Below are positions 1 through 64,000 of a stretch of 64,000 nucleotides of DNA, one piece after another. Each line of letters starts with the position of its first letter. Position 1 is the stretch's first letter. Both the position numbers and the translations under genes were made by a program. The DNA is taken from assembly GCA_963753345.1 (NCBI GenBank), contig CAVWBU010000016.1:32001-96000 (forward strand). The letters are read 5' to 3'. The notes below the pieces were generated by a model. The model ran no database searches, had not been told where the DNA came from, and was given only the letters and a program-made list of their open reading frames with translations. Source of the stretch: an uncultured Fibrobacterota bacterium. GTDB lineage: Bacteria; Fibrobacterota; Chitinivibrionia; Chitinivibrionales; FEN-1185.

Positions 1-136
1 TGCCGCATGTGCCCTTGCCTCCGCATTCGAGGTGGAGCTCGGTCTCGTTGAGCAAGGCAGCGGCGTCGGAAACGCGGGTGCCGGCCGGGACCGGCCCCGA
101 CCTGTTGGAAGGGAGAAAGGTGACAATATAGACCAT
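1..136 (-). CDS. 5' part of a 2Fe-2S ferredoxin-domain protein (possibly ASKHA/RACo type); runs off the window
   Basis: Manual translation from ATG at 136: MVYIVTFLPSNRSGPVPAGTRVSDAAALLNETELHLECGGKGTCG, containing the CGGxGxCG 2Fe-2S motif. Confidence 0.75.
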   Translation of the reverse strand, partial: MVYIVTFLPSNRSGPVPAGTRVSDAAALLNETELHLECGGKGTCG

Positions 137-208
137 GAAAGAAAAATACAAGCCGCCGTGCCAGGCTGTGGCCGGTTGGCGATTGTTACTCGGTGTCTTG
201 TTTTGTCC

Positions 209-982
209 CTACGGCAAACAGATCCCGATCCTCTCCAGCCGTAGTTCCATTTTGTCACCTAGTGAAAAGTAAACCAACCGCGCCTTGCCGAGCATATCGG
301 AGAGAGGAACAGGACCATAATGCCGCGAATCGTCGGAGTGTTCAGAATTGTCTCCCAGCACAAACACATGGCCATGCGGAACGACCACATCGCCTGACGA
401 AATTCTCATCGTGTCGCCGGGCAGCCCGGCAATGCGTTTGATGTAGAGCTTGCTTCTATCGTCGGGGTCGCGGTAGAGGATGACCTCCCCCTTATTAGGG
501 GGATTGTGCCGATAATACGTTTTATCAACTACCACGTAATCGCCCGGAAGCACGGCAGGCTTCATGGACCCTGTGACCACATGGCAGAACTGCATGATGT
601 TGTCAGACGTGTACGAATATGCCGCGCCCATGAGAAAAACCGAGCACAGCATGAACAGCGCGGCATACACGTACCAGCGGTTGTACCACTTGAGCATGTA
701 GCCTTTGCCCCGCGACGACGCCGCTTTCCATGCCTCAATGCCGAAGCAGATGTAGAATGTCATGGCCGCAACCGACACAAGGCCTGTTCCCAGAAGAAGC
801 GCCGGCGTGGGCAGCAAAACCGTGATGCGCATTCCGGCCACAAGGGCCATAATGAATATGGCGAAGAAACAGAGACCCTTTGTTAATTCTCCGTTGTAAA
901 TCTGTCCAAGGCCGGGCTGAACAAGTCCGGCAATGAGCGCGTAGGTCCTATTCCTGTCCTTGATCCGAACCGGCGGTTCCAT
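209..982 (-). CDS. lepB: Signal peptidase I with N-terminal membrane domain
   Basis: S26 motifs GSMKP, YIKRIAGLPGD and GDNSEHSDDSRHYG. Confidence 0.93.
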   Translation of the reverse strand: MEPPVRIKDRNRTYALIAGLVQPGLGQIYNGELTKGLCFFAIFIMALVAGMRITVLLPTPALLLGTGLVSVAAMTFYICFGIEAWKAASSRGKGYMLKWYNRWYVYAALFMLCSVFLMGAAYSYTSDNIMQFCHVVTGSMKPAVLPGDYVVVDKTYYRHNPPNKGEVILYRDPDDRSKLYIKRIAGLPGDTMRISSGDVVVPHGHVFVLGDNSEHSDDSRHYGPVPLSDMLGKARLVYFSLGDKMELRLERIGICLP

Positions 983-1232
983 GATGCTTCCCCTTTCCTG
1001 TTGTTTTTCTACTGCGAAATGATCGGCGCGAAAACCGCGTAGTACAGCCGGATCGCCTGGACTATCGTACTATAAAATACGCAGAAGCAGGCAAAAGGTT
1101 CCCGTACATCCGCTTAATGTCATATCTTTTTTCAAACGCTCGATGTTTCGCATGTGGGACGCCGCGAAATTTATGTATTTTAGTTGCACACCAAGCAGAC
1201 CAAGAAATCATCGATAAAAGGATGCTCGTAGC

Positions 1233-2570
1233 ATGATCGGATGTCATTTCGGCCGTTTCTTCCAGGTGACCGTTGCCGGCGGATCCTACCAGGAAGGGCT
1301 TACCGCAGTTGTACAGGGCGTTCCGCCCGGGCTGCTGCTTTCCGAAGAGGAAATCTATGCCGATCTGCTCCTGCGCAAACCAGGCACCGACGAACTTTCG
1401 TCCCCGCGCAAGGAACCCGACCTTCCTATAATATATTCGGGCGTCAATCCGGCCGACACGATTGAGAACGCGGGCAACCGGAACCATACCAACGGCACGC
1501 CGGTCACGGTTCTCATCCCCAACCTCGACCGCCACTTTGTTCACGTCAAACAGTATCAGGACACCAACCGGACGCCGAGGCCGGGGCACGCTTCGTATGC
1601 GTCGTTTATCAAGTACGGCCCGGACGACGACGCGGTCGGCGCGGGCATTTTTTCCGGCCGCTACACCTCGACCATCGTCGCGGCGGGGTCCATCGCCAGA
1701 AAGGTGCTTGCGAAATGCGGCATCAAGGTGTTCGCTTATGTAAAGGAAGCGGCCGGCGTCCGCTGCCCCGAACTTCCGCTCGACGCCATCGAGCGCCGCA
1801 CAAACTCCTACAAGGCCATGCGGCGCGATTTCGATCCGTTCTACCGCGAAGTGTATATCAACCGCCGCATCACGCCGGAAATGCGGTTCCTCGAAAAGGC
1901 TGCGGTGTTCGCTGAAATCGAGAATGAGATAGACGCGATACGCGAGCGCGGCCCCGTCATGAAAGCCGGCGACATACGCAAAAAGTACGATGTTCACCCG
2001 GTACTCAATTGTCCGGACGTCGGCGCCGCCGATGCAATGGTCAAGGCCATCAACGCGATCACGGCCAGCGGCGATTCCAGCGGCGGCGTAGTTGAAATCG
2101 TTGCCACCGGCCTTCCCGCAGGACTCGGCGAACCGGTGTTCGACAAGCTCGACGCCGAGCTCGGCAGGATGCTCGGCATCGGCGCGGTAAAAGCGGTGGA
2201 GGTCGGCGCAGGCATGGCGGTCAAGGACATGACCGGCATCCAGAGCAACGATCAGATGCATTCCGAGAACGGCAAAGTTATGTTTGATTCGAACAACGCC
2301 GGCGGCGTTACCGGCGGCCTTGCCACCGGTGCTCCTCTCATTGTCCGGCTCGCGGTAAAACCGACACCCACCATCGCCAAGAAACAGCATACCGTCGACA
2401 AGTACACGCTCGAAAACAAGGAACTCGCCGCCATCACGCGCCGCGATCCTACCATTGTGGCCCGTGTGTGGCCGGTTGCCGAGAACTTCACCGCAATGGT
2501 GCTGCTCGACCACCTTCTTCTGCACTACGGCTACCAGACATTAAGGAAAATTGTGGAAAAGGCATCATAG
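1233..2570 (+). CDS. aroC: Chorismate synthase family protein (divergent, with insertion)
   Basis: PRPGHA, GDSSGGVVE, GLGEPVFDKLDA, SNNAGGVTGG, AVKPTPTI and RDPTI motifs. Confidence 0.85.
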   Translation: MIGCHFGRFFQVTVAGGSYQEGLTAVVQGVPPGLLLSEEEIYADLLLRKPGTDELSSPRKEPDLPIIYSGVNPADTIENAGNRNHTNGTPVTVLIPNLDRHFVHVKQYQDTNRTPRPGHASYASFIKYGPDDDAVGAGIFSGRYTSTIVAAGSIARKVLAKCGIKVFAYVKEAAGVRCPELPLDAIERRTNSYKAMRRDFDPFYREVYINRRITPEMRFLEKAAVFAEIENEIDAIRERGPVMKAGDIRKKYDVHPVLNCPDVGAADAMVKAINAITASGDSSGGVVEIVATGLPAGLGEPVFDKLDAELGRMLGIGAVKAVEVGAGMAVKDMTGIQSNDQMHSENGKVMFDSNNAGGVTGGLATGAPLIVRLAVKPTPTIAKKQHTVDKYTLENKELAAITRRDPTIVARVWPVAENFTAMVLLDHLLLHYGYQTLRKIVEKAS

Positions 2571-2590
2571 CCGCCACCGTGGAGAACCTC

Positions 2591-4060
2591 ATGCACAAAT
2601 TGAGAATTGCGTTTTTTGCCGTTGCGCTTGCCTCGCTCGCCGCTTCGGCGTACGACATCAACGTGCCGGTCACCTACGACACGCTGAAAAACGGGCTCCG
2701 CATCATCGTCGTGCCGGACACGAACGTCGCCGTGGTCTCGTGCCGGCTGTACTACTTTGTGGGATCGATGTACGAGCAGTTCAGCAGGTCGGGCCTGTCC
2801 CACATGTACGAGCACATGATGTTCAAGGGGACCCACCGGCTCAACACTTCCGATTTCGCCAAGGAATCGGTGTGGCTCGCAAAGATCGACTCGGTTGACA
2901 AAATCATATTCGCCATGAAGAACCGGGGCATACCGGACACGGCCGTCTCCTGCGTTCGGCTGCGCGCGGAAATACTCGGATACATTGAGAAGGAACGTGT
3001 CTACATCAAGAAAGACGAGATCTGGAAACTGTACATGGACAACGGCGGGACCCACCTCAATGCCTGGACCGGCGAGGACATGACCGCCTATATCGTCACC
3101 CTGCCGAAAAACAAGGTGGAGCTTTTTTACTGGATAGAATCCGACAGGATGGCGAACCCGGTGTTCCGCGAGTTTTACAGCGAGCGCGACGTGGTACTCG
3201 AAGAGCGCAGAATGCGCTGGGAAAACCAGCCCGCCAACCGTTTCTACGAATATCTCAACTCGCTTTTCTATCTGGCGCACCCCTACCGTCTTCCCACCAT
3301 CGGGTGGAAATCGGACATCGAGAACTACACCATACAGGACCTTGCCCGTCATGTCAAGCAATACTACACGCCCGACAACGCGGTGCTCGTGCTCGTGGGC
3401 AACATAGCTCCCGCAAAGGCCGTTGCCGACATCAAACGCTATTTCGGCGCCATCCCGCGGGCGGCCGCGCCCAAGCAGGAAGTGGTGACGCGCGAGCCGC
3501 AGGCCATCGGCGAGACGCGCTTTACCGTTCGCGACGACGCCACGCCCCAGATCGACATCATGTTCCACACGCCCGGGTACGACAACGAGGATCTTTACAA
3601 GCTGGACGTGCTCGAATCCATCCTTTCGGGTCGCAGTGGGCGTTTGTACGACCGGCTTGTCAACCGCGAAGACATCTGCACGGACGCCGAGGCAAGCAAC
3701 GCGTTCAAGCTTCAGGACGGGTATTTCGAGGTGGCGGCGACGCTCAAGAAGGACACCGACCCGGCCCGGGTCGAAAAAATCATCAGGGAGGAAATTGCCT
3801 CCCTTGCCGCAAGGCCCCCGTCCCCGAGGGAGATGCAACGGATCAAGAATTCGCTCCGCATGTCGTTCGTATCCAATCTGAGAAGTCTGGAGGGGCTTTC
3901 GGACCGGCTGGCGTGGTTCGAGCGGCTTGGTTCCTGGAAAGCCATGCTATCGTACCCGGACCGGATCGACGCAGTTCGGCCCGAAGACGTTTCGGCCGTC
4001 GTGAAGAAGTATTTCGATTTCGACAGGGCGACGGTTGGCATTCTTCTGCAGAAGCAGTAA
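2591..4060 (+). CDS. M16 (insulinase) family zinc peptidase, catalytic subunit
   Basis: Signal peptide; LKNGL; HMYEH inverted zinc motif; NAWT; ERDVVLEERR. Confidence 0.92.
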   Translation: MHKLRIAFFAVALASLAASAYDINVPVTYDTLKNGLRIIVVPDTNVAVVSCRLYYFVGSMYEQFSRSGLSHMYEHMMFKGTHRLNTSDFAKESVWLAKIDSVDKIIFAMKNRGIPDTAVSCVRLRAEILGYIEKERVYIKKDEIWKLYMDNGGTHLNAWTGEDMTAYIVTLPKNKVELFYWIESDRMANPVFREFYSERDVVLEERRMRWENQPANRFYEYLNSLFYLAHPYRLPTIGWKSDIENYTIQDLARHVKQYYTPDNAVLVLVGNIAPAKAVADIKRYFGAIPRAAAPKQEVVTREPQAIGETRFTVRDDATPQIDIMFHTPGYDNEDLYKLDVLESILSGRSGRLYDRLVNREDICTDAEASNAFKLQDGYFEVAATLKKDTDPARVEKIIREEIASLAARPPSPREMQRIKNSLRMSFVSNLRSLEGLSDRLAWFERLGSWKAMLSYPDRIDAVRPEDVSAVVKKYFDFDRATVGILLQKQ

Positions 4061-4107
4061 GCAGCCATCCCGGCGTCATTACCCGCGGAGAAAAGGAAAC
4101 CTGACAA

Positions 4108-5562
4108 ATGCAAATGAAAGCGATCCATCGGTTTATTCTCCTTGCGGCGCTTGCGGTCGGCACCTGCGGCGCGCAGGTGCCTTCCCATCCGTCAAAGATC
4201 ACCTACCCGCCGCTTGGCTGGAAGGTTCCGCTCGGAGGGCCCTACCGCCAGGTGCTCGACAACGGCCTTGTCGCCTATATCGCCGAGGACCATTCCCTGC
4301 CGTATTTCCAGCTTTCCGGCATCATACGCTACGGCTCGATCTGCGATCCCGCCGGCAAGGACGGCATTTCCTCGCTCATGACCTCTCTCATGCGGCTCGG
4401 AGGGACCTCGACCTACAACGCCGACACGCTTGACGCCATTATCGACCTTTATGCGCTGCACGTCTCGGTGTCGGCCTCCGACACGCGCGTGTCCTTTTCG
4501 TGCGCGTGCCTGTCCGAATACATGGACACGTGCCTGTACATTCTGTCGCAGGTGCTTTTTCATCCTGTGTTCGAGGAAAAAAAGGTGAAAAAGCAGACGT
4601 CGATTTTCCTTGAATCGATTGCCCACCGATTCGACAACCCGGACCCCGTTCTCGACGCCGCCTACGAAAAGGCCATGTACAAAGACGGCCAGAACAGCCG
4701 CATACCCTTTCCCGAAACCATCGGCAAAATAACCAGGAAAGACCTTGTCGAGCTTCACAAAAAGGTATTCAGGACCGAGAACATGATCGTGGCCGCGGCG
4801 GGCAAATTCGACCGAGCGGCGCTGTCGCGCAGGCTGGCCGCGCTCTTTCCGAAGGCGGCGGCGCCGGCGGATACCGGCTATCCGGTCATTGCCGTAAAGC
4901 CTCTCGCAAAATGCGTGCTTGTCAACAAGCCGATAAGCCAGAGCTACATCCGGATGGGGCTGCCGCTCTTCAAGCGGCCCAACGACGATTTCTACGCCGT
5001 CCAGCTCCTCAACATGATCCTCGGCGGCGAGGGGTTCACCTCACGCCTCGGCACCAAGGTCAGGTCCGACGCGGGGCTCGCCTACGTCGTCTACTCCAGC
5101 GCGGGATCGAATTACTTCTACCCCGCCACACTCTTCATAGAATTCCACACCAAGAACGAGACCGCAAGCCGCGCCATGGCGATTTCGCTTGAGGAAGTCA
5201 AACGGCTCCGTGATGCCGGAGTGACCGACGAGGAACTCGCCCATGCCAAGAAGGAGCTCATCGACGGCCTGCCGTCAATGTTCCGCTCGCCTGCCGACAT
5301 CGTGGACAACTACGCCGACAACGAATACCTCAGGCGGCCGGCCGACCATTTCGCAAAGTACCCCGACCGGATAAATGCCTTGACAAAAGCAGACGTCCTT
5401 GCGGCGGCAAAGAAATACCTGGACCTCGCGAACATCACCGTTACGGTCGTCGGGGACACCGCGGCCGTTTTCAAGGCCGATACCGTTGCGGGTTTTTCGC
5501 TGCGCGCGCAGAAACCCCGCGTGGCGGTCGGCGTCGCGGATTCCCTGTTCCGCCTGAAGTGA
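4108..5562 (+). CDS. M16 family peptidase, non-catalytic partner subunit
   Basis: LDNGL; ILGGEGFTSRL..VR...GLAY; no HXXEH; tandem with the catalytic subunit. Confidence 0.88.
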   Translation: MQMKAIHRFILLAALAVGTCGAQVPSHPSKITYPPLGWKVPLGGPYRQVLDNGLVAYIAEDHSLPYFQLSGIIRYGSICDPAGKDGISSLMTSLMRLGGTSTYNADTLDAIIDLYALHVSVSASDTRVSFSCACLSEYMDTCLYILSQVLFHPVFEEKKVKKQTSIFLESIAHRFDNPDPVLDAAYEKAMYKDGQNSRIPFPETIGKITRKDLVELHKKVFRTENMIVAAAGKFDRAALSRRLAALFPKAAAPADTGYPVIAVKPLAKCVLVNKPISQSYIRMGLPLFKRPNDDFYAVQLLNMILGGEGFTSRLGTKVRSDAGLAYVVYSSAGSNYFYPATLFIEFHTKNETASRAMAISLEEVKRLRDAGVTDEELAHAKKELIDGLPSMFRSPADIVDNYADNEYLRRPADHFAKYPDRINALTKADVLAAAKKYLDLANITVTVVGDTAAVFKADTVAGFSLRAQKPRVAVGVADSLFRLK

Positions 5563-5577
5563 GCGAGGGGAAAGGTC

Positions 5578-6060
5578 ATGAAAATCGGCGTATTTGTCCA
5601 TTCACAGACGGGAAATACGGCCAAGCTCGGTCTTGCCGTCGTTCATGCGCTCCGGGAAAAGGGGCACGATGTCGCCATTGAACTCCTGCGGCCTGCGGGG
5701 AGAGTGAATCCCGGTTCGAAAAATATCGAGTTCAGAAACCTCCCGGACGCCGCGAGGTTTGAGGCCGTCCTGTTCGGCGGGCCCATCTGGGCGCACAACG
5801 TTTCTCCGGTCATCACTTCGGCGATCACACAGTTAGCCGGTCTCAAGGGGAAGAAAACGCTTTTCTTCCTCACCTCATTTTTTCCCCCGTCGCTGTCGGG
5901 ATGCAAACGGTCACAGGCCGCGGTTCGAAGCCTGCTGGAAGAAACCGGCGCATCGGTTCTTACGGGTGAATCGCTGTCGTGGGGATTCTGGTGCGGCAAG
6001 AAAAGGCTCGAATCGGCAGCGGCCAGGATCTGTGAACGGGTACTGGACACCGCTCATTGA
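5578..6060 (+). CDS. Flavodoxin-like protein
   Basis: HSQTGNT phosphate-binding loop and GGPIW. Confidence 0.8.
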   Translation: MKIGVFVHSQTGNTAKLGLAVVHALREKGHDVAIELLRPAGRVNPGSKNIEFRNLPDAARFEAVLFGGPIWAHNVSPVITSAITQLAGLKGKKTLFFLTSFFPPSLSGCKRSQAAVRSLLEETGASVLTGESLSWGFWCGKKRLESAAARICERVLDTAH

Positions 6061-6077
6061 CGCATGGTGAGGGACGC

Positions 6078-7394
6078 CTACAAAATATTCGCTGCCAACT
6101 CCGATAAAAGCGACCGTTCCCCTTTGGTAAGCGTCACGTGCGCCGCGATTTCCTGCGCCTTGAACTTCTCCACCACATAGGTAAGGCCGTTGCTCGACGA
6201 GTCTATGTACGGATTGTCAATCTGATACGGGTCGCCGGTGAGCACGATCTTTGTCCCGTCGCCCACCCGCGTAATGATGGTTTTTATCTCGTGGGGCGTG
6301 AGGTTCTGCGCCTCGTCCACGATCAGATACTGGTTGTGGATGGACCTTCCCCGGATGTACGTGAGCGGCTCGATGATCAGGATGCCCGTGTCCATGAGCT
6401 CCTTGAACCCCCGGATATGCCGCCTCGCCTTGGCCTCGCTCCGCAGGAGCAGGTCCACGTTGTCGATAATGGGATACATCCACGGCGTGAGCTTTTCTTC
6501 CACGGTCCCCGGCAGAAACCCGATGTCCTTGCCCATGGGAAGCGTGGGACGTGACACAAGGATCCGCGAAAACAGGTTTTCGTCGATCGTCTTGTTGAGG
6601 CTTGCCGCAACCGCAAGCAGTGTCTTGCCGGTGCCCGCCTTTCCCACCAGCGTCACGAGCTGAATGGCGTCGTTGAGAAGGGCGTCCATGGTGAACAGCT
6701 GTTCGCTGTTGCGCGGTTTGATCCGGAACATGCCTTCCCTGCCCTCGGAAATGAGCCGGACGATCTTCCTCTCCTTTGCGTCGAATCGGCCCATTGCGAA
6801 ATGAGAAGGGTCCGCGCCGTCCGCGAGCGTGACGTACTGGTTCGGAAAGAAATCGCCCTGCACCTCGCAAACGCCCTTCTCGCGAAGCGCGTCCACGGTT
6901 GCCGCGTCGGCGGCCACGCGGGTGTAGCCGGAGTAAAGTTCCTCTATGTCAACCTTGTCGGACTCATAGTCCTCGACCACCACGCCGAGCGCGTCCGCCT
7001 TGATCCGGAGGTTGATGTCCTTGCTCACGAACACGGTCGGCGTGGCGCCCGCTCTTTCTTTCACCGCAAGGGTGATGGCGAGAATGAAATTGTCGCGGGG
7101 CTTTTCCTGAAACTCTCGGGGAATCCGGCGCACCGCCTCGGCATCGCTGAGCGTGACGAAAAGGGTGCCGCCGTTCTCAAGCTTCACCCCCTTCGTAAGT
7201 GACCCGCGTTTACGAAGCGCATCGAGGTAACGCGATGTCTGGCGGGCATTTCTGCCCGTCTCGCTAACGTCTTTCTTGAAGTGGTCGATGTCTTCGATCA
7301 CGGTGATCGGTATAATCACATTGTTGTCTTCAAAATTGAACAGCGCGTGAGCGTCGTAAAGAAGGACGGTGGTGTCAAGAATGAAGTTTTTCAT
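6078..7394 (-). CDS. PhoH family protein (PIN domain + PhoH ATPase, PhoH2 type)
   Basis: N-terminal ILDT PIN start; GKAGTGKT; YIRGRS; IVDEAQN; GDPYQID. Confidence 0.93.
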   Translation of the reverse strand: MKNFILDTTVLLYDAHALFNFEDNNVIIPITVIEDIDHFKKDVSETGRNARQTSRYLDALRKRGSLTKGVKLENGGTLFVTLSDAEAVRRIPREFQEKPRDNFILAITLAVKERAGATPTVFVSKDINLRIKADALGVVVEDYESDKVDIEELYSGYTRVAADAATVDALREKGVCEVQGDFFPNQYVTLADGADPSHFAMGRFDAKERKIVRLISEGREGMFRIKPRNSEQLFTMDALLNDAIQLVTLVGKAGTGKTLLAVAASLNKTIDENLFSRILVSRPTLPMGKDIGFLPGTVEEKLTPWMYPIIDNVDLLLRSEAKARRHIRGFKELMDTGILIIEPLTYIRGRSIHNQYLIVDEAQNLTPHEIKTIITRVGDGTKIVLTGDPYQIDNPYIDSSSNGLTYVVEKFKAQEIAAHVTLTKGERSLLSELAANIL

Positions 7395-7721
7395 GGCGAT
7401 TTCTTCCCGCAAAAGTTGCGCAAAACGTTTGGAGACAAAATTAATGACGTGATACCTGATACGCCAATCTTTTCAGACCGTCATTGAGGCATTGACATTG
7501 CCATGGTGACCAAAAAATATGCAATATCTTCAGACGTAGTAAGTTTAGGGCAGTTTTGTTGACGCTGATGAGTCAAGCATTTTTTCCGGGATCAAGTATA
7601 TTTTGCGATAGGAACGATTGCGGGCATGCTGTCCCTGAGATGCTCCCATGAGACCACTCCATATGATAGATATAAGAACACGGGCGGCTCAATCATTCGT
7701 CATTATTATAATGGAATAAGC

Positions 7722-10700
7722 ATGAGTAACCTCATCCTTCGCACATCCCTTTGTCTTACGGCTGAGGCGCTTTGGCTCCTGCTTGCAGGATGCACTCCGC
7801 ACACCAACTCCCCTGACCAGGCTGGCTATTTCACCGTCCTCGTCACCGTCGTCGGCAGCGGCAAGGTCACGAGTTCCGGGCAATTGACGCACGTCAAGGG
7901 AGGCTCCGCCGTGGTGATGACCGCCGTCCCGGATTCGGGGGCCACGTTCGCCTGCTGGAACGGCGATCTTAGGTCCACGGCGAATCCGCTTTCCGTTACG
8001 GTTTCCAAGAATCTGTCCCTCACCTGTGAATTCGGAAAACGCCCCGCATCAATGGTCAAAATTCTCTCCTCGGGCCAAACGTTCGTCATGGGCTCGGCGG
8101 GCGCCCTTTCGTCCCCCTGCGAACGGCCGCCGCATCCGGTAATGTTCACCTACGATTACTTTATTGACGCATGCGAAGTGACTCAGGGCGAGTACAGTCG
8201 CATCATGGGCGTTAACCCCGCGTCGGCCAACGCCACCATGGGAACGGCGGGAATCGGCGACAGTTTTCCCGTGTACTATGTCCGCTGGTACGACGCAGTC
8301 CTTTTCTGCAACGCAAAAAGCAAGCTGTACGGTTTCGATACCGTGTACAGCTATACCGCGGTGTGCAACACCGGACAGATCTGTCCCTACGTTCTGGAAA
8401 ACCTCGCTGCGCACTACGACAGGCTCGGATACCGCCTGCCGACGGAAGCGGAATGGGAATATGCCTGCCGGGCCGGATCGACAACGGAATATTTCTGGGG
8501 CGCGGACACGACGCAGGCCGCTTCCTATGCATGGTATGGTGCGGCCCAGAGCCAGCCCGTTGGGCAGAAAAAGCCGAACGCATTCGGGCTTTACGACATG
8601 GCCGGTAATGTGGCCGAATGGGTGAACGACTGGCTCGGCGCGTACTCCGATTCCCTGAATGTAAACCCTATCGGCCCGACCGGCCTGCCCCTGGAAAAAT
8701 ACGAAGACAGTTTGGACCGGCCGATACGCGGCGGCTGCTATTCGCTCGGGACATCGTTCCTTCGGTCGGCCGATCGTACCGGCCCTTACGCCGTGACGGC
8801 GGCGACGCTCAACAAATACACCGGCTTCCGTACTGCGATGGGAGCGTTTTTCCCAGACACCTCATCAAAGCCCTCTTCCCAACCTCAGGAATCATTGTCG
8901 GTGACCATCGACGCGCAGAAATCGGACATCCTTTCCTTCATTGGTACGTGGCGCATCAAGCTGGTCTTTACCGTTGTTTCCGCAAACGGCACGGGGCGGT
9001 TGTGCTACGTCGACTATACTGACCCGAACCTTACCATCCGCCAGCTGCCCGATTCAACTTCCGTCAACAGACCGACCATTTCTCCAAACGGCGTCTACGT
9101 CGCCTACAGTTCCAAGCGCGAAGGATTCACGGGGCAATCCACTATTACGGTGCGCCCGCTCGATTACACCTCGAATGCAAAATTCCGCACACCGGTTTCC
9201 CAACCGGCGTTTCTTCCCCGGTGGTTTATCGATCCCGCCGCTCTCGACACGTTTCTCGTCTATGTGAACAGCGCGTCCATGAACGATCTTTCCGCCTGGC
9301 AAAGCGAGCAGACCCTGCGCCAGAAGGTAAGCGGGTTGTCTTTCTCGGGACAACCCGAAATCCTCACTTCGCAGGGATCGTTCCACGGCGGGCTCTCGCG
9401 CGACGGCGAGTTTCTCGCCACGGGATACCCGCGCGCCCTCGTGAATGACCTCAAGGGGAATCGCGTGATCCGGTATTTTCTCCCGCCGTACAACGGGTTC
9501 ACCGACCTGACCGACACGGTTCAGGTGTGCAATGTCACCATCAGCCCCAGCCTTGCAAAACCCGACGAAATCATGTTTCTTGATTTCGGCGACCCGTCAA
9601 CGAATACGATTGTCGGAAAATCCTACGGCTTTCATTCAGTCATTTTCATCGCCAACTCAAACACTCAGGCGTATCATCACGTGACCAACTGGTTCGCAGT
9701 GCCCTCGGGTTTTTCATCCTGGGATGACGTTGCCTGGTCCAACCATCCGAATTTCGCGGCCGCCGTTGGAAATTCAAGTTCGTCGGGGAGCTTCGGGTCG
9801 GTGTTCCTCATCAACATTGCGTCCTCGGCCTACCTTCAGGTGCTCTCGGGCCAGGGACTCGCCGACCCGATGCTGTGGATCGACCCGCACGACCTCAGCG
9901 AAGCGCCGGACCCCTACGTCGATTTCGGGATGTACAACATTCCTTCATACGGCATCGCGCAACTCTACCTGGGAGAAGAGCTCTCGTATTTCTGGTCGCA
10001 CAGCAGAGGTCTGGCATGCTGCTTCGTTGGGAGTTCGCATGTAATGATGGATGTCGACCCTTCACGTCTTGTTCATACGCCGGCATCGATTATCGGCGTG
10101 CCGGGGCTCGAGGTGGTGACCGGACGCAACTTGACAAGAAACTATCTTCTTCCGCAGGCGCCCAATCTCAAGGTGATCGGCATGAGTCTTGATCCGGGAT
10201 GGATACCTCTCGATTATTCGCTGCCCGACCCGCACGGCATCGGGTGGGTAAACAGCAGGGGCTACATTTTCGACAACAGCAACAATTTCTGGAAAAGCGG
10301 GGTCCCTGCCGGAGTGCAGACAAAGATTGGGCAGTTCAATTCGTCCACGTGGCCGGATTTCGATACCTCCTGTGCGCTGATCTGCCTTCCTGCGGGAACA
10401 GGATGGGGACCACCGCTCTATGACGGAGGCGACTTTGCGTTCACCGACACGTCGGTTCAGACATACTTGTCTCTGATCAAGACACTTACCGACTCGCTGG
10501 CAACGCTGGGCATTCATTTCCTTCTTGTTAAGTTTCCGGAAAACCCCGCCTACGTCACCACGGGCTATGTCAGCAGATACGGACCTAACTACAATACCTA
10601 CGACCAGATTGCGGCCTGGTTTCGCAGCCTGGAACTTCAAAATCAGTTCTTCCATTTCTATGACGCAAACATGGACGGCGCGCACGACTATACCGACGCC

Positions 10701-10790
10701 GAGGCGCACGATTGCAACCATTTGAATGCGCTGGGAAGAGCAAAAATGAGCACGCGGTTGGACAGCGTTATAGCAACATTTGTGCAGTAG
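7722..10790 (+). CDS. Lipoprotein with InlB-like repeat, FGE-sulfatase (SUMF1) domain and TIGR02171-like C-terminal region
   Basis: Lipobox LLAGC; RLPTEAEWEYACRAG; PNAFGLYDMAGNVAEW; SFHGGLS; C-terminal GSS...DCNH. Start uncertain (7626 also possible). Confidence 0.8.
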   Translation: MSNLILRTSLCLTAEALWLLLAGCTPHTNSPDQAGYFTVLVTVVGSGKVTSSGQLTHVKGGSAVVMTAVPDSGATFACWNGDLRSTANPLSVTVSKNLSLTCEFGKRPASMVKILSSGQTFVMGSAGALSSPCERPPHPVMFTYDYFIDACEVTQGEYSRIMGVNPASANATMGTAGIGDSFPVYYVRWYDAVLFCNAKSKLYGFDTVYSYTAVCNTGQICPYVLENLAAHYDRLGYRLPTEAEWEYACRAGSTTEYFWGADTTQAASYAWYGAAQSQPVGQKKPNAFGLYDMAGNVAEWVNDWLGAYSDSLNVNPIGPTGLPLEKYEDSLDRPIRGGCYSLGTSFLRSADRTGPYAVTAATLNKYTGFRTAMGAFFPDTSSKPSSQPQESLSVTIDAQKSDILSFIGTWRIKLVFTVVSANGTGRLCYVDYTDPNLTIRQLPDSTSVNRPTISPNGVYVAYSSKREGFTGQSTITVRPLDYTSNAKFRTPVSQPAFLPRWFIDPAALDTFLVYVNSASMNDLSAWQSEQTLRQKVSGLSFSGQPEILTSQGSFHGGLSRDGEFLATGYPRALVNDLKGNRVIRYFLPPYNGFTDLTDTVQVCNVTISPSLAKPDEIMFLDFGDPSTNTIVGKSYGFHSVIFIANSNTQAYHHVTNWFAVPSGFSSWDDVAWSNHPNFAAAVGNSSSSGSFGSVFLINIASSAYLQVLSGQGLADPMLWIDPHDLSEAPDPYVDFGMYNIPSYGIAQLYLGEELSYFWSHSRGLACCFVGSSHVMMDVDPSRLVHTPASIIGVPGLEVVTGRNLTRNYLLPQAPNLKVIGMSLDPGWIPLDYSLPDPHGIGWVNSRGYIFDNSNNFWKSGVPAGVQTKIGQFNSSTWPDFDTSCALICLPAGTGWGPPLYDGGDFAFTDTSVQTYLSLIKTLTDSLATLGIHFLLVKFPENPAYVTTGYVSRYGPNYNTYDQIAAWFRSLELQNQFFHFYDANMDGAHDYTDAEAHDCNHLNALGRAKMSTRLDSVIATFVQ

Positions 10791-10829
10791 CATCAGGGAC
10801 AAGCGCGTTCGGCGAGGATTTGAGATCCG

Positions 10830-11681
10830 CTATCGCAGCGAGACGCGATATTTCCGGATCATTTTCTCGGGGTGGTAGGAGGACTTTGCACGTCGAAGTG
10901 ATTCAATACCAAGGTCCTGTTCAAAATTGAAGGACGTGTACCGCGAGGGCATCACCGTTGCAAACTGACTGTACATGAATTGATATATACCCGAAAATTT
11001 CCGCCTCCCCTTTGCAAAATGCAAGGCGAATGTCGTATCGTTGATCTCTTCGCCTATCACAAACCCGACCGGTTCCGAATCGGCATAGTAGATTGCCCCG
11101 CACAGAACCAGATCATCATATAAAGCAATTGCTTCCCTGCATGCATCGTAGTCGGTCTCATTACGCAACGCGCCAGCCTCATCCTGCCATGCTTCAAGGA
11201 TCTGGCGTGCATGCGGAAGGCGTTCTGCGGTCAGAGGAAGCGCGTTCGAACCATAGCGTCTGAGAAATTGGTTCATCAGGTTCCTCTCGCCATGCAGTTT
11301 GTTTCCCGCATAGGTTGCCAGCTTTGCAATGTCGTGGATATAGTCGCTGTCGGAGTCGCTGTAAGAGATCACGTACTCCCGCAAGTCAAAAACCGTAAGC
11401 CATTCTTCGAGAACCGGGAACATCATGCCGTAGTTTTCAATGGCCTTCTTGAGCGTTGACGCGGGAATATGCCGGACGTCGCGAAGTGGCATCACATACT
11501 TCGTTTTATCCCGCATCGTCCCGCAGACAAACAGTTCGTCGCCAGTCACGACCTCATAGTCGTGCTCCCTTCGAAACAAGTACAGGTTTGCAAAACTGTG
11601 CTCGGAAACCTGAGAACCAAGGGCTCGAAGGGGGGTGAACAGAATCTTTCGGTGGTCAAGGGTTAGCGGTGTCTCGTCCAT
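10830..11681 (-). CDS. DUF2156 / aminoacyl-phosphatidylglycerol synthase-like GNAT domain protein
   Basis: SEHSFANLYLF; DYI; HFAKG; NFEQDLGIESLRRAKSSYHP. Confidence 0.85.
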   Translation of the reverse strand: MDETPLTLDHRKILFTPLRALGSQVSEHSFANLYLFRREHDYEVVTGDELFVCGTMRDKTKYVMPLRDVRHIPASTLKKAIENYGMMFPVLEEWLTVFDLREYVISYSDSDSDYIHDIAKLATYAGNKLHGERNLMNQFLRRYGSNALPLTAERLPHARQILEAWQDEAGALRNETDYDACREAIALYDDLVLCGAIYYADSEPVGFVIGEEINDTTFALHFAKGRRKFSGIYQFMYSQFATVMPSRYTSFNFEQDLGIESLRRAKSSYHPEKMIRKYRVSLR

Positions 11682-11928
11682 GGTGAATTTGAAAATATAT
11701 GATCCGCCGACGCTTGAAAAAGGGAGCCGGGTTGTATCTTCTGATACTATTGACGAGGAATTTTCCACAGAAGAATGCATCGTCAACCTGCCCACTCGGC
11801 AAAAAGTCGCTCGAACGCTTTCTTCGGATTGGCCGGTCGTGAGATCGCAACCTTCCATTTTCTGCATTTGCTCGTGAAATTCGCCGCAATGCGTTGATCT
11901 ATCGGGCCGCGGTTGGGAAACATTTCTT

Positions 11929-11943
11929 TGGCACACAAGTTGT
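11929..11943 (+). promoter_or_regulatory. Possible sigma-54 promoter
   Basis: TGGCAC-ACAAG-TTGT against consensus TGGCAC-N5-TTGC (one mismatch), about 100 nt upstream of the ATG at 12046. Confidence 0.35.
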
Positions 11944-12045
11944 TGTAAAAAGAAATTGAACACACAACCCGGGGAACAAGCTTGAGTGTGTTCGTACCTG
12001 ATACACTGTTTTCTTTACAACCATCAAAACCAAAGGAGTAGTCAC

Positions 12046-12564
12046 ATGAGTTCCGCTATCTTCACAAACGGTACCAATGCATATCAGGTTGCCAGGATCA
12101 TCTATGCAGGTTCGGTTGCCGAAATACCCGAGAACCGGCGCCAGAACGGAAGCACGCATTCATTCAAGATCACCACGGGCATCGGCTCGGTCTTTTGCTA
12201 CTACAAAGACGAAGACTCGGCAAAGAAATCCCGTGGTGCATTGGCTGGAATGCTTGATGCGGTAAGGTCCAACGCGTTCAAACACGGGTTTGAATACCTG
12301 GACCCTTCACGCGTCATTTCTTTCAGCAGCGTTTTCCAGTTCAAGAAACCGCAGGGCGTGTACACCCACGGTTTTGTCGTGACGCTGGAGACGGCAAACG
12401 AAAAAAGCCAGGAGGTGTGGTTTAGGTACAAATCGGAAGACAATGCTCAGAAAGCCAGAAAGGCCCTGTGGGCGACTCTGCACAATGTAAACGGCCAGCA
12501 TGCCGCCCCTGCGGAAAAAGCACCCGCGGCGGAGCAGGCAGTTTCCACCGGTTTGCCATTCTAG
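12046..12564 (+). CDS. Hypothetical protein with two internally duplicated domains
   Basis: AAGGAG RBS; the two halves end in YYKDEDSAKKSRGAL and RYKSEDNAQKARKAL. Confidence 0.8.
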   Translation: MSSAIFTNGTNAYQVARIIYAGSVAEIPENRRQNGSTHSFKITTGIGSVFCYYKDEDSAKKSRGALAGMLDAVRSNAFKHGFEYLDPSRVISFSSVFQFKKPQGVYTHGFVVTLETANEKSQEVWFRYKSEDNAQKARKALWATLHNVNGQHAAPAEKAPAAEQAVSTGLPF

Positions 12565-12604
12565 TCTGACAACGACATCTCCGGGGTTCCCCGGCAAGAA
12601 AGAA

Positions 12605-12635
12605 ATGCCGCCTTTCCATGGAAGGCGGCATTCTT
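12605..12635 (+). terminator. Probable intrinsic terminator hairpin
   Basis: ATGCCGCCTT-TCCATGG-AAGGCGGCAT followed by TCTTGTT, after the stop at 12564. Confidence 0.6.
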
Positions 12636-12771
12636 GTTATGTGTTACTTTCTCGCTCTGTTGACCAATACTGCCTGCCGTTTTCCCGCTTGAGGGCCTAG
12701 ACGCGCCTGCCGAATCTCTGCAAATTCGAAAAAGTAAGTAGTGGCTCGGGGCGCAATAGAAATTATATACT

Positions 12772-15430
12772 ATGTCCATGCCAGAAAGACAACACGCAAT
12801 CCGGCTGTACCCCTGGTACGTCCATGCAGTCTTGGGTTTTCTCCTGAGCCCGCTTGTTCCATGGATTCTTGTGATTCATGCACTGTGGATGTCGTCGAAG
12901 CGGAAGACCGCCGTTACTGCAGCAGGCCTCAACATACTGGCAGGTTCTTTGGTTTTTTTCCTCTGCCAGTTATGCAGCTTTGAATGGTGGATATTCTTTT
13001 TAATGCTTGCAGCCGTGAACCTCGGGTGGTCCATTCTTGCGGGAGCATACCAGCATGTCTATCTGGGCTCTGCCGCCCCATTCCTCGGGCGCGCATCTTA
13101 ACCGTCACTTGGCCGGTCATGCTCTGTTCTCAATTCTCTTCGCCTGCTGCGTCGGTTTTACCATCATGCTTTTTTCAATGCTCGTCAGCAGCACTGCAAT
13201 GAAACACGCTTTGGGACTGGACAGAACATCCATTCTCTGGGGCGCATTCCGCGGCGCTGTTTATGCGCTGCCTTTCGGTTTCCTCGCCGCCATCGGTCTG
13301 GCGGGAATCGGGGAAAAGCTGAAGCCTGCAGGGCTTGTCGCAGCAGTTGCAGGATTCGGTTTTTCCGCGGCAGGCATCTTCCTGGCAGGCATGGGCATCG
13401 GCGCAATGATTTCCGGGGATCTCTCCCCGGTACGGGGCGGGCTCGAAAGTATGATACCCCTTGGCAATGCCTCGCCAATGCGATGGCTCCTCGATTCGGG
13501 GCCGGTGGAAATATGCGGCGCTTTTTCTGCGCTGGCTCTCTTCTTCTCCACTGTCCGGACATTCGGAGGCTTTTTCCTTCGGCTGGGGATCATACTTGCG
13601 AGCCTGCTCTGGGTGCTTCCCGAATTGCCCGGCGACTGTTCCTTTGCCCCCAATTATCAGAAACGCATTCTTTCCGACTTGTCAAATCCGAGCGGGAACA
13701 TTCGCGCCCGCGCCAACCGCGAGCTCACCCGTTTTCTTTCGTTGTATCCGGCGCATGTCGCGTGGCCGGTTCTGGCGTTGCGCAACGCGGATTACTGGTA
13801 CGAGAACGGCCATCCCGATAAGGCACGGCGTTTGTGGAACCTTGTCGTTTCAAAAGGGGCCGCTTCGGCGCGGGACGCAAGGCCCGTCGCTCTCGCGCGC
13901 GAATCGCTTGCCCGCCTTGCCTCCGGCGGCAGCGGCGATTCCGCGACAATTCGCCTGCCGCTCATCGACTACGAATCCTACCTCGACGAAACGTGGATGG
14001 CATTCCTCACCGTCATCAACTACTGGGAATATGCCTCGGTCAACGACGCACGAATCAAGATGCGGCTAAAACCATTTTCGGAGAAATCAGGGTCCTTGTC
14101 ACTTGCGAAAATGCCGTCCGCATTTATCCTTGACGATATTGCACGCTCATGGGGATACAGGGTAGCCTACGCTCCCGCCTCTTCGAGCGTGATGAAATCA
14201 TTCATCCGGTCGAAAATCCCCGTCATCTACCCTGTTTTCGTGTCTCCGTCGGTGTGTTGCGGGTTCAACGAACGCAGCGGACGGCTCAATACGTATTGGT
14301 TTTCCCGGTTGTCCATGAAGACCCGCGCAAAGGAACCTTCCGCTCGCGACATCCTTCCTTCGAAGCTGCCTAGCGAAAAACCATCCGACCGTCTGGTGAG
14401 AATGGCTTTGGAGTGCCGCTTTGACCGCAGCCTTTCTCAGCTGGATTCCCTTGATGCCGTCAGCGCAGAGCCGGTGCTGATGGTGATCTATCCGGACTCC
14501 TTACACACGGCCGTTTCCCGCTGCACGGGAATCGCCCCCGCAAAACTGGATTCTTTATCTGATGGCTGGCGGAGTATACTTATGGGGCTCGACTACGTCG
14601 ACCGCAAAAACCCCGCCGAAGCTCTCTTGAGATTTGAACGCGCCCGCTTGCTGGGTGTTTCACCCTTTGCCGCGTTGGCGGAACACCTTGCTTTCTACCA
14701 GTGGAAACAGCAGCGCGCAGCCGCGCCGCTCGGTTCCCTTCCGCTGGCCGCGAACCTCGCACCGCTTGCACGGTACGACGGAGCATTTACCTCAAAAACC
14801 GGAAGGCACCGCCTTGATTCATGCGGACTGCTGTTTGAAAATGCTTGCCGCTCGGAGTATCTGCCCGCCGCCATAAGCCTTCGGTATCTCGACCTTGTTC
14901 CGCTCAGCTCGGCATCCGAGCGCCGCAAAGGGATCGCGCTTGCTTTCCGCGAACTTCGTCTTCACCCTGAAAGCGGCGTTCGCTGGCATTGGCTGTGCGA
15001 CGCCGCCGCCTGGGAGGGAAGCGCTTCCCTCCAGACGTCGGCATGCAGCGCCTATGTGGACCTCAATCCCTACCTGTTCAGGCCCAGGCTCATTCTCGCC
15101 AGACTGCTCGTTGAACAGGGCAGGTTCGACGTTGCTTCCAGAGTTCTTTCCGCCATTCAGGGCGACTCGGTGGTGACGGAACCGGACTATTTCTATTGTC
15201 TGGGCGCGCAGGCGGAACATGATGGCAGGTTTGCAGAAGCGGAGCGCTGCTATAAGACATGCTGCTCGATCCGCCGGTACGATGCGGCATACTTCAACGC
15301 AGATGCCCGGGTTCTGGTCAAACTCCGGAAACGGTCCGAAGCGGCAAAGGCGCAGGCATGGGCGGCGGCCATCAGTGTTTCCCCTGTGTCAACTCATGAT
15401 TGGATGCACGATGAACACCCGGGAAAATAG
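12772..15430 (+). CDS. Multi-TM + TPR + degenerate C39-like protein, split by a +1 frameshift near 13076-13083
   Basis: ORFs 12772-13101 and 13037-15430 overlap; joined, they mirror the architecture of the downstream paralog. Confidence 0.6.
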
Positions 15431-17981
15431 CGGCCTGTTTCATCCGGGCTGGATCATTCCCATCTCGCTGCTTTCGGGAGCCGCGTGCGGCGGCGGCTGC
15501 GCGCTCTTCTTCCTTTTGCGGTGTTCCCATAAAGCAAGAGGTTGGCTCGTCGCAACCGTGTCGCTGCTTGGGGAAGCGGCGGTTCTGTGCTGGGCGCTTG
15601 TGTGGCCCGTCAAATGGTATTGGATCACGCTGAGCGTGTTCGCAGCCCATGCCCTTGCGGGCGTGCTGCTGTATGCCGCAGTGCGGTCATGGTGCGGGCC
15701 CGCGGCAAACGCGCTCAGGATGCACCCTTTTGCCAAGCTAGGCCTGCGAAAAGAAGTCGCGTCGGCGATTGGCGGCGCCGTGGGCGTGCTGTGCGTCGCA
15801 CCGAGCCTTGCAGCCGCGTACATGCTCCTTTCGAACCATCTGTTTTCGGCGCTCCTTCCGGTGGGAATCGACAATGCCGATACGCTTTCGTGGACGCTCT
15901 TTCTTACGGCCTGCGCCGTGATCGGCGGATCGGTGGGCGGCATAGTCTTTGTCCGGGTGAGGCCGGACGTGTCCCTGCGTTCAATGTTCGGCGCCATCCT
16001 CGCCTACCTTTTTTCCTTTTTCACGTTCTGGTTTTGGCTCGAACTGTTCATGGCGATTCCTTCGTTTCAGGCAGCGTCGTGCCAGGGCCGCGAATTCTCC
16101 TCCGTCCTGTGGCCGGTGACCGTCCTCCAGTTCACCGTGGGATCGTGGTGGTCGGTTGCAGTCGCTGTTTACCTGTGCGCCCCCAGGCGCCCGGCCGATA
16201 AAGCGCTCCGCTGGGCGCAGGTCTTTGTTCTGCACATGTCAACAATACTTGTCATGAGCCTTTCATGGGGATATTCGGCGGACCTCTTTCTCGCGGCCGG
16301 AAAGTACCTCGAACGCCACGCACGGGTGAGCCAGGCGCTGGCCTGCTATGAACGGGGACTCACCAAGAAACCGGAAAAGGAAACCGCATGCTGGCTGCAG
16401 TACCGCGTCGCTCTGCTGTACCGGAAGCAGGGAAATATCGACAGGGCGCAGGAGGGCTTCAGACGGGTCGTGGCAACCTACAACGCCGACGATGAACTTG
16501 TCAAGCAGGCCGGGTACTTTCTCAAGCGCCTTGACGACTTCGGCAACCTGCCCCGCGTGGTGCTGCCCGGCGTGGAGACGCGCACGGTGTACCGCGGCAG
16601 CTATTGCGTGCCGAACTCGATGGCGCTCGTGATGCGGTACTGGGGGCGCCGCATTGACGCGGCGAGAATCGGTGCCGCCATCACGGGGCTCAGCACCGGC
16701 ACCTACGCGGTGGACCAAGCCTGGTTCGCTCACGATTGCGGAATGAGACACGATTTTCTGACGCTCGCAACCCTCGGCGACATCAAACGGTGCATCGACG
16801 CCGGCTTTCCCGTCCTCGTGTACGTTCCCGCGCACGCGCTCGTCCTCTTCGGCTACGACGAGGCGCTTTCGACATTTGTCACATACGACGTGGCGACAAA
16901 CGACATCTGGACCGACTACATCCAGCGCGACTTCGTGCGGGCCTGGAAACGGCAGGCGGCGACGCTGGTGCTCGTTTACCCGCCGGAAAAGGCGCGTCTG
17001 TTGCCGGCCGACATCCGTGAACGCTGCAGGAAATCCACAACCGAATACCTCCACTATCAAATCCAATTCTTCGACACGCTTCGGCCGCCGCAGATGATTG
17101 AACACCTGAAACTGGCGGCGGGGAACAAGGGCGAATTCTTTCTGCCCGCCGCCACCCTCTACATGGACTATCCGGGGCTGCGTGACTCGGTGGCCGCGTG
17201 GTTTGATTCCGCGGTCGTGGCCGATAACATCGTGCGGTTTTTCGGCCGTGATTACGACGAGGGAGTCCATCTGTGGGGCCACATTCACTACGAAGAGTGG
17301 GCGCTGCCGGACTGGGACCTGCGCTACGGCATACGGTATTGCCTCGCCCACGGAATGTACGCACGTGCGGAAAGCCTCGTCACTGCCATTGAAAACAAGG
17401 GAACCGTGAGCGATCTTATGATCGCCTCAGCCGCTCTTTCGGAGCTGGCGCGCGGGAACCTCAGGCGCGGGGTCGCCATTCTTGACAGATGCAATATACC
17501 GGATTACGACCTGTATTACGGGCTGGCCTGCGAAAAACTCGGGAAGATAACCGAGGCCGTCAAATCCCTGCGGTTCGTGGTGCAGCAGTCGTTCGGAGGC
17601 CGCTTTTACAAAGGCGAAGACGAGGAATACGAAGGGGACTATGCCGACGAGAGGACCTCGAAAGCAATCGACGAAATGGGGTACCCCGCCGTGTTCATCG
17701 CCAACGAGAGGCTGTGTTCGCTTGCGAAGCGCGAGGACGTTTCCGAAGGGCTCGTCAAGGCCTGGGAAGCATGGAGCCGCGCAATGCCGGGCGACACGCA
17801 GGTTGCGGAAAGCCTCATTCGCGCCTACGACCGGCGCATCGCCAATCTCGCAAAGACCGACGAACCGTACGTGTATGCCAACCTTGTGGAGAAACGGGAC
17901 GTTATGCGGGGCCGCCTGGAACGGAACCGAATCAGGGTCACCGGGGCGAAGGCTTTGCAGAAGCGTCCCGGCGCCCGTTAG
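15411..17981 (+). CDS. Multi-TM + TPR + C39-like cysteine peptidase protein
   Basis: YCVPNSMALVMRYWG (Cys); GFPVLVY..HALVLFGYD (His); YD; many TM segments and TPR-like helices. Confidence 0.75.
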   Translation: MNTRENSGLFHPGWIIPISLLSGAACGGGCALFFLLRCSHKARGWLVATVSLLGEAAVLCWALVWPVKWYWITLSVFAAHALAGVLLYAAVRSWCGPAANALRMHPFAKLGLRKEVASAIGGAVGVLCVAPSLAAAYMLLSNHLFSALLPVGIDNADTLSWTLFLTACAVIGGSVGGIVFVRVRPDVSLRSMFGAILAYLFSFFTFWFWLELFMAIPSFQAASCQGREFSSVLWPVTVLQFTVGSWWSVAVAVYLCAPRRPADKALRWAQVFVLHMSTILVMSLSWGYSADLFLAAGKYLERHARVSQALACYERGLTKKPEKETACWLQYRVALLYRKQGNIDRAQEGFRRVVATYNADDELVKQAGYFLKRLDDFGNLPRVVLPGVETRTVYRGSYCVPNSMALVMRYWGRRIDAARIGAAITGLSTGTYAVDQAWFAHDCGMRHDFLTLATLGDIKRCIDAGFPVLVYVPAHALVLFGYDEALSTFVTYDVATNDIWTDYIQRDFVRAWKRQAATLVLVYPPEKARLLPADIRERCRKSTTEYLHYQIQFFDTLRPPQMIEHLKLAAGNKGEFFLPAATLYMDYPGLRDSVAAWFDSAVVADNIVRFFGRDYDEGVHLWGHIHYEEWALPDWDLRYGIRYCLAHGMYARAESLVTAIENKGTVSDLMIASAALSELARGNLRRGVAILDRCNIPDYDLYYGLACEKLGKITEAVKSLRFVVQQSFGGRFYKGEDEEYEGDYADERTSKAIDEMGYPAVFIANERLCSLAKREDVSEGLVKAWEAWSRAMPGDTQVAESLIRAYDRRIANLAKTDEPYVYANLVEKRDVMRGRLERNRIRVTGAKALQKRPGAR

Positions 17982-19524
17982 CCCCCGCACCCGTCTCGGA
18001 CGGTTGTTTCGCGGCCGGTGCGGTCCTCACGAACCGATATTCAAGCGGATCGACACGATCCTCCTGCACCCGGATCGCAAACGAACGGGCGCTGCCCGCG
18101 CTGTCAAAAGAGAATACGGGATAGCTTTTTCCGAAATACCTGTCGCGCCAAATGCAGACCATGGTATCGCCGTTCACATGCCACAGCACGCCGGCAAGCC
18201 CCGGATGCGCCGTGAGGTGCAGCACGCAGTCCCTGCCGGACCGGAAAATACTGGCAACGCCGTACAGGTCGCTGGTGTAGGTACCGAGAACTGCATCAGG
18301 TTTGGCGATCCCGAGCATGGTTCTTGAAGGAACCGCGTGCGCCGCGCGCTGCCCGGTCTCCCATTGCTGCAGGAGAATCCCGCTCCAGTCGCGCGAAGGA
18401 ATCCCGAGATAGCCGTCGAGGACCTCGAAGAAGACAGCGTCGTGCAGACGGTGATTGTCGCAGTTGGTGAGCACCGCGATGCCGAGCCGTTCGTCCGGCA
18501 CGAAACCCACGCGGCACATCATGCCGTCGACGCCGCCGGTGTTGTACACCAGCATGCGGCCGTAGTAGTCGCACAGCATCCAGCCGAGGCCCGCCGCGTT
18601 GAAATTGGTGGCCGGAAACAGCGCTCGCGACCCCGAATCGGCCGGAGCGACCATGTGCGGCGTGCGCGTTTCCCTCAAAACGCCGGAATCCACCACGACT
18701 GCGCCGTTGAATTTACCGTTGTCAAGCTGCAGAAGCAGCCACCTGGCAAGGTCCTCCGCCGACGAATGCATGGCGCCCGCGGCTCCCATGTTGTCGAGCA
18801 TGCGGTAGGTGATGGGCGTCACCTTGCCGTCGACAATGGTGTGCGGTTCCGCAACGTTGTTGAACTTGAACAGCTCCCGCACCGACGTTCCGGTGCGCGT
18901 CATGGCGAGCGGATCGAGCAGCCGTTTCTTGACAAGTGCGTTCCATGGCATTCCCGAGGCCGCGGCGGCGACCCTGCCTGCCACGAGGTACATCAGGTTC
19001 GAATACCCGAACCTGCTCCTGAGCGCGAAATCCGGTTTGAGGAACCGGAGCCGGGAAAAAATCGTGTCTTCGGTGTTGAGGGAGCCGTACCACAGCAGGT
19101 CCCCGCTGTGGGTGGCAAGGCCGGTGCGGTGCGACAGGAGGTCGCGCACCGTGAGGCCCGCGGTGCCGCATTCATCGAGGAGCCGGAACCACGGCAGGCG
19201 CCGCGAAACCGTGTCGTCCCACGAGAGGATTCCGTCCTTGACAAGCAGCCCGACGGCCGTCGCCGTGAAAGGGGTCGAAGCAGGGCCGATGGCAAACACC
19301 GTTTTGCCGTCCACCCGGCTGCCCTCTCCCCTCCTGCACACGCCGTATCCCCGGCACGCGACAACGGAATCGTCCTTCACGATCGCGACCGCCGCGCCGG
19401 GCACGCGCCAGGCCGATAGGCACGTTCTTACGCATGAGTCAAGCGACACCGCCGAAGCGAAGCCCGCTGCCGGCACCGAGAGGCCCAGCAACACCAGCGG
19501 CAGGATCGGCGGCACCTTCATCAT
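17938..19524 (-). CDS. Serine hydrolase (beta-lactamase class C-like, DUF3471-type C-terminus), catalytic motif degenerate
   Basis: VPGAAVAIV; TVRDLLSHRTGL; YSNLMY; AAGAMHSSAEDLARW; the SxxK position reads PAST. Confidence 0.85.
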   Translation of the reverse strand: MMKVPPILPLVLLGLSVPAAGFASAVSLDSCVRTCLSAWRVPGAAVAIVKDDSVVACRGYGVCRRGEGSRVDGKTVFAIGPASTPFTATAVGLLVKDGILSWDDTVSRRLPWFRLLDECGTAGLTVRDLLSHRTGLATHSGDLLWYGSLNTEDTIFSRLRFLKPDFALRSRFGYSNLMYLVAGRVAAAASGMPWNALVKKRLLDPLAMTRTGTSVRELFKFNNVAEPHTIVDGKVTPITYRMLDNMGAAGAMHSSAEDLARWLLLQLDNGKFNGAVVVDSGVLRETRTPHMVAPADSGSRALFPATNFNAAGLGWMLCDYYGRMLVYNTGGVDGMMCRVGFVPDERLGIAVLTNCDNHRLHDAVFFEVLDGYLGIPSRDWSGILLQQWETGQRAAHAVPSRTMLGIAKPDAVLGTYTSDLYGVASIFRSGRDCVLHLTAHPGLAGVLWHVNGDTMVCIWRDRYFGKSYPVFSFDSAGSARSFAIRVQEDRVDPLEYRFVRTAPAAKQPSETGAGANGRRDASAKPSPR

Positions 19525-19585
19525 GGTATCCTTGACAGGTTGGACTCCGGCAACCGCACGGGGACAGGAATGACCCGCTGCGGCA

Positions 19586-21911
19586 TCACCCGCCCTTTTT
19601 GCGCACCTTGTAGGCGTTTTCCACCATCGACTTGAAGAGCTTGAAGTCATTTGCCGGCATGAAGCGCTTGAGCGGCCGTTCCGCGCGCTTGAACTCGGCA
19701 TAGGCCGCTTCAATCTTGTTGTCCCGCATGAGCCCGTTGATCTTGTCTATCGCCTCCTGCTCCTTCGATTCGGCCGGCGCGGTCTGGCCGGCTGCAACAG
19801 CCGGCGCGGCCTGCTTCTGCTGCACCTCGACCGCAAGCTGCATCACGGCCTGTTCGAGGGTGTTGAACACCTGCACGTCCACGAATTGGGCAATGAATTT
19901 CCTCTCGTCTTTGAATTTGTCAAGCGCTTCCGCCGCCTGTTTCCGGTCAAGCATGTCGTACAACTCCATCACCTCGTCCTGCGCCTTCTTCTGGTTTTCC
20001 CTGAGGCCGGCAAGCGACACCTGCACCGATGCCGGCGGCGGCGGGGCTTTCTCCTTCTCTTGAGGGGCAACGGCCGGCGGCGGAACGACCGGTTGCGGCG
20101 CCGGCTGGGATTGCGCTTTCGCCTGCGCAGAGGCCCTTTTCTGCGCTTCGATTTCGTCCCTGCGCTCCTTCTCCGCCTGTGCGACGAGTTGCTGCTGCCG
20201 CTCCTGTTCGGTGCGGGCAGCGCGGTCCTTCTCCATCTGCTGGGCCTGCTCCCTGATCCTGCGATCTTCGTCGGCCTTTGCCTGCGCCTGCTGCTTTGTT
20301 GCCGCGTCGATGCTGTCCCTGCGTGCCTTCTCCTGCTGGGCAGCGAGCTGTTTTTTACGGTCCTGCTCCTGCTTTAATGCATTGATGCTGTCTCTGCGCG
20401 CCTGTTCCTGCCGGGCGGCAAACTGCTTTTTGCGGTCCTGTTCCTGCTTTGCCGCGTCGAGGCTGTCCTTGCGCGCCTTCTCCTCCTGCGCAGCGAGCAG
20501 CTTTTTGCGGTCCCGCTCTTCCCGTGCGACACGCTCCTGCTGCTGCTGCACCGTCTCCTGCTGACGCCGCAGTTCCTCTTCCCCTTTTGCCATGCTGTTC
20601 CTGTCTGCTCCTGGCCGCCTCTACGCTGTCCTTCTTCGCATTCTCCTGCTGTAAAGCAGCCTCGCGGCGGCGTTCCTCCTCTGCGCGTGCGACGCGGTCC
20701 TTCTCCTGCTGCAATTCCTCCTGCTGATGCCTGCGCTGCTCCTCGACCTTTGCCTGTACCTCCTGCTTGCCCTTTATTGCATCGAGGCTGTCCTTGCGCA
20801 CCTTTTCCTGCTGGGCCGCAAGCTCCTTCTGGCGTTCCTGCTCGGCGCGGGCGGCACGGTCCTTTTCCATCTGCTGCGCCTGCTGCTGGCGCCTGCGTTC
20901 TTCATCAACCTTGCCCTGCTGTTCCTGCTGTTGCTTCTTGACCGCATCAAGGCTGTCCTTGTGAGCCTTTTCCTGGCGGGCAAGCTCCTGTCTTCGCCTG
21001 TCTTCTTCCTGTTTCGCCTGCAGATCCTGTTGTCGCTTCTGCGTTTCGAGGCTGTCCTTATGCGCCTTTTCCTTCATGGCCGATTCCAGTTTGAGGCGAT
21101 CTTCTTCGGCCTTGCGTTTTTTTTCCTCCTCGGCCTTGACTTTTGCCAAACGTTCTTCTTCCTTCTTCTTTTCCTTCTGTTCCTTCTCCAGCCTCGCCCG
21201 ATCGGCCTTTTCCTTCTGCTCCAGCTCTTTTTTCGCCTTTGCCTCCTGAACGTTCTTGATGCTGTCCGCATGGGACTGAACGATTCTCTGCGCCGTCCTG
21301 AGGATGTAGGGATCGGTGGACGGGTCAGGCTGCTGTCCGCTCTCCAGGGCCTTCAGCGTGCGCGCCAGCGCGTCCCGCTCCCGCGCCTGCTGAATTGCGG
21401 GCGCTTCCAGGAGGATCTTCTTCTCCACGGCTTCGATCTTGACTTCAGAAACGCCGAAGCCGCGAAGATCGTTTTTTGTGTACTGCAGCGCCGAATCGAC
21501 GCCCTGCGACTGGAGAATATCGAGGCTGATCTTGACAAGAGAGTCTTCCCTGGACCCCAGGGCGGCCTTCACCTTGTCGATCCTGGATTTGAGGGCAACC
21601 GCCTCTTCCTGCGACATGCCGCTCTTGATCTGCTTGAACTGGTAGTCGAGCAAGTCGATCTCGCTCCGCGCACTCTGCAGCTTGTTCTGGTCGAGATACC
21701 CGTTCGCATCGGCGAAGTTCTTCTCTATTTTCGCCTTCTGCTTGTTCGCGTCCGACTTGAACAGCTCCTTCTGTTCCGCGGCCTGGCACGATCCCGACGA
21801 TAAAACTTGCGTTGCAAGAAATCCGACGGGCGCCGCGCAGAGACACAGGAAAAACAAGGCGAAGGCTGAAAATCCCGTCTTCTTCCCGCCCGCACCATGG
21901 TGGGTTTTCAT
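19586..21911 (-). CDS. Exported long coiled-coil (E/Q/K/R-rich) repeat protein, split by a frameshift at 20581-20588
   Basis: GGAGG RBS; N-terminal hydrophobic segment; repeats of KDSL/RDSI continue across ORFs 20355-21911 and 19586-20593. Confidence 0.7.
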
Positions 21912-21954
21912 GGATGTAACCTCCATTGATGTCTTGTACGTCAACTGCCGTCCC

Positions 21955-23904
21955 TTATCCCGCGGTTGTTCGGTTCCGAGTCAGGTTGATCAGGCCGCCG
22001 GCCAGAAGAATCGTCTTCTGCCTCGACGACAATTCGACATTGAGCGTGATATTCGCGCCGGTTGCCGTGTTTACGAGCGCGACCTGCCCCGCCTCAATGC
22101 CCGAATACGCGTCCTTCACTTCAAGCGTGTCTCCCGGATTCAGGGCGTCATAGTCGGCCGGATTGACAAATACCGCCGGTACAATGCCGAAATTTACCAG
22201 GTTCGCCTTGTGAATCCGCTCGATGGACTTCGCCACCACCATCTTGACGCCGAGGTACATGGGGCATATCGCCGCGTGCTCGCGCGAGGAGCCCTGGCCG
22301 TACGATTCTCCGGCGACAACCACGTTGTGGAGTCCCTTTTTCCTGTTTTCCATGGCGCGCGAGGCGAATGTCTTGTCCTGCCTTTCAAAAACAAACTCCG
22401 CATATTTCGGAATATTCGACCGGTATTTCATGCGGCTCCCGGCGGGCATGATGTCGTCGGTGGTAACCTTGTCGCCGAGACGGATCGCAACCACGCCGGA
22501 AAGCGCCATGGGATATTCCTCGCCTGCGGGCGGCGCGCCGATGTTGGGCCCGCGTGCGATTTCAACTTTCGAGGTCTTTTCCGGCGGACGCACTATCATG
22601 CTGTCGTCGACAAGAAACTTGTCGGGCATGTCGATCGACGGATATTTCTGGCCGTCGAAGTACTTGACAGGATCAACTATCTCTCCCGCAAGCGCGCATG
22701 CAGCGGCAGCCTCCGGGGAGACAAGATACACCTGCGCGCTTTCGGTGCCGCTGCGGCCGAAGAAATTCCTGTTGTTTGTCCGGATCGAAACGCCGCCCGA
22801 CGCGGGCGCCAGCGAATTGCCGATGCAGAAGCCGCACGCGTTTTCCATGACGCGCGCCCCGGCGGAAATGATGTCGCCGAGAGCGCCGTTGCGGCTTATC
22901 ATTTCCAGAACCTGGCGCGAGCCGCACGAGAGCGCCAGCGACACATGCTGGGCGATTTTCCTCCCGCGCAGGACGCCGGCCACCAGCATCAGGTCGCGAT
23001 ACGATGAATTGGTGCACGACCCGATGCACACCTGCTGCACCTTCGTCCCCGCGATGTCGGAGAGCCGTTTCACGTTGCCGGGCGAATGCGGCGTGGCGGC
23101 AAGCGGTTCCAGCGTGGAAAGGTCGAGATGAATGACGCGGTCGTAGCCCGCGTCGTCGTCGGCCGCCATGGCATGGAAACAGTCCTCCCTGTCCTGGGCG
23201 CGCAGAAACGCCCGGGTGACATTGTCGGACGGAAAAACCGACGTGGTGACCCCGAGCTCGGCGCCCATGTTCGCGATGGTGGCGCGCTCTGGCACGGTGA
23301 GCGTCTCAACGCCACGACCGCCGTACTCAATGACGACGCCAACGTTCCCCTTTGTCGAGAGGATCTCAATCACCTTGAGGATCACGTCTTTTGCCGACAC
23401 CCACGGCGACAGTTTTCCCTGCAGGTCAACCTTGATCACCTTCGGATAGGTCAGGTAGAACGGCCCGCCGCCCATGGCCACGGCAACGTCGAGTCCGCCC
23501 GCGCCGATGGCGATCATGCCGATGCCGCCGCACATCGGGGTGTGCGAATCGCTGCCCAGCAGGGTCTTGCCCGGACACCCGAAGCGTTCCAGATGCACCT
23601 GGTGGCAGATTCCATTTCCGGGACGCGAGAAAAGAATGCCGTATTTCTGCGCAACAGTCTCAAGGTATTTATGGTCGTCCGCGTTTTCAAACCCGTCCTG
23701 CACCGTGTTGTGGTCCACGTAGGAGACCGAGACCTCAGTCTTGACTTTTTCAAACCCGAGCGCCTCGAACTGCAGGTATGCCATGGTGCCGGTGGCGTCC
23801 TGGGTGAGGGTCTGGTCTATTTTGATCCCGACCTCGGTTCCGGCAACAGGCTTGCCTTCCACTATGCGTTCATCGAGGATTTTCTGGACGAGGTTCTGGG
23901 ACAT
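21955..23904 (-). CDS. Aconitate hydratase (short single-chain aconitase family)
   Basis: QDATGT; DHN; GICHQV; GSDSHT; IGSCTN; ACGFCIG; NRNF; YGQGSSRE. Confidence 0.92.
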   Translation of the reverse strand: MSQNLVQKILDERIVEGKPVAGTEVGIKIDQTLTQDATGTMAYLQFEALGFEKVKTEVSVSYVDHNTVQDGFENADDHKYLETVAQKYGILFSRPGNGICHQVHLERFGCPGKTLLGSDSHTPMCGGIGMIAIGAGGLDVAVAMGGGPFYLTYPKVIKVDLQGKLSPWVSAKDVILKVIEILSTKGNVGVVIEYGGRGVETLTVPERATIANMGAELGVTTSVFPSDNVTRAFLRAQDREDCFHAMAADDDAGYDRVIHLDLSTLEPLAATPHSPGNVKRLSDIAGTKVQQVCIGSCTNSSYRDLMLVAGVLRGRKIAQHVSLALSCGSRQVLEMISRNGALGDIISAGARVMENACGFCIGNSLAPASGGVSIRTNNRNFFGRSGTESAQVYLVSPEAAAACALAGEIVDPVKYFDGQKYPSIDMPDKFLVDDSMIVRPPEKTSKVEIARGPNIGAPPAGEEYPMALSGVVAIRLGDKVTTDDIMPAGSRMKYRSNIPKYAEFVFERQDKTFASRAMENRKKGLHNVVVAGESYGQGSSREHAAICPMYLGVKMVVAKSIERIHKANLVNFGIVPAVFVNPADYDALNPGDTLEVKDAYSGIEAGQVALVNTATGANITLNVELSSRQKTILLAGGLINLTRNRTTAG

Positions 23905-24036
23905 GATGAGTTTGGCCTTTGAAAAATTCTATTTCTATCTCTATGTGTTTAAGAAACAAAGCTGGGCGCCCTGAGGCTTTGCCGCGGCGGCCAGCCCCTA
24001 CCAGCATTTCAATCTATTTTCCTGCGGGGGAAAATC

Positions 24037-25947
24037 CTATTTCTCTCTCAACTTCTTCAGCACCTTTACAACCGCACCTTTGTTCAATAAATCCCTCATG
24101 ATTATCGGATGGTACGGATCGTCGCCGGGGAACACGGCAAGGAACGGCACGCTTCGCGAGCCCAGGGCGTGCAGCAGCGACTCGGCCTGCGGATTCGCCC
24201 AGGTGAGGTCGGCCCTCAGGGCCAAAACGTCCTTCTTTGCCATAAGGCCGGTCACCTCCCTTGCGGAAAGCACGGTGATCGCGTTATACTGGCAGTTGAG
24301 GCACCAGTTGGCCGTGAAATCGACGATGACGTGCCGCCCGGTGGCGTGAGCGTCAAGGAGCAGCTTGGGCGAGAAATCTTCCCACTGCACCTGGTTTCGC
24401 TCGGCCGCAAGCGCGGTCTGGTACGAGGTGTTCCTGTAGATGACGCCGAACGTAAGGTAATACCCGAATCCCGCAATGGCCAGCGCTGCGATTGCCGCAA
24501 CGGCCTTTTTTGACATAGGCGAATTCCACGGCGCATAGCGGAAGAAAAACACCACGGCGAACGCGATCGCCACGCTGAACCCCACCGCGCTCACCACCAT
24601 GTCTTTGGGCAGGCCGAGGAGGAAGTACACGGCGGCGCCGAGCAGCAGTATCCCCATGAGGTGCTTGAAGTCCTCCATCCATTTGCCCGGTTTGGGGATA
24701 AGTCTTACCAGCGTCTTGCTGAACGAAAAAAGCACGTAGGGAAACGCCATGCCCGCTCCTATGGACGCGAACACGAGGAAGATGATGACGGTGGATTGGG
24801 TAAGCGTCCAAGCGAGGGTGGCGCCAAGAAACGGCCCGCTGCACGGCGTGGCAAGCAGGGTGGCGAACATGCCCCGCAGATACTCGCCCAGGAATCCCTT
24901 TCCGCTTTTCCGTTCGAGGTTGGCAATGTTGGACGGAACCACCAGAACATACACGTCGAAAAGCCCGAGCGCGAACACAACCGTGAAAACGATGAGCGAA
25001 ACGAGAAACCACGGGCTCTGGAACTGCTGTCCCCACGAAAGCTGGGCAAACGAGGCAAAAGCCGCCAGCGCCATGAACACGGTCATGATACCGCCGGAAA
25101 AAACGAGGCTGCGCGCCAGCACCGTGCGGCGGGAGGCGCCCCCGGCCTTTGCAAGCGACAAAATTTTTATCCCGAGGACCGGCAGCACGCACGGCATCAC
25201 ATTAAGAATGATTCCCGCAAGGAATCCGAAAATGATGGCAAGAAGAAAATTCATGGAGATTTTCTTCTCGACCGGTTCATATTCCCATGCACGGGGTTTC
25301 ACTTCCGGAACCTCCTGCAAGGCCGAAAACGAAAGTTGCCCCGGCGGAGCAGCAGCGGAAAGCCGTGCCGCGAGCACCTGGAAATCCATGGGTTCGGCGT
25401 CCCCAAGCAGTGCGCGCAGATACGGCGCGGTATCGAACGGAGCGCCGCCGGCCTTGCCGGACGTCTCGATCCTGAATTCGGTCTCCGTGCTTACCGGCAC
25501 GCACGACGACGCGCATACAAGGCCGTCAAAGAATATCGTTCCGTCAATCGCGCCTGCGCCCGTGCTGTCGATAACGCCTTCAAGAAAGAAGTATGCGTCC
25601 TTTTCATACGCCCACACCCAGTCGCCGATTTCCGGGTAGAAGCGCCTGGGTTTGGTCTTGAGAAGTCCGTGCCAGGTAACGCCAGGGTCGCTGTACACGC
25701 GGAGTTTTGAAGGCTTGCCGATCCCCGGGCCGAGGGGATTGCCGTATAAATGGTATTTGTCCGGGATCGAGACGTGCAGCGCGGCGATCACCGTGTCGCC
25801 GGCGGCATAGGAATGTTTGTCGAGTGTGATGGAGGAGGTGAGGTCCTGCGCCCAAAGGTTCCCGCTATGAAAAGTGACAAATGCGAGAAGGGCAAGCGGA
25901 AAGGTAATTAGTTTCTTCAGGTGACAGGCATATCCCATAGCATCCAA
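24037..25947 (-). CDS. dsbD: DsbD-like protein-disulfide reductase (N domain, CcdA-like TM domain, thioredoxin domain)
   Basis: CASSC; LNVMPCVLP; ATPCSGPF; PKPGKWM; DFTANWCLNC. Exact start uncertain. Confidence 0.88.
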   Translation of the reverse strand: MDAMGYACHLKKLITFPLALLAFVTFHSGNLWAQDLTSSITLDKHSYAAGDTVIAALHVSIPDKYHLYGNPLGPGIGKPSKLRVYSDPGVTWHGLLKTKPRRFYPEIGDWVWAYEKDAYFFLEGVIDSTGAGAIDGTIFFDGLVCASSCVPVSTETEFRIETSGKAGGAPFDTAPYLRALLGDAEPMDFQVLAARLSAAAPPGQLSFSALQEVPEVKPRAWEYEPVEKKISMNFLLAIIFGFLAGIILNVMPCVLPVLGIKILSLAKAGGASRRTVLARSLVFSGGIMTVFMALAAFASFAQLSWGQQFQSPWFLVSLIVFTVVFALGLFDVYVLVVPSNIANLERKSGKGFLGEYLRGMFATLLATPCSGPFLGATLAWTLTQSTVIIFLVFASIGAGMAFPYVLFSFSKTLVRLIPKPGKWMEDFKHLMGILLLGAAVYFLLGLPKDMVVSAVGFSVAIAFAVVFFFRYAPWNSPMSKKAVAAIAALAIAGFGYYLTFGVIYRNTSYQTALAAERNQVQWEDFSPKLLLDAHATGRHVIVDFTANWCLNCQYNAITVLSAREVTGLMAKKDVLALRADLTWANPQAESLLHALGSRSVPFLAVFPGDDPYHPIIMRDLLNKGAVVKVLKKLREK

Positions 25948-26040
25948 AAATATAACGCGCGATTGATGTGAGTTGTTATTGATGGCGATAAATAACCTCT
26001 AAGGGGGAAGTTCAGCCCGTCTCAAAACTCAAGAGAAGAT

Positions 26041-26213
26041 TTGGGCGCCCCGCCGAAGACGGCGGCGGTTCTCCTTCCGGTCTCGGCCAAGGCCTCGGGC
26101 TGCCACGGCCCTATTCCTTTTGTAGAGACGCAGCGGCGCTGCGTCTCTACAAAAGGCGGGTCCGGGCAGCATCGTGCTCCAGCACGACCTCCAGTCGCCC
26201 CTGGCGCGTGGCA
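26041..26213 (-). repeat. Structured intergenic repeat family A, copy 1, containing a GTAG REP-type palindrome
   Basis: Minus strand TGCCACGCGCCAGG...GACTGGAGGTC...GCCCGGACCCG...ATAGGGCCGTGGC.GCCCGAGGCC...GGGGCGCCCAA, collinear with 29138-29336. Confidence 0.8.
26116..26156. repeat. REP-like perfect palindrome
   Basis: CCTTTTGTAGAGACGCAGCG-G-CGCTGCGTCTCTACAAAAGG, 20-bp arms with a GTAG...CTAC core. Confidence 0.75.
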
Positions 26214-26323
26214 TCAGGATTGTTTCACAATCAATACATACCTGACCAATAAGAATTCATTGCGCTACTTTATTATTATTCGGGAGGGCGCAAAAAATAA
26301 TTCTTGACAGAATATATTTCTGT

Positions 26324-26508
26324 TGCCGCGCGTTAGGTGGACCGGAGGGTGAGCTAGAGCGAATTGCCGACTGACCGCGGCCCGAAGGGCCCTCGCGGCA
26401 GGCGGCAACGAGGCGGACAGCCGAGCCCGCAGGGACGACGCCTCGAAGCACCCGAAGGGGTGGACCGACCCTCGCCTTTGTCTTGACAAAGGCGAGGGGG
26501 ACGCCCAA
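26324..26508 (+). repeat. Structured intergenic repeat family A, copy 2
   Basis: TGCCGCGCGTTAGG...GAAGCACCCGAAGGGGTGGACCG...hairpin...ACGCCCAA shared with 29138-29336. Confidence 0.8.
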
Positions 26509-26569
26509 GCGTTTTTTCTCTTTTATGAGGTCTGCCAACATATCCACGAAATCAATTATTTTTATCTTC

Positions 26570-27067
26570 ATGTTCGACTATAACAAGAACGAATTTCTGC
26601 GGGAAATCTTCTTCAAGACCAACGTCCTGCGGAAACCCATTTCCGGCATTGTGTCGGGATACCACGAACTCCCCTACATCCTTGTCGCGCCCGACGAGGC
26701 CAACGAATCGGCTTCAATCGAAATCAACGGCAAGATCAATGTCTCGCCGAAATTCATCGTCACGCCGGGGATGCTGGGAGAAACCTTCGGCGAGGTGTTC
26801 GACCCGGAAACCTTTGACAAGGAACTGCAAGGCAGGCTGTTCTCGTTTGCCTACGGCAGCAAAAAAAACGTGAAGGTCGAAAGCGAGTATTTCAACATAA
26901 AAAACGTGGAGGAAAAACCCGAGGATCACCTGACCAGGGTCAACGACCGGCTTGCCGTCCAGGAGAACATCAGGACCGGCCTCATCTTCGGCCCGCGGTT
27001 CAAGTATTACCCGGTTTCGATTGACAAATTCATCAATGAGATCGTTGACAGAGAATTCAGGGTGTAA
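26570..27067 (+). CDS. Hypothetical protein
   Basis: 165-aa ORF with host-like codon usage; no family recognised. Confidence 0.75.
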   Translation: MFDYNKNEFLREIFFKTNVLRKPISGIVSGYHELPYILVAPDEANESASIEINGKINVSPKFIVTPGMLGETFGEVFDPETFDKELQGRLFSFAYGSKKNVKVESEYFNIKNVEEKPEDHLTRVNDRLAVQENIRTGLIFGPRFKYYPVSIDKFINEIVDREFRV

Positions 27068-27096
27068 TCCGACAAGTCAATAAAAGGATTTCAAGC

Positions 27097-27245
27097 GGGG
27101 GAAGTATCCCCCTCACTCCGGCCCGGCCGCGCCACTTCACAAATCAGTATCCTGAATTGCGCGTCCGGTCCTCCGCTACCCCCTCCAGGGTGACCCCCAA
27201 GTGGAAGCAGCTGCCGAATCAAACACCTGTGCGGGGGCACCCGAG
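27097..27245 (+). repeat. Structured intergenic repeat family B, copy 1
   Basis: GGGGGAAGT.TCCCCCTC...CGCTACCCCCTCC.GGGTG..CCCCAAGTGG...GAATCAAACACC.GTG.GGGGGCACCCGAG shared with 28879-29028. Confidence 0.8.
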
Positions 27246-27310
27246 AAAAGCGTTGAACCGGTTTCCACCATTACTCTATTTCACTTTATAATTTCACAAG
27301 GGAATTAACG

Positions 27311-27751
27311 ATGTGGCTTTTCGGATTCTACCGTTTGTACATTTCCCTCTGCGCCGGCATCGCATGCTGGTTCCTTATCGCACGATCAATCTGGCTTTCG
27401 ATGCTTGCCGCGCTGGCGGTGCGAGCCGTCTGGTTCGCGGTCGAAATGATTGTTGAGAGAATGGCGGTTGAAAACGACTTCAAACGCCATGTTTACTCAT
27501 TCAAACAGCAGCTCGGCCCCTACGGCATCCGCGTTGCCAACCAGGCGGAAAAGGATTTCAGGACAAAAAAAAGCCTCGCTGAAGTCTTTGTCTCGGATTC
27601 CGCGAGGCTTGCGAAAAACATCGACCAGCTCAGGATGCTGGATACTCTGTTCAAAGCGGGAATGCGCCCCGATAATGACGCATGGCTGCTTCACGACTGC
27701 AAACTCAAGTACGGAACGTACCGCATTGAGCAGGACAAGGGCGGCCGCTAA
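27311..27751 (+). CDS. Hypothetical membrane protein
   Basis: AAGGGA RBS; two N-terminal hydrophobic segments and a soluble C-terminus. Confidence 0.7.
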   Translation: MWLFGFYRLYISLCAGIACWFLIARSIWLSMLAALAVRAVWFAVEMIVERMAVENDFKRHVYSFKQQLGPYGIRVANQAEKDFRTKKSLAEVFVSDSARLAKNIDQLRMLDTLFKAGMRPDNDAWLLHDCKLKYGTYRIEQDKGGR

Positions 27752-27754
27752 AAG

Positions 27755-28747
27755 CTATTTCGAAAACATCGAAAGGTTTTCTTTGTACGACGTATCCGCG
27801 TACACGATCTTCGAAACCGACATCAGGCTGTCCACGAAGTGCTTCACCACGTCGTTCTGTTTCCTGAGCGTGAGCACTTTCCGTATCTGGTCCCTTGCCT
27901 TTTCGAAGGGCTGCGGCGGCAGCATCTCCTCCCCCGTCTTCTTTGCAATGTGAAACCCCGCCTCGGTCTCGAAGACGGCGCTCACCTCGTTCGGCTTGAG
28001 GGACGTGGCGACCACGTCGAATTCCTTCTTGAGATCCCCCTTCTTGAACCATCCGATGTCGCCGCCCGCCTGCGCCGTTGACGGGTCCTGCGAGTACTTC
28101 TTCGCGGCGGCGGCAAAATCCTTCCCGGCCTTGACTTCCGCAAGTACCTGAGCCGCCTTGTCGGCCGCAGCCTTCTTCTGCGCCGGCGTGGCGTCCTTCT
28201 TGACGGTAATAAGAATCTGGCTCACCCTGAACCGCTTTTCCGATGCGAATTGCGCCTGGTTCGCGTCGTAATATTCCTTGCATGACTTGTCGGGCACAGT
28301 GTCCGAAGACCTGCCGAGCGACTTGATGAGGGTGTCGATAAGCAGCCCGTCACGCACCTGGTTGCGCATGTCCTGCCTGGTTTGTCCCATTTTGGCAAGT
28401 TCCCTGTCCAGCGTTGCGGAATCGGGAAACTGTTTCTTGATGCCGTCGAGCGTCTGCTCCAACCGCGCCGGGTCGCAGGCGACTTTGCGCTTCTTGGCTT
28501 CCTGAAGCACCACTTCGTTGGCGACAAGCTGGCGCGCGACGTTTTTCTTTATCTCCGGCGGGATCCCTTCCAAGGCTTTCTGGGGGAAGGCAGCGGCCAT
28601 CTGCTGCTTGTACAGCTCGACGACTTTGTCGATGTTATCTTTCTTCAGCCAGACGCCGTTCACGCATATCACGCCGTCCTTGGGCTTGTTTTCACCGGCG
28701 CAGCAAACGAGGAGCGCAAGCAGCAGCAGGGGCAGAGACTTTTTCAT
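27755..28747 (-). CDS. PpiC-type peptidyl-prolyl isomerase (PrsA/SurA-like lipoprotein foldase)
   Basis: Lipoprotein-like signal; VSQILI; FAAAAKKYSQD; GGDIGWF; ETEAGFHI. Confidence 0.9.
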   Translation of the reverse strand: MKKSLPLLLLALLVCCAGENKPKDGVICVNGVWLKKDNIDKVVELYKQQMAAAFPQKALEGIPPEIKKNVARQLVANEVVLQEAKKRKVACDPARLEQTLDGIKKQFPDSATLDRELAKMGQTRQDMRNQVRDGLLIDTLIKSLGRSSDTVPDKSCKEYYDANQAQFASEKRFRVSQILITVKKDATPAQKKAAADKAAQVLAEVKAGKDFAAAAKKYSQDPSTAQAGGDIGWFKKGDLKKEFDVVATSLKPNEVSAVFETEAGFHIAKKTGEEMLPPQPFEKARDQIRKVLTLRKQNDVVKHFVDSLMSVSKIVYADTSYKENLSMFSK

Positions 28748-28878
28748 GGGAAAACCTTTCGGGATGAACGTTGATTTTGCAGGATGTAAAGGAAAATGAG
28801 AGTAAGGAGAGAAAATATATAATGGATGATTGGGGGATTTGTCTAAAATGAAAAGCAAGAGCAAGAAATTTATCTATA

Positions 28879-29028
28879 GGGGGAAGTTTCCCCCTCGCTT
28901 CAGCCCGGCGCGCTTCCATATATTTTTGCTTATTGTCAACCGCGCCCCAGTCTTTCGCTACCCCCTCCTGGGTGCACCCCAAGTGGGGCCGGTTGCAAGA
29001 ATCAAACACCCGTGTGGGGGCACCCGAG
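28879..29028 (+). repeat. Structured intergenic repeat family B, copy 2
   Basis: Collinear with 27097-27245, with a variable AT-rich internal loop. Confidence 0.8.
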
Positions 29029-29137
29029 TAGAGTAGTTGAAGAGTTGAAACGTTGAATAGTTTCAAGAAGGAAAATTGATCCTTTAAATGAGGTTTCGAG
29101 CCAGCGCAATAGTCAACTTGACCGAATAGATTTCTTT

Positions 29138-29336
29138 TGCCGCGCGTTAGGCAGGACTGGAGGTCCCGCTATAGCGGGATGCCGCCCGGACCCGGCCCTG
29201 TGGGCCATAGGGCCGTGGCGGCCCGAGGCCGAAGGCCGACGACCCTTGGAAGCACCCGAAGGGGTGGACCGGAAGGACGGCCGACCCAAAAAGAAAGGCG
29301 CAAAATCATGCGCCTTTCTTTTTGGGGAACGCCCAA
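29138..29336 (+). repeat. Structured intergenic repeat family A, copy 3; its final hairpin may also terminate the convergent gene
   Basis: Same termini as copies 1 and 2; ends in CCAAAAAGAAAGGCGCA-AAATCA-TGCGCCTTTCTTTTTGG. Confidence 0.8.
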
Positions 29337-29354
29337 TTCTCTTCTTCTTATTTT

Positions 29355-31370
29355 CTATACTAAGTCCTCATCTTCCACCCACTTCTTCTTCTTCGCAACT
29401 CTCAAGAACGCCTCGACCACGTCCGGGTCGAATTCCGCGTTGATGCCGTCCTTGAGCCGCTTCACCGCTTCTTTCTTTCCGAGACTGGTCCGGTAGGGCC
29501 GGTTGGAGGTCATCGCCTCGAACGCGTCCGCGACGCGGATGATGCGTGCGCCGAGGGGAATCATTTCTCCCTTGAGACCGTCGGGATAACCGGTGCCGTC
29601 GAAGTTCTCGTGGTGGTAGAGAATCAGGCGGTGAAGATCCTGGAGAAACGGCACATCCTTGACGATGTTCGCGCCCAGCGACGAATGGGTCTTCATGATG
29701 CCGTTGAATTCCTCGTAGGTGAGCGATCCGTGTTTGTTAAGGATGTACCCGGGGATGCCGATCTTGCCGATGTCGTGGAGCAGGCCGGCGTCGCGGATGC
29801 TGTTCGCCTTCCTGCTCTCCAGACCCATCTCATGCGCTATTTCCTCGGCGATGTTCATCACGTTTTCCGAGTGGCCGTGGGTGTACGTGTCCTTTGCGTC
29901 GACCGCAATGGCAAGAGCCTTGATGGTGCGTATGTAATTTTCCTTCATGTCGTTGTAGAGCTTCGAATTGGTGAGCGCGATGCGCGTCTGGCTCACGATG
30001 CTCGAAAGCAGGGTGAGCTGCTCGTGTTTGTCCTGGATGTCCTTCATGGCGCCGAAGAACAGCCCGCCGTAATCGAACTGCTCCCCCACGATGGGGACCG
30101 CGTACTTGAACGCGAGCGGCATCACGATGTTCGGCGCGAATTCCATGGGCGGAACAAGCTGGCGGTACGTCACGCGCTTCTGCTGGACCCTGCTGTGGGT
30201 GGCGCGGTTAAACTCAAGGATGATTTCCGCGCAGACCTTTTCGGTGTCCTGCTGGCTGAGCGCGCCCCTCGACCAGTAGAGAAACTCGTGCGTGCGCTTC
30301 TGGACAATAAGGAATGCGATGACGTCGATGGGGAAATGCTTCTGGACCGTGGTGAACAGACACTTGATGACGTCGTTCTCGTCGACCAGCCCCATGAGCT
30401 GTTCCGAAAACGTGCTGATGAGCGACAGTTCGTCGAGTTTCTGCCGGATGGACGAGAGGAGATTGGCGTTGTTGATGGCGATGCTCGCCTGCGCGGCAAG
30501 CATGTTGATGAGATTGAGCTCAACCATGGAGAACTGCTCTTTGTTCCTCCCGCGGTTGAGGTTGACGACGCCGATCACATCATCGGACACCTTGAGCGGC
30601 ACCGAAAGCGACGAACCGATGTCCTGTCGGTTGAGCGAGAGCGACTCGTCCGGCAGCTTTTCATTTTCCGAAAGGAGGAGCGAGCGTCCGTGTTTGAGCA
30701 CCCATTTCGATATCGCCCATTCGTCCGCCTTGTCAAGTGACGACCGCACCTGGGTGAGCTGGATGCCTTTCTGGCGCACGATGACGATCTCGTTTGCCTC
30801 CTTGGACACCAGCTGTATGGATCCGGTCTCGGCCTTCGAGACGCTCAGACAGTAATGAAACGTGATGTCGAGCAGCTCTTCCAGATCGTGGGTGCCGGTG
30901 AGCTTGTTTGTTATTTCGTGCAGCGACACGAGCTGCGAAAGGAGCGTGTTCTCGTGCACGAGTTTCGTCGTCTGCAGCGCGCGCGTCACCTTCTGCCGCA
31001 GCGTGTCCAGCTCGAACGGCTTTATGATGTAATCGAACGCGCCGCTCTGAATGGCCTCGATCGCGGTGTTGATGTCGGGATGCGCGGTGGTGACGATGAC
31101 CGGAACGTTGGCCCCGTTTTTCCGCGTCCTGCTGAGGAACTGCATGCCGTCCATGACCGGCATGTGGATGTCGAGGATCACGAGATGCGGTCTGAGTTCT
31201 TCGTAGATCTCAACGGCCTGAAGACCGTTGAAGGCCAGCACCGTCTTGTAGCCGAGCCCGGAAAAAAATTTGGAAAGCGCGTTGCAGAGCGTGTGGTCGT
31301 CGTCGACTATCAGAATCAGGTATTCTTCACCGGTGTCCATGGGTAACGGCTCTTTGTCAAGCTTCATCAT
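29355..31370 (-). CDS. Response regulator with GAF and HD-GYP (cyclic di-GMP phosphodiesterase) domains
   Basis: ILIVDDD, LDIHMP..DG, KPF; GAF region; HDIGKIG; HHENFDGTGYP; RPYR. Confidence 0.92.
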   Translation of the reverse strand: MMKLDKEPLPMDTGEEYLILIVDDDHTLCNALSKFFSGLGYKTVLAFNGLQAVEIYEELRPHLVILDIHMPVMDGMQFLSRTRKNGANVPVIVTTAHPDINTAIEAIQSGAFDYIIKPFELDTLRQKVTRALQTTKLVHENTLLSQLVSLHEITNKLTGTHDLEELLDITFHYCLSVSKAETGSIQLVSKEANEIVIVRQKGIQLTQVRSSLDKADEWAISKWVLKHGRSLLLSENEKLPDESLSLNRQDIGSSLSVPLKVSDDVIGVVNLNRGRNKEQFSMVELNLINMLAAQASIAINNANLLSSIRQKLDELSLISTFSEQLMGLVDENDVIKCLFTTVQKHFPIDVIAFLIVQKRTHEFLYWSRGALSQQDTEKVCAEIILEFNRATHSRVQQKRVTYRQLVPPMEFAPNIVMPLAFKYAVPIVGEQFDYGGLFFGAMKDIQDKHEQLTLLSSIVSQTRIALTNSKLYNDMKENYIRTIKALAIAVDAKDTYTHGHSENVMNIAEEIAHEMGLESRKANSIRDAGLLHDIGKIGIPGYILNKHGSLTYEEFNGIMKTHSSLGANIVKDVPFLQDLHRLILYHHENFDGTGYPDGLKGEMIPLGARIIRVADAFEAMTSNRPYRTSLGKKEAVKRLKDGINAEFDPDVVEAFLRVAKKKKWVEDEDLV

Positions 31371-31455
31371 CAAGGGTGCCGCAGGATCCGGGCGAAAAGA
31401 CCGCGAACACCGGGGTGACCTGAAAAACGGAATCGCTGCATTTCAGTATACAATC

Positions 31456-32550
31456 TTAGTGCCGATATGTCACGCTCAATTGATACGTGGGCGCGAGTTC
31501 GTGAGTGAGACATGCAAAGTCGAGCGCCACCTGTTTCTTGAACAGGGCGATTCCGCACCCGAACGTCCACGCATTGACCATGCTGTGGCCCACGCGCACG
31601 GCGACAACATCCATGATCCGGTATTCGAGCCCCACGTTCCCGCTTAAGAGAAACCACCACGGATCGTTCTGGAGTTTGGGTACATCGGGTTCGTCGGTGG
31701 GCACCGGCAGGTTCTGCTCCGAAGCGGTTGCGCTGTCCAGCCCTCCGAAAACGGAAGACGAGTTTATCGACGTGGCGCCCTGGTTCGAAAGCATATCGAG
31801 GGTCTTGTAGTTGATCTTTATGTGGCCGTATATGTAGGGTATGTCCTTTTCCCATCCGAGACCCAGAAAGAGATGAGGATAGGCTTTTTCGGAATAGGCG
31901 GCGCTCCACCTCGTGTACTGGGAGGTGATGTTCTCACAAAGCAAGCCGAGCCTGATCTCCGGACGCGGGAAATCGAGCAGCATCCCCGCATCGAGGCCCA
32001 TGCCGTAACCCCGGTATTCCCCGAAGGGAAGGGCGTGGCGCACCGCGTTGAGCGCCGCCCCGAGTCCTAGTTCGAAACGGCGTGAGAAAGGGAACGCGCG
32101 GCCGTAGGCGGCGTGAAACGCGAGGATCGACTCGGTTGAATACGTAAAGCGCGTCGGGTCCCACACCGGCGTGCCGTCGGAAGCCACGTCGAGGTTCTGC
32201 GTTCCGGGTATTCCCGGATCGTAAAGGTAGCTCAGCGAAACGCCGAATCCCGATACGCGATCGATGACGCCGGCGTACGAGAGGATCGATGTGCTGAACG
32301 TGTTCTGATAGTAGGATGCGTACGAGAGCGTGAGGTCGTTCGCGGAATCGAACGGGGCGGCGGCCGCATTCGACTCGCTTGCGCCGTCCCTTGTAAACAC
32401 AATGTCCGACGCGCCCAAAGAAGCCCCCCGCGGAAGAACGAACATTTCCCGCGTATTGTCGGAATAGTAGTTCCAGTCGGCCCCTAAAACGGACGTGACC
32501 CCAAGAATCATAACCATGATGAGGTTAAGCGCCAATCTGCTGTAATTCAT
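31456..32550 (-). CDS. PorV/PorQ-like outer-membrane beta-barrel protein
   Basis: Signal peptide; PRGASLG start; alternating beta-strand pattern (GMGLDAGML, VGLEYR, VRVG); ends in LSVTYRH. Confidence 0.65.
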   Translation of the reverse strand: MNYSRLALNLIMVMILGVTSVLGADWNYYSDNTREMFVLPRGASLGASDIVFTRDGASESNAAAAPFDSANDLTLSYASYYQNTFSTSILSYAGVIDRVSGFGVSLSYLYDPGIPGTQNLDVASDGTPVWDPTRFTYSTESILAFHAAYGRAFPFSRRFELGLGAALNAVRHALPFGEYRGYGMGLDAGMLLDFPRPEIRLGLLCENITSQYTRWSAAYSEKAYPHLFLGLGWEKDIPYIYGHIKINYKTLDMLSNQGATSINSSSVFGGLDSATASEQNLPVPTDEPDVPKLQNDPWWFLLSGNVGLEYRIMDVVAVRVGHSMVNAWTFGCGIALFKKQVALDFACLTHELAPTYQLSVTYRH

Positions 32551-32774
32551 ATGATATTTACGGATAGACACTAACGATTATTTTCGTTTGCCAAAAGAAA
32601 ACCTCGCGCAGGGACCGCGTTTTTTCGCGTTTCTTTGCGGATGAAAATAGTTTATTCGTCACGGGTTGTGGGCGCAGTAATTATGCGGAACGCCAAACGC
32701 GCGGCGGAAAACAGCAGGCGGGAACCAAACTCCTTGAATTGAACGCTTTCACTCTTCTATATTCTATGCTCGAT

Positions 32775-32848
32775 GGGCGTATGGCTCAGCTGGTTAAAGC
32801 GCTGCGTTCACATCGCAGAGATCCCTGGTTCGAATCCAGGTGCGCCCA
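32775..32848 (+). tRNA. tRNA-Val(CAC), CCA not encoded
   Basis: Acceptor stem GGGCGTA/TGCGCCC; D arm GCTCAGCTGGTTAAAGC; anticodon arm CTGCG-TTCACAT-CGCAG; T arm CCTGG-TTCGAAT-CCAGG. Confidence 0.96.
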
Positions 32849-32920
32849 CGTTCGTTTTGTGCCGCCCGTTGCGGCCCGTCACGTGCCACCTCCTCGAATG
32901 CAGACCGGCAACATCATACC

Positions 32921-34363
32921 ATGATACGCATTTTTTCCGCACTCGTCTGCATCCTCGCCGCCGGTTTTTTCCTGCACGTCAACTCCGCCGCCGATTCTTC
33001 GTGCATCACCATCGACTCGCCGCGCCAGGGCATGGTCATCACAACCCCCCTGTGCACCGTTGCGGTCACGGCCTGCGACCGGGTGAGCGCCATCAGCTTC
33101 GCCGCGCATTTCCTCGCCGCCGGCGGCGCGGGCGACACGTCCCTCTTTCTCGGGCGGATCACCCACCCTCCGTTCAAGCTCATCTGGAACACCGACGCCG
33201 TGCCCAACCAGCTTTACAAAGGAATGTCGTTTTCCGTAGACGCCGTTCTCCGGGGCGGCGAGCGGATTTCCCCTACGGTAAGCGGCGTGTTTCTCGCCAA
33301 CAAACCGGCCGTCACACCCCTCGCCACCATACCTTGGTCGTCAAGCGACGGATACCCGCTGTTCGCCAGGACCATGTCCGACGGCCGCGGTCCTCTCGGC
33401 ATCCACGTGTCCGCCTGGTGGAACCGCGACGGCATCCGGTTTATCGCACGGGCCGAGGCGCCTGCCGTTTTCAAGCCCGGCATGAAGGAGAAACTCGGCG
33501 ACGCAGGGATTGAAATCTGCATCGACCCGCGACTTTCGCGCAACCCCTTTCCCCCGCCGGATGCGTTTTCGCTGGTGTTTCCGCTGGCCGGGAAACCCTT
33601 TACAACACGCTATCGTCCCCTGCAGGGACCCCAAGGTTCCTTCGACATCGCAACAACCAAAGAACCGTGCGAATGTCCGTTCGAAATCACCATGGACAAC
33701 CGCAAGGGATTCACCGCCTCCGTCCTGGTCCCGGCATCGCTGTTCGGTTCGTATCTTCCCGATTCCTTCGGGTGCAACGTGATCGCCCGTCTGCCCGGCG
33801 ACAACGACCAGATCGTGCGGCTCTCCTGGATTGACGCGCCGTCATTCATGGCGTTCAGCCCGTTTGTGTGGGCATCCGTGGTACGACTCGAGGGGCCTTT
33901 ATACGGCGACATTCCCGTGCTCGGGCTTCTGTCCTTTGGCGCGGGGCTCGCTCTGGCGCTTGTGGTGGGGCTTGTGGTGCGGTTCATGCGGAGACGGTCG
34001 CTGTCCTTTGCCGAATTCGAGCAGTCGGAGGAAGAGAAGACCATGTCAGACCAGATCTACCAGGTGATTGACGAAACGGTGACAACCAGCGGCCTCACCC
34101 TTGCACAGGTTGCGGAAAAACTCGGCATGCCGCCCCGCAGGGTGGAGAAGCTCATTCGGAAACACAAGGGCAAAACGTTCAGGGAATTCATCCTGTTTCT
34201 TCGCACGGAGATCGCCAAGGAGCGCCTCCGCTCGTCACATTCGAATGCGCCCTCGATAGCCGAATCGTGCGGGTTCAAGAACGTTGCGGAGATGGAGAAA
34301 TGCTTCAAGAAATTCTGCCGGACCACGCCGGCCCGCTTCCGGAGGGAAAACCAGGTGACGTGA
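32921..34363 (+). CDS. Membrane-spanning AraC-family regulator with a large extracytoplasmic domain
   Basis: Signal peptide; beta-rich domain; one TM segment; C-terminal LTLAQVAEKLG...IAESCGF...FKKFCRTTPARFR. Confidence 0.85.
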   Translation: MIRIFSALVCILAAGFFLHVNSAADSSCITIDSPRQGMVITTPLCTVAVTACDRVSAISFAAHFLAAGGAGDTSLFLGRITHPPFKLIWNTDAVPNQLYKGMSFSVDAVLRGGERISPTVSGVFLANKPAVTPLATIPWSSSDGYPLFARTMSDGRGPLGIHVSAWWNRDGIRFIARAEAPAVFKPGMKEKLGDAGIEICIDPRLSRNPFPPPDAFSLVFPLAGKPFTTRYRPLQGPQGSFDIATTKEPCECPFEITMDNRKGFTASVLVPASLFGSYLPDSFGCNVIARLPGDNDQIVRLSWIDAPSFMAFSPFVWASVVRLEGPLYGDIPVLGLLSFGAGLALALVVGLVVRFMRRRSLSFAEFEQSEEEKTMSDQIYQVIDETVTTSGLTLAQVAEKLGMPPRRVEKLIRKHKGKTFREFILFLRTEIAKERLRSSHSNAPSIAESCGFKNVAEMEKCFKKFCRTTPARFRRENQVT

Positions 34364-34375
34364 CGCCTGCGGCGC

Positions 34376-36472
34376 CTACTCGATGCGCTGTTTGCGGGAA
34401 ACGGGGCCTTTTTTCGAAGAGTAAAGGGCTTTCTGAATTTCGAGATCGAGCTGGTTTTTGTCGTACGGTTTTGTGATCCACTTCCAGATCTTGAGCTCCT
34501 CCACGGCCTTCTCTTCGGCCGGATACCCCGACACCACGATTACAATAAGCGCCGGTTTGATTCCGCGCAGCCGGCCGATAGCCTCGTGAGGATCGTCGGT
34601 GCCCAGCTTCCAGTCCATCACGACGACTTCGCATTCGTCAATATGCTTCTGCAGTTCGCGCGCCCCTTCGTCGAGCGTCGACGCCTCGCACACCGAATAC
34701 TTGAACTCTTTCATGAAGAACCTGAGGATGGCGCGTATCTTGGGATCGTCGTCGAGCAACAGCACCATGGTGGGCGTGCGGTTGAGCATCACCACGGTGG
34801 TGTCGTGGTCCACGGCGCCGCCTTCGCTTTCCGGTATTTCGATCCTGAACGTCGTGCCGTGGCTGTCGGTCTTCTCGACGGCTATCCGGCCGTTGTGGAG
34901 CGACACGATCCGCTGGACAAGCGCGAGCCCCAGACCGGTGCCCTTGCCGGGTTTCTTTGTTGTAAAGAACGGGTCGAACACCTTCTCGATGATGTCGTGC
35001 GGGATGCCGGTGCCGGTGTCGGCGACCCGGATGACGGCCGTGCCGAGTGTGCCGTCGGCGCCCTCGCGAAAGCATTCGACGGTGATGGTGCCGCCTTCGG
35101 GCATGGCGTCGCGCGAATTGCCGATAAGGTTCTGGAATATCCGTTTGAAGTAGCCGGCGTCCCCCTGGATCCACAGCGGTTCGTCGGGCACCTTGAGCGC
35201 GACCTCAAACTGCGCACCGAGCTGCGCGCCGTACAGGGGAATTATTTCCTCGAAAAATTTCTGCAGGTGTATCGACTGGTAGTCGAGGAGCTTTTTCTTG
35301 CCGAGCGCCAGCAGCTCGGAGATAAGGATTCTCGCTTCGACAAGCGTCTCCGAGACCACCTCCATTCGCGTCTTCGTTTCGGCCTCGTCCGTGTCCTTTT
35401 CCACCAGCTGCGTGATGTCGCCGATGGTCTGAAGGATGTTGTTGAAGTCGTGCGCCATGCCGCTTGCCAGCGTTCCCAGCGATTCCATCTTCTGGTACTG
35501 GTGGAGGCGGCTCACCATTTCTTCGCGCTGGGCAAGCGCGAGTTCGCGGTCGCTCACGTCGGCCATGATGCCCTCGTACACAATCCCCTTGTCGTCTTCC
35601 TCGCGCGGCTGAAGAACGCAGTCAACATACTTTGTCCGGCCGTTAAAGTCCTTTATCTGCATGGTGCTCTTGAACTCCGTCTTGTCAAGTTTGAGATTTT
35701 CCGGCTTCACGCAATAGTCGAAGATGCTCCTTCCGGGCACCACCTTGGCCGGCAGCCCGAGCAAGGCGTAGGCGGTGTTGTTTGCCCACAAAAACCGTCC
35801 CCGTTCGTCGACGGTGAAGAGCATTTCCGGAAGCCGGTGCACGAGGTTCTGGTACCGAAGCTCGGAAGTGATCACCTTGCTGATGGTGGTGAAGTTCTTG
35901 CGGGAAGTGATCCCCGCAACCGTTGCGACGGCAAGCAGAAGCGCAACGCGGACCGTCATGTCGGAAATCCATGAATCCTGCGGCATGGCCTTGTGGTAAA
36001 CCGCGAACACATAATAAGCGGCATAGCATGCGGCGGACAACATGCCGCTGAAGATGGAGAGGCTCAGCTTGTTGTGAAGAGCGGTGAATATGATCGCGAT
36101 GAAATACACGCCGAACAGGGAACTCCGGTACGCAAGCGACTGCATCCCCATGAACGAATACGCCCACAGCGACGCGGTCAGAACGGCAACGTCGAGGCCG
36201 ACCAGGATGAACGACGAGAACGTGCGCGCCCGCGCCGTGCTGTACCGGGTGAGGTAGAACCCGCTGTAGCCGAGCAGCACAAGCACGGCCGCCATCTGCA
36301 CCGTGAACGCCTTTACCGAAAGTTCGTCAATGGTGTAGCAGTACAAGGCAAGGAACGAGTAGCCCAGCGCTATGGCGAGCCGGATCCACGAACTCCATCG
36401 CTCGGACTCTATCTCCGCCATGAGAATCGTCTGGGTCTTGCCGAGAAAATTCTTCTGGGTTTCTATTGCCAT
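34376..36472 (-). CDS. Hybrid sensor histidine kinase (TM, PAS, HisKA, HATPase, REC)
   Basis: GMAHDFNN; NLIGNSRDAM; DTGTGI; FDPFFTTK; GTGLGL; C-terminal LLLDDD receiver domain. Confidence 0.93.
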   Translation of the reverse strand: MAIETQKNFLGKTQTILMAEIESERWSSWIRLAIALGYSFLALYCYTIDELSVKAFTVQMAAVLVLLGYSGFYLTRYSTARARTFSSFILVGLDVAVLTASLWAYSFMGMQSLAYRSSLFGVYFIAIIFTALHNKLSLSIFSGMLSAACYAAYYVFAVYHKAMPQDSWISDMTVRVALLLAVATVAGITSRKNFTTISKVITSELRYQNLVHRLPEMLFTVDERGRFLWANNTAYALLGLPAKVVPGRSIFDYCVKPENLKLDKTEFKSTMQIKDFNGRTKYVDCVLQPREEDDKGIVYEGIMADVSDRELALAQREEMVSRLHQYQKMESLGTLASGMAHDFNNILQTIGDITQLVEKDTDEAETKTRMEVVSETLVEARILISELLALGKKKLLDYQSIHLQKFFEEIIPLYGAQLGAQFEVALKVPDEPLWIQGDAGYFKRIFQNLIGNSRDAMPEGGTITVECFREGADGTLGTAVIRVADTGTGIPHDIIEKVFDPFFTTKKPGKGTGLGLALVQRIVSLHNGRIAVEKTDSHGTTFRIEIPESEGGAVDHDTTVVMLNRTPTMVLLLDDDPKIRAILRFFMKEFKYSVCEASTLDEGARELQKHIDECEVVVMDWKLGTDDPHEAIGRLRGIKPALIVIVVSGYPAEEKAVEELKIWKWITKPYDKNQLDLEIQKALYSSKKGPVSRKQRIE

Positions 36473-36643
36473 GCGTCAACTCCACGGATGCGTGCCGGCA
36501 CGCAGGAGAGGTTTGTCCGAATCAAGTATATTCGGATCAGGCCGTTGTGTTACATTTTACTATCAGGAGACGGGGAATTCCACACTTTTTGCGGCAGCGC
36601 GGCCGACCGCTTTTGGTCCCCGGAACGCTTACCGCGGAACACT

Positions 36644-37966
36644 ATGTCCTTTCGTGCGCTCGTCATTAATCCGTGGGTCGTCGATTTCAAGCTGTACGAC
36701 GAATGGATGCATCCCGTCGGGCTGTATTTCCTCATCGCCCTGCTCAGGCGCGGCGGCGCCGATGTCCGGTATGTAAACTGCCTTGACCGCCCGGGGAACG
36801 CGGGCGCGCGGCCCAACGGCACGGGGAGTTTCCCCGCCCGCACCTTTCCGAAACCGGCGCTTTACAAAAATGTAAAGCGCCGCTACAAGCTGTACGGCAT
36901 TCCGGAAGACGAACTGACCTCACGGCTCGCCTCACTTGCGGCGCCCGACGCCGTGTTCGTGGGCAGTTCCATGACGTACTGGCTGCCGGGCCTTGCGGAG
37001 ACCGTCCGGTTGGTGAAGAGCGTGTATCCGCGGGCGCCGGTTGTTGTGGGCGGAACCTCGGCGCAGCTGATCCCCGCCGCGGTTCACAACGCCTGTCCCG
37101 GCGCTCACCTCTTTCGCGGCACGCTGTTCGATCGACCGGCTATAAGGGCATCCGGAATTCCCCTTTTGTCATCCCTTCCGGCGCTCACGCCCGCCGATTC
37201 TCTGGTTCCGGCTTTTGAACTCCTCGCGCATCCTTGCCACGGCCCGGCGCTCGCTTCCCTGGGCTGCCCGTATTCCTGTTCCTACTGCGCCTCCCCTCTT
37301 CTGCACCGTGGCTATGTTTCCCGGCCTGAAGCGGTTGTTACGGAAGAGCTTGCGTTTTTGCAGGAACGCTTCGGCGTGGAAAATTTCGCGTGGTACGACG
37401 ATGCGCTTTTGTACGACAGGGGCCGGCATTTTCTCGGCCTTTCTCACGCAATGGAACGAGCCGGCATCCACGCTTCATTTCACGCACCGAACGGCCTGCA
37501 CGTCCGGTGGATCACGCCCGAGGTGCTTGACGCAATGAAACACGCGGGTTTCCGGACCCTGCGGTTCGGCTACGAAAGCGGCGCCGCGGCGTTTCGCCGT
37601 GACACGGGCGGAAAAACCACCGCCAGTGATCTGGCCGCCGCGGTGCTGCTCGCACGCAGAGCGGGCTTTGCGGGAACCGACGTCGGCGTCTACCTCATGG
37701 CGGGACTTCCCGGCCAGACTCCCGCCGACGTCGCGTCCGAGATCAAATTCGTCGCGTCTCTTTCTGTGAAGGCAAAGCCGGTGTTCCTCTCCCCCGTGCC
37801 CGGCACGCCGCTGTTCGAGCGCCATGCCGCGACGTTTCCGATTCTGCGACAGACGCCGCTCTCCCAGAACGACACGTTCTTCATCACGCTGCTTCCGGGC
37901 TGGGACGCGGAATCGGTGCAGCGGATAATGGACTTGGCAAAGGCTGAAAACGCCGCGGTGGCCTGA
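36644..37966 (+). CDS. B12-binding radical SAM protein
   Basis: GCPYSCSYC motif; N-terminal cobalamin-binding-like domain (VVVGG); YDD; PNGLH; GYES; PVPGTPL. Confidence 0.88.
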   Translation: MSFRALVINPWVVDFKLYDEWMHPVGLYFLIALLRRGGADVRYVNCLDRPGNAGARPNGTGSFPARTFPKPALYKNVKRRYKLYGIPEDELTSRLASLAAPDAVFVGSSMTYWLPGLAETVRLVKSVYPRAPVVVGGTSAQLIPAAVHNACPGAHLFRGTLFDRPAIRASGIPLLSSLPALTPADSLVPAFELLAHPCHGPALASLGCPYSCSYCASPLLHRGYVSRPEAVVTEELAFLQERFGVENFAWYDDALLYDRGRHFLGLSHAMERAGIHASFHAPNGLHVRWITPEVLDAMKHAGFRTLRFGYESGAAAFRRDTGGKTTASDLAAAVLLARRAGFAGTDVGVYLMAGLPGQTPADVASEIKFVASLSVKAKPVFLSPVPGTPLFERHAATFPILRQTPLSQNDTFFITLLPGWDAESVQRIMDLAKAENAAVA

Positions 37967-38019
37967 CCGCGCGGCTGCGCAACGCCGGTTCGGGGATATC
38001 AATTATTTTGCGCGTACCC

Positions 38020-38775
38020 ATGGTCTGCAGAACACACCACCTTCTTATCGTGCTGCTTGCGCTTTCGGCGGCGGAAGGCACGGTGCGCCCGCCGGGCCGC
38101 CTCCCTGCCTTCGACTACGGATTCGTGGAATCTCTCGTGCACACCGGCGCGGCCAATCATGTGGAATTCCAGCAGCTGTCGGACACGCCCGTGGTGTACC
38201 GCGCCTGGGGCGTCTGGAACCTTGCGCATCCTGCAAAGGCGGTCGCCGCCGTGGCACTCGACTTCGGACGCTACGACCAGGTATTCCGCTATGTCTACCG
38301 GTGCGCCCGCATTGCCGACCCCCGAGGCCGGGTCCGCGGCGGCTTGGGTACCTGGTACGTGGAGGGAAGGGCCGCCATTGCGCGCGTGTGGAGCATCGGC
38401 GCCATCGACACCATTGCCTGGCCCGACTCCTCACATCTCCGGTTTTTTGCAAGCCAGAATGAAGACGATGCGCTCGAAATCAAATGGGCACGGCAGCTTC
38501 CGGGGTGGATCAACTACAGGACCCGCGGCGTGCGTCTCGCTGCGTTCATCGCCGCGGCAGGCCCCGATTCGTGCAGGGTCGGCATCATCGCTCAGGGATG
38601 GGTGTGGCAGGCCATGCCGCAATGGCTCATCAACCTTGCTTCCGGCATCATCCTGCCGCGGCTGCTTTCCGATCTTGACAAAGAGGTAGTCCGGCAGATA
38701 GACGGGAAGCCGGCCGCCGCACCGGCGTGGTATAAATCATGGTACCGCGCAGTGCGGAGATTTTTTATTTTCTAG
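38020..38775 (+). CDS. Exported hypothetical protein (possible START/SRPBCC fold)
   Basis: Signal peptide; MPQWLIN near the C-terminus, typical of START-like folds. Confidence 0.55.
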   Translation: MVCRTHHLLIVLLALSAAEGTVRPPGRLPAFDYGFVESLVHTGAANHVEFQQLSDTPVVYRAWGVWNLAHPAKAVAAVALDFGRYDQVFRYVYRCARIADPRGRVRGGLGTWYVEGRAAIARVWSIGAIDTIAWPDSSHLRFFASQNEDDALEIKWARQLPGWINYRTRGVRLAAFIAAAGPDSCRVGIIAQGWVWQAMPQWLINLASGIILPRLLSDLDKEVVRQIDGKPAAAPAWYKSWYRAVRRFFIF

Positions 38776-39308
38776 CGGCGGTCCGGGCTGCGTACGGTCT
38801 TGACGTGCTGCGCCCTCACTTTTTCAAGAAATTCGAGAAACGCCGGCTCCCGATAATCCGGAAACGTCCAGGAAAAAAAACGGTACTTCCCCTTCCGGTA
38901 GTGGAGCGTGACCTCCGCGAAAATCCCCTGCGACAGGTACATGCGGTGATAGAAGTCCTTGGTGCTTGCGAGCACGAGTTTGTCGGCCGCCACGTACCCG
39001 GGGTCAAGGTTCACCGTGCGCCTGCCGGACACGGCGTATTGGCGCTCCAGTTCGTTGGTGAAAACTTTGATCCCGGCCAGTGCCTCACGGTCTATCGCGG
39101 TTTCAAACGTCAAGTACGATTTGACAAGCCCCTCGCCCATTTCTTCGCGGTAATAGTCGGTGAAGCCGAAGGGAACCGGACCATAGGAGAACTCGACGGG
39201 CCCGAACGACCTCACCAGCGCGGCGGTCACGTCGCCGCTGCCGGTCTCCGGCCTGCCGGTGACCGCAACAAGCAGTCTCACCTTGTTCGGGATTGTCGGC
39301 TCCCCCAC
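38772..39308 (-). CDS. DUF4416 family protein
   Basis: TDYYREEMG; RTVNLDPGY; VLASTKDFYHRMYL; WTFPDY. Confidence 0.88.
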   Translation of the reverse strand: MGEPTIPNKVRLLVAVTGRPETGSGDVTAALVRSFGPVEFSYGPVPFGFTDYYREEMGEGLVKSYLTFETAIDREALAGIKVFTNELERQYAVSGRRTVNLDPGYVAADKLVLASTKDFYHRMYLSQGIFAEVTLHYRKGKYRFFSWTFPDYREPAFLEFLEKVRAQHVKTVRSPDRR

Positions 39309-39449
39309 GATTTTCCCCTTATTCCGGCCGGTTCATGTCGGCGACACAGAGAATATATACGCCGGATTTCCAAAAAGGAAACCGATTTTGTTTTTTCCCG
39401 CTCTGTGCAAATACGATTTTATAACCGTGGAAAGCACGGAGGACGCCGT

Positions 39450-39791
39450 ATGCAGTTCATTCTGACCTCGCTGGAAAAAAACGGCTGCTTCATTTTTTAT
39501 CTGAGCGGCGACCTTGATTACGAAGGCGCCCACAGGCTCCGGGATGCATTCGTCGAGCGCCTCGGCCTCGGCAGGAAATGTTTCCTGCTCAACATGGAGG
39601 GCCTCAAGATCATCGCGAGCTACTCCTTGTCAACAATTCTCAAGATGTCGTATCTCGCAAAGAAGGCCGATGCGACCCTGGCGATCGTGTGCCCCGCGGG
39701 AAACGTGTGGGACGTGTTTTACGTTCTTGAAATCGGAAAAGTGATCCCGCTGTTTCCATCGGAAGATGCGTTCTGGGAAAACGCAACGTAG
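39450..39791 (+). CDS. STAS domain protein (anti-sigma factor antagonist-like)
   Basis: GGAGG RBS; LSGDLD; LLNMEGLKII; 113 aa. Confidence 0.8.
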   Translation: MQFILTSLEKNGCFIFYLSGDLDYEGAHRLRDAFVERLGLGRKCFLLNMEGLKIIASYSLSTILKMSYLAKKADATLAIVCPAGNVWDVFYVLEIGKVIPLFPSEDAFWENAT

Positions 39792-39938
39792 ACGCTTCTC
39801 CACGCCGGACCGCTCGGGTTTTGTCTTGACTTCATTTTGCTCTGGACGTACTTTAAATTTTTCTAAAATTTCCGCACCGCCTGCCGCGGCGCGGGGGCTC
39901 GCATTTTCTCTCACCTCAAGGATCAAAGGACAACCGTA

Positions 39939-41273
39939 TTGTTCCGGTCACTTGGGTTTCGCGGCGGAATCCACCCTCCACGAGACAAGAATTCCACGGC
40001 CGATTCTCCCATTGAAGTGATGCCGTTGCCCGAAAGGGCGATAGTCCCCGTGCTTCAGCACGCTGGACCTGCCGCACGCCTGGTGGTAAAACGCGGCGAC
40101 AAGGTCCGCGTCGGCCAGAGTATCGCCGAGCCTTCAGGGCCCGATTCGGCGGCGGTCCACTCGCCCGTCTCAGGCACCGTTGTCAATGTCGGTGATTTCC
40201 CGCACCCGCGGGGTGGCCGCGGGCTGGCAGTGGAAATAGAAAACGACGGCGCGGACCTGGCCGTGGAAATGTCCGGCATGTACAAGCCGTGGAAGGATGC
40301 AGACCCGCTGGAAATCGTGGAGAAGATACGCGCATGCGGGGTCGTGGGAATGGGCGGCGCCGGCGTTCCCGTGCAGGCGAAGCTCCTGTTGGGCACCGGA
40401 AAACCGACGGAGACCTTGATCGTCAATTGCACGGAATGTGAACCGCTCACCACGGCTGATTTGCGCCTTGCAAAGGAGCATGCCGGGGAAATCCTGACCG
40501 GCGCGCTCATCATCAGGAAAATGCTCGGCGCACAGCGCGCACTTGTCGCCGTGGATGGCGGCCCGGGGGGTGCAATGGCCTCGCTCGCGGCCGCCTGCAA
40601 AAAACCCGAGTTCCGGGACCTGACCCTCGCACCCGTGATGCCGAAATACCCGCAGAGCGAGGAAAAAATTCTGGTGAGAACATTGACAAGACGCGAAGTG
40701 CCTTCCGGCGGGAACTGTGCCGATGCCGGCTGCGTAGTCTTCAACGCAGCCACGGTGTTTGCCGTCGCTCGGGCGGTTCTGAGCGGCATTCCCCTCTACG
40801 AGCGCATTCTCACGGCGGGCGGACCCTGTGCAGCCGCTCCGAAAAACCTGCAGGTGCGCGTGGGCACGCCGGCAAGTGCCGTGCTTGCATACTGCGGAAC
40901 CGACATGAAACGGGCAAGGAAAGTGGTCATGGGCGGGCCCATGCGCGGCTTTGCCCTGGCCGAACTCGACGCGCCGGTCATCAAGACAACCTACGGCGTC
41001 TTCGCTTTCGAATCGCTGCCGCCCGCCGTGCAGCAATACAACTGCATCGGCTGCGGCCGTTGCATGCGTGCATGCCCCATGCGGCTGGTCCCGACCTATC
41101 TCCGGCGGTTTGTTGACAAAAACATGATTGACGAGGCCGCTCAATGGGGCATTGCAGACTGCATCGAATGCGGCTCCTGCGCCTATGTTTGCCCTTCAAA
41201 AATCAATCTGGTCCACTACATGATGCTGGGAAAACACCGTCTCGCGGCCGTCGCCAAAGGAGAAACGGCATGA
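39939..41273 (+). CDS. rnfC: Rnf complex subunit C (divergent)
   Basis: GGIHP; VHSPVSG; GMGGAG; ECEP; GGPM; CIGCGRC...CP and CIECGSC...CP. Confidence 0.9.
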   Translation: MFRSLGFRGGIHPPRDKNSTADSPIEVMPLPERAIVPVLQHAGPAARLVVKRGDKVRVGQSIAEPSGPDSAAVHSPVSGTVVNVGDFPHPRGGRGLAVEIENDGADLAVEMSGMYKPWKDADPLEIVEKIRACGVVGMGGAGVPVQAKLLLGTGKPTETLIVNCTECEPLTTADLRLAKEHAGEILTGALIIRKMLGAQRALVAVDGGPGGAMASLAAACKKPEFRDLTLAPVMPKYPQSEEKILVRTLTRREVPSGGNCADAGCVVFNAATVFAVARAVLSGIPLYERILTAGGPCAAAPKNLQVRVGTPASAVLAYCGTDMKRARKVVMGGPMRGFALAELDAPVIKTTYGVFAFESLPPAVQQYNCIGCGRCMRACPMRLVPTYLRRFVDKNMIDEAAQWGIADCIECGSCAYVCPSKINLVHYMMLGKHRLAAVAKGETA

Positions 41274-42310
41274 ACGTACCCGTTGGCGGTTCCTCACAGC
41301 CGCTCCTGCACGTCTCGGCACCGCCCCACATCCGGCAGAACGAGAGCGTGCCCACCATCATGCTGTCGGTGGTTATCGCGCTCGTTCCGGCGTTTGCGGC
41401 GTCGATTGTCTTTTTCGGCGTCCGCGCCCTTGCGCTTGTCCTCGTATGCGTCGCTTCAACCATTGGAACCGAGGCTGCTCTGTGCCGCCTTTTTCGCAGA
41501 CCTCTGTCCATAGGTGACCTGAGTGCCGTGGTGACCGGGCTTCTTCTTGCGTTCATGCTTCCGCCCGGACTGTCCTACTGGATGGCGGCGTCGGGCGGCG
41601 TCTTCGCCATCGCCGTTGTCAAAATGGCCTTCGGCGGGCTGGGCGGCAACCTGGTGAATCCCGCGGCAGCGGCGCGGGCGTTTCTGATGGTGTCGTTCCC
41701 TGCGGCAATGACCGCGTTCACTCCGCCGGTCAACGGCACGCTGTTCGGCTTGTCAAGGGCTCTTGACGGCGTGACTTCCGCAACCCCGCTCGTGTACTTC
41801 AAGAACGCCATGGCAACGGGCAATTTTCATCCTCTTGACCTTCAGGATGCCATCGGCAGCATGTTTCTCGGCAACACAGGCGGGTGCCTCGGCGCGACGT
41901 CCGGGCTTGCTATATTCATCGGCGCGATTTTTCTTTTGTACAGGGGCATAATCCGATTCAGGACCCCGATTTCGTTTATCGGCAGCATGCTCGTTTTGAA
42001 CTGGGTTTTCAACGGCACAGGCGACATCTTTTCCACGGAAGCGTTCATCATCCCGCTGTACCAGGTGCTTGGAGGAGGGGTGATGCTTGGCGCGTTTTTT
42101 CTCGCGGCCGACCCTGTGACCTCGCCCATGACCCCTATCGGACGGGTCCTGTTCGGAACCGGGTGCGGCATAATCACTTTCTTTATCAGAAAATTCGGCG
42201 GCTACCCGGACGGCGTGTGCTGGGCCATCCTTCTGATGAACTTCTGCGTGCCGCTTCTCGACCGCAACCTGAGGCCGCGGCGCTTCGGAGAAAGGAAACG
42301 ACGTGAATGA
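41270..42310 (+). CDS. rnfD: Rnf complex subunit D
   Basis: SAVVTGLL; FGGLGGNLVNPA; DGVTSATPL FMN-Thr site; DPVTSP; ATGA overlap with rnfC. Confidence 0.92.
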   Translation: MNVPVGGSSQPLLHVSAPPHIRQNESVPTIMLSVVIALVPAFAASIVFFGVRALALVLVCVASTIGTEAALCRLFRRPLSIGDLSAVVTGLLLAFMLPPGLSYWMAASGGVFAIAVVKMAFGGLGGNLVNPAAAARAFLMVSFPAAMTAFTPPVNGTLFGLSRALDGVTSATPLVYFKNAMATGNFHPLDLQDAIGSMFLGNTGGCLGATSGLAIFIGAIFLLYRGIIRFRTPISFIGSMLVLNWVFNGTGDIFSTEAFIIPLYQVLGGGVMLGAFFLAADPVTSPMTPIGRVLFGTGCGIITFFIRKFGGYPDGVCWAILLMNFCVPLLDRNLRPRRFGERKRRE

Positions 42311-42488
42311 AATGGTGAAATCGGCCCTTGCCATGATGAGCGTCGCGCTCCTGGGGGGACTTATCGTTATATTGACGCACGCGTGTGCCGGCGAGAGCCG
42401 GGCGAATTCCGGAGCCGGCTGGGCATTCTCGGCCGAAGCAGCCGCCCCGGCCGCAGGCACGGCGCAGAACCCGTCGGGGGCGCGGTGA
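42303..42488 (+). CDS. Truncated RnfG-like peptide (membrane anchor only)
   Basis: Occupies the rnfG position between rnfD and rnfE; one TM helix; no FMN-binding domain; stop overlaps the rnfE start (GTGA). Confidence 0.6.
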   Translation: MNEMVKSALAMMSVALLGGLIVILTHACAGESRANSGAGWAFSAEAAAPAAGTAQNPSGAR

Positions 42489-43087
42489 ACCAGAATGTCC
42501 AGACCGCCGGCGTTTTTGCACGCAACCCCGCGTTCCGGCTGGCGCTCGGCGCGTGCCCCGCGCTCGCGGTGACCGCCACTGCGGCCGACGCTCTTGCAAT
42601 GGGCGCGCTCACAGCCGCGGTTCTTGTTGCGTCAAGCCTTGCCGTATCGGTCACAAGAAGCCTTTTTCCGCAGAGCGTAAAGATTCCCTGCCATGTCATC
42701 ATTGTTGCGGCTTTTGCCTCCGTGGCCGCCATTCTACTCGCGGCCATTGCTCCAACAACATCCTCGAGCCTGGGAATCTATGTTCCTCTCATCGCGGTCA
42801 ACTGTCTTATCCTTAACAGAGTGGATATCTTTGCATCAAGAAATAAACCATTCGCCTCGCTTGCCGACGGCTTGGTCACGGGGATTGGATTCGCCATCCT
42901 GCTGCTGGCATGCGGCGCGGTGCGCGAGCTGCTGGGCAATTTCTCCCTCCTGGGATTTGCCGTGATCCCCGGCCGCCGGCCGTTTGTCGCATTTACAAGT
43001 GCGAGCGGCGGTTTTATCAGCATCGCAATCGTGCTCGGCATTTACAACTATGCAATTTCAAGGAAGGAAACTCCGGCGAAACCATGA
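42485..43087 (+). CDS. rnfE: Rnf complex subunit E
   Basis: NPAFRLALGACPALAVT; LGIYVPLIAVNC; VRELLG. Confidence 0.9.
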   Translation: MNQNVQTAGVFARNPAFRLALGACPALAVTATAADALAMGALTAAVLVASSLAVSVTRSLFPQSVKIPCHVIIVAAFASVAAILLAAIAPTTSSSLGIYVPLIAVNCLILNRVDIFASRNKPFASLADGLVTGIGFAILLLACGAVRELLGNFSLLGFAVIPGRRPFVAFTSASGGFISIAIVLGIYNYAISRKETPAKP

Positions 43088-43704
43088 ACGCGGGTGCGCT
43101 TCTCGAGCTTTCTGTCGCTTCGATTCTCGCGAACAACATCGTGCTTTCGCGCTGCATCGGCGTTTGTCCCCTGTGCGGCGCGACCGGCAGGCTGCGGGGG
43201 ACGCTCGGCATGGGGCTGTCGGCCATCGCGGTGATGTCCGTTTCGTCGGCCCTGGGCTGGGCAATCGACCGCGCCGTCCTTGGCCCGCTTGACGCACGGT
43301 ACCTGCAGACGTTCGTGTTTGTCATTTCGATCATGTCCCTCACGCTCGTGGCCGACTTTGCGCTGCGCGGCCTGCTCCCCTCTCTGCACCGATTGGCCGG
43401 ACCGCACCTGCCCGCGCTGGCGTCAAACTGCGCAATAATCGCCGCAGCGCTTCTCTCGGTTCAGCCGGATCCTGTCACGCATGGGCCGATGGGGTTCACT
43501 GCGGCGGTCGTCACGGGCTTTGCCACCGGAATCGGATTTGCTCTGGCGACCGTGCTTATGGCTTCGATACAGCAGAGGCTTGAGTTTTCCGTTGTGCCGA
43601 AATCCCTGAAGGGACTGCCCGCGAGCTTCCTGAGCGTCGGCCTGTTGTCGCTTGCCTTCATGGGATTCCGCAACCTTCACCTTTTCCGCGGCTTTGGATG
43701 GTGA
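43084..43704 (+). CDS. rnfA: Rnf complex subunit A
   Basis: NNIVLS..GVCP; YLQTFVF; SNCAI; VPKSLKGLP; LAFMGF. Confidence 0.9.
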   Translation: MNAGALLELSVASILANNIVLSRCIGVCPLCGATGRLRGTLGMGLSAIAVMSVSSALGWAIDRAVLGPLDARYLQTFVFVISIMSLTLVADFALRGLLPSLHRLAGPHLPALASNCAIIAAALLSVQPDPVTHGPMGFTAAVVTGFATGIGFALATVLMASIQQRLEFSVVPKSLKGLPASFLSVGLLSLAFMGFRNLHLFRGFGW

Positions 43705-44726
43705 CCGTGGCTGTCGCGCTTGTTCTTCTATTGCTCGGTCTTATCGGACTCCTGGCCGGCGCAGCGCTCGGCGCGGGTTCGGCGCTGTTCCTCAAACGCG
43801 ACGATGCCGTTGCCGGCAAAATCCGGCTCGTTCTTCCGGAGGTGGACTGCGGCGCGTGCGGGTTTGAAACCTGCGAAGAATTCGCAAAGGCCGTCGCAGG
43901 AAGAAAGGCTGAACCGGCGGGCTGTGTGCCTGGCGGGCCAAAGGTCGCACATGAGCTCGGCGACATCATGGGAATTCCAGTGACCACGCCGGACCCGGTG
44001 ATGGCGGTGGTACATTGCAAGGGCGGCATCAAGGAAGCGTCAAACCGCTGCGTGTATGACGGAATGCCGGATTGCCATGCCGCCATCCTGGCCGGCAACG
44101 GCCACAAGACCTGTTTCGACGGCTGCCTCGGACTCGGCAGTTGCGCGGCCGCATGCCCCTTCGGCGCAATCCGCATAAACGATAACGGAATCGCCGCAGC
44201 CGACCCGGATGCCTGCACCGGGTGCGGCCTGTGCGTACGCGCATGCCCCCGCGGTATCATAGAGCTTATCCCCCGTGTCCACAAGATATTCATCGCGTGC
44301 GTCAACCACGACCGGGGCGCACGCGTCGGCGCTTACTGCACCGTGGGCTGCACCGCGTGCACCCTGTGTGCCAAAGCGACGCCATCGGGCGCCATTACGA
44401 TGGAAGATAATCTGCCGGTGCTCAACTACTTGTCCGGCGAGAACTTCGTGGTTGCTGCGCACTCGTGTCCTTCGGAATGCTTTGTGGACCTTGTAAAATT
44501 CCGGCCCAAGGTGAACATCGACGCCAAATGCACCGGCTGCGGCGAATGCGTTCCTTCCTGTCCAACTGACGCGATCTCGGGCGAAAAAGGTCGCCGCCAT
44601 GTCGTTTCAAAGGAAAAGTGCATCGGCTGCGGCATGTGTCTCACCACCTGCCCGGTCCATGCAATTGCGATGTGGGGAGGTCTCGGATATGTTGAAGACA
44701 TCAGGCGAAGGGTAACAAGGGCATAG
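43698..44726 (+). CDS. rnfB: Rnf complex subunit B (polyferredoxin)
   Basis: LPEVDCGACGFETC; CVPGG; multiple CxxCxxCxxxCP motifs. Confidence 0.9.
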   Translation: MVTVAVALVLLLLGLIGLLAGAALGAGSALFLKRDDAVAGKIRLVLPEVDCGACGFETCEEFAKAVAGRKAEPAGCVPGGPKVAHELGDIMGIPVTTPDPVMAVVHCKGGIKEASNRCVYDGMPDCHAAILAGNGHKTCFDGCLGLGSCAAACPFGAIRINDNGIAAADPDACTGCGLCVRACPRGIIELIPRVHKIFIACVNHDRGARVGAYCTVGCTACTLCAKATPSGAITMEDNLPVLNYLSGENFVVAAHSCPSECFVDLVKFRPKVNIDAKCTGCGECVPSCPTDAISGEKGRRHVVSKEKCIGCGMCLTTCPVHAIAMWGGLGYVEDIRRRVTRA

Positions 44727-44814
44727 CGCAGCCTCGTTCATGCCACCGCGATTCCGGCTTTCAAAATCGGTATTCTTGGCCAGAGAACATGGCATGAATA
44801 ACAGCGGAATGCTC

Positions 44815-44843
44815 TTGACTTTAGCCCGGAATTCATGTAATAT
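44815..44843 (+). promoter_or_regulatory. Putative sigma-70 promoter of the pilin gene
   Basis: TTGACT-17 nt-TAATAT. Confidence 0.5.
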
Positions 44844-44983
44844 ATAGGTGAGTCCTGAACTCCAGCGGAGCTGTGATGCTCAGGAAAGGGGGTTATCCGA
44901 GTTACATGATTATTTGAATTATGTAACCGATTGGTGATAAAGCAAGTTTCCAGAACGAAAATCCAACTATTGAGGAGCAGACT

Positions 44984-45412
44984 ATGAGAAAGCTTTTGCA
45001 GAAAACCAAAGGATTCACCCTTGTCGAATTGATGGTCGTGATTGTCATTATCGGTATTCTTGCTGCGGTTGCCATTCCAAAGTTCCTTGATGCCTCACAG
45101 AAGGCAAAGGCGTCGGAATTCCCCACGCAGCTGACAGCGATCTACACGGGCCAGCTTGCATTCCAGGCCGAACGCGGCTCCTACGTGACAGTCTTTCAGT
45201 ACCTGAAAGACTCCGCAGGTGTTGATGTTCCGTCCTCGAGCAGATGGTTCAACTACACCATGACCGCTCCCAATTCCACCTCATTCACGGGAAAGGCGAC
45301 CGTGGGGACTGCATTCGGAGATGCGCAACACCCCGACTACGGGCAGATAGACCAGACAAATTCAAAGTACTGCACATCCGTGCTGGCAAGATATTGCCCG
45401 AGCTGGAGGTAG
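44984..45412 (+). CDS. Type IV pilin (prepilin cleavage/methylation domain)
   Basis: KG|FTLVELMVVIVIIGILAAVAIP; GAGGAG RBS; C-terminal Cys pair. Confidence 0.92.
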   Translation: MRKLLQKTKGFTLVELMVVIVIIGILAAVAIPKFLDASQKAKASEFPTQLTAIYTGQLAFQAERGSYVTVFQYLKDSAGVDVPSSSRWFNYTMTAPNSTSFTGKATVGTAFGDAQHPDYGQIDQTNSKYCTSVLARYCPSWR

Positions 45413-45435
45413 TATCGTAGCAATTGGTATAGGTT

Positions 45436-45474
45436 AGGAAGCCCCGGTACCAATATACCGGGGCTTTCTTTTTT
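45436..45474 (+). terminator. Intrinsic terminator
   Basis: AAGCCCCGGTA-CCAATA-TACCGGGGCTT followed by TCTTTTTT. Confidence 0.85.
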
Positions 45475-45705
45475 GCAAAAAAACCAAGCCCTTACTCGTG
45501 TCAAGGCCTTGCCCGATCCCGCAAAAAGCAGTGATCATTCCGTACCCCGTGAATGGAAATACCTAACCCTGCCGCAGAGCATCGGCAAAAAAAACGCAAA
45601 GTAGTTGGCTCGGGAATGCAGGATATATATATTGTCAATGGACAATGGCCCCCAGGCCAATCCGCCTCATTTGAATTTGAAAACCCCCGGCAAAAGGAGG
45701 CACGC

Positions 45706-47274
45706 ATGATGTCTAAATCAGTTTCCCGAGCAGTTATTGCATTGCTGTGCGCTGCGGCTGCGGTCGCGGCCCAGGCAGGCGATTGGACGCCCATGCCCAC
45801 GACCACAGCATTCGGCACGCGGGGCCTTTCGCAGACCGCATCGGCCCAGGCGCTCGGCGCAGGACGCCTCAACCTGACCGTTCAGGGCGCCTGGTACCAG
45901 CAGAAGGACAATTTTCCTGGTGCGCCAAACTCCGGCACAAACATCGCCACAGGCGTTGGGGCCCTTGCATTCGGCGTCAGCAATTATTTCGACGTGTTCG
46001 GCGGCGCAGATGGCTTCAAACTCACAAAGTATACCGCGGGCAGCACCGCATCCGGTCTGGGCACGGTCACCGGCGGAGTGCAGGCATCGCTGCCGCTCCC
46101 CCAGGGTGTTCCCATCTTTCTTGCCGTACAAGGCGCGGTGCTGGCAGGCCAGTCCAAGAACCAGATCGACTCGAACCGCGCCGATGGATACAATTACTTT
46201 GAAACGCGGACCGGCTATGATGTCATGGGCAAACTGCTTCAGTCGCTGGTGCTCGGCAGCGACAGCCGGGGATTCGCGCTGCACCTCAATGAGGGCGCTG
46301 TGAAATCGACCCAGGCCGGTAAGGATATCATCATGGTGTTCGCAGGCGGCGTTCAAGCCAACATCATTCCTTACTTGTCCATTGGCGTGGAAGCAAACTC
46401 ACGCACGTTTGCCAAGAACACCGCCTTCAAAACCGATCCTGTCTGGATCACTCCCACGGTGATAGTGAGGACGCCGGCGCTTCTCTCCTTTACGGTCGGC
46501 TGCGACGTGGCCGCTTCCCAGAAACGCACGAGCGATCCGGCGCAAAAGTCGCTTGAACCTTACCGCATCTTCGGCAGCATGCAGCTGTCAATTGACTGTC
46601 TTGCCGGAAAGAGGCGCGCCATTGCCGAGAAAGCCAAGGCCGACTCTATGGAACACGCCCAGCTTGCAGAGTGCCAGACAAGCGTCCAGCGTGTCACCCT
46701 GTCCCGCGAGGCTGCCTTGAACCAGATGAAACTCGATTCGATCCAATGCAAACGGACAGCCGACTCGCTTGCCGCCGTTAGCGGCGCTCTCTTGCGCAAG
46801 ATTCAATTGGATTCCGCGGCGCTTCTTGCGGCGCAACTTGAATACAAGCGCCTGCTGGAAATCGAGAAGGACCGGCGCTCCGACATCGAGAAGAAACTGC
46901 TGACCACGGGCATGCTGATTCTTGATGCCGTTTACTTTGAGTCGGGCAAGACCGAAATTTCCATGAATTCAAAGCCCTATCTCAAGATCATCGGCAAGAT
47001 GCTTGAACGGTATCCAAAACTGGAACTCGAGGTGGGCGGCCATACCGACAACCTCGGGTCGGCGGACAAGAACCAGCAGCTCAGCCAGCTCCGGGCCGAG
47101 GCTGTGCGCAGTTACCTGATGCAGGTTGCGCCGGGTCTCACCGACAGGCTGTCGGCAATGGGCTACGGGGCGTCCGTACCGAAGGCGGACAACAGGAAGG
47201 CGGCCGGCCGCAAGGTCAACCGCAGGGTTGAGCTCAAGGTGCTCAATCCGGATGTGTTGAAGGAATACAATTAA
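45706..47274 (+). CDS. OmpA family protein (beta-barrel, helical linker, peptidoglycan-binding domain)
   Basis: AAGGAGG RBS; signal peptide; VYFESGK; GGHTDN; LSQLRAEAV; GYG; NRRVE. Confidence 0.92.
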   Translation: MMSKSVSRAVIALLCAAAAVAAQAGDWTPMPTTTAFGTRGLSQTASAQALGAGRLNLTVQGAWYQQKDNFPGAPNSGTNIATGVGALAFGVSNYFDVFGGADGFKLTKYTAGSTASGLGTVTGGVQASLPLPQGVPIFLAVQGAVLAGQSKNQIDSNRADGYNYFETRTGYDVMGKLLQSLVLGSDSRGFALHLNEGAVKSTQAGKDIIMVFAGGVQANIIPYLSIGVEANSRTFAKNTAFKTDPVWITPTVIVRTPALLSFTVGCDVAASQKRTSDPAQKSLEPYRIFGSMQLSIDCLAGKRRAIAEKAKADSMEHAQLAECQTSVQRVTLSREAALNQMKLDSIQCKRTADSLAAVSGALLRKIQLDSAALLAAQLEYKRLLEIEKDRRSDIEKKLLTTGMLILDAVYFESGKTEISMNSKPYLKIIGKMLERYPKLELEVGGHTDNLGSADKNQQLSQLRAEAVRSYLMQVAPGLTDRLSAMGYGASVPKADNRKAAGRKVNRRVELKVLNPDVLKEYN

Positions 47275-47293
47275 GAATAATAATGTTCTTGGT

Positions 47294-47475
47294 GGGGGCA
47301 CCGCCTCGCGGCGGTTCCCCCTGGCCCCAAGCCTCCTCGTCCCGCAAATAGCGGGACTGCGGGGTCTCGGGGCACACCCCCTCCTGCGAATGGGCGCGCC
47401 AAAGTCGCTCGCTTGACGCTCGCGAGGCGTCGCCCCTTCGCAACGCAACCTCAGTGGAATGCCGCTTCGCGGCTG
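47294..47475. repeat. GC-rich multi-hairpin intergenic element resembling family B
   Basis: GGGGG...TCCCCCT opening hairpin; GTCCCGC/GCGGGAC; ACCCCCTCCTG box as in family B; further hairpins. Confidence 0.45.
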
Positions 47476-47657
47476 TAAAGACGAAGTCACCGAATCAACA
47501 ACAAATCACCCATCTCTTTTATGTTAGGTTTTAAACAGCCCACTCTCCCCCACCTATTCTTGCTCTTTGTATGATCAATACCCATTCCAATTTGCATTTC
47601 CTCTAAGTATTACGTAGTTTCCAAGTGTGGGGACAATCCTTTCTTAAAGGGGACACA

Positions 47658-48951
47658 ATGAACAGGCTCATGCTCGTTTCTCTCGCGGCACTCTCCTTTG
47701 TCATCTTGCCCGCCAACGCACGGACGATTCTCGTAGGTCCTTCCCGCACTTACAAAACTCCCTGCGATGCTTCAAGCGCGGTGCAGACCGGGGATACCGT
47801 TCAAATCGACACCGGCACCTACCTTGACCAGGCCTGCATCTGGGCAATGAGCAACACGGTCATCCGCGGGGCAACGGAATTCGCGCACCTCAAGGCGCCC
47901 GCCGTCATTCCAAACCAGAAGGCGATCCTTGTTATAAGCGGCAGCAACACCACCGTGGAGAACATCGAGTTTTCCAACGCGAGCGTTCCCGACCAGAACG
48001 GCGCGGGCATACGCCAGGAAGGCAGCAACGTGACCATCCGCCACTGCTACTTTCACAATTGCGAAGACGGCATTCTCGGCGGCAGCGGCAACGTGCTCAT
48101 CGAATATTCGGAGTTTGACTCCTGCGGCTTCGGCGACGGGTACAGCCACAACATGTACATTTCGGCCTGCGACACCTTCACGCTCAGGTTTTGCTACACC
48201 CACCGAGCGGATGAAGGGCACACAGTCAAGAGCAGAGCATTTCGCAATTACATTTTGTACAACCGCATCGCCTCGGAAAACAGCACCACCAGCTACGAAA
48301 TCAATCTTCCCAATGCGGGAACTTCATTTATAATAGGCAACCTGATACAGCAGGGACCGAACTCCGACAACTCGGCCATTATCGACTACGGCTCCGAAGG
48401 CCTTGCAAGCCACGACACCGCGCTCTACGTTGTCAACAACACCATCGTGAACGACCGCGGCTCGGGAACGTTCATCTCCATTTCCAATACCTCCAACCAG
48501 CCGAAGGTGTACAACAATTTCTTCGTGGGCGGCGGCACGGTGTGCACCCGGCAGATGGATTCGGCCGCGAACATCGTCACCAACACGCCGGCGTTCGTCG
48601 ACAGGGCGAATTACGATTACCACCTCACCTCGGCTTCGCCCGGGATCGACAAGGGAGCGAATCCGGGGAGTGTGGGAAGTTTCTCACTTGCGCCCGTGTT
48701 CCAATACGTTTACAATTGTTCAGGAGAGGCGCGGACGGTTGATTGGCAGCGCGCTTGACGTGGGGGCATTGGAGTTCGGAAGCGCGAGCACGTTGACATT
48801 TCGGCAACCGGTGATGATGACCAAGGGCCGAAAGGCATTCACGCTTGGAACTGATCCGGTGTATGATGTTCTTGGGAGGAGCATGCCGAAGGATATTGGA
48901 CACGGTCATGAAATTGCGAGGCAGATTGGGGTTGTGGAGGAGAATAAGTAG
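47658..48951 (+). CDS. Secreted right-handed beta-helix repeat protein, with a frameshift at about 48743
   Basis: Signal peptide; VPDQNGAGIR; HNMY; KSRA; DYHL...SPGIDKG; the expected DVGALE motif lies in the +1 frame (ORF 48670-48951). Confidence 0.78.
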
Positions 48952-49298
48952 AGCAGGAGCATGCAGGCGTGAGGATATGATACAAAGGAAATACAAGAGT
49001 AAATCAAAACCAAAATCAAGATATGGAAAGGGCTCTGCCCTTTAGATCCCGCTGGGAAAATGCTTATCAGGATCCCCCACCCACCTCCCCCGGGGGAGGC
49101 TTTGACGGGTACAGCTTCCAGGACAACAATATAGGGAGCGGGATGATTGTGGATCAACCAATGCCAAGACGAGTATTCTCAAACCACACTCCTTGTTCGG
49201 ATTCAACCAGGTCAAACATTCGAGACCAATAAAGAAAAGGTAGAAACGTGAGACGGATGAGATACCTTATTGGGGTGAAAAGTTTATCCTGCGCCTAG

Positions 49299-49796
49299 TT
49301 CGTGTTCAATTGCCGTTTGTTAACTGACTAATAATTATATTCACGAGCGGGAAAAGACGAGATTTAGGATTGAATGTCTAAACTTATAGCCGCTCGCGAA
49401 TGAATTAAATCCGTTTTGCGCATGAAAGCACCGCCATGCTGGCGGTGCGAAAGGCAATAAAACAAATCTAAACACCCAGCGCAATTCGCATCCGCGAACT
49501 GCGCCCAACCTGCACATGGCCGTCATTCCATTGCTCAATGGAACAACGCCATCCGGGTTAAAATGGCTGAAATATAATTGCTAAAATAGAATTAATTGAG
49601 GATGTAATAACTGTGCGCAAAACGGTTAAGGAATAAGAAACAAACGGCAACTCGGGGCCGAATTTGGCCCCGCCCTTTGCCTCACCGCAATGTACCGCAA
49701 GACGGGGAACACAACAGCCGCAGCACAAAAGCGCGGCTGACCTGTCGGATTGTTGAATGTATTGATAGGCCGCGTCTTTGTGCAATGCGGCGCACG
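49299..49796 (+). mobile_element. Putative non-coding gene cassette 1
   Basis: Follows G|TTCGTGTTCAATTGCCGTTTGTT, which is complementary to AACAAACGGCAA (49639-49650) and GAACAC-AAC (49707-49715); ends in attC-like site 1. Confidence 0.55.
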
Positions 49797-49802
49797 TTCG
49801 TG
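49709..49802 (+). mobile_element. attC-like recombination site 1
   Basis: ACACAAC...GTTCGTG flanking a long imperfect hairpin (GCCGCA/TGCGGC, GCACAAA/TTTGTGC, CGCGGC/GCCGCG). Confidence 0.6.
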
Positions 49803-50042
49803 CAAAATTGCTGGCTTGCCCAGAATCTATTCTTGCGTTTTTCATTTCTTGTACTCATCAATACCGAATAAATATTTAACATCTCAAAACAAATCTCATT
49901 TGAGAAGTCGTATCTCACTTTAATTCAATATGTTATAAATACACAGAAACAATGTTGATAGAATAATAGTTTATCATGAAAAAGGAATGTGCCGAAAAAT
50001 AGCTGTAAAATGCGATATTCTTCAACTTCTCATAAATAATTC

Positions 50043-50071
50043 TTGCAACTTTTCTATTTTGAGATTATATT
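50043..50071 (+). promoter_or_regulatory. Putative sigma-70 promoter inside cassette 2
   Basis: TTGCAA-17 nt-TATATT, upstream of the AGGAGG RBS of the ORF at 50115. Confidence 0.6.
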
Positions 50072-50114
50072 ATTCAAGGAAGGATAAATTTAAATAATCA
50101 TCTTAGGAGGCAAG

Positions 50115-50816
50115 ATGGCCAAGATACCTCAAATCCCATCATATCCATTGGGACAGTGTTTTGAAGATGTAAGAAAGATTTATGACCAATATTCACATGC
50201 CACTTTTAGCAGAGCAGAAGTAGCGAATGCGTTGGGATATTCAGCTAGTTCGGGTCCTTTTGGAAGCAGGATGGCATCATTTAGGGTCTACAACTTGCTA
50301 GAAGAGAAGGATGGTGGTTATAAAGCAACAGATTTGTTCAAAGCCCTGAAAATCACTCAGAAAGGCACTCCAGAATTTAGTCAGTATTCCATTCAAGCCA
50401 TTAAGAGCTCAGCCCTTTTCGAAGAAATTTTAAGCGAATTCCGCCATAAAATTCCAGAAATGAAGATCTTGTCCCAGAGACTTGAAATCCAGAAAAAGTT
50501 TTCTGCTGAAAAGGCGAGGGATATCGCCTCCGTTTTCATAGAGTCTCTCAACTTTGCTGGTGTTCTGGATTCAAACAATAATTTCCTTGAGCCTAAAAAA
50601 ACTGACCCTGCAAACGCAAGTCCCTCAATAAGTATCTCAAGCCGGAGAGCCAACGATACTCAGGGTGGTTTAGATTCAAGCGTTACTGCTGGAAATAGCC
50701 TGCAAATTGAAATTGCACTGGCTAACAACAGAATAGCAAGGGTGGTCTATCCAAGAGACATTTCAAAAGATGATGCTGCTAAAATCGGAAATGTGTTAGG
50801 CGCAATAGCGGGATAG
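50115..50816 (+). CDS. Hypothetical protein, predicted winged-helix-like N-terminus
   Basis: AGGAGG RBS; SRAEVANALGYSASSGPFGSRMASFRVYNLLE HTH-like segment; AT-rich. Confidence 0.75.
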   Translation: MAKIPQIPSYPLGQCFEDVRKIYDQYSHATFSRAEVANALGYSASSGPFGSRMASFRVYNLLEEKDGGYKATDLFKALKITQKGTPEFSQYSIQAIKSSALFEEILSEFRHKIPEMKILSQRLEIQKKFSAEKARDIASVFIESLNFAGVLDSNNNFLEPKKTDPANASPSISISSRRANDTQGGLDSSVTAGNSLQIEIALANNRIARVVYPRDISKDDAAKIGNVLGAIAG

Positions 50817-50825
50817 GGAGCAAAA

Positions 50826-51326
50826 ATGGAAAAAGTAAATTTTGCATTCATTGATGGTCAAAACCTGAATCTTGGAATTCAACGCCTTGGTTGGAAACTG
50901 GATCTAAAAAGGTTCCGTATATATTTGAAAGAAAAATATGGGATTTCAAAGGCTTACTATTTTATTGGCTATCTCCCTGAAAACCAAAATCTTTATAAAT
51001 CCCTTCAGGAATTCGGATACGTTTTGATTTTCAAGCCTACAATGAAAACCCCTGACGGGAAAATCAAAGGGAACTGTGATGCCGAACTTGTTCTTCAGGC
51101 TATGATTGATTTTCCACATTATGACAAAGCCGTAATTGTGACCAGTGACGGAGATTTCAGTTGTTTAGTTGAATATTTCTATAGACAAAACAAACTGGAA
51201 GTAATCTTGTCTCCCGGCAGGGAGCACTGCTCAAGCTTGCTAAGAAAAGCGGGGAGAGAAAAGATTCAATTTTTGGACGATTTGAGGAATAAACTCGAGT
51301 TTCTAAAAGAAAAAGCACCGCTATAG
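50826..51326 (+). CDS. NYN (LabA/DUF88, PIN-like) domain ribonuclease
   Basis: FIDGQNL; KGNCDAELV; IVTSDGDFS; SSLLR. Confidence 0.9.
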   Translation: MEKVNFAFIDGQNLNLGIQRLGWKLDLKRFRIYLKEKYGISKAYYFIGYLPENQNLYKSLQEFGYVLIFKPTMKTPDGKIKGNCDAELVLQAMIDFPHYDKAVIVTSDGDFSCLVEYFYRQNKLEVILSPGREHCSSLLRKAGREKIQFLDDLRNKLEFLKEKAPL

Positions 51327-51363
51327 GACGAAACCTATAGAAGTGCCTTTTCATCGTAATCTT
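51305..51363 (-). ncRNA. Predicted small antisense RNA overlapping the NYN gene 3' end
   Basis: Minus-strand promoter TTGAAT(51398-51393)-17-TATATT(51375-51370), then a hairpin (51310-51351) and a U-rich tail. Confidence 0.45.
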
Positions 51364-51437
51364 ACTTTTAATATACGCCTTTCTTCGCCAAAATTCAAGC
51401 TCTTTCATTGCCATTGATGTCCTGAGCCAGCAACAAT

Positions 51438-51563
51438 GCACAACAGCCACGTTACGCAAGGCCCTTCGGGCACATGGCCAGCGTTTGAATAAGACGTGTC
51501 ATGTCGCTTTGCTCCGTCACGTTTTCTAACGCTGGCCACGTCGTAACACGGCAAACGTTGAGC
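51438..51563 (+). mobile_element. attC-like recombination site 2
   Basis: GCACAAC...GTTGAGC (fits GTTRRRY); stems GTTACG/CGTAAC, TGGCCAGCGTT/AACGCTGGCCA, ACGTG/CACGT; side hairpin GCCC-TTC-GGGC. Confidence 0.7.
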
Positions 51564-51682
51564 TTTTCATTCACTCACATGCCATCCAGATCCGTAATAA
51601 TGAACTACAATGAGCAATAAAGGAGTCCCCATGCTTCATCACCCTCTACCTTTTATCAACAACCTGATCCCCTAACGCTCCC

Positions 51683-52404
51683 ATGAGACTTCTCTTCCTC
51701 CTGATCCCGCTTTCCTTTCTTTATTCAATATGCTGGCCCCAGGAACCTGCTGCTGTTTCTCGGAACAGCGTTTTCCCGGTAGTGATCATTGTTTCCACAA
51801 CCGGAACATCGATCTCATGGTTCTCGGCACCATTGGCGCCGCCCACGCGCGCAATCCCCATTTCACCTGGGCGCATCTCGATTCCCTGCTGCAGCGAATC
51901 GCCCCGGAGCTGCTTCTGGTGCAGATCCGTCCCGACCATTGTGACAAACAGGAATTCTTCGACGGCGCGCCCGACATGGCGTATCTGGCGCACGCCGCTC
52001 AGAAAATGAAGATTGAATGCCGCGGCATCGACTGGTGGCTCGACATGCAGATCGTGAATTGGGACAAGGTGGACCCAAAAGAGCGGATCGGACATATCAA
52101 TGAGAACATACGCAACGTCCTCGGTTCAACGCGCGCCCAAATGATCCTTATCGCCGTCGACCTGTCGTTCGTGGATTCGGTCCGCAACTGCCTGATCCTC
52201 GACAGCCTCAGGGAATGGACCTGTCCGCAGACCCGGTTCGCCCTTGCGAAGCCCTCCGACCTCCCGCCCGAAACGATCGACTTCTTCAGGGACGGAATGG
52301 TGTACCTGTCGTATTTGCCCTATGCCAGTGCCGCACCAGTGCAAAAGAAAATCAATGATCTGCGCGAGATTGTAAAAGGCAAGGGATATTGTTTCGAGCG
52401 TTGA
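51683..52404 (+). CDS. Exported hypothetical protein, split by a frameshift at about 51737-51762
   Basis: Signal peptide is in ORF 51683; the body (VLGTIGAAH...PELLLVQIRP...GIDWW) is in ORF 51730-52404. Confidence 0.55.
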
Positions 52405-52434
52405 CTAAGCGGAAAAGACGGCACCGGACGGAAA

Positions 52435-53283
52435 TTAATACTTTGTCCCATACACCACCTGCAGCCGGACATCGGGCAGGCTGAGCATGGTAAAAGAAGT
52501 GTTGTCAGTCAAAAACCCCGCTACACCCATTGAAACAAGGTTTGTCGCAAGAACCACGGTGACTGGGCCTATCTCTTTGAACACTCCCGCCGATAGGGAA
52601 GCCCAGAGGAGCCTCACGTCAATATCCTCCTGATATCGGTACATCCAATAGAAGTACTGAACGTTCGGCGCCAGGAAATACTTGAGCCCCCCGTATTCCT
52701 TCATCGTGTTTATGGTCCCGTTGAATCCGATGGAAGGGCAGAACGACCCGCCATTGTCGCGTATCAGACTGTCGGTACTATTGCCGGAATAGAAAATAAG
52801 GGCGCGGTAGTCCGAGTTCCTGGTGCCGAACGTGAAATACAGTCTGGCGCCGATGACCGGATTCGAAAGGTGCGCGCCGACCCCGAGCATAACGTCATAG
52901 TACAAATTCCGGTTGTAATACGAGCCGTTGACGTTTGCCGTGAATGAAAAAGGCACTTTCGAATTGAAGGTGAGGAAAAGACCGGCCTTGGTTTCAGGCA
53001 CCGACCAGTTTACGTTGTTCGGGACCACGAGTGTATCGGCGGGATCGGTTGCCGCCGACTGCGGCCCGTCCTGGTAGTGGAGCCCGTAACCGCCGTTGTA
53101 TCCCAGAAAGCCGCCGACCTCAAAACTCTTGGAGGAATTCGGCCGTTCAACGTTGACCGGAGTGACCGGGGAGGTTGCGGTGAGTTCCAGATCCCGCAGG
53201 GAATACACCACGCAGCCGTCAAAAAACACTATCGCAATTGACGACAGAACAGTGCCGCAGATTGTTTTCGAAGGGTATTTCAT
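52435..53283 (-). CDS. Hypothetical lipoprotein or outer-membrane beta-rich protein
   Basis: AAGGT RBS; hydrophobic leader ending DGC; beta-strand pattern. Confidence 0.65.
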   Translation of the reverse strand: MKYPSKTICGTVLSSIAIVFFDGCVVYSLRDLELTATSPVTPVNVERPNSSKSFEVGGFLGYNGGYGLHYQDGPQSAATDPADTLVVPNNVNWSVPETKAGLFLTFNSKVPFSFTANVNGSYYNRNLYYDVMLGVGAHLSNPVIGARLYFTFGTRNSDYRALIFYSGNSTDSLIRDNGGSFCPSIGFNGTINTMKEYGGLKYFLAPNVQYFYWMYRYQEDIDVRLLWASLSAGVFKEIGPVTVVLATNLVSMGVAGFLTDNTSFTMLSLPDVRLQVVYGTKY

Positions 53284-53396
53284 GGTTGCACCTTGACCTT
53301 TCGGAAACCTTTCGCAGACGCTTTTGCTCCAATGGTAATATAAATCCTCGCCGCTCCCGTTCCGCAAGTTGTGCCACCGTGATCTCCTTGCCCCTT

Positions 53397-54632
53397 TCAC
53401 TTTCTCAGCATGTCTCCCACCGCGAGCGCCTTTTCCGCATTCGCTATCACCAGCCTGTTTGTCAACGCCCTGTCCAGCCTGTTGCCTTCAAGATCGGTTA
53501 TTTCCCGGATTGCAGTCGCAAACGGCATTTTCTCCTTTCTCACCGGCAGGACGTTGAGAACGTCGCCTACACAGAACGGATTTTTCACGTCGACTACCGC
53601 GCCCCTGCCCGCGAGGATTTCACGCACCACCCCGACGATCCTCATTGTCGGGAGCGGCCTGCTGTCGGTCACGTCCTGAAGCGCGTATTCGCCCATATAG
53701 AACCCGGTGGTGTACGGCCGGTGGTCGAGCCGTTCGATCTCCTCGCGCCATTCCTGCCTCACCGCATACGCGCCGCCCGCGGCGACGGCGTCGAGCGCGG
53801 CGCGGTACACCTTGACAACCGACGAGACGTAATGCGCGCTCCGGTTGCGGCCCTCTATCTTCACCGATGCGACTCCCGTCCCGACGATGCGGTCGAGGAT
53901 GGGCAGGCAGCACAGGTCCTTTGAATTGAACAGGAACGCTTTCGCAGGCGCGTTGCCGTCTTCCTCCTCCACCGTGAACCACTCCCCTGTTTCCGTTTCG
54001 TTGTCGTACATGGGCGACACGCGGTACCGGAACCGGCACGGCTGGCGGCAGTCGCCCTGGTTGGGGTGCCGCCTGCCCGTATACACGCCGAGCAGGCACC
54101 TGCCGGACACCGACATGCACATGGCGCCGTGAACAAACGCTTCCATTTCTATTGGTGAGGAACGGCACATCTCTTCTATTTGCGCGAGCGTGAGTTCCCG
54201 CGGAAGCACGATGCGCGTTATCCCCTGGCCCGCCCAGAATGCAGCGGCTGCGCTGTTGAAAGTGCCGGTCTGGGTGCTCAGGTGAAGGGCGGTCGAAGGC
54301 GCGTACCTGCGGCACAGGGAAACAACACCCGGATCGCTCACGATGAACGCATGCGGCATTATTTCTTTTTTCGCAAGCCCTGCGAGAAGAGACTCGATGC
54401 CGGGCATGGTTTCGTCGACAGGCATGGTGTTGAGAGCGACGTAAACCTTGCTTCGCTTTTCATGTGCGAACGCCAGGAGTTCTCCAAGTTCCGAAGGCGC
54501 GGCGTTTTTCGATCGGGCGCGGAGGTTGTACGGACCCACGCCGATGTAGACCGCATCGGCGCCATGGCGCAACGCCGCGCGGGCGCATTCGGCGTCCGCG
54601 GCAGGCGCAAGAAGTTCCGGTAAATGGATCAT
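53397..54632 (-). CDS. U32 family protein (TrhP/YegQ-like Fe-S hydroxylation protein)
   Basis: PELLAPA; GADAVY; HLSTQ; HGAMCMSVSGRC; CRQPCR; KIEGR. Confidence 0.92.
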   Translation of the reverse strand: MIHLPELLAPAADAECARAALRHGADAVYIGVGPYNLRARSKNAAPSELGELLAFAHEKRSKVYVALNTMPVDETMPGIESLLAGLAKKEIMPHAFIVSDPGVVSLCRRYAPSTALHLSTQTGTFNSAAAAFWAGQGITRIVLPRELTLAQIEEMCRSSPIEMEAFVHGAMCMSVSGRCLLGVYTGRRHPNQGDCRQPCRFRYRVSPMYDNETETGEWFTVEEEDGNAPAKAFLFNSKDLCCLPILDRIVGTGVASVKIEGRNRSAHYVSSVVKVYRAALDAVAAGGAYAVRQEWREEIERLDHRPYTTGFYMGEYALQDVTDSRPLPTMRIVGVVREILAGRGAVVDVKNPFCVGDVLNVLPVRKEKMPFATAIREITDLEGNRLDRALTNRLVIANAEKALAVGDMLRK

Positions 54633-54669
54633 ATTCTAAGGTGGGCTGCGCCACGAAGCGATGATCATT

Positions 54670-55194
54670 TCATTGCTGTTTTTCGGCCTTTGCGCCTCTG
54701 TGCTGGTCGGCCGAGTCGTTGCCGGTCCCGGCGGACGAAGAAGACGGCTCCTGACGCTTTTTCTGCGCGGCGGTGTCGGACTGCGCCGGCTTCATGGTAA
54801 GCACCTGTTGTATCGCCGATTCGTAGTCTTCCTTCGGCCTCAGGCCCTGCAGATACAAGACCACGGCCCTATCCTTTACAAAAAACACCGCGGGAATCGC
54901 AGACACGTGGAAATAGGCCGATACCTTCACATTCACGTCAACGTTTACCTTCATCACCTTTATTCGGCCGGCATATTTCTTCCTGATGTCCTCCAGGGTG
55001 GGACTCAGCATCCTGCACGGCATGCACCAGGTTGCCCAGAAGTCAATAAGCACCGGCACCTTTGACTTGAGGAGCTGGTCGACGATGATGTCCGACGAGT
55101 CGAAGGGCGCCTTGCTTTCCATAACGGGAGGAGGAAACTGCCCGAACGCAAGGACGTACAGAAATAGGACGACAGCAAGGGGTTTGAACGTCAT
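54670..55194 (-). CDS. Exported thioredoxin
   Basis: Signal peptide; LIDFWATWCMPC; AIPA. Confidence 0.88.
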   Translation of the reverse strand: MTFKPLAVVLFLYVLAFGQFPPPVMESKAPFDSSDIIVDQLLKSKVPVLIDFWATWCMPCRMLSPTLEDIRKKYAGRIKVMKVNVDVNVKVSAYFHVSAIPAVFFVKDRAVVLYLQGLRPKEDYESAIQQVLTMKPAQSDTAAQKKRQEPSSSSAGTGNDSADQHRGAKAEKQQ

Positions 55195-55228
55195 TTTTCT
55201 CCAATGGTGATGTACGTTTACGCGGCGG

Positions 55229-56368
55229 CTACTTCGGTTTCCTCGCGGCCTCCGCCTTCCGCGCCTCGTTCATACGCCGTATCTGCATCTTTTTCTTTTC
55301 GTGCTCTTCGCCGGTCATTGAGAAATCGTGCGCGCCCGACCCGTCCCATTTTGCCACAAAGTAAAGCTCCTTCGTCTGCGCCGGCGACAGCGCCGCGCGC
55401 AGCGACGCAAGCCCTGGCGAACAGATGGGGCCGGGAGGCAGTCCCGCGTACCGCCGGGTGTTGTACGGGGAATTCACGGCAAGGTCCGAAGCGAGCAGCG
55501 GGCCTGAGAACTTCCGCAGCACATACCGCACCGTGGGATCGGCGCCGAGCGGTATCCTCTTTACAAGCCGGTTGCAAAACACACCCGCCACAAGAGGACG
55601 CTCGGAATCGAGCGTGGCCTCTTTTTCCACGATCGAGGCGAGAATGATTACCTCGTGCCGCGAACGCGCGGGCGCGGAAGAATCGCGCGTGATGGAGGCG
55701 TACTGTTCGGCGCCGTGATCCACCATGCGCTTTACAATATCGAAAACCGTGACGTCGGGGGCAAACCGGTAGGTATCGGGGAACAGGTATCCCTCGGCGG
55801 ACTGCGCGGGAATGCCGAGCCGCCGCAGCGTCTCCTGGTCCCCGCAGACGCGCACGAATTCCGAGGAATCAACCGCAAGCGAGCGGCCGATTATCCCGGC
55901 GGTCTGTTCTATGGTGAGTCCCTCCGGAACGGTGACGATATGCTCTATCGGCTCGGCATGGAGCAGCTTTTGCGCCGCGGAAACCATTCCTTCGCCTTTG
56001 TAAAGCGACACCTTTCCGGCTTGGACCTTTTTTTCCATTCCCAGCAGTCTCACCCAGAAAACAAACGCAGTCGACGACGGTATCACCCGTTCTGCCTTGA
56101 GCTTCCGGGCCACACTATGGATTGAGGCGCCTTTTTCAACCACGATTTCAACGGGGACAGCTTTATCCAAGCGAGGCACGAACAGGTACACCGCCGCCCC
56201 CGCGATGAAGATCGCGACCAGCGCCAGAGAGAGAAAAAGGATCTTCAATTTCTGCATTAATCGGATCGACCACAGCACGCCGTAAAAAAGATATCCCAGC
56301 GCCGCAAGAAAATAAAGAGCGCCGGTGCACCACGTGCGGACAAGCGCTCTCAAAAAGCTGTTTTTCAT
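55229..56368 (-). CDS. mltG: Endolytic murein transglycosylase
   Basis: VPEG; EGYLFPDTY; LASIVEKE; GADPTV; SPYNT..YAGLPPGPICSPG; LYFVA. Confidence 0.93.
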   Translation of the reverse strand: MKNSFLRALVRTWCTGALYFLAALGYLFYGVLWSIRLMQKLKILFLSLALVAIFIAGAAVYLFVPRLDKAVPVEIVVEKGASIHSVARKLKAERVIPSSTAFVFWVRLLGMEKKVQAGKVSLYKGEGMVSAAQKLLHAEPIEHIVTVPEGLTIEQTAGIIGRSLAVDSSEFVRVCGDQETLRRLGIPAQSAEGYLFPDTYRFAPDVTVFDIVKRMVDHGAEQYASITRDSSAPARSRHEVIILASIVEKEATLDSERPLVAGVFCNRLVKRIPLGADPTVRYVLRKFSGPLLASDLAVNSPYNTRRYAGLPPGPICSPGLASLRAALSPAQTKELYFVAKWDGSGAHDFSMTGEEHEKKKMQIRRMNEARKAEAARKPK

Positions 56369-56429
56369 GGTGCATGAACTGCGACAGTATGAGGAAGCCG
56401 GCGCGCCGCCCGCGGTTCCCGCGTCGTCC

Positions 56430-59400
56430 TTACCAGTCGGTGTTGGCGTCCTGCTTTCCGGTTGTCGTCTTGCCGCCCGAGGCCTTCTGCAAAACGAAAT
56501 TGTAAAGACTCTTGATCTTTTCGTCGTCCTGCTTGAGCTTTTCCGCTTTTTCAAGCAGCGGCAGCGCATCCGTGAGCCTGTCGGTCTTGACGTATCCCCT
56601 GGCCAGCTGGTACATGTAATCGGGCGTATTGGCCTTCAGCGCGTTGGCCATCTCCAGAAACACCATCGCGTCATTGAAGAGACGCCTGTTGAGCAGGGTG
56701 ATGCCGATGTCCTCGCACGCGTCGGGATTGGTGGCGTCGTGTTGGATGTACGTCTGATACGCTTCCGTCTCAAGCTTCGGTTTCCCGAGTTTCCCGTATA
56801 TCTTGCCGATCTCGATCCACATGAGCGGGAGCGTGTCCTTGAGCGAGAGCCCTTTCTTGAGCAACATCGCCGCTTTTTCGAGATTCGCGGGCTGTTTCGC
56901 ATAAAGCAAGCCGGCGCCGAGGTAATTCCGGTAGTCCTTCGGATTCTTCGCCAGGTTCTCCTCGTAAATCCTGGCCGCGGAGGCCGGGTTGAGCGATTCC
57001 TCGATCTGGGCCCTTCGATAGGAAGCCTCGGGGTCGTTCACGTCCGGCAGCTTGACATAGGCTGCGTAGGCGCTTGCGGCGTTTGCATTGTCCCCTGTCT
57101 TTTCGTAGGAATCGGCGAGCATCCGAAGCGTCACGGCGTTGTGCGGGTTCTTCGCCTTGCCGCTCTTGCTCAGGCCATGCAGCCTCTCAAAAATGTCCGC
57201 GCTTTTCCTGTAGTCCTTGGCATAGTAGTAGGCGCGCCCGTAAAGGAAAAGAAATTCCACGTCCTCACCCTTCTCCTTCACCGCCTTGTTAAGCAGCTTG
57301 ATCGTCTCTTCGTAGTTCTTCTTCTTGAACTCGTCTTCGGCCACCAGCAGCGCGATATCGGGGTCGTTGGTGGTGGATTTGGCAAGGTATTTCTTGTATG
57401 CCTCGATCGCGTCATCCCGCTTTTGCTCTTTCATGTAAAGATCGCCAAGGACCTTGCATTCCTGGGTCGCGTCCGGGTTTATGGCGACCACCTGCTGATA
57501 TGAAACGATGGCGTCGGCGGTGTTGCCGCTCCTCAGCTGGCAGCGCGCAAGCGACGACAGGAGGGCGGTGTTCTTCTGGTCGAGCGACAGCGCCTTATTG
57601 TAGCTGGCCATCGCCTTGGGGTAGAGCATCTTCTTCTCGTAGATCGAACCGAGCGTCGCATAGGTGGACGCATCGGCCTCGCCCGAGGCCACCATCTTGG
57701 TGAGCACCGCGACCACCTCTTCGGGAGTTCCCCGGGCCACCACAAGCTCGGCATACCTTTTGTAAACTCCCTTGACGGACGGGTCTATCGACAGGGCCGT
57801 GCGGTACGCGAGGAAGGCGCCGCTCAGATCCTTCTGGTCGTAGAGATAGTCGCCCAGGTCCTTCTGGGCGTCCGCGTCGTGCGGGTTGATGGCGATGTAC
57901 TTCTTGAGGTAGGCTATCGCGGCTTCTTTTTCGTTGTTGTGCATGGCGATGTCGTACAGGCTCTTGTACGCGTCCGCGTTGGCGGGTTCAATGGCCGCGA
58001 CCTGCCGCAGCAGTTCCTTTGCCTTGTCGTAATCCTTTTTCTGGAGACAGGCCTGCGCATAGGCGTTAAGGAAGGAAACCTTTCTCGCATCTTCGCCCGC
58101 GACCATGCCGAAATACCGCACCGCATCGTCGTAGTTCTTGTTTTTAAACGCGTCCTGGCCCACAAAGACGGCGATCGCATAGTCTTTGGGCTGTTTTTCC
58201 AGGTACTTTTTGTAAACGGTCACCGCCTGGTCCTGTTTCTTCTGCTGCAGGTACATCTCGCCGAGCAGTTTGTACACCCGCATCTCCTGCGGATTGACGG
58301 CAATGACCTGCTCGTACGTGACGGCCGCCTCCGTGGTGTTGCCGGTCTTCACCTGGCAGGCGCCGAGCGCCATGAGCAGTGCGGTGTTCTTCGGATCGGA
58401 CGCAAGCGCCTTCTGGAACATCTGGATGGCCTGCGGGTACAGACCCTGCTTCTCGTAGACAATGCCCTGAGCGTTGTACATGGCGGCATCGGCCTCGCCC
58501 GCGGCAATCGCCCCCTTGACGGCTGCGGAAACCTCCGCGGAAAGCCCCTGCTCCGTGGCCATTTCAAAGTATCGTTTGTAAATTCCCTTGATGGTCGGAT
58601 CGAGCGCCAGCGCCTTCTTGTAGGCGGCGAGCGCACCGGGGAATTCCTTCCTCTCGTACAGAAGATCGCCCAGGTTCTTCTGCGCCGTTGCATCCGACGG
58701 CTTGAGAGCAAGGTATTTCCTGAGGTATCCCGCAGCGGCGGTTCTCTGGCTCGAGTCCTGCCACGCGATGGTGTACAGGATCCTGTAAACGTCCGGATTG
58801 TTCGGGGTGAGGATGGCGAGCTGGGCATACAGGTCTTTCGCCTTGTCGTAGTCCTTTTTCTGGTAGCACGAATACGCGTACATGGAAAGATAGGCGGACG
58901 TCTTTGTTTCGGTGCCCGCCACCATGCCGAGATATTTCGCGGCCTCGTCGTAGTTCTTGTTCGTGTACGCGTACTCGCCGATGGTGTACGCCACGGCATA
59001 GTCCTTAGGCTGTTTGTCAAGATATTTCTTGTACGTGGCGATCGCGAGGTCCTTCTTGTTCTGCGCAAGGTACATGTCGCCGAGCAACTTGTTCACGCGG
59101 GCGTCCTGGGGGCTTAGCGCGAGCACCTGTTCGTAGGTGACCGATGCCTCGGCGGAATTGCCGGCTTTCACCTGGCACGAAGCAAGCGCCATCAAAACCG
59201 CCGTGTTCTTGGGGTCCGTCGCAAGCGATTTCTGGAACATCTGGATGGCCTTGGCATACTGGGCTTCACGCTGGTAGGTGTTTCCCTGCGACGCGTACAT
59301 CCCCGCGTCGGCCTCGCCCGCGTTGATCGCGCCGGAAAGCGCCGCGCTGATGTCGGTCTGCACGCCGAGGGCGGTCGCGAGCTCGAAATACCTTTTGTAA

Positions 59401-62144
59401 ATTCCTTTGATGGACGGGTCGAGCGCCAGCGCCTTGCGGTATGCCGCAAGCGCGCCGGAATTTTCCTTCTGCGCATAGAGAAGGTCGCCCAGGCTTTTCT
59501 GTGCCGATGCATCGGACGGCTTGAGCGCAAGATATTTGCGCAGATACCCCGACGCCTCGGCGCCCTGCGAGGAGTCCTGCTGCGCAATGGTGTACAGGAG
59601 CTTGAACACTTCCGGATTGCCCGGCGTGAGGACAGCGAGCTGGTTGAGCGTGGCGGAGGCTTTCTTGTAGTTCTTTGCGAAGTAGCACGCCTGACCATAC
59701 TGCATGAGAAAACCCGTACGCTTGGTGTCTTCGCCGCTCACCATGGCAAAGTACTTTGCGGCCTCGTCGTAATTCTTCTGCTTGAAGGCGTACGATCCCA
59801 CGGCCAGCGCCACCTTGGAATCGTCTTTCCGCTTGTCAAGATACCTCTTGTAAATGGCCGCCGCCTCGGCCTCCTTGTTCTGCCTGGTGTACAGGTCGCC
59901 GAGAGCCTTGAGCTCGTCGACGGCCGCGGGATTGAGCGCGACCACCTGCTCGTAGGTGACCACCGCCGCGTCAATGGCGCCCGTTTTCGCCTGGCACTGC
60001 GCCAGACCGGCAAGCACCGGAACGTCCTTGGGATTCTTTGCAATGGCGCTCTGAAACAGATCTATCGCCTTGGTGCAGTTCCCCTGCCGCTGGTACGAAA
60101 GCGCGAGCGTCGCATACATGTTCGCATCGGCCTCGCCGGCGGCAACGGCACCGGCAAGGGCGGCGGTGAGCTCTTCACGCGGACCGCGCGTCATGATGAT
60201 TTCGGCGTACTGTTTGTAAAACCCCTTGATCGTCGGATCAAGCTTGATGGCGGCGTGGAACGCTGCGAGCGCCGCGTCGAAGTTCTTGACATCGTAGTAC
60301 AGGAGCCCGAGGTTCCGCTGCGCCACCGGGTCTGCGGCATTGAACGTGATGTACTTCTTGAGATACGTCGCCGCCGAGGCCTTGTCGCCGCTGTTGAGCG
60401 TTATCTCGTACAGGCTCTTGAACACCTCGGGGTTCTGCGGGGTGAGCGCGGAAAGCTCCTTGTAAATGTCGAACGCCGCCTTGTAGTCCCGCTGGGAAAG
60501 TTCGTACGCGCCCAGGCGCAGGCGCGACTCAACGTTGGTCTTGTCGAGCTCGATCACTTTCTTGTCGGCATAGGCCATATTGACCATGTCGTTGAGCTTT
60601 TTATAGCAGTAGGCAAGCTGTTTCCAGTACTCGACCTCGAACGGCTTTTTTCCCACGAGGACATCAAGCTGTTCCTTTGCCTCCTTGTATTTGTCGCTTC
60701 TCAGGTACCCCTTCGAAAGCACCATCCGCGGCTCCATGAGCGTGGGGTCGAGCCTGACTGCGGATTCCGCCGCGTCAATGGCCTTGTCCCACTGTTCGAG
60801 CGCGGACGCGGCCTGGGCGATGCCCGCCGCAGCCTTCACGTTTCTGTCGATGAGATAGCTCTTTTCGTAGTATTTCAGCGCGTCCGCGTACTTCTTCGCC
60901 TTGAGGTTGTAGTCGCCGAGCGTGATGAATATCTTGGGATCGTTGGGACTTATCGCAATTATTTTTTCGTACACTTTATTCGCCTTGTCGGGCATGCCGC
61001 TCTTCGTGTAGAAATCGGCAAGGTGCGCATATGCCTCGACGTTCTTGGTGTCGGTCGCGACGACCTTTTCCATGCACGCAATGGCCCTGGCGAAGTTGCC
61101 CGTACCGCTGTACGCATCTGCGAGCAGAAACTGAATGTCGGGAACCCGTGTTCCATCGGAATCCGCCGCTGCGATAAAGCGAAAATGGACAAGCGCGGAC
61201 TCGAAGTTTTTCTTTCCAAGGTCGTAGTTTCCCGCCTTGAGGTGCGACGTGATGGCCTCCGGGGACTTGTCACCCGCAAAGGCGTCCGCGGCCGCACGGT
61301 AGGCAGTAAGCGCGCTTTCTGCGCTGCCGGTTTTTTCCTGCGAAACCGCGCGGTAATACTGGTCCATCGCTTCAAGTTTTATCTTGCTGGCGATTTTCTC
61401 AAATTCATTCGCCGCGGCGAGGAACTTGTCCTTGAGGTAATATGCGCGCGCAAGCGCAAGGTTGGCGGCATACAGATTCGGGTTCCGGGCAATGGCGTCC
61501 TTGAGGTAGTAAATGGCCGAATCGAGCCGGTTCGCTTCAACGAGCGACCTGCCGATTCTGTATGCGTCGTCGGCGTTGGGCTGGGAAGCATAGGCAACCT
61601 TGAGCAGCGGTATTGCCTTCTTGTATTCCTGTTGCTGCCAGTAAATCTTGGCCAGTCCCCTGCTCGCGGCCGCGTTTGACGGATCTGATTGGATCACTCG
61701 TTCGAGCGCTTCCTTAGCCTCGTCCGTTTTCTTGAGCGCTATGCATGCCTTGGCGTATTCCCAGCTTGCCTCACCCGTGGCCTGAAGGTCCATGGCCTTT
61801 TTCGCGAACATCGCGGCGTTGTCGGGCTGGTTCAAATTATTGTAGACACGCGCCACGCCAAGCTGGGCGTCGTAGCTCTTGACGTCCATGCGCGACGCGA
61901 CCAGAAAACAGGCGAGCGCCTTTTCGGTGGTCCCGAGTTCCTCGTTGGCGATGCCGACCTTTACCCACACGTCTGCGGTGCGCACGTTGGACGGCAGCTT
62001 CGAGTCTGCATAGGCAATGGCGTCCTGGTACTTCTTCGACCGCACGAGCTGGTCGAGCGTAGAATCCGCAAATGCGGCAAACGCGACCGCCCCGATTCCG
62101 AATGAAAGGAAAAAAACGCGAATACTCCCCCGGCGTATCTTCAT
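56430..62144 (-). CDS. Giant exported TPR protein (1904 aa)
   Basis: GGGAGAG RBS; signal peptide; TPR motifs throughout; four ~273-aa super-repeats. Confidence 0.9.
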   Translation of the reverse strand: MKIRRGSIRVFFLSFGIGAVAFAAFADSTLDQLVRSKKYQDAIAYADSKLPSNVRTADVWVKVGIANEELGTTEKALACFLVASRMDVKSYDAQLGVARVYNNLNQPDNAAMFAKKAMDLQATGEASWEYAKACIALKKTDEAKEALERVIQSDPSNAAASRGLAKIYWQQQEYKKAIPLLKVAYASQPNADDAYRIGRSLVEANRLDSAIYYLKDAIARNPNLYAANLALARAYYLKDKFLAAANEFEKIASKIKLEAMDQYYRAVSQEKTGSAESALTAYRAAADAFAGDKSPEAITSHLKAGNYDLGKKNFESALVHFRFIAAADSDGTRVPDIQFLLADAYSGTGNFARAIACMEKVVATDTKNVEAYAHLADFYTKSGMPDKANKVYEKIIAISPNDPKIFITLGDYNLKAKKYADALKYYEKSYLIDRNVKAAAGIAQAASALEQWDKAIDAAESAVRLDPTLMEPRMVLSKGYLRSDKYKEAKEQLDVLVGKKPFEVEYWKQLAYCYKKLNDMVNMAYADKKVIELDKTNVESRLRLGAYELSQRDYKAAFDIYKELSALTPQNPEVFKSLYEITLNSGDKASAATYLKKYITFNAADPVAQRNLGLLYYDVKNFDAALAAFHAAIKLDPTIKGFYKQYAEIIMTRGPREELTAALAGAVAAGEADANMYATLALSYQRQGNCTKAIDLFQSAIAKNPKDVPVLAGLAQCQAKTGAIDAAVVTYEQVVALNPAAVDELKALGDLYTRQNKEAEAAAIYKRYLDKRKDDSKVALAVGSYAFKQKNYDEAAKYFAMVSGEDTKRTGFLMQYGQACYFAKNYKKASATLNQLAVLTPGNPEVFKLLYTIAQQDSSQGAEASGYLRKYLALKPSDASAQKSLGDLLYAQKENSGALAAYRKALALDPSIKGIYKRYFELATALGVQTDISAALSGAINAGEADAGMYASQGNTYQREAQYAKAIQMFQKSLATDPKNTAVLMALASCQVKAGNSAEASVTYEQVLALSPQDARVNKLLGDMYLAQNKKDLAIATYKKYLDKQPKDYAVAYTIGEYAYTNKNYDEAAKYLGMVAGTETKTSAYLSMYAYSCYQKKDYDKAKDLYAQLAILTPNNPDVYRILYTIAWQDSSQRTAAAGYLRKYLALKPSDATAQKNLGDLLYERKEFPGALAAYKKALALDPTIKGIYKRYFEMATEQGLSAEVSAAVKGAIAAGEADAAMYNAQGIVYEKQGLYPQAIQMFQKALASDPKNTALLMALGACQVKTGNTTEAAVTYEQVIAVNPQEMRVYKLLGEMYLQQKKQDQAVTVYKKYLEKQPKDYAIAVFVGQDAFKNKNYDDAVRYFGMVAGEDARKVSFLNAYAQACLQKKDYDKAKELLRQVAAIEPANADAYKSLYDIAMHNNEKEAAIAYLKKYIAINPHDADAQKDLGDYLYDQKDLSGAFLAYRTALSIDPSVKGVYKRYAELVVARGTPEEVVAVLTKMVASGEADASTYATLGSIYEKKMLYPKAMASYNKALSLDQKNTALLSSLARCQLRSGNTADAIVSYQQVVAINPDATQECKVLGDLYMKEQKRDDAIEAYKKYLAKSTTNDPDIALLVAEDEFKKKNYEETIKLLNKAVKEKGEDVEFLFLYGRAYYYAKDYRKSADIFERLHGLSKSGKAKNPHNAVTLRMLADSYEKTGDNANAASAYAAYVKLPDVNDPEASYRRAQIEESLNPASAARIYEENLAKNPKDYRNYLGAGLLYAKQPANLEKAAMLLKKGLSLKDTLPLMWIEIGKIYGKLGKPKLETEAYQTYIQHDATNPDACEDIGITLLNRRLFNDAMVFLEMANALKANTPDYMYQLARGYVKTDRLTDALPLLEKAEKLKQDDEKIKSLYNFVLQKASGGKTTTGKQDANTDW

Positions 62145-62360
62145 GGCTCTCCCCTTATGTATAACTGCTGGAAGCTGACATCACCCATTGCACGGCGCAA
62201 AACGGAAAGAAACTCAGAAAAGGCATTACCTGTAAAATTACTTTTTATACCGCTTAACTCCCACTGGAAAATAACGGAAAGGCAAAATTGCATGTTTTGC
62301 AATATTTCCAAGCCGCATGACGTATGTATCGTGGACACCAGCAAAGATTATTTTAGGTCG

Positions 62361-62742
62361 GGAAAGAAGGTCGGGCAATCGCTCCTATTCATCGGAGAGG
62401 AAAGTCCGGGCACCACAGGACAGGATACCTTGCGTCAAGCAAGGGACTCCGGGAAACCGGGGTACGGAAAGTGTCACAGAGACCAGACCGCCCTTCGCGC
62501 GGAGCAATCCGTGCGGGGAGTGAGATGTGAAAAGGCGGGGTAAGAGCCCACCGCGCTTCCTGGTAACAGGGAGCGGCTGAAAAACCCTATCCGGTGCAAG
62601 ACCAAGCATGAAGGAGGCGCCCGTAAGGGCGCGGAAGCTGTCCGTTTCCAATTCCTTCGGGTAGGTCGCTCAATGCCCAGGTGAAAGCCCGGGCCAGACA
62701 AATGATTGCTAAAACAGAACCCGGCTTACGGACCTTCTTTCC
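62361..62742 (+). ncRNA. rnpB: RNase P RNA (type A-like)
   Basis: GAGGAAAGTCCGGGC; GGAAAGTGTCACAGA; GGTAAGAGCCCACC; AACAGAACCCGGCTTAC; P1 GGAAAGAAGGTC/GACCTTCTTTCC; followed by a T tract. Confidence 0.97.
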
Positions 62743-62820
62743 TTTTTTTTCCGGCCGGCAGCGCCCGCAGAGCTCGTTTTCGATGACATCTTTTTTTCAC
62801 GGCGGCCGCCCAATCACCCA

Positions 62821-64000
62821 ATGAACCATCTCCCCGCGAAAATCCTCCTCCTGTGCCTCGCGATGCCGCCATGCGCGTTCTTCTCCGTCAAGGCGGATAC
62901 GCTCGAGCTGCTCGAACCGGCCGTGCCGGCCGATTCCATGCTCTCTTTTCCCAAGAAAATCGTGGAAATCAATTACTGCGGCAACCGCGTCACCAATCCC
63001 CGGATGCTGCGGCTGTACCTCGGCATCGACACGGGCATGGTCTACGACTCCGTCCTCATCGCGGCGGGAAAAAAGCGGCTCATGGACACCTACCTTTTCT
63101 CAAAAGTCGAGGTTCTCCGCCTGCAGAATGCCGACGGCGTGCATGTGTGGATTCTCGTGACCGAATTCTTCTACTGGGTTCCCACCGGCGGCGGCGAAAT
63201 AATTTCGGGAAGGTACGGCGATTCAAGCCAGGTCTGGTACCGGCTGCGCCTCGGCGTGAGCCTGCTGAACTTCCGGGGGCTTTTCGAAACATTTACGGTA
63301 AGCGGTTCGGTATGGGACGACAAGGCGCTCTCCCTGTCATGGAGCAAGCCGTTGGTCCCCTCCCCGTACAATTTCAGCATCGGCGCCGCGGTGGAAGAAT
63401 ACCCCGACGTGAGTTTTCCACGGAGAAGGTTCGTGGCAAACAGCAGGGTGTCGTTCGGACGAAGGTTCTTCTCGAATTCGAGATCGTATTTGTCAATAGC
63501 ACCCACCTACAACAAGATCACCCGCATCGACTCGACCGACGTTTCGAACAGCCGGGTGAGCTACGAGGAAGTTGTTACGCAGTGGGGATGGGTGACGGAC
63601 AGGAGAAACACCTCCTTTGACCCCACCGCGGGCTGGTCCATCCATACCGCGCTCAACACGAACGCTGTCTACGCCGGACTCAACAACCCCTATCTTCAAT
63701 GGATGAACGACCTGAAACTGTACCACGGCGGTTTTTTCTCTGCAGACCGTTTTGCATGCCGTCTCACCTTGACGCTCCGGACCAACGACGCCGGACCGTA
63801 CCGGGCCCTGTACATCGGCGGCGACGGGTCGGTGCGCGGGTGGGCGCGCGACGAACTCGGGCGGTCCGCCGTCATGAACGACTTCGCTGTTGCGTCGGGC
63901 GAATACCGCTTCCCGATCTGGCGACCCACACCGTCCTTCGACGTGCCGATGCTCTGCGACTACGCCCCGAGTCTCAGGGGCTTCTATCTCCGCGCGGACG
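62821..64000 (+). CDS. Omp85 (BamA/TamA-like) protein with a POTRA domain; runs off the window
   Basis: Manual translation from ATG 62821: signal peptide; IVEINYCGNRVT...RLMDTYLFSKVEV POTRA; N.FRG; DRR..FDP..G; GGDGSVRGW; EYRFP. Confidence 0.85.
   Translation, partial: MNHLPAKILLLCLAMPPCAFFSVKADTLELLEPAVPADSMLSFPKKIVEINYCGNRVTNPRMLRLYLGIDTGMVYDSVLIAAGKKRLMDTYLFSKVEVLRLQNADGVHVWILVTEFFYWVPTGGGEIISGRYGDSSQVWYRLRLGVSLLNFRGLFETFTVSGSVWDDKALSLSWSKPLVPSPYNFSIGAAVEEYPDVSFPRRRFVANSRVSFGRRFFSNSRSYLSIAPTYNKITRIDSTDVSNSRVSYEEVVTQWGWVTDRRNTSFDPTAGWSIHTALNTNAVYAGLNNPYLQWMNDLKLYHGGFFSADRFACRLTLTLRTNDAGPYRALYIGGDGSVRGWARDELGRSAVMNDFAVASGEYRFPIWRPTPSFDVPMLCDYAPSLRGFYLRAD

What the first reader, a model, noticed from the sequence alone, without database searches (positions are those of the whole stretch)
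26041..29336. Family A: three copies of a modular structured element with compensatory base changes
Seen: copies at 26041-26213 (-), 26324-26508 (+) and 29138-29336 (+) share termini TGCCRCGCGYYAGG and CGCCCAA. Copies 1 and 3 covary in their stems: CGTGCT-GG-AGCACG vs CCCGCT-AT-AGCGGG, and GCTGCC/GGCAGC vs GCCGCC/GGCGGC. Single-stranded linkers (GACTGGAGGT, CCGGACCCG, GACCGGAAGGA) are kept while the terminal hairpins are swapped completely. Copies 2 and 3 share GAAGCACCCGAAGGGGTGGACCG and a 35-nt 5' block with 3 mismatches (26303-26337 vs 29117-29151). Copies 1 and 2 sit back-to-back 110 nt apart. Inference: selection on ssDNA/RNA structure, meaning an unannotated ncRNA or a non-autonomous mobile element.
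Basis: partly seen in the sequence, partly recalled or inferred. Interest (0 to 1): 0.72.

Follow-up and report, generated by a model that had tools for sequence, protein, structure and literature searches.

The report
Folded DNA repeat related to Flavo-1
The three elements are copies of a repeat found about 400 times between the genes of this bacterium; it has the same ends as the unexplained 'Flavo-1 RNA', likely folds as single-stranded DNA rather than RNA, and likely spreads by new copies overwriting old ones with the help of an enzyme that is still unidentified.

Summary
The loops look like DNA, not RNA: 234 of 1297 are cGNAg triloops, against 6 GNRA and 2 UNCG. The ends match those of Flavo-1 in its authors' own flanked alignment, but the Rfam model does not score A. 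So A is a long variant of Flavo-1, not a model member. In a close relative, 20 of 23 syntenic sites hold an arm in both genomes, yet the copy at the same site is never the nearest relative. Copies are therefore likely replaced in place. There is no target duplication, and no linked mover was found among RAYT, IS91, Rpn and reverse transcriptase genes. The scan has reported this family before, in this genome and in others. Verdict: a real BIME-like, likely single-stranded-DNA repeat; a new variant of a known kind.

The parts
26003..26040 (-). Chimeric 3' tail of copy 1: an A tail fused to what looks like the 3' end of a B module. It is the outer boundary of the doublet.
   Evidence: 22 matches to this tail in the genome, most directly behind an A end. 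Loose ends pile up at 26003. G001 has a B arm starting at the same boundary.
26041..26213 (-). Family A copy 1 (CC/GG closing-stem type)
26122..26150 (.). GTAG...CTAC REP-type palindrome forming the swapped hairpin tip of copy 1
   Evidence: Same GTAGAGACGC start as subclass-2.4 REPs in PMC6006769 Table S1 and as the palindrome inside this genome's C32 RAYT-like gene. 17 of 17 such palindromes lie in A/B units.
26214..26323 (.). A/A linker of conserved length, with two different leaders (CACAAT/TGAC side and TGGCGCAA/TTGAC side)
   Evidence: 110-115 nt in 19 of 28 parsed A/A doublets, mean pairwise identity 56% among 18 distinct linkers
26324..26508 (+). Family A copy 2 (TT type), with the inserted GAAGCACCCGAAGGGGTG module at about 26434-26467
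27097..27245 (-). Solo module B; its purine-rich folded strand is the minus strand
   Evidence: B profile hit 27101-27256
28879..29026 (-). Module B, left arm of the B/A doublet
   Evidence: loose ends at 28879
29027..29137 (.). B/A linker: short GTTGAA-type tandem repeats plus the A leader
   Evidence: B/A linkers range from 71 to 430 nt
29138..29336 (+). Family A copy 3 (TT/AA type). Predicted zipper strands at 29154-29163 and 29269-29277; closing stem GCGTT/AACGC followed by CCA.
   Evidence: top hit of a Flavo-type covariance model in the window, E 0.017

Best explanation
Family A is an intergenic repeat of about 140-200 nt, present about 409 times in this genome, that shares its ends with Flavo-1, likely folds as single-stranded DNA, and likely spreads without a gene of its own by being copied into sites that already hold a copy. 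Shown: copy number; back-to-back A/A and B/A doublets; covarying helices; DNA-type loops; sites that stay occupied while their content changes between relatives; stacked older 3' ends; hairpin tips taken from other palindrome families. Inferred: the purine-rich strand folds when exposed during replication, more often on the lagging-strand template for B/A doublets. The fold is a basal three-way junction, a GA-rich zipper stem and a four-way junction. A trans-acting nicking and strand-transfer enzyme recognises the outer frame, and an arm or a whole doublet is pasted over an older one, sometimes with 12-25 nt of donor tail; inner hairpins are exchanged the same way. My best guess for the enzyme is a Y1/HUH (RAYT-type) protein, at about 0.3; it is not shown.
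For: Copy number and doublets: 409 A and 284 B arms, 2.5% of the genome. 240 close back-to-back pairs; only 1 of 246 head-to-head neighbour pairs lies within 400 nt. Fold: closing dinucleotides are TT/AA in 124 and CC/GG in 49 of 199 parsed copies (of 257); the pair between the two GA motifs is T-A 115, C-G 75, T-G 8, C-A 1. In 17 canonical copies, 14 of 35 pairs change on both sides and 0 of 500 shuffles reach this. DNA signature: 234 of 1297 loops are cGNAg against 26 of 2306 in shuffles; GNRA 6, UNCG 2; reverse strand UNCG 14. GNA mini-hairpins and G-A-bracketed zippers are described as DNA motifs (PMC13037366; PMC11014236). Mobility: the PPIase-HD gap is empty in G003, G004 and G005; G002 has a different A copy plus a 2.4-kb insert there. 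Replacement in place: of 23 syntenic sites, 9 have the same arms, 11 different arms and 3 none; in 9 of 9 comparable pairs the orthologous A ranks 13th to 260th of about 265. 18 of 265 copies have a second terminus within 90 nt, against 1.2% of random windows. Module linkage follows the fold rather than the order along the sequence: base type to 3' tip V=0.99, base type to middle modules V=0.01-0.17. Replication polarity of B/A doublets is 97:53, p=4e-4. Integration by recombination with a target that already carries a repeat is the published BIME model (PMC3333891).
Against: No mover is linked. PF01797 finds nothing in this genome. RAYT-like genes exist, but only 1 of 4 has an A arm within 1.5 kb, against 18% of all called genes lying next to a unit. 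They also occur in G003, which has no A, and were not found in G001 (73% complete), which has many. One of 32 RAYT/Y1 loci from relatives has an A profile hit. The scaffold motifs are absent from the published RAYT-flank table. No copy has a neighbour at 99% identity or more (median 92%), so there is no recent burst, and plain gene conversion could give part of the pattern. The covariation rests on few pair types (16 against 22.9 in shuffles), so on few independent events. Solo A arms show no strand polarity (53:49). Energy models prefer the same strand with RNA and with DNA parameters and do not recover the full outer stem. GA-rich internal loops also occur in RNA (recalled). The syntenic sites were chosen because the relative has an arm there.
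Confidence: 0.55

Rival explanations
1. The doublet is a host-used DNA signal, for example a primer-assembly or replication-restart site or a platform for nucleoid proteins. It is kept at its sites by selection and homogenised only by ordinary gene conversion.
For: 20 of 23 syntenic sites stay occupied. The A/A linker keeps its length, 110-115 nt in 19 of 28, at 56% identity. Doublets have replication polarity. Mini-hairpins occur in phage and plasmid priming signals (PMC13037366). No mover gene was found.
Against: G003 (99% complete, same genus) has none, and the strict 3' pattern is in only 6 of 296 phylum genomes. Sites are empty in more distant relatives. Among 60 phage terminase-like loci, 8 carry a Flavo-type element at one spot while close relatives lack it, which looks like repeated landing rather than need.
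Confidence: 0.2
2. The element works as RNA: a family of small RNAs or 3'-UTR structures, or a retro-element whose closing stem plus CCA acts as a tRNA-like end for reverse transcription.
For: Strong covariation. A stem followed by CCA and a T-rich tail (the CCA count is partly built into my end pattern). Sharp 3' ends and ragged 5' ends. Rfam lists Flavo-1 as an sRNA.
Against: RNA-type GNRA and UNCG loops are nearly absent. The TTGAC and TAGATT motifs of the leader are 4 nt apart, while host tRNA promoters show about 17-18 nt (read by eye). No reverse transcriptase was found in this 94% complete genome. In Flavobacterium psychrophilum, Flavo-1 hits lie sense or antisense alike and many are outside transcribed regions (PMC9723704).
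Confidence: 0.15
3. The arms are recombination sites of an integron-like system (attC-like) or the ends of a MITE or IS91-type element.
For: The A ends resemble the GTTRRRY and RYYYAAC core sites (pattern recalled). The genome encodes integron-type tyrosine recombinases and one IS91-type transposase. A few doublet-like pairs enclose a gene.
Against: The core-like motifs are in the reverse order to attC (sequence; definition recalled). Arms flank ordinary core genes rather than cassette arrays. No target duplication: 4-mers 22 against 18.8 +/- 3.4 expected, 8-mers 0, in 132 doublets. 0 of 30 Y2 transposase loci carry the scaffold.
Confidence: 0.1

Closest known systems
Flavo-1 RNA motif (Rfam RF01705; Weinberg et al. 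2010, PMC2864571)
   Same: Same outer frame: GCGT(T/G)AGG ... CCGACC-hairpin-GG(N)ACGCCC, seen in 7 of 7 flanked rows read from the authors' alignment (one with a degenerate CCGACC), with GTG/CAC as a third compensated closing stem. A terminal pattern taken from family A retrieves real Flavo-1: 5 of 20 metagenome loci and 1 of 20 viral loci tested pass the Rfam cut-off. Intermediate forms exist in other families of this order. Flavo-type elements also carry GNA triloops.
   Different: Family A scores nothing with the Rfam model. A profile of 52 Flavo-type sequences has 0 hits in this genome. A is longer, has a different inner stem and a four-way junction, and is paired with module B or with a second A across a linker. 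The Rfam model omits the 3' hairpin and closing stem.
REP/BIME/REPIN with RAYT (TnpA-REP) (PMC3333891, PMC6006769)
   Same: High-copy intergenic mosaic repeats, inverted doublets with a linker, enrichment in convergent gaps (51 of 191 B/A units against 412 of 2443 background gaps), content that varies at a locus, and ssDNA hairpins.
   Different: Arms are 140-200 nt multibranch folds, not 21-65 nt hairpins with a GTAG/GTGG foot. No RAYT gene was found flanked by intact arms on both sides. True GTAG REPs occur here only as passengers inside the units.
Single-strand initiation signals and mini-hairpin DNA (phage G4 origin, ssiA, N4 promoter; PMC13037366)
   Same: GNA-capped mini-hairpins on one strand; two signals on opposite strands either side of an AT-rich stretch.
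   Different: Hundreds of chromosomal copies; no origin or primase link was tested or shown.

Membership tests
Flavo-1 (RF01705) | Covariance-model score at or above 42 bits | tested here: not met
   No hit in the window. None at E<=1 in the genome, with 150 of 456 candidates scored. None in 5 loci.
Flavo-1 (RF01705) | Outer termini and basal three-way junction as in the authors' flanked rows | tested here: met
Flavo-1 (RF01705) | Inner GGGAT...AGCCC stem sequence | tested here: not met
   A has other inner stems; a Flavo-type profile has 0 hits in the genome
Flavo-1 (RF01705) | Detected by an extended model that includes the closing stem | tested here: inconclusive
   Copy 3 E 0.017; copies 1 and 2 E about 0.9; 12 of 17 canonical copies E 0.02-0.46; other-family forms E 4e-9 to 0.08. 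Partly circular, because the training loci were picked by a terminal pattern.
REP/BIME with RAYT | High-copy intergenic inverted doublets joined by a linker | tested here: met
REP/BIME with RAYT | [quoted passage not shown] | tested here: not met
   Not at the A ends; only in passenger tips
REP/BIME with RAYT | Cognate RAYT gene flanked by the repeats | tested here: inconclusive
   1 of 4 own RAYT-like loci has an arm beside it and one more has terminus remnants by eye; 1 of 32 loci from relatives; presence does not track copy number
REP/BIME with RAYT | ssDNA cleavage and strand transfer by the enzyme | not testable with these tools
   needs purified protein
MITE (DDE-type) | Target-site duplication and matching terminal inverted repeats | tested here: not met
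   (3-mers slightly high, 52 against 40 +/- 4.5; 4-8-mers at chance level); B/A doublets have unlike ends
IS91/ISCR end | Lies at the end of a Y2 transposase element | tested here: not met
   0 of 30 loci; no arm within 2 kb of the region holding the genome's own Y2 gene
Integron attC | RYYYAAC...GTTRRRY order, in cassette arrays (definition recalled) | tested here: not met
   Reverse order in the sequence; neighbours are core genes
Non-coding RNA gene | Own promoter and RNA-type loops | tested here: not met
Non-coding RNA gene | Discrete transcript | not testable with these tools
   no RNA holder listed

The most novel reading that the evidence does not exclude
Flavo-1 and family A are one cross-phylum class of single-stranded-DNA 'homing' elements that has been misfiled as an RNA. 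A conserved three-way-junction frame is recognised by an as yet undescribed nicking or priming activity, which rewrites existing copies in place, swaps nested hairpin cartridges and lands repeatedly at the same sites, also in phages.
Probability: 0.3. Interest if true: 0.75.

Novelty: new variant of a known kind. Interest (0 to 1): 0.5.

Why it matters
If right, an orphan Rfam 'sRNA' of Bacteroidota is the short form of a widespread folded-DNA repeat, and its real boundaries lie outside the Rfam model. That turns 'what does Flavo-1 do' into testable questions: DNA versus RNA probing, and which protein cuts or primes at the frame. It would also be a natural use of the (GNA)2 zipper, known from synthetic and satellite DNA, and a bacterial repeat whose sites persist while their content is replaced. 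If the mover is simply a RAYT, it is an unusually elaborate BIME and of moderate interest.

Tried and rejected
Rfam: no family at the gathering score; only chance hits by E-value. Plasmid and phage collections: only a 40-nt terminator-like stretch at E 0.2-0.7, and no match. Expression: no RNA holder listed. Read laying showed no contig joined across an empty site among the joints listed (lists were cut). Y1 by Pfam: none in the genome, but tblastn found RAYT-like genes that Pfam missed, so that blank was not used. Rpn/YhgA nucleases: next to two diverged members, but in 0 of 8 genomes of this family and with the scaffold in 1 of 30 loci; rejected. Reverse transcriptase: none. IS91-type Y2: not linked. 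GIY-YIG and four-helix-bundle genes: single adjacencies only. A gene inside an arm or linker as the autonomous form: none of transposase type by eye. Paralogue clusters next to units: mostly secreted or housekeeping proteins by eye; integrase-like 3 of 6. Neighbours in metagenomes: 94 of 133 scanned (long ones and duplicates left out), no mobile-enzyme family recurs. One-strand T-to-C 'mutation shadow' from earlier notes: not seen at third codon positions here. Leader as sigma-70, sigma-54, IHF or dif site: spacing or core does not fit (consensus recalled, compared by eye). My terminator control for loops was small and uninformative (97 loops). The Saprospira repeat paper was not found.
Full report
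Observation. Rfam finds nothing there at the gathering score, and only chance hits by E-value. The three copies belong to a genome-wide family. 397 start motifs were found, 265 of them with a matching end. A profile of canonical copies gives 426 hits and 0 in the reversed genome, which merge to 409 A arms. A second module, B, has 284 arms; together they cover 2.5% of the genome. 21 of 693 arms overlap a gene called by my own crude caller.

Architecture. Arms sit back-to-back: 115 B/A, 93 A/B, 30 A/A and 2 B/B doublets, with 141 solo A and 72 solo B. Only 1 of 246 head-to-head neighbour pairs lies within 400 nt. The window holds an A/A doublet (26003-26508), a solo B (27097-27245) and a B/A doublet (28879-29336). 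The 110-nt gap between copies 1 and 2 is a conserved part: A/A linkers are 110-115 nt in 19 of 28 parsed cases, at 56% mean identity among 18 distinct ones, whereas B/A linkers run from 71 to 430 nt. Units are enriched in convergent gaps (51 of 191 B/A units against 412 of 2443 background gaps). In B/A doublets the folded A strand lies on the G-rich strand 97 to 53 times (p=4e-4; 45 to 25 in gaps with symmetric genes, p=0.02), while solo A arms show no bias (53 to 49). Reading the G-rich strand as the lagging-strand template is standard inference from GC skew in a draft assembly.

Fold. Mutual information on 104 distinct canonical copies picks long-range pairs. The 5' GCG-TT or GCG-CC pairs with the 3' AA-CGC or GG-CGC: 124 and 49 of 199 parsed copies, out of 257. 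On 17 hand-picked canonical copies, 88.7% of cells pair, 14 of 35 pairs change on both sides, and 0 of 500 shuffles reach this. Two helices pair poorly because of alignment shifts, and the number of pair types is low (16 against 22.9), so the independent events are few. Standard energy models do not recover the whole outer stem; the zipper is therefore inferred from covariation.

DNA or RNA. Among 1297 strict hairpins in 248 distinct copies, 234 are cGNAg triloops (26 of 2306 in shuffles), 6 GNRA and 2 UNCG; the reverse strand has 14 UNCG. GCGNAGC and GCGNNAGC mini-hairpins are described as very stable in DNA, and r(GCGAAAGC) melts at 39 C against 76.5 C for the DNA (PMC13037366, passages). 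G-A-bracketed intercalated zippers are described for satellite DNA (PMC11014236, passages). The A leader has TTGAC and TAGATT only 4 nt apart, unlike the spacing of about 17-18 nt upstream of host tRNAs (by eye). No RNA data were available. The DNA reading is thus likely, not shown.

Relation to Flavo-1. The Rfam model does not score A, and a profile of 52 Flavo-type sequences has 0 hits here. However, the seven flanked rows I read from the authors' alignment (PMC2864571, supplement file 4, part 327) all run from GCGT(T/G)A(G/A)G to a hairpin and ACGCCC, beyond the modelled part, with GTG/CAC as a third compensated closing stem. A pattern of A's termini gave 122 or more metagenome stretches (80 fetched; 71 distinct elements: 52 Flavo-type, 14 A-type, 5 other). 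It also gave 56 viral loci, about 20 of them real by eye. 5 of 20 metagenome loci and 1 of 20 viral loci tested pass the Flavo-1 cut-off; 0 of a further 20 did. An extended model from 29 Flavo-type rows ranks copy 3 first in the window (E 0.017) and copies 1 and 2 weakly (E about 0.9), and scores forms from other families of this order at E 4e-9 to 0.08; this test is partly circular. Family A thus shares Flavo-1's frame but is not a member by the model. Five papers in the library name Flavo-1. In the passages read from four of them none gives a function; one reports hits sense and antisense alike and often untranscribed (PMC9723704; others). Searches for a printed description of this repeat found none.

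Distribution and turnover. Pattern counts are 161 here, 94 in G001, 30, 22 and 28 in G002, G004 and G005, and 0 in G003. A looser 3' pattern hits 18 of 81 order genomes, several by chance. At the window's own sites, the PPIase-HD gap is about 210 nt and empty in G003, G004 and G005. G001 has a B arm where copy 1 stands, starting at the same outer boundary, and a different A where copy 2 stands. Across 23 syntenic sites in a close relative (flanks 81-95% identical; sites chosen for having an arm there), 9 have the same arms, 11 have different or flipped arms and 3 have none. In 9 of 9 comparable pairs the orthologous A is not the nearest relative (rank 13-260 of about 265). One 'empty' site keeps both outer ends with the interior gone (L055). 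18 of 265 copies are followed within 90 nt by the 3' half of a second terminus, against 1.2% of random windows. The tail of copy 1 is an A tail fused to a B-like end and has 22 matches in the genome. In run X3 one contig differs from the window at 9 positions and 2 insertions in the 17 nt just outside 26003, with one other listed difference in about 300 nt; a single contig is only a hint of recent change. Within the genome there are 142 module combinations in 265 copies. Nearest-neighbour identity is 92% at the median and never 99%, and linkage follows the fold rather than the linear order. There is no target duplication.

Mover. Not found. RAYT-like genes exist here although Pfam misses them (NCBIfam NF047646 below its cut-off). 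Their GTAG palindromes supply tips such as that of copy 1, and 17 of 17 such palindromes lie in A/B units, which cover 4.4% of the genome. That shows these sites collect Y1-associated palindromes, but RAYT presence does not track family A and adjacency is at background level. Rpn, reverse transcriptase, IS91-type and integrase leads failed or stayed open. No enzyme family recurs among 94 of 133 metagenome neighbours.

Mechanism and verdict. The best fit is a non-autonomous, ssDNA-folding mosaic repeat that is copied over older copies, as in the BIME model in which an excised unit recombines with a target that already carries a repeat (PMC3333891, passages; REP and RAYT subclasses from PMC6006769, passages and Table S1 rows). 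Confidence is 0.55 overall and about 0.3 for a Y1/HUH enzyme. A host-used DNA signal homogenised by gene conversion (0.2), an RNA-level element (0.15) and an attC-, MITE- or IS91-like site (0.1) remain. It is a new variant of a known kind; interest 0.5. The scan has noted the same family before, in this genome and in others.

Noticed in passing
L140, L157, L159 and L401-L464 (phage contigs): A Flavo-type element sits antisense just behind the stop of a terminase-like gene (weak match to solved terminases, E 0.08) in 8 of 60 loci searched, about 5 lineages; the three first seen are only 24-25% identical. Relatives at 47-59% identity lack it. All 8 model hits are at this spot, which suggests a repeated landing site.
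   Followed up: partly
L146:604-691, L151, L155: Flavo-type element in microvirus contigs between the pilot and Rep genes, on the strand opposite to the genes, that is, not the packaged strand.
   Followed up: partly
window 27097-27245 and 28879-29026: Module B (284 arms) also shows a GGA/GGA zipper by eye on its purine-rich strand. It often ends in a hairpin plus ACCA (48 of 225) and mostly lies antisense to neighbouring genes. It was not tested against Rfam outside the window.
   Followed up: partly
G000:C35:162200-163000 (L088): An internally shortened RAYT-like gene lies between a reversed A 3' end and a forward A 3' end remnant, in the place where a doublet has its linker (by eye).
   Followed up: partly
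G000 doublet linkers: Longer linkers collect other palindromic repeats (CCCCTCTCC...GGAGAGGGG, GCCCGGGGCAACGCCCCGGG, 7-8-nt tandem tracts). The GCCCGGGG type also flanks a Y1 gene in G004 (L038).
   Followed up: partly
L026:7900-10200 (G002): At the site of copy 3, G002 carries a 605-aa secreted-looking protein gene with an A copy at its right end; possible cargo.
   Followed up: no
genes beside solo arms: Genes on the 5' side of solo arms have lower third-position GC (about 0.71-0.74) than those on the 3' side (about 0.77), hinting that the ragged end borders foreign DNA.
   Followed up: no
G000:C26:284774-286900 (L366): An IS91-type Y2 transposase with an attC-like hairpin upstream (by eye) and another transposase-like gene next to it.
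   Followed up: no
L110, L113: Two diverged members in other families lie just downstream of Rpn/YhgA-type genes.
   Followed up: yes
window 62363-62744 and 32775-32848: RNase P RNA (class A) and a tRNA.
   Followed up: no
window 57300-61500 and 20100-21100: Coding repeats with an 819-nt period, and with 75/162-nt periods.
   Followed up: no
G000 contigs C44/C45/C46, C29/C30, C10/C39, C4/C16: Near-identical duplicated stretches with the same flanks, so copy counts may be inflated by a few per cent.
   Followed up: no

Follow-up and report, generated by a model that had tools for sequence, protein, structure and literature searches.

Two gene cassettes at a putative decayed attI-like site in an uncultured Fibrobacterota genome, possibly mobilised in trans by an Xer-like recombinase clade

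The stretch of DNA analysed here (64,000 nt of one contig of an uncultured Fibrobacterota bacterium, hereafter the window) harbors two consecutive putative cassettes of the integron type, each of which would begin with the TT of a G|TT crossover and end with the G of the following one, with an attC-like hairpin at its 3' end. All features described below lie on the + strand. The first cassette (49299-49796, 498 bp), whose boundaries are given by duplicates, ends in its own attC and contains no open reading frame (none longer than 64 aa on the + strand), and its interior is highly structured (fold z -6.5 on the + strand and -6.4 on the - strand). The second (49797-51557, 1761 bp), delimited by the ends of identity to duplicates, carries two genes and its own attC at the end. 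The first gene (50115-50816) codes for a 233-aa protein of no known family, without match in Pfam, NCBIfam or PADLOC, and the second (50826-51326) for a 166-aa NYN-domain (LabA-like) nuclease (Pfam PF01936 at 59.6 bits, PADLOC NYN at 33 bits). The [G + C] fraction is 0.30-0.45 within the island versus 0.55-0.60 in its flanks. An adjacent integrase with the IntI-specific domain, as in a complete IntI-based integron, is absent from the window, and none of the 12 tyrosine recombinase matches of the genome falls on the window's contig, in agreement with an earlier note on this DNA that saw no such gene in the 64 kb. With at least two attC sites 1.7 kb apart and no tyrosine recombinase match on that contig, the array qualifies as a CALIN, a cluster of attC sites lacking an integron integrase in the terms of the accessible part of Cury et al. 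(2016, PMC4889954). We refer to the genome carrying the window as G000, to its relatives as G001-G007 and so on, and to metagenome loci by numbers such as L170 and L173.

The two hairpins both open with CACAACAGCC, which occurs exactly twice in the window (49710 and 51439), and close with CGTT (49795-49798 and 51556-51559), as the earlier note had described; all the coordinates and letters given there agree with the sequence. Allowing one mismatch, the opening is not enriched in the window (7 matches vs 3.94 expected, a number reached in 10 of 100 shuffles) and has 308 matches genome-wide that are evenly spread with no contig enriched, so that it is useless as a probe on its own. G000 is also rich in other short repeats. 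An energy-based hairpin scan was noisy and did not recover hairpin 2, and covariance models were therefore used instead. The model R1, from seven relatives with the window excluded, scores attC site 1 (49707-49802, family 1) at 89.3 bits (E 2e-23), and R2, from ten relatives and likewise without the window, scores attC site 2 (51437-51563, family 2) at 138.4 bits (E 8e-36). The family 1 stem shows compensatory changes in 8 of its 22 pairs. Folded as single strands, hairpin 1 has a z of -2.1 on both strands and hairpin 2 of -3.1 (+) and -4.2 (-). From AAC to GTT the sites measure about 86 and 119 nt, which agrees with the attC layout, an imperfect hairpin of ~50-150 nt framed by an AAC at the end of R'' and a GTT at the start of R'. 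These boxes read GAACACAAC (R'') and GTTCGTG (R') in site 1, and TGCACAAC and GTTGAGC in site 2. Site 1 has an AA bulge and a 1x1 mismatch; the unpaired spacer is 1 nt vs 4 nt. The consensus GTTRRRY is fulfilled by site 2 and not by site 1 or the left junction, which also reads GTTCGTG; most related sites start with GTTG, and the bases after it vary. The unpaired C after GTT that the earlier note had stressed is real in both cassettes of the window. It is an oddity of these two and not a trait of the system, as by our own count 24 of 28 related sites have GTTG, 3 have GTTA and only hairpin 1 of the window has GTTC. A search of positions 48500-52000 against Rfam with E up to 1 returned only two chance microRNA rows far below threshold.

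Each cassette carries a 5' end complementary to its own R'', with one bulged C in both units, and the pairing extends beyond this core as previously proposed. The 5' end of cassette 1 (49298-49321) consists of GTT, the unpaired C, GTGTTC, a 2-nt gap and a 12-nt outer box, and is complementary to 49707-49715 and to an outer 3' box at 49639-49650, the latter pairing with 49310-49321 at 12/12 nt. Between this outer 3' box and the R'' box lie 56 nt with a GC-rich hairpin (49653-49672). In cassette 2, the 3' end (51425-51444) contains a 9-nt outer box, a 3-nt gap, TGCAC and AAC, and pairs with 49796-49816. We scored the pairing beyond the first 9 nt in a 45-nt test window for 21 cassettes of this class, and obtained a mean of 10.9 (median 11) for a cassette's own ends versus 5.9 (sd 1.4, 95th percentile 9) for ends of different cassettes; the extension past the core is thus specific to each cassette and typical of the class. 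Unit 2 scores 9 and unit 1 only 6, because its 12-nt outer box sits 56 nt farther out than the test window reaches. As a control, 16 cassettes of the canonical IntI array of G000 gave 5.4 for own ends vs 5.6 for other ends. In a nine-site array (G007:C332), R' is complementary to the R'' of the next site in 7 of 8 consecutive pairs by our own reading. The ends of the first cassette of L170 agree over GTTGT only, possibly owing to an undetected site in between.

Several lines of evidence delimit the cassettes as mobile units. A copy of unit 1 with 99.6% identity (G000:C15:178981-179483) matches window positions 49296-49798 only and is the first cassette past a recombinase gene, whereas the NYN gene and attC site 2 have a 99.7% copy on C27 whose identity ends at 51560. 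The left boundary of cassette 2 is the end of identity of the unit 1 duplicate, and its right boundary the end of that to C27. A homologue of cassette 1 (~90%) in a public peat metagenome contig covers exactly 49298-49798, and different neighbours follow from 49798 and from 51557/51560 onwards in public metagenome contigs (stretches without contig cover in the public runs were not interpreted). A cassette-free joint, linking 49234 to 51723 with 108 other letters, is present in public contigs from two runs of two studies. In G001, which belongs to the same genus and has flanks 85% identical to those of the window, a different two-gene cassette with a family 1 attC occupies the same junctions; other cassettes in relatives were among the things that the earlier note had proposed to look for. 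G005 has the left-flank gene with no site or cassette 3' of it, and its right flank lies on another contig, which adds no further comparison at this site. Discrete exchange at G|TT is met by the duplicates, by G001 and by the metagenome contexts, and the cassette boundaries, their recent mobility and the turnover of cassettes at one site are established. The boundaries predicted at 49298, 49796 and 51557 were all confirmed by the duplicates, the same-genus genome and the public contigs. The prediction would have failed if relatives broke elsewhere, or if the genome had no similar hairpins and no IntI-like recombinase; relatives and duplicates break where predicted, and G000 has both similar hairpins and an IntI. 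The units therefore behave as discrete G|TT-bounded cassettes without a recombinase, which supports the inference of a CALIN, or of a variant cassette system mobilised in trans.

The left boundary deserves a refinement. The 31 nt ending at the crossover G (49268-49298) match the sequence right before TAG|TTG downstream of a recombinase gene in G002:C40 and in L170, and also the sequence at the same site in G001. The window is missing about 38 nt, which in G001 make up the left arm of the hairpin, and the 70 nt upstream of the crossover fold at z +0.39, versus -6.5 in G001 and -6.8 in G002. Judging from these alignments, the boundary is no random secondary site but a degenerate version of an attI-like site, one that elsewhere lies 3' of a recombinase gene, and this putative attI-like copy has lost the recombinase gene and half of the hairpin. 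Of 21 sites, only 12 have a strong hairpin (z < -2) ahead of the crossover. The loci L173 and L174 have the recombinase and the site in common, and carry different cassettes from the end of GGGTTGTTG onwards.

Integrons are defined by IntI, whose extra domain is held to permit recombination of folded, poorly conserved attC sites. The recombinase upstream of the unit 1 copy on C15 is a 474-aa protein, and the copy begins 115 nt past its stop codon. It is not an IntI by score (TIGR02249, 188.5 bits, cut-off 265) or by the insertion near patch III, nor does it meet the criteria for XerC (171.6 bits, cut-off 335) or XerD (160 bits, cut-off 330). In alignment A1, the 27-aa and 14-aa insertions of three IntIs are missing in all 11 aligned members of its clade. 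A phylogenetic tree places 19 of 20 homologues in one clade (SH-aLRT 97), separate from the host's Xer-like genes and apart from the clade of the 12/12 IntIs (99). The tree does not resolve how the clade and IntI are related, and we therefore make no claim that either derives from the other. Three clade copies are present in G000, rather than a single housekeeping one. G000 has no recombinase from the very subclade that the window's site belongs to, the nearest member in the tree being the copy on C24.

Sites of families 1 and 2, or cross-detected by R1, lie downstream of homologues of this recombinase and on the same strand in G000:C24 (5 sites), G002:C40, G004:C32 and G006:C103, with the same arrangement in the metagenome loci L170 and L177/L178. 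By eye, a site followed by a cassette start could be recognised in 13 of 19 downstream regions from relatives' loci, and in homologues with identities of 36-63% the insertion point keeps a fixed distance past the recombinase gene. A metagenome scan yielded 10 loci, and a site and a cassette start are present in all six where the recombinase gene is nearly complete and at least 300 nt of sequence follow it. A motif defined post hoc (GTT[GC]N3-6[CA]AAT, within 350 nt downstream) occurs at 16 of 24 homologue loci versus 5 of 73 loci of generic recombinases; these controls (29-46% identical, from many phyla) were among the matches listed in the clade-alignment contig search with generic motifs. 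The clade members L054 and L057 have no site downstream, and Rfam gave no match on the recombinase loci. The adjacency of the cassettes to this recombinase clade is established. Catalysis by the Xer/IntI-like clade is inferred from that adjacency alone, without a recombination assay.

The cassettes could instead have been moved in trans by the IntI of G000 to a secondary (attG-like) site, the Xer-like genes merely adjoining favoured insertion sites, so that the array would be an ordinary CALIN. The genome does carry on C18 an IntI well above the family cut-off (430.6 bits in one search and 454 bits on TIGR02249 in another, cut-off 265) and an array spanning at least 30 kb, IntI accepts very diverse attC sites, and the hairpins of the window share the general attC layout of AAC, stem, variable loop, stem and GTT. 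Moreover, cassette insertion by IntI outside att sites has been reported in the portion available of bioRxiv 10.1101/2022.09.11.507474, and half of CALINs are in IntI-encoding genomes according to the sections accessible of Cury et al. 2016 (PMC4889954). However, the attC sites of the C18 array, the only assembled IntI array, form a different family: C18:1-40000 contains no family 1, family 2 or cross-detected site, R1 and R2 giving no match there even at E up to 1, and its cassettes have no extended end pairing. The constant distance of the insertion point from the recombinase gene (13/19 relatives' loci, 6/6 usable metagenome loci) also speaks against this alternative, as does G002, a 96% complete genome with the clade recombinase, four R2 matches and no TIGR02249 match at E <= 1e-60. 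Conversely, G005 (96% complete) and G033 (94%) have family 1 or 2 sites and an IntI without clade homologue at E <= 1e-40. Co-occurrence over 41 genomes does not separate the two enzymes: among the 14 genomes with such sites (E <= 1e-4), 9 have a clade homologue (E <= 1e-40) and 8 an IntI above cut-off. We consider mobilisation by the C18 IntI unlikely although still possible, and the clade lacking the IntI insertions, rather than canonical IntI, is the likely partner of the array.

The hairpins might also be intergenic palindromes of the REP or MITE type, the 'cassettes' being genes that happen to sit between them, in keeping with the scattering of the hairpin families at low copy in many relatives and the abundance of other short repeats in G000. 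This reading, to which we attach hardly any weight, is contradicted by the boundaries of the duplicates. The unit that moved is not the palindrome, as a MITE or REP would require, but the stretch between crossovers together with one hairpin (49296-49798 for unit 1). Furthermore, the extended palindrome is represented at the left edge of the array by its right half alone and at the right edge by its left half alone, as circle insertion predicts; each cassette has its own end pairing, and the R' of one site matches the R'' of the next. A somewhat less remote, yet still improbable, explanation is that the complementary ends act on RNA, where the two ends of a cassette, pairing within a read-through transcript, would form processing or stabilising stems while recombination needs only the core. 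Read-through transcripts are plausible since the recombinase gene and the cassettes share a strand, and the pairing is retained though the box sequences vary between cassettes. However, there are no expression data for it, and the boxes abut the R boxes and continue their helix, as fits a DNA recombination substrate.

We therefore favour, with a confidence somewhat above even, the reading of 49299-51557 as an orphan array of two integron-type cassettes at a decayed, recombinase-less attI-like site, drawn from an integron-sister pool and mobilised in trans by the Xer-like clade. The intact sister system would start with an Xer/IntI-like tyrosine recombinase that has the catalytic residues and lacks both IntI-specific insertions, followed 90-240 nt past its stop codon by an insertion site, often with a hairpin abutting [T/G]AG|TTG, and then by the cassettes on the strand of the recombinase gene. 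A clade recombinase supplied in trans by the C15/C25 or C24 copies would cut G|TT in the folded attC and free the cassette as a circle, to be re-inserted at the attI-like site. The complementary end blocks, with an R box of 7-9 nt, a bubble of 3-4 nt followed by a second box of 8-13 nt, and often a third GC-rich box, are predicted to add 20-45 nt to the attC stem once the cassette is an excised circle, or when the DNA of the array is single-stranded. The longer stem is inferred to stabilise the folded site, and may replace the recognition of flipped-out bases, which in IntI is done by the insertion missing from the clade. The acting enzyme, the folding as single strands and the function given to the long end pairing are inferences only. 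On a broader level, we regard as evenly balanced the proposal of a second, IntI-independent system of cassette capture, of which the window would be a decayed platform. The array of this system would be preceded, in the same orientation, by a gene of the insertion-less Xer-like clade, and its insertion site would often fold as a hairpin itself. The attC-like sites would share the conserved core CAAC-A-GCC ... GGC-NCAC-GTTG, and the ends of each cassette would pair in three blocks proper to that cassette, so that excision as a circle restores a long stem. The system would coexist with the canonical integron while keeping a separate cassette pool, in peat and freshwater-sediment bacteria, with hints of a Bacteroidota counterpart.

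The closest known systems are the sedentary chromosomal integrons and CALINs, which share with the present array the tandem cassettes bounded by G|TT, a 3' hairpin site of 86-125 nt per cassette in which AAC closes R'' and GTT opens R', a 5' end of each cassette complementary to its own R'', and a defence-like cargo (the NYN nuclease in the window, SoFic and a restriction-modification pair in sister cassettes); the window itself, moreover, has two sites with no integrase nearby. They differ in that the present recombinase lacks the ~35-residue IntI domain and its gene precedes the array in the same orientation, that the two sides of the unpaired spacer are unequal (1 nt vs 4 nt), with a conserved NCAC before GTT, and that the end pairing, missing from the canonical array of G000, runs over 20-45 nt. 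In the 'inverted integrase' integrons, the recombinase gene is also on the cassette strand, but their integrases, as far as is known, still carry the IntI-specific domain, unlike the present clade. This group, which includes Treponema, is named in the accessible parts of Cury 2016 (PMC4889954) and Ghaly 2022. In what is available of the former, recombinases without this domain near attC sites were judged 'not IntI', each with fewer than three sites. Insertion at attG or secondary sites, as described in the consulted part of bioRxiv 10.1101/2022.09.11.507474, similarly leaves cassettes away from the integron platform, whereas the target in the window is homologous to a site found elsewhere 3' of a recombinase gene, and a relative holds a different cassette there. 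Runs of the DUF1874 motif, proposed as an unusual attC site in the excerpted text of Weinberg et al. (2017, PMC5737381), likewise place a structured element in consecutive intergenic regions without a 5' integrase, but the Rfam family of this motif gave no match to positions 48500-52000 at E up to 1. Finally, insertion-less members of the 'Integron-like' subgroup of simple tyrosine recombinases, to which the present clade might belong, are not tied to cassette arrays in the part seen of Smyshlyaev et al. (2021, PMC8138268).

If the proposed system is real, cassette recombination through folded hairpins could predate IntI or be more widespread, which bears on the origin of integrons and attC sites, and part of the many unexplained CALINs may belong to platforms invisible to current tools. 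The long, cassette-specific end pairing would offer a testable alternative for how the recombination substrate is stabilised or recognised, with possible use in the design of structure-specific recombination sites, and two systems with separate cassette pools in one genome would allow their direct comparison.

Outside the genomes considered above, a Winogradskyella locus (L109) combines a recombinase with a hairpin, what resembles the start of a cassette, and two long hairpin sites, although the pairing of cognate ends is unconfirmed there. The protein-atlas cluster nearest to the recombinase is commonest in Fibrobacterota.

The window carries a genuine two-cassette orphan array (unit 1, 49299-49796; unit 2, 49797-51557), each cassette ending in an attC-like hairpin, and its most likely interpretation, favored without being settled, is that it belongs to an integron-like system with its own clade of Xer-like tyrosine recombinases. 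No tyrosine recombinase was found anywhere on the contig of the window, in line with the earlier note, which had seen none in the 64 kb and had proposed a CALIN or a variant cassette system. A direct check of the sequence recovered all the features described there. For example, the window has exactly two occurrences of the opening motif CACAACAGCC (49710 and 51439), and CGTT closes both hairpins; when one mismatch is allowed, the frequency of CACAACAGCC in the window is not above chance. With respect to shuffles, the single-strand fold of hairpin 1 has a z of -2.1 on both strands alike, and that of hairpin 2 a z of -3.1 (plus) and -4.2 (minus). GC content is 30-45% across 49300-51560, which forms an island against surroundings of 55-60%.

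The three G|TT crossovers predicted in the earlier note (49298, 49796 and 51557) are confirmed by duplicates in the same genome, by a same-site cassette in a genome of the same genus (G001) and by public metagenome contigs. A BLAST search of the genome with the island as query identified a copy of 49296-49798 on contig C15 (99.6% identity) and a copy of 50797-51560 on contig C27 (99.7%). The flanks of the C15 copy of unit 1 differ from those in the window (gatgtaG|TTCGTG... and ...GCGCACG|TTGTGGTCAATTC), and on C27 the sequence after hairpin 2 is GTTGTGGGTC, which opens a SoFic-like cassette ending in a hairpin of the family of hairpin 1 (family 1). The search of relatives for other cassettes at the locus was also fruitful, as the G001 flanks are 85% identical to those of the window and the same junctions enclose another cassette, which has two genes and a family-1 hairpin. 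In public metagenome contigs, a ~90% homologue of unit 1 extends exactly over 49298-49798, the sequences after 49798 and after 51557/51560 vary, and 49234 is linked to 51723 through 108 other letters (in two runs from two studies), a version of the locus that has neither cassette. To the right of the unit 1 copy on C15 (locus L019, ~6940-6990, minus strand) lies a piece of about 47 nt, GTTGTGGTCAATTC...CCGCACACGTT, which looks as if the 5' end of a cassette had been joined to the 3' end of a site and may thus be a collapsed cassette.

The extended pairing between cassette ends is a real, cassette-specific feature and typical of the class. It was scored between the 45 nt starting at the 5' GTT and the reverse complement of the 45 nt ending at the AAC of the same cassette, skipping the first 9 nt. 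In 21 cassettes of this class, own ends score 10.9 on average (median 11) against 5.9 for ends of different cassettes (sd 1.4, 95th percentile 9); the corresponding values for 16 cassettes of the canonical array on contig C18 are 5.4 and 5.6. The arrangement is an R box (7-9 nt), then a bubble (3-4 nt) whose 5' side is mostly CAAT or AAAT, then a second box (8-13 nt); about 15 nt further on there is often a third, GC-rich box. The box sequences vary between cassettes and remain complementary within each of them, which speaks for selection acting on the pairing. The unpaired C after GTT, pointed out as a peculiarity of both units, is indeed present in the window but is not general, being found in only one of 28 listed sites plus the left junction of unit 1. 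Both window cassettes also have similar end frames (GTTCGTGnnnAATTGCyG), and from the sequence we would read this C as an idiosyncrasy of a related cassette pair.

Fragments of both hairpins match many relatives. Covariance models built from seven family-1 sites (R1) and ten sites of the family of hairpin 2 (family 2; R2), with the window's own copies excluded, give 89.3 bits to site 1 and 138.4 bits to site 2, respectively, and compensatory changes affect 8 of the 22 stem pairs of family 1. Among 41 genomes, R1 has 29 matches in 11 and R2 22 matches in nine; R1 also cross-detects other site types in arrays behind recombinases of the clade. Similar hairpins exist elsewhere in the genome, as the earlier note had suggested looking for, on C15, C27, C24 and at C16:13124. 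The latter (C16:13124-13298, on the contig of the window but outside it) is a lone family-2-like site of 57 bits lying a short stretch past a gene, whose right neighbor recurs as a loose end in public contigs. A comparable array of nine sites in a related genome (G007:C332) also starts without a recombinase.

The C15 copy of unit 1 begins 115 nt past the stop codon of a same-strand tyrosine recombinase of 474 aa, present in two copies (99.8% identity; C15:179599-181020 and C25:120-1541). Contig C25 opens with the recombinase and ends at the crossover of its site, which suggests that there are two platforms, or two variants in the population, whose first cassettes differ. On C24, a 40% homologue precedes a site that ends in GGGTAG|TTGGCTGCAAT, and five hairpin sites come after that site. 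Homologues of the clade (E <= 1e-40) are present in 16 of the 41 related genomes, many of them with a contig end 120-250 nt away on the 3' side; 13 of 19 downstream regions, judged by eye, show [T/G]AG|TTG or TG|TTG and then a cassette-like start. In G006 the recombinase precedes a restriction-modification cassette with a family-2 site at its end. A metagenome scan yielded ten loci, and all six that include a nearly complete gene plus 300 nt or more of downstream sequence have the same layout of site then cassette; L173 and L174 have gene and site in common and different cassettes directly after GGGTTGTTG. The motif GTT[GC]N3-6[CA]AAT, set post hoc, occurs within 350 nt downstream at 16 of 24 homologue loci versus 5 of 73 generic recombinase loci. 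A 36%-identical recombinase on a Winogradskyella ursingii contig (L109) has a short hairpin and then TTG|TTGTAGCCAAT 44 nt behind it, and two hairpin sites of 123-127 nt lie 2.4 and 4.6 kb further downstream of the gene; it may be a Bacteroidota counterpart, pairing of cognate ends being unconfirmed.

The left junction of the array is a decayed copy of such a recombinase-linked insertion site. The sequence leading up to its crossover (...gaaaagtttatcctgcgcctaG|TT) is identical to the one ahead of TAG|TTG behind the recombinase genes of G002:C40 and of the metagenome locus L170, and G001 carries it at the same locus as the window. In these three it forms the right arm of a hairpin that folds strongly (z -6.5 to -6.8). 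In the window about 38 nt are missing, the left arm among them, and there is no fold (z +0.39). The recombinase gene is absent at this junction from both the window and G001, and a strong hairpin precedes the crossover in only 12 of 21 sites. Just to the left, a ~100-nt repeat (49001-49103) has about 20 BLAST copies in the genome, copies in relatives down to the order level and no Rfam match. Another repeat of ~140 nt starting with GGGGGAAGTATCCCCC (window ~28950-29039, C16:60950-61039) occurs at roughly 190 other places in the genome, for example ahead of the recombinase genes on C15 and C25 and to the left of the array on C27, and seems to be a generic repeat of the genome, not a component of the platform.

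The recombinase clade is not IntI. The 474-aa protein scores 215 bits with XerA_Arch (cut-off 220), 188.5 with IntI (TIGR02249, cut-off 265) and 172 with XerC (cut-off 335); the IntI of C18 reaches 454 bits with TIGR02249. Its catalytic residues are invariant in the aligned members, and catalytic-domain insertions of 27 and 14 aa present in three IntIs of the group are both absent from 11 of 11. The additional domain of IntI is kept in archaeal IntIs (Ghaly 2022) and sets IntI apart from other integrases (Néron 2022). A quick maximum-likelihood tree of 48 recombinases places 19 of 20 homologues in one clade (SH-aLRT 97) and 12 IntIs in another (99), both separate from the Xer-like genes of the host, and leaves their mutual relation unresolved. 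Recombinase subclades match site types, the window's type going with the subclade of G002, L170, L172 and C24.

That the canonical IntI mobilised the cassettes is the main rival explanation, a possible one to which we give distinctly less credence. IntI enzymes are promiscuous, and the genome encodes such an enzyme: the search for an IntI-like gene, proposed in the earlier note, found one integron integrase above the TIGR02249 cut-off (C18:31088-32026; 430.6 bits against 265), with an N-terminal extension (448-aa open frame). It belongs to a canonical chromosomal integron (C18:1-32026; L023, L024), whose array of at least 30 kb, dense over C18:1-30000 in a crude scan for AAC-hairpin-GTT sites, contains at least 17 near-identical sites of 127-130 nt and two of 86 nt, oriented divergently from intI, with R' GTTAGGN or GTTATGN. 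This integron draws on a cassette pool different from that of the window; neither R1 nor R2 has a match in C18:1-40000, even at E up to 1. The GC content of C18 is 0.523 versus about 0.56 elsewhere. Co-occurrence does not discriminate between the two enzymes: of 14 genomes with sites among the 41, nine have a clade homologue and eight an IntI above the cut-off, G002 has a platform without detectable IntI, and sites together with an IntI, in the absence of a clade homologue, occur in G005 and G033. That the Xer-like clade catalyses the recombination is inferred from its adjacency to the sites. Full-text literature searches, whose scope left out subscription journals and supplements, gave no description of cassette arrays driven by a recombinase that lacks the IntI domain, so that a prior one is not excluded. 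DUF1874 motif runs have been proposed as possible unusual attC sites (Weinberg 2017, PMC5737381).

Unit 2 codes for an NYN-domain nuclease and for a protein of 233 aa that belongs to no known family, and sister cassettes carry SoFic or a restriction-modification pair. Such cargo is of the defence type that has now been reported for chromosomal integrons (bioRxiv 10.1101/2024.07.02.601686). Unit 1 has no credible ORF. Its interior (49322-49700), without homologue among the relatives, folds far better than shuffles (z -6.5 and -6.4 on the two strands) and may represent a non-coding RNA or a DNA structure. The same interval harbors an inverted repeat of 12 nt whose arms lie 200 nt apart and, at 49653-49672, a GC-rich hairpin.
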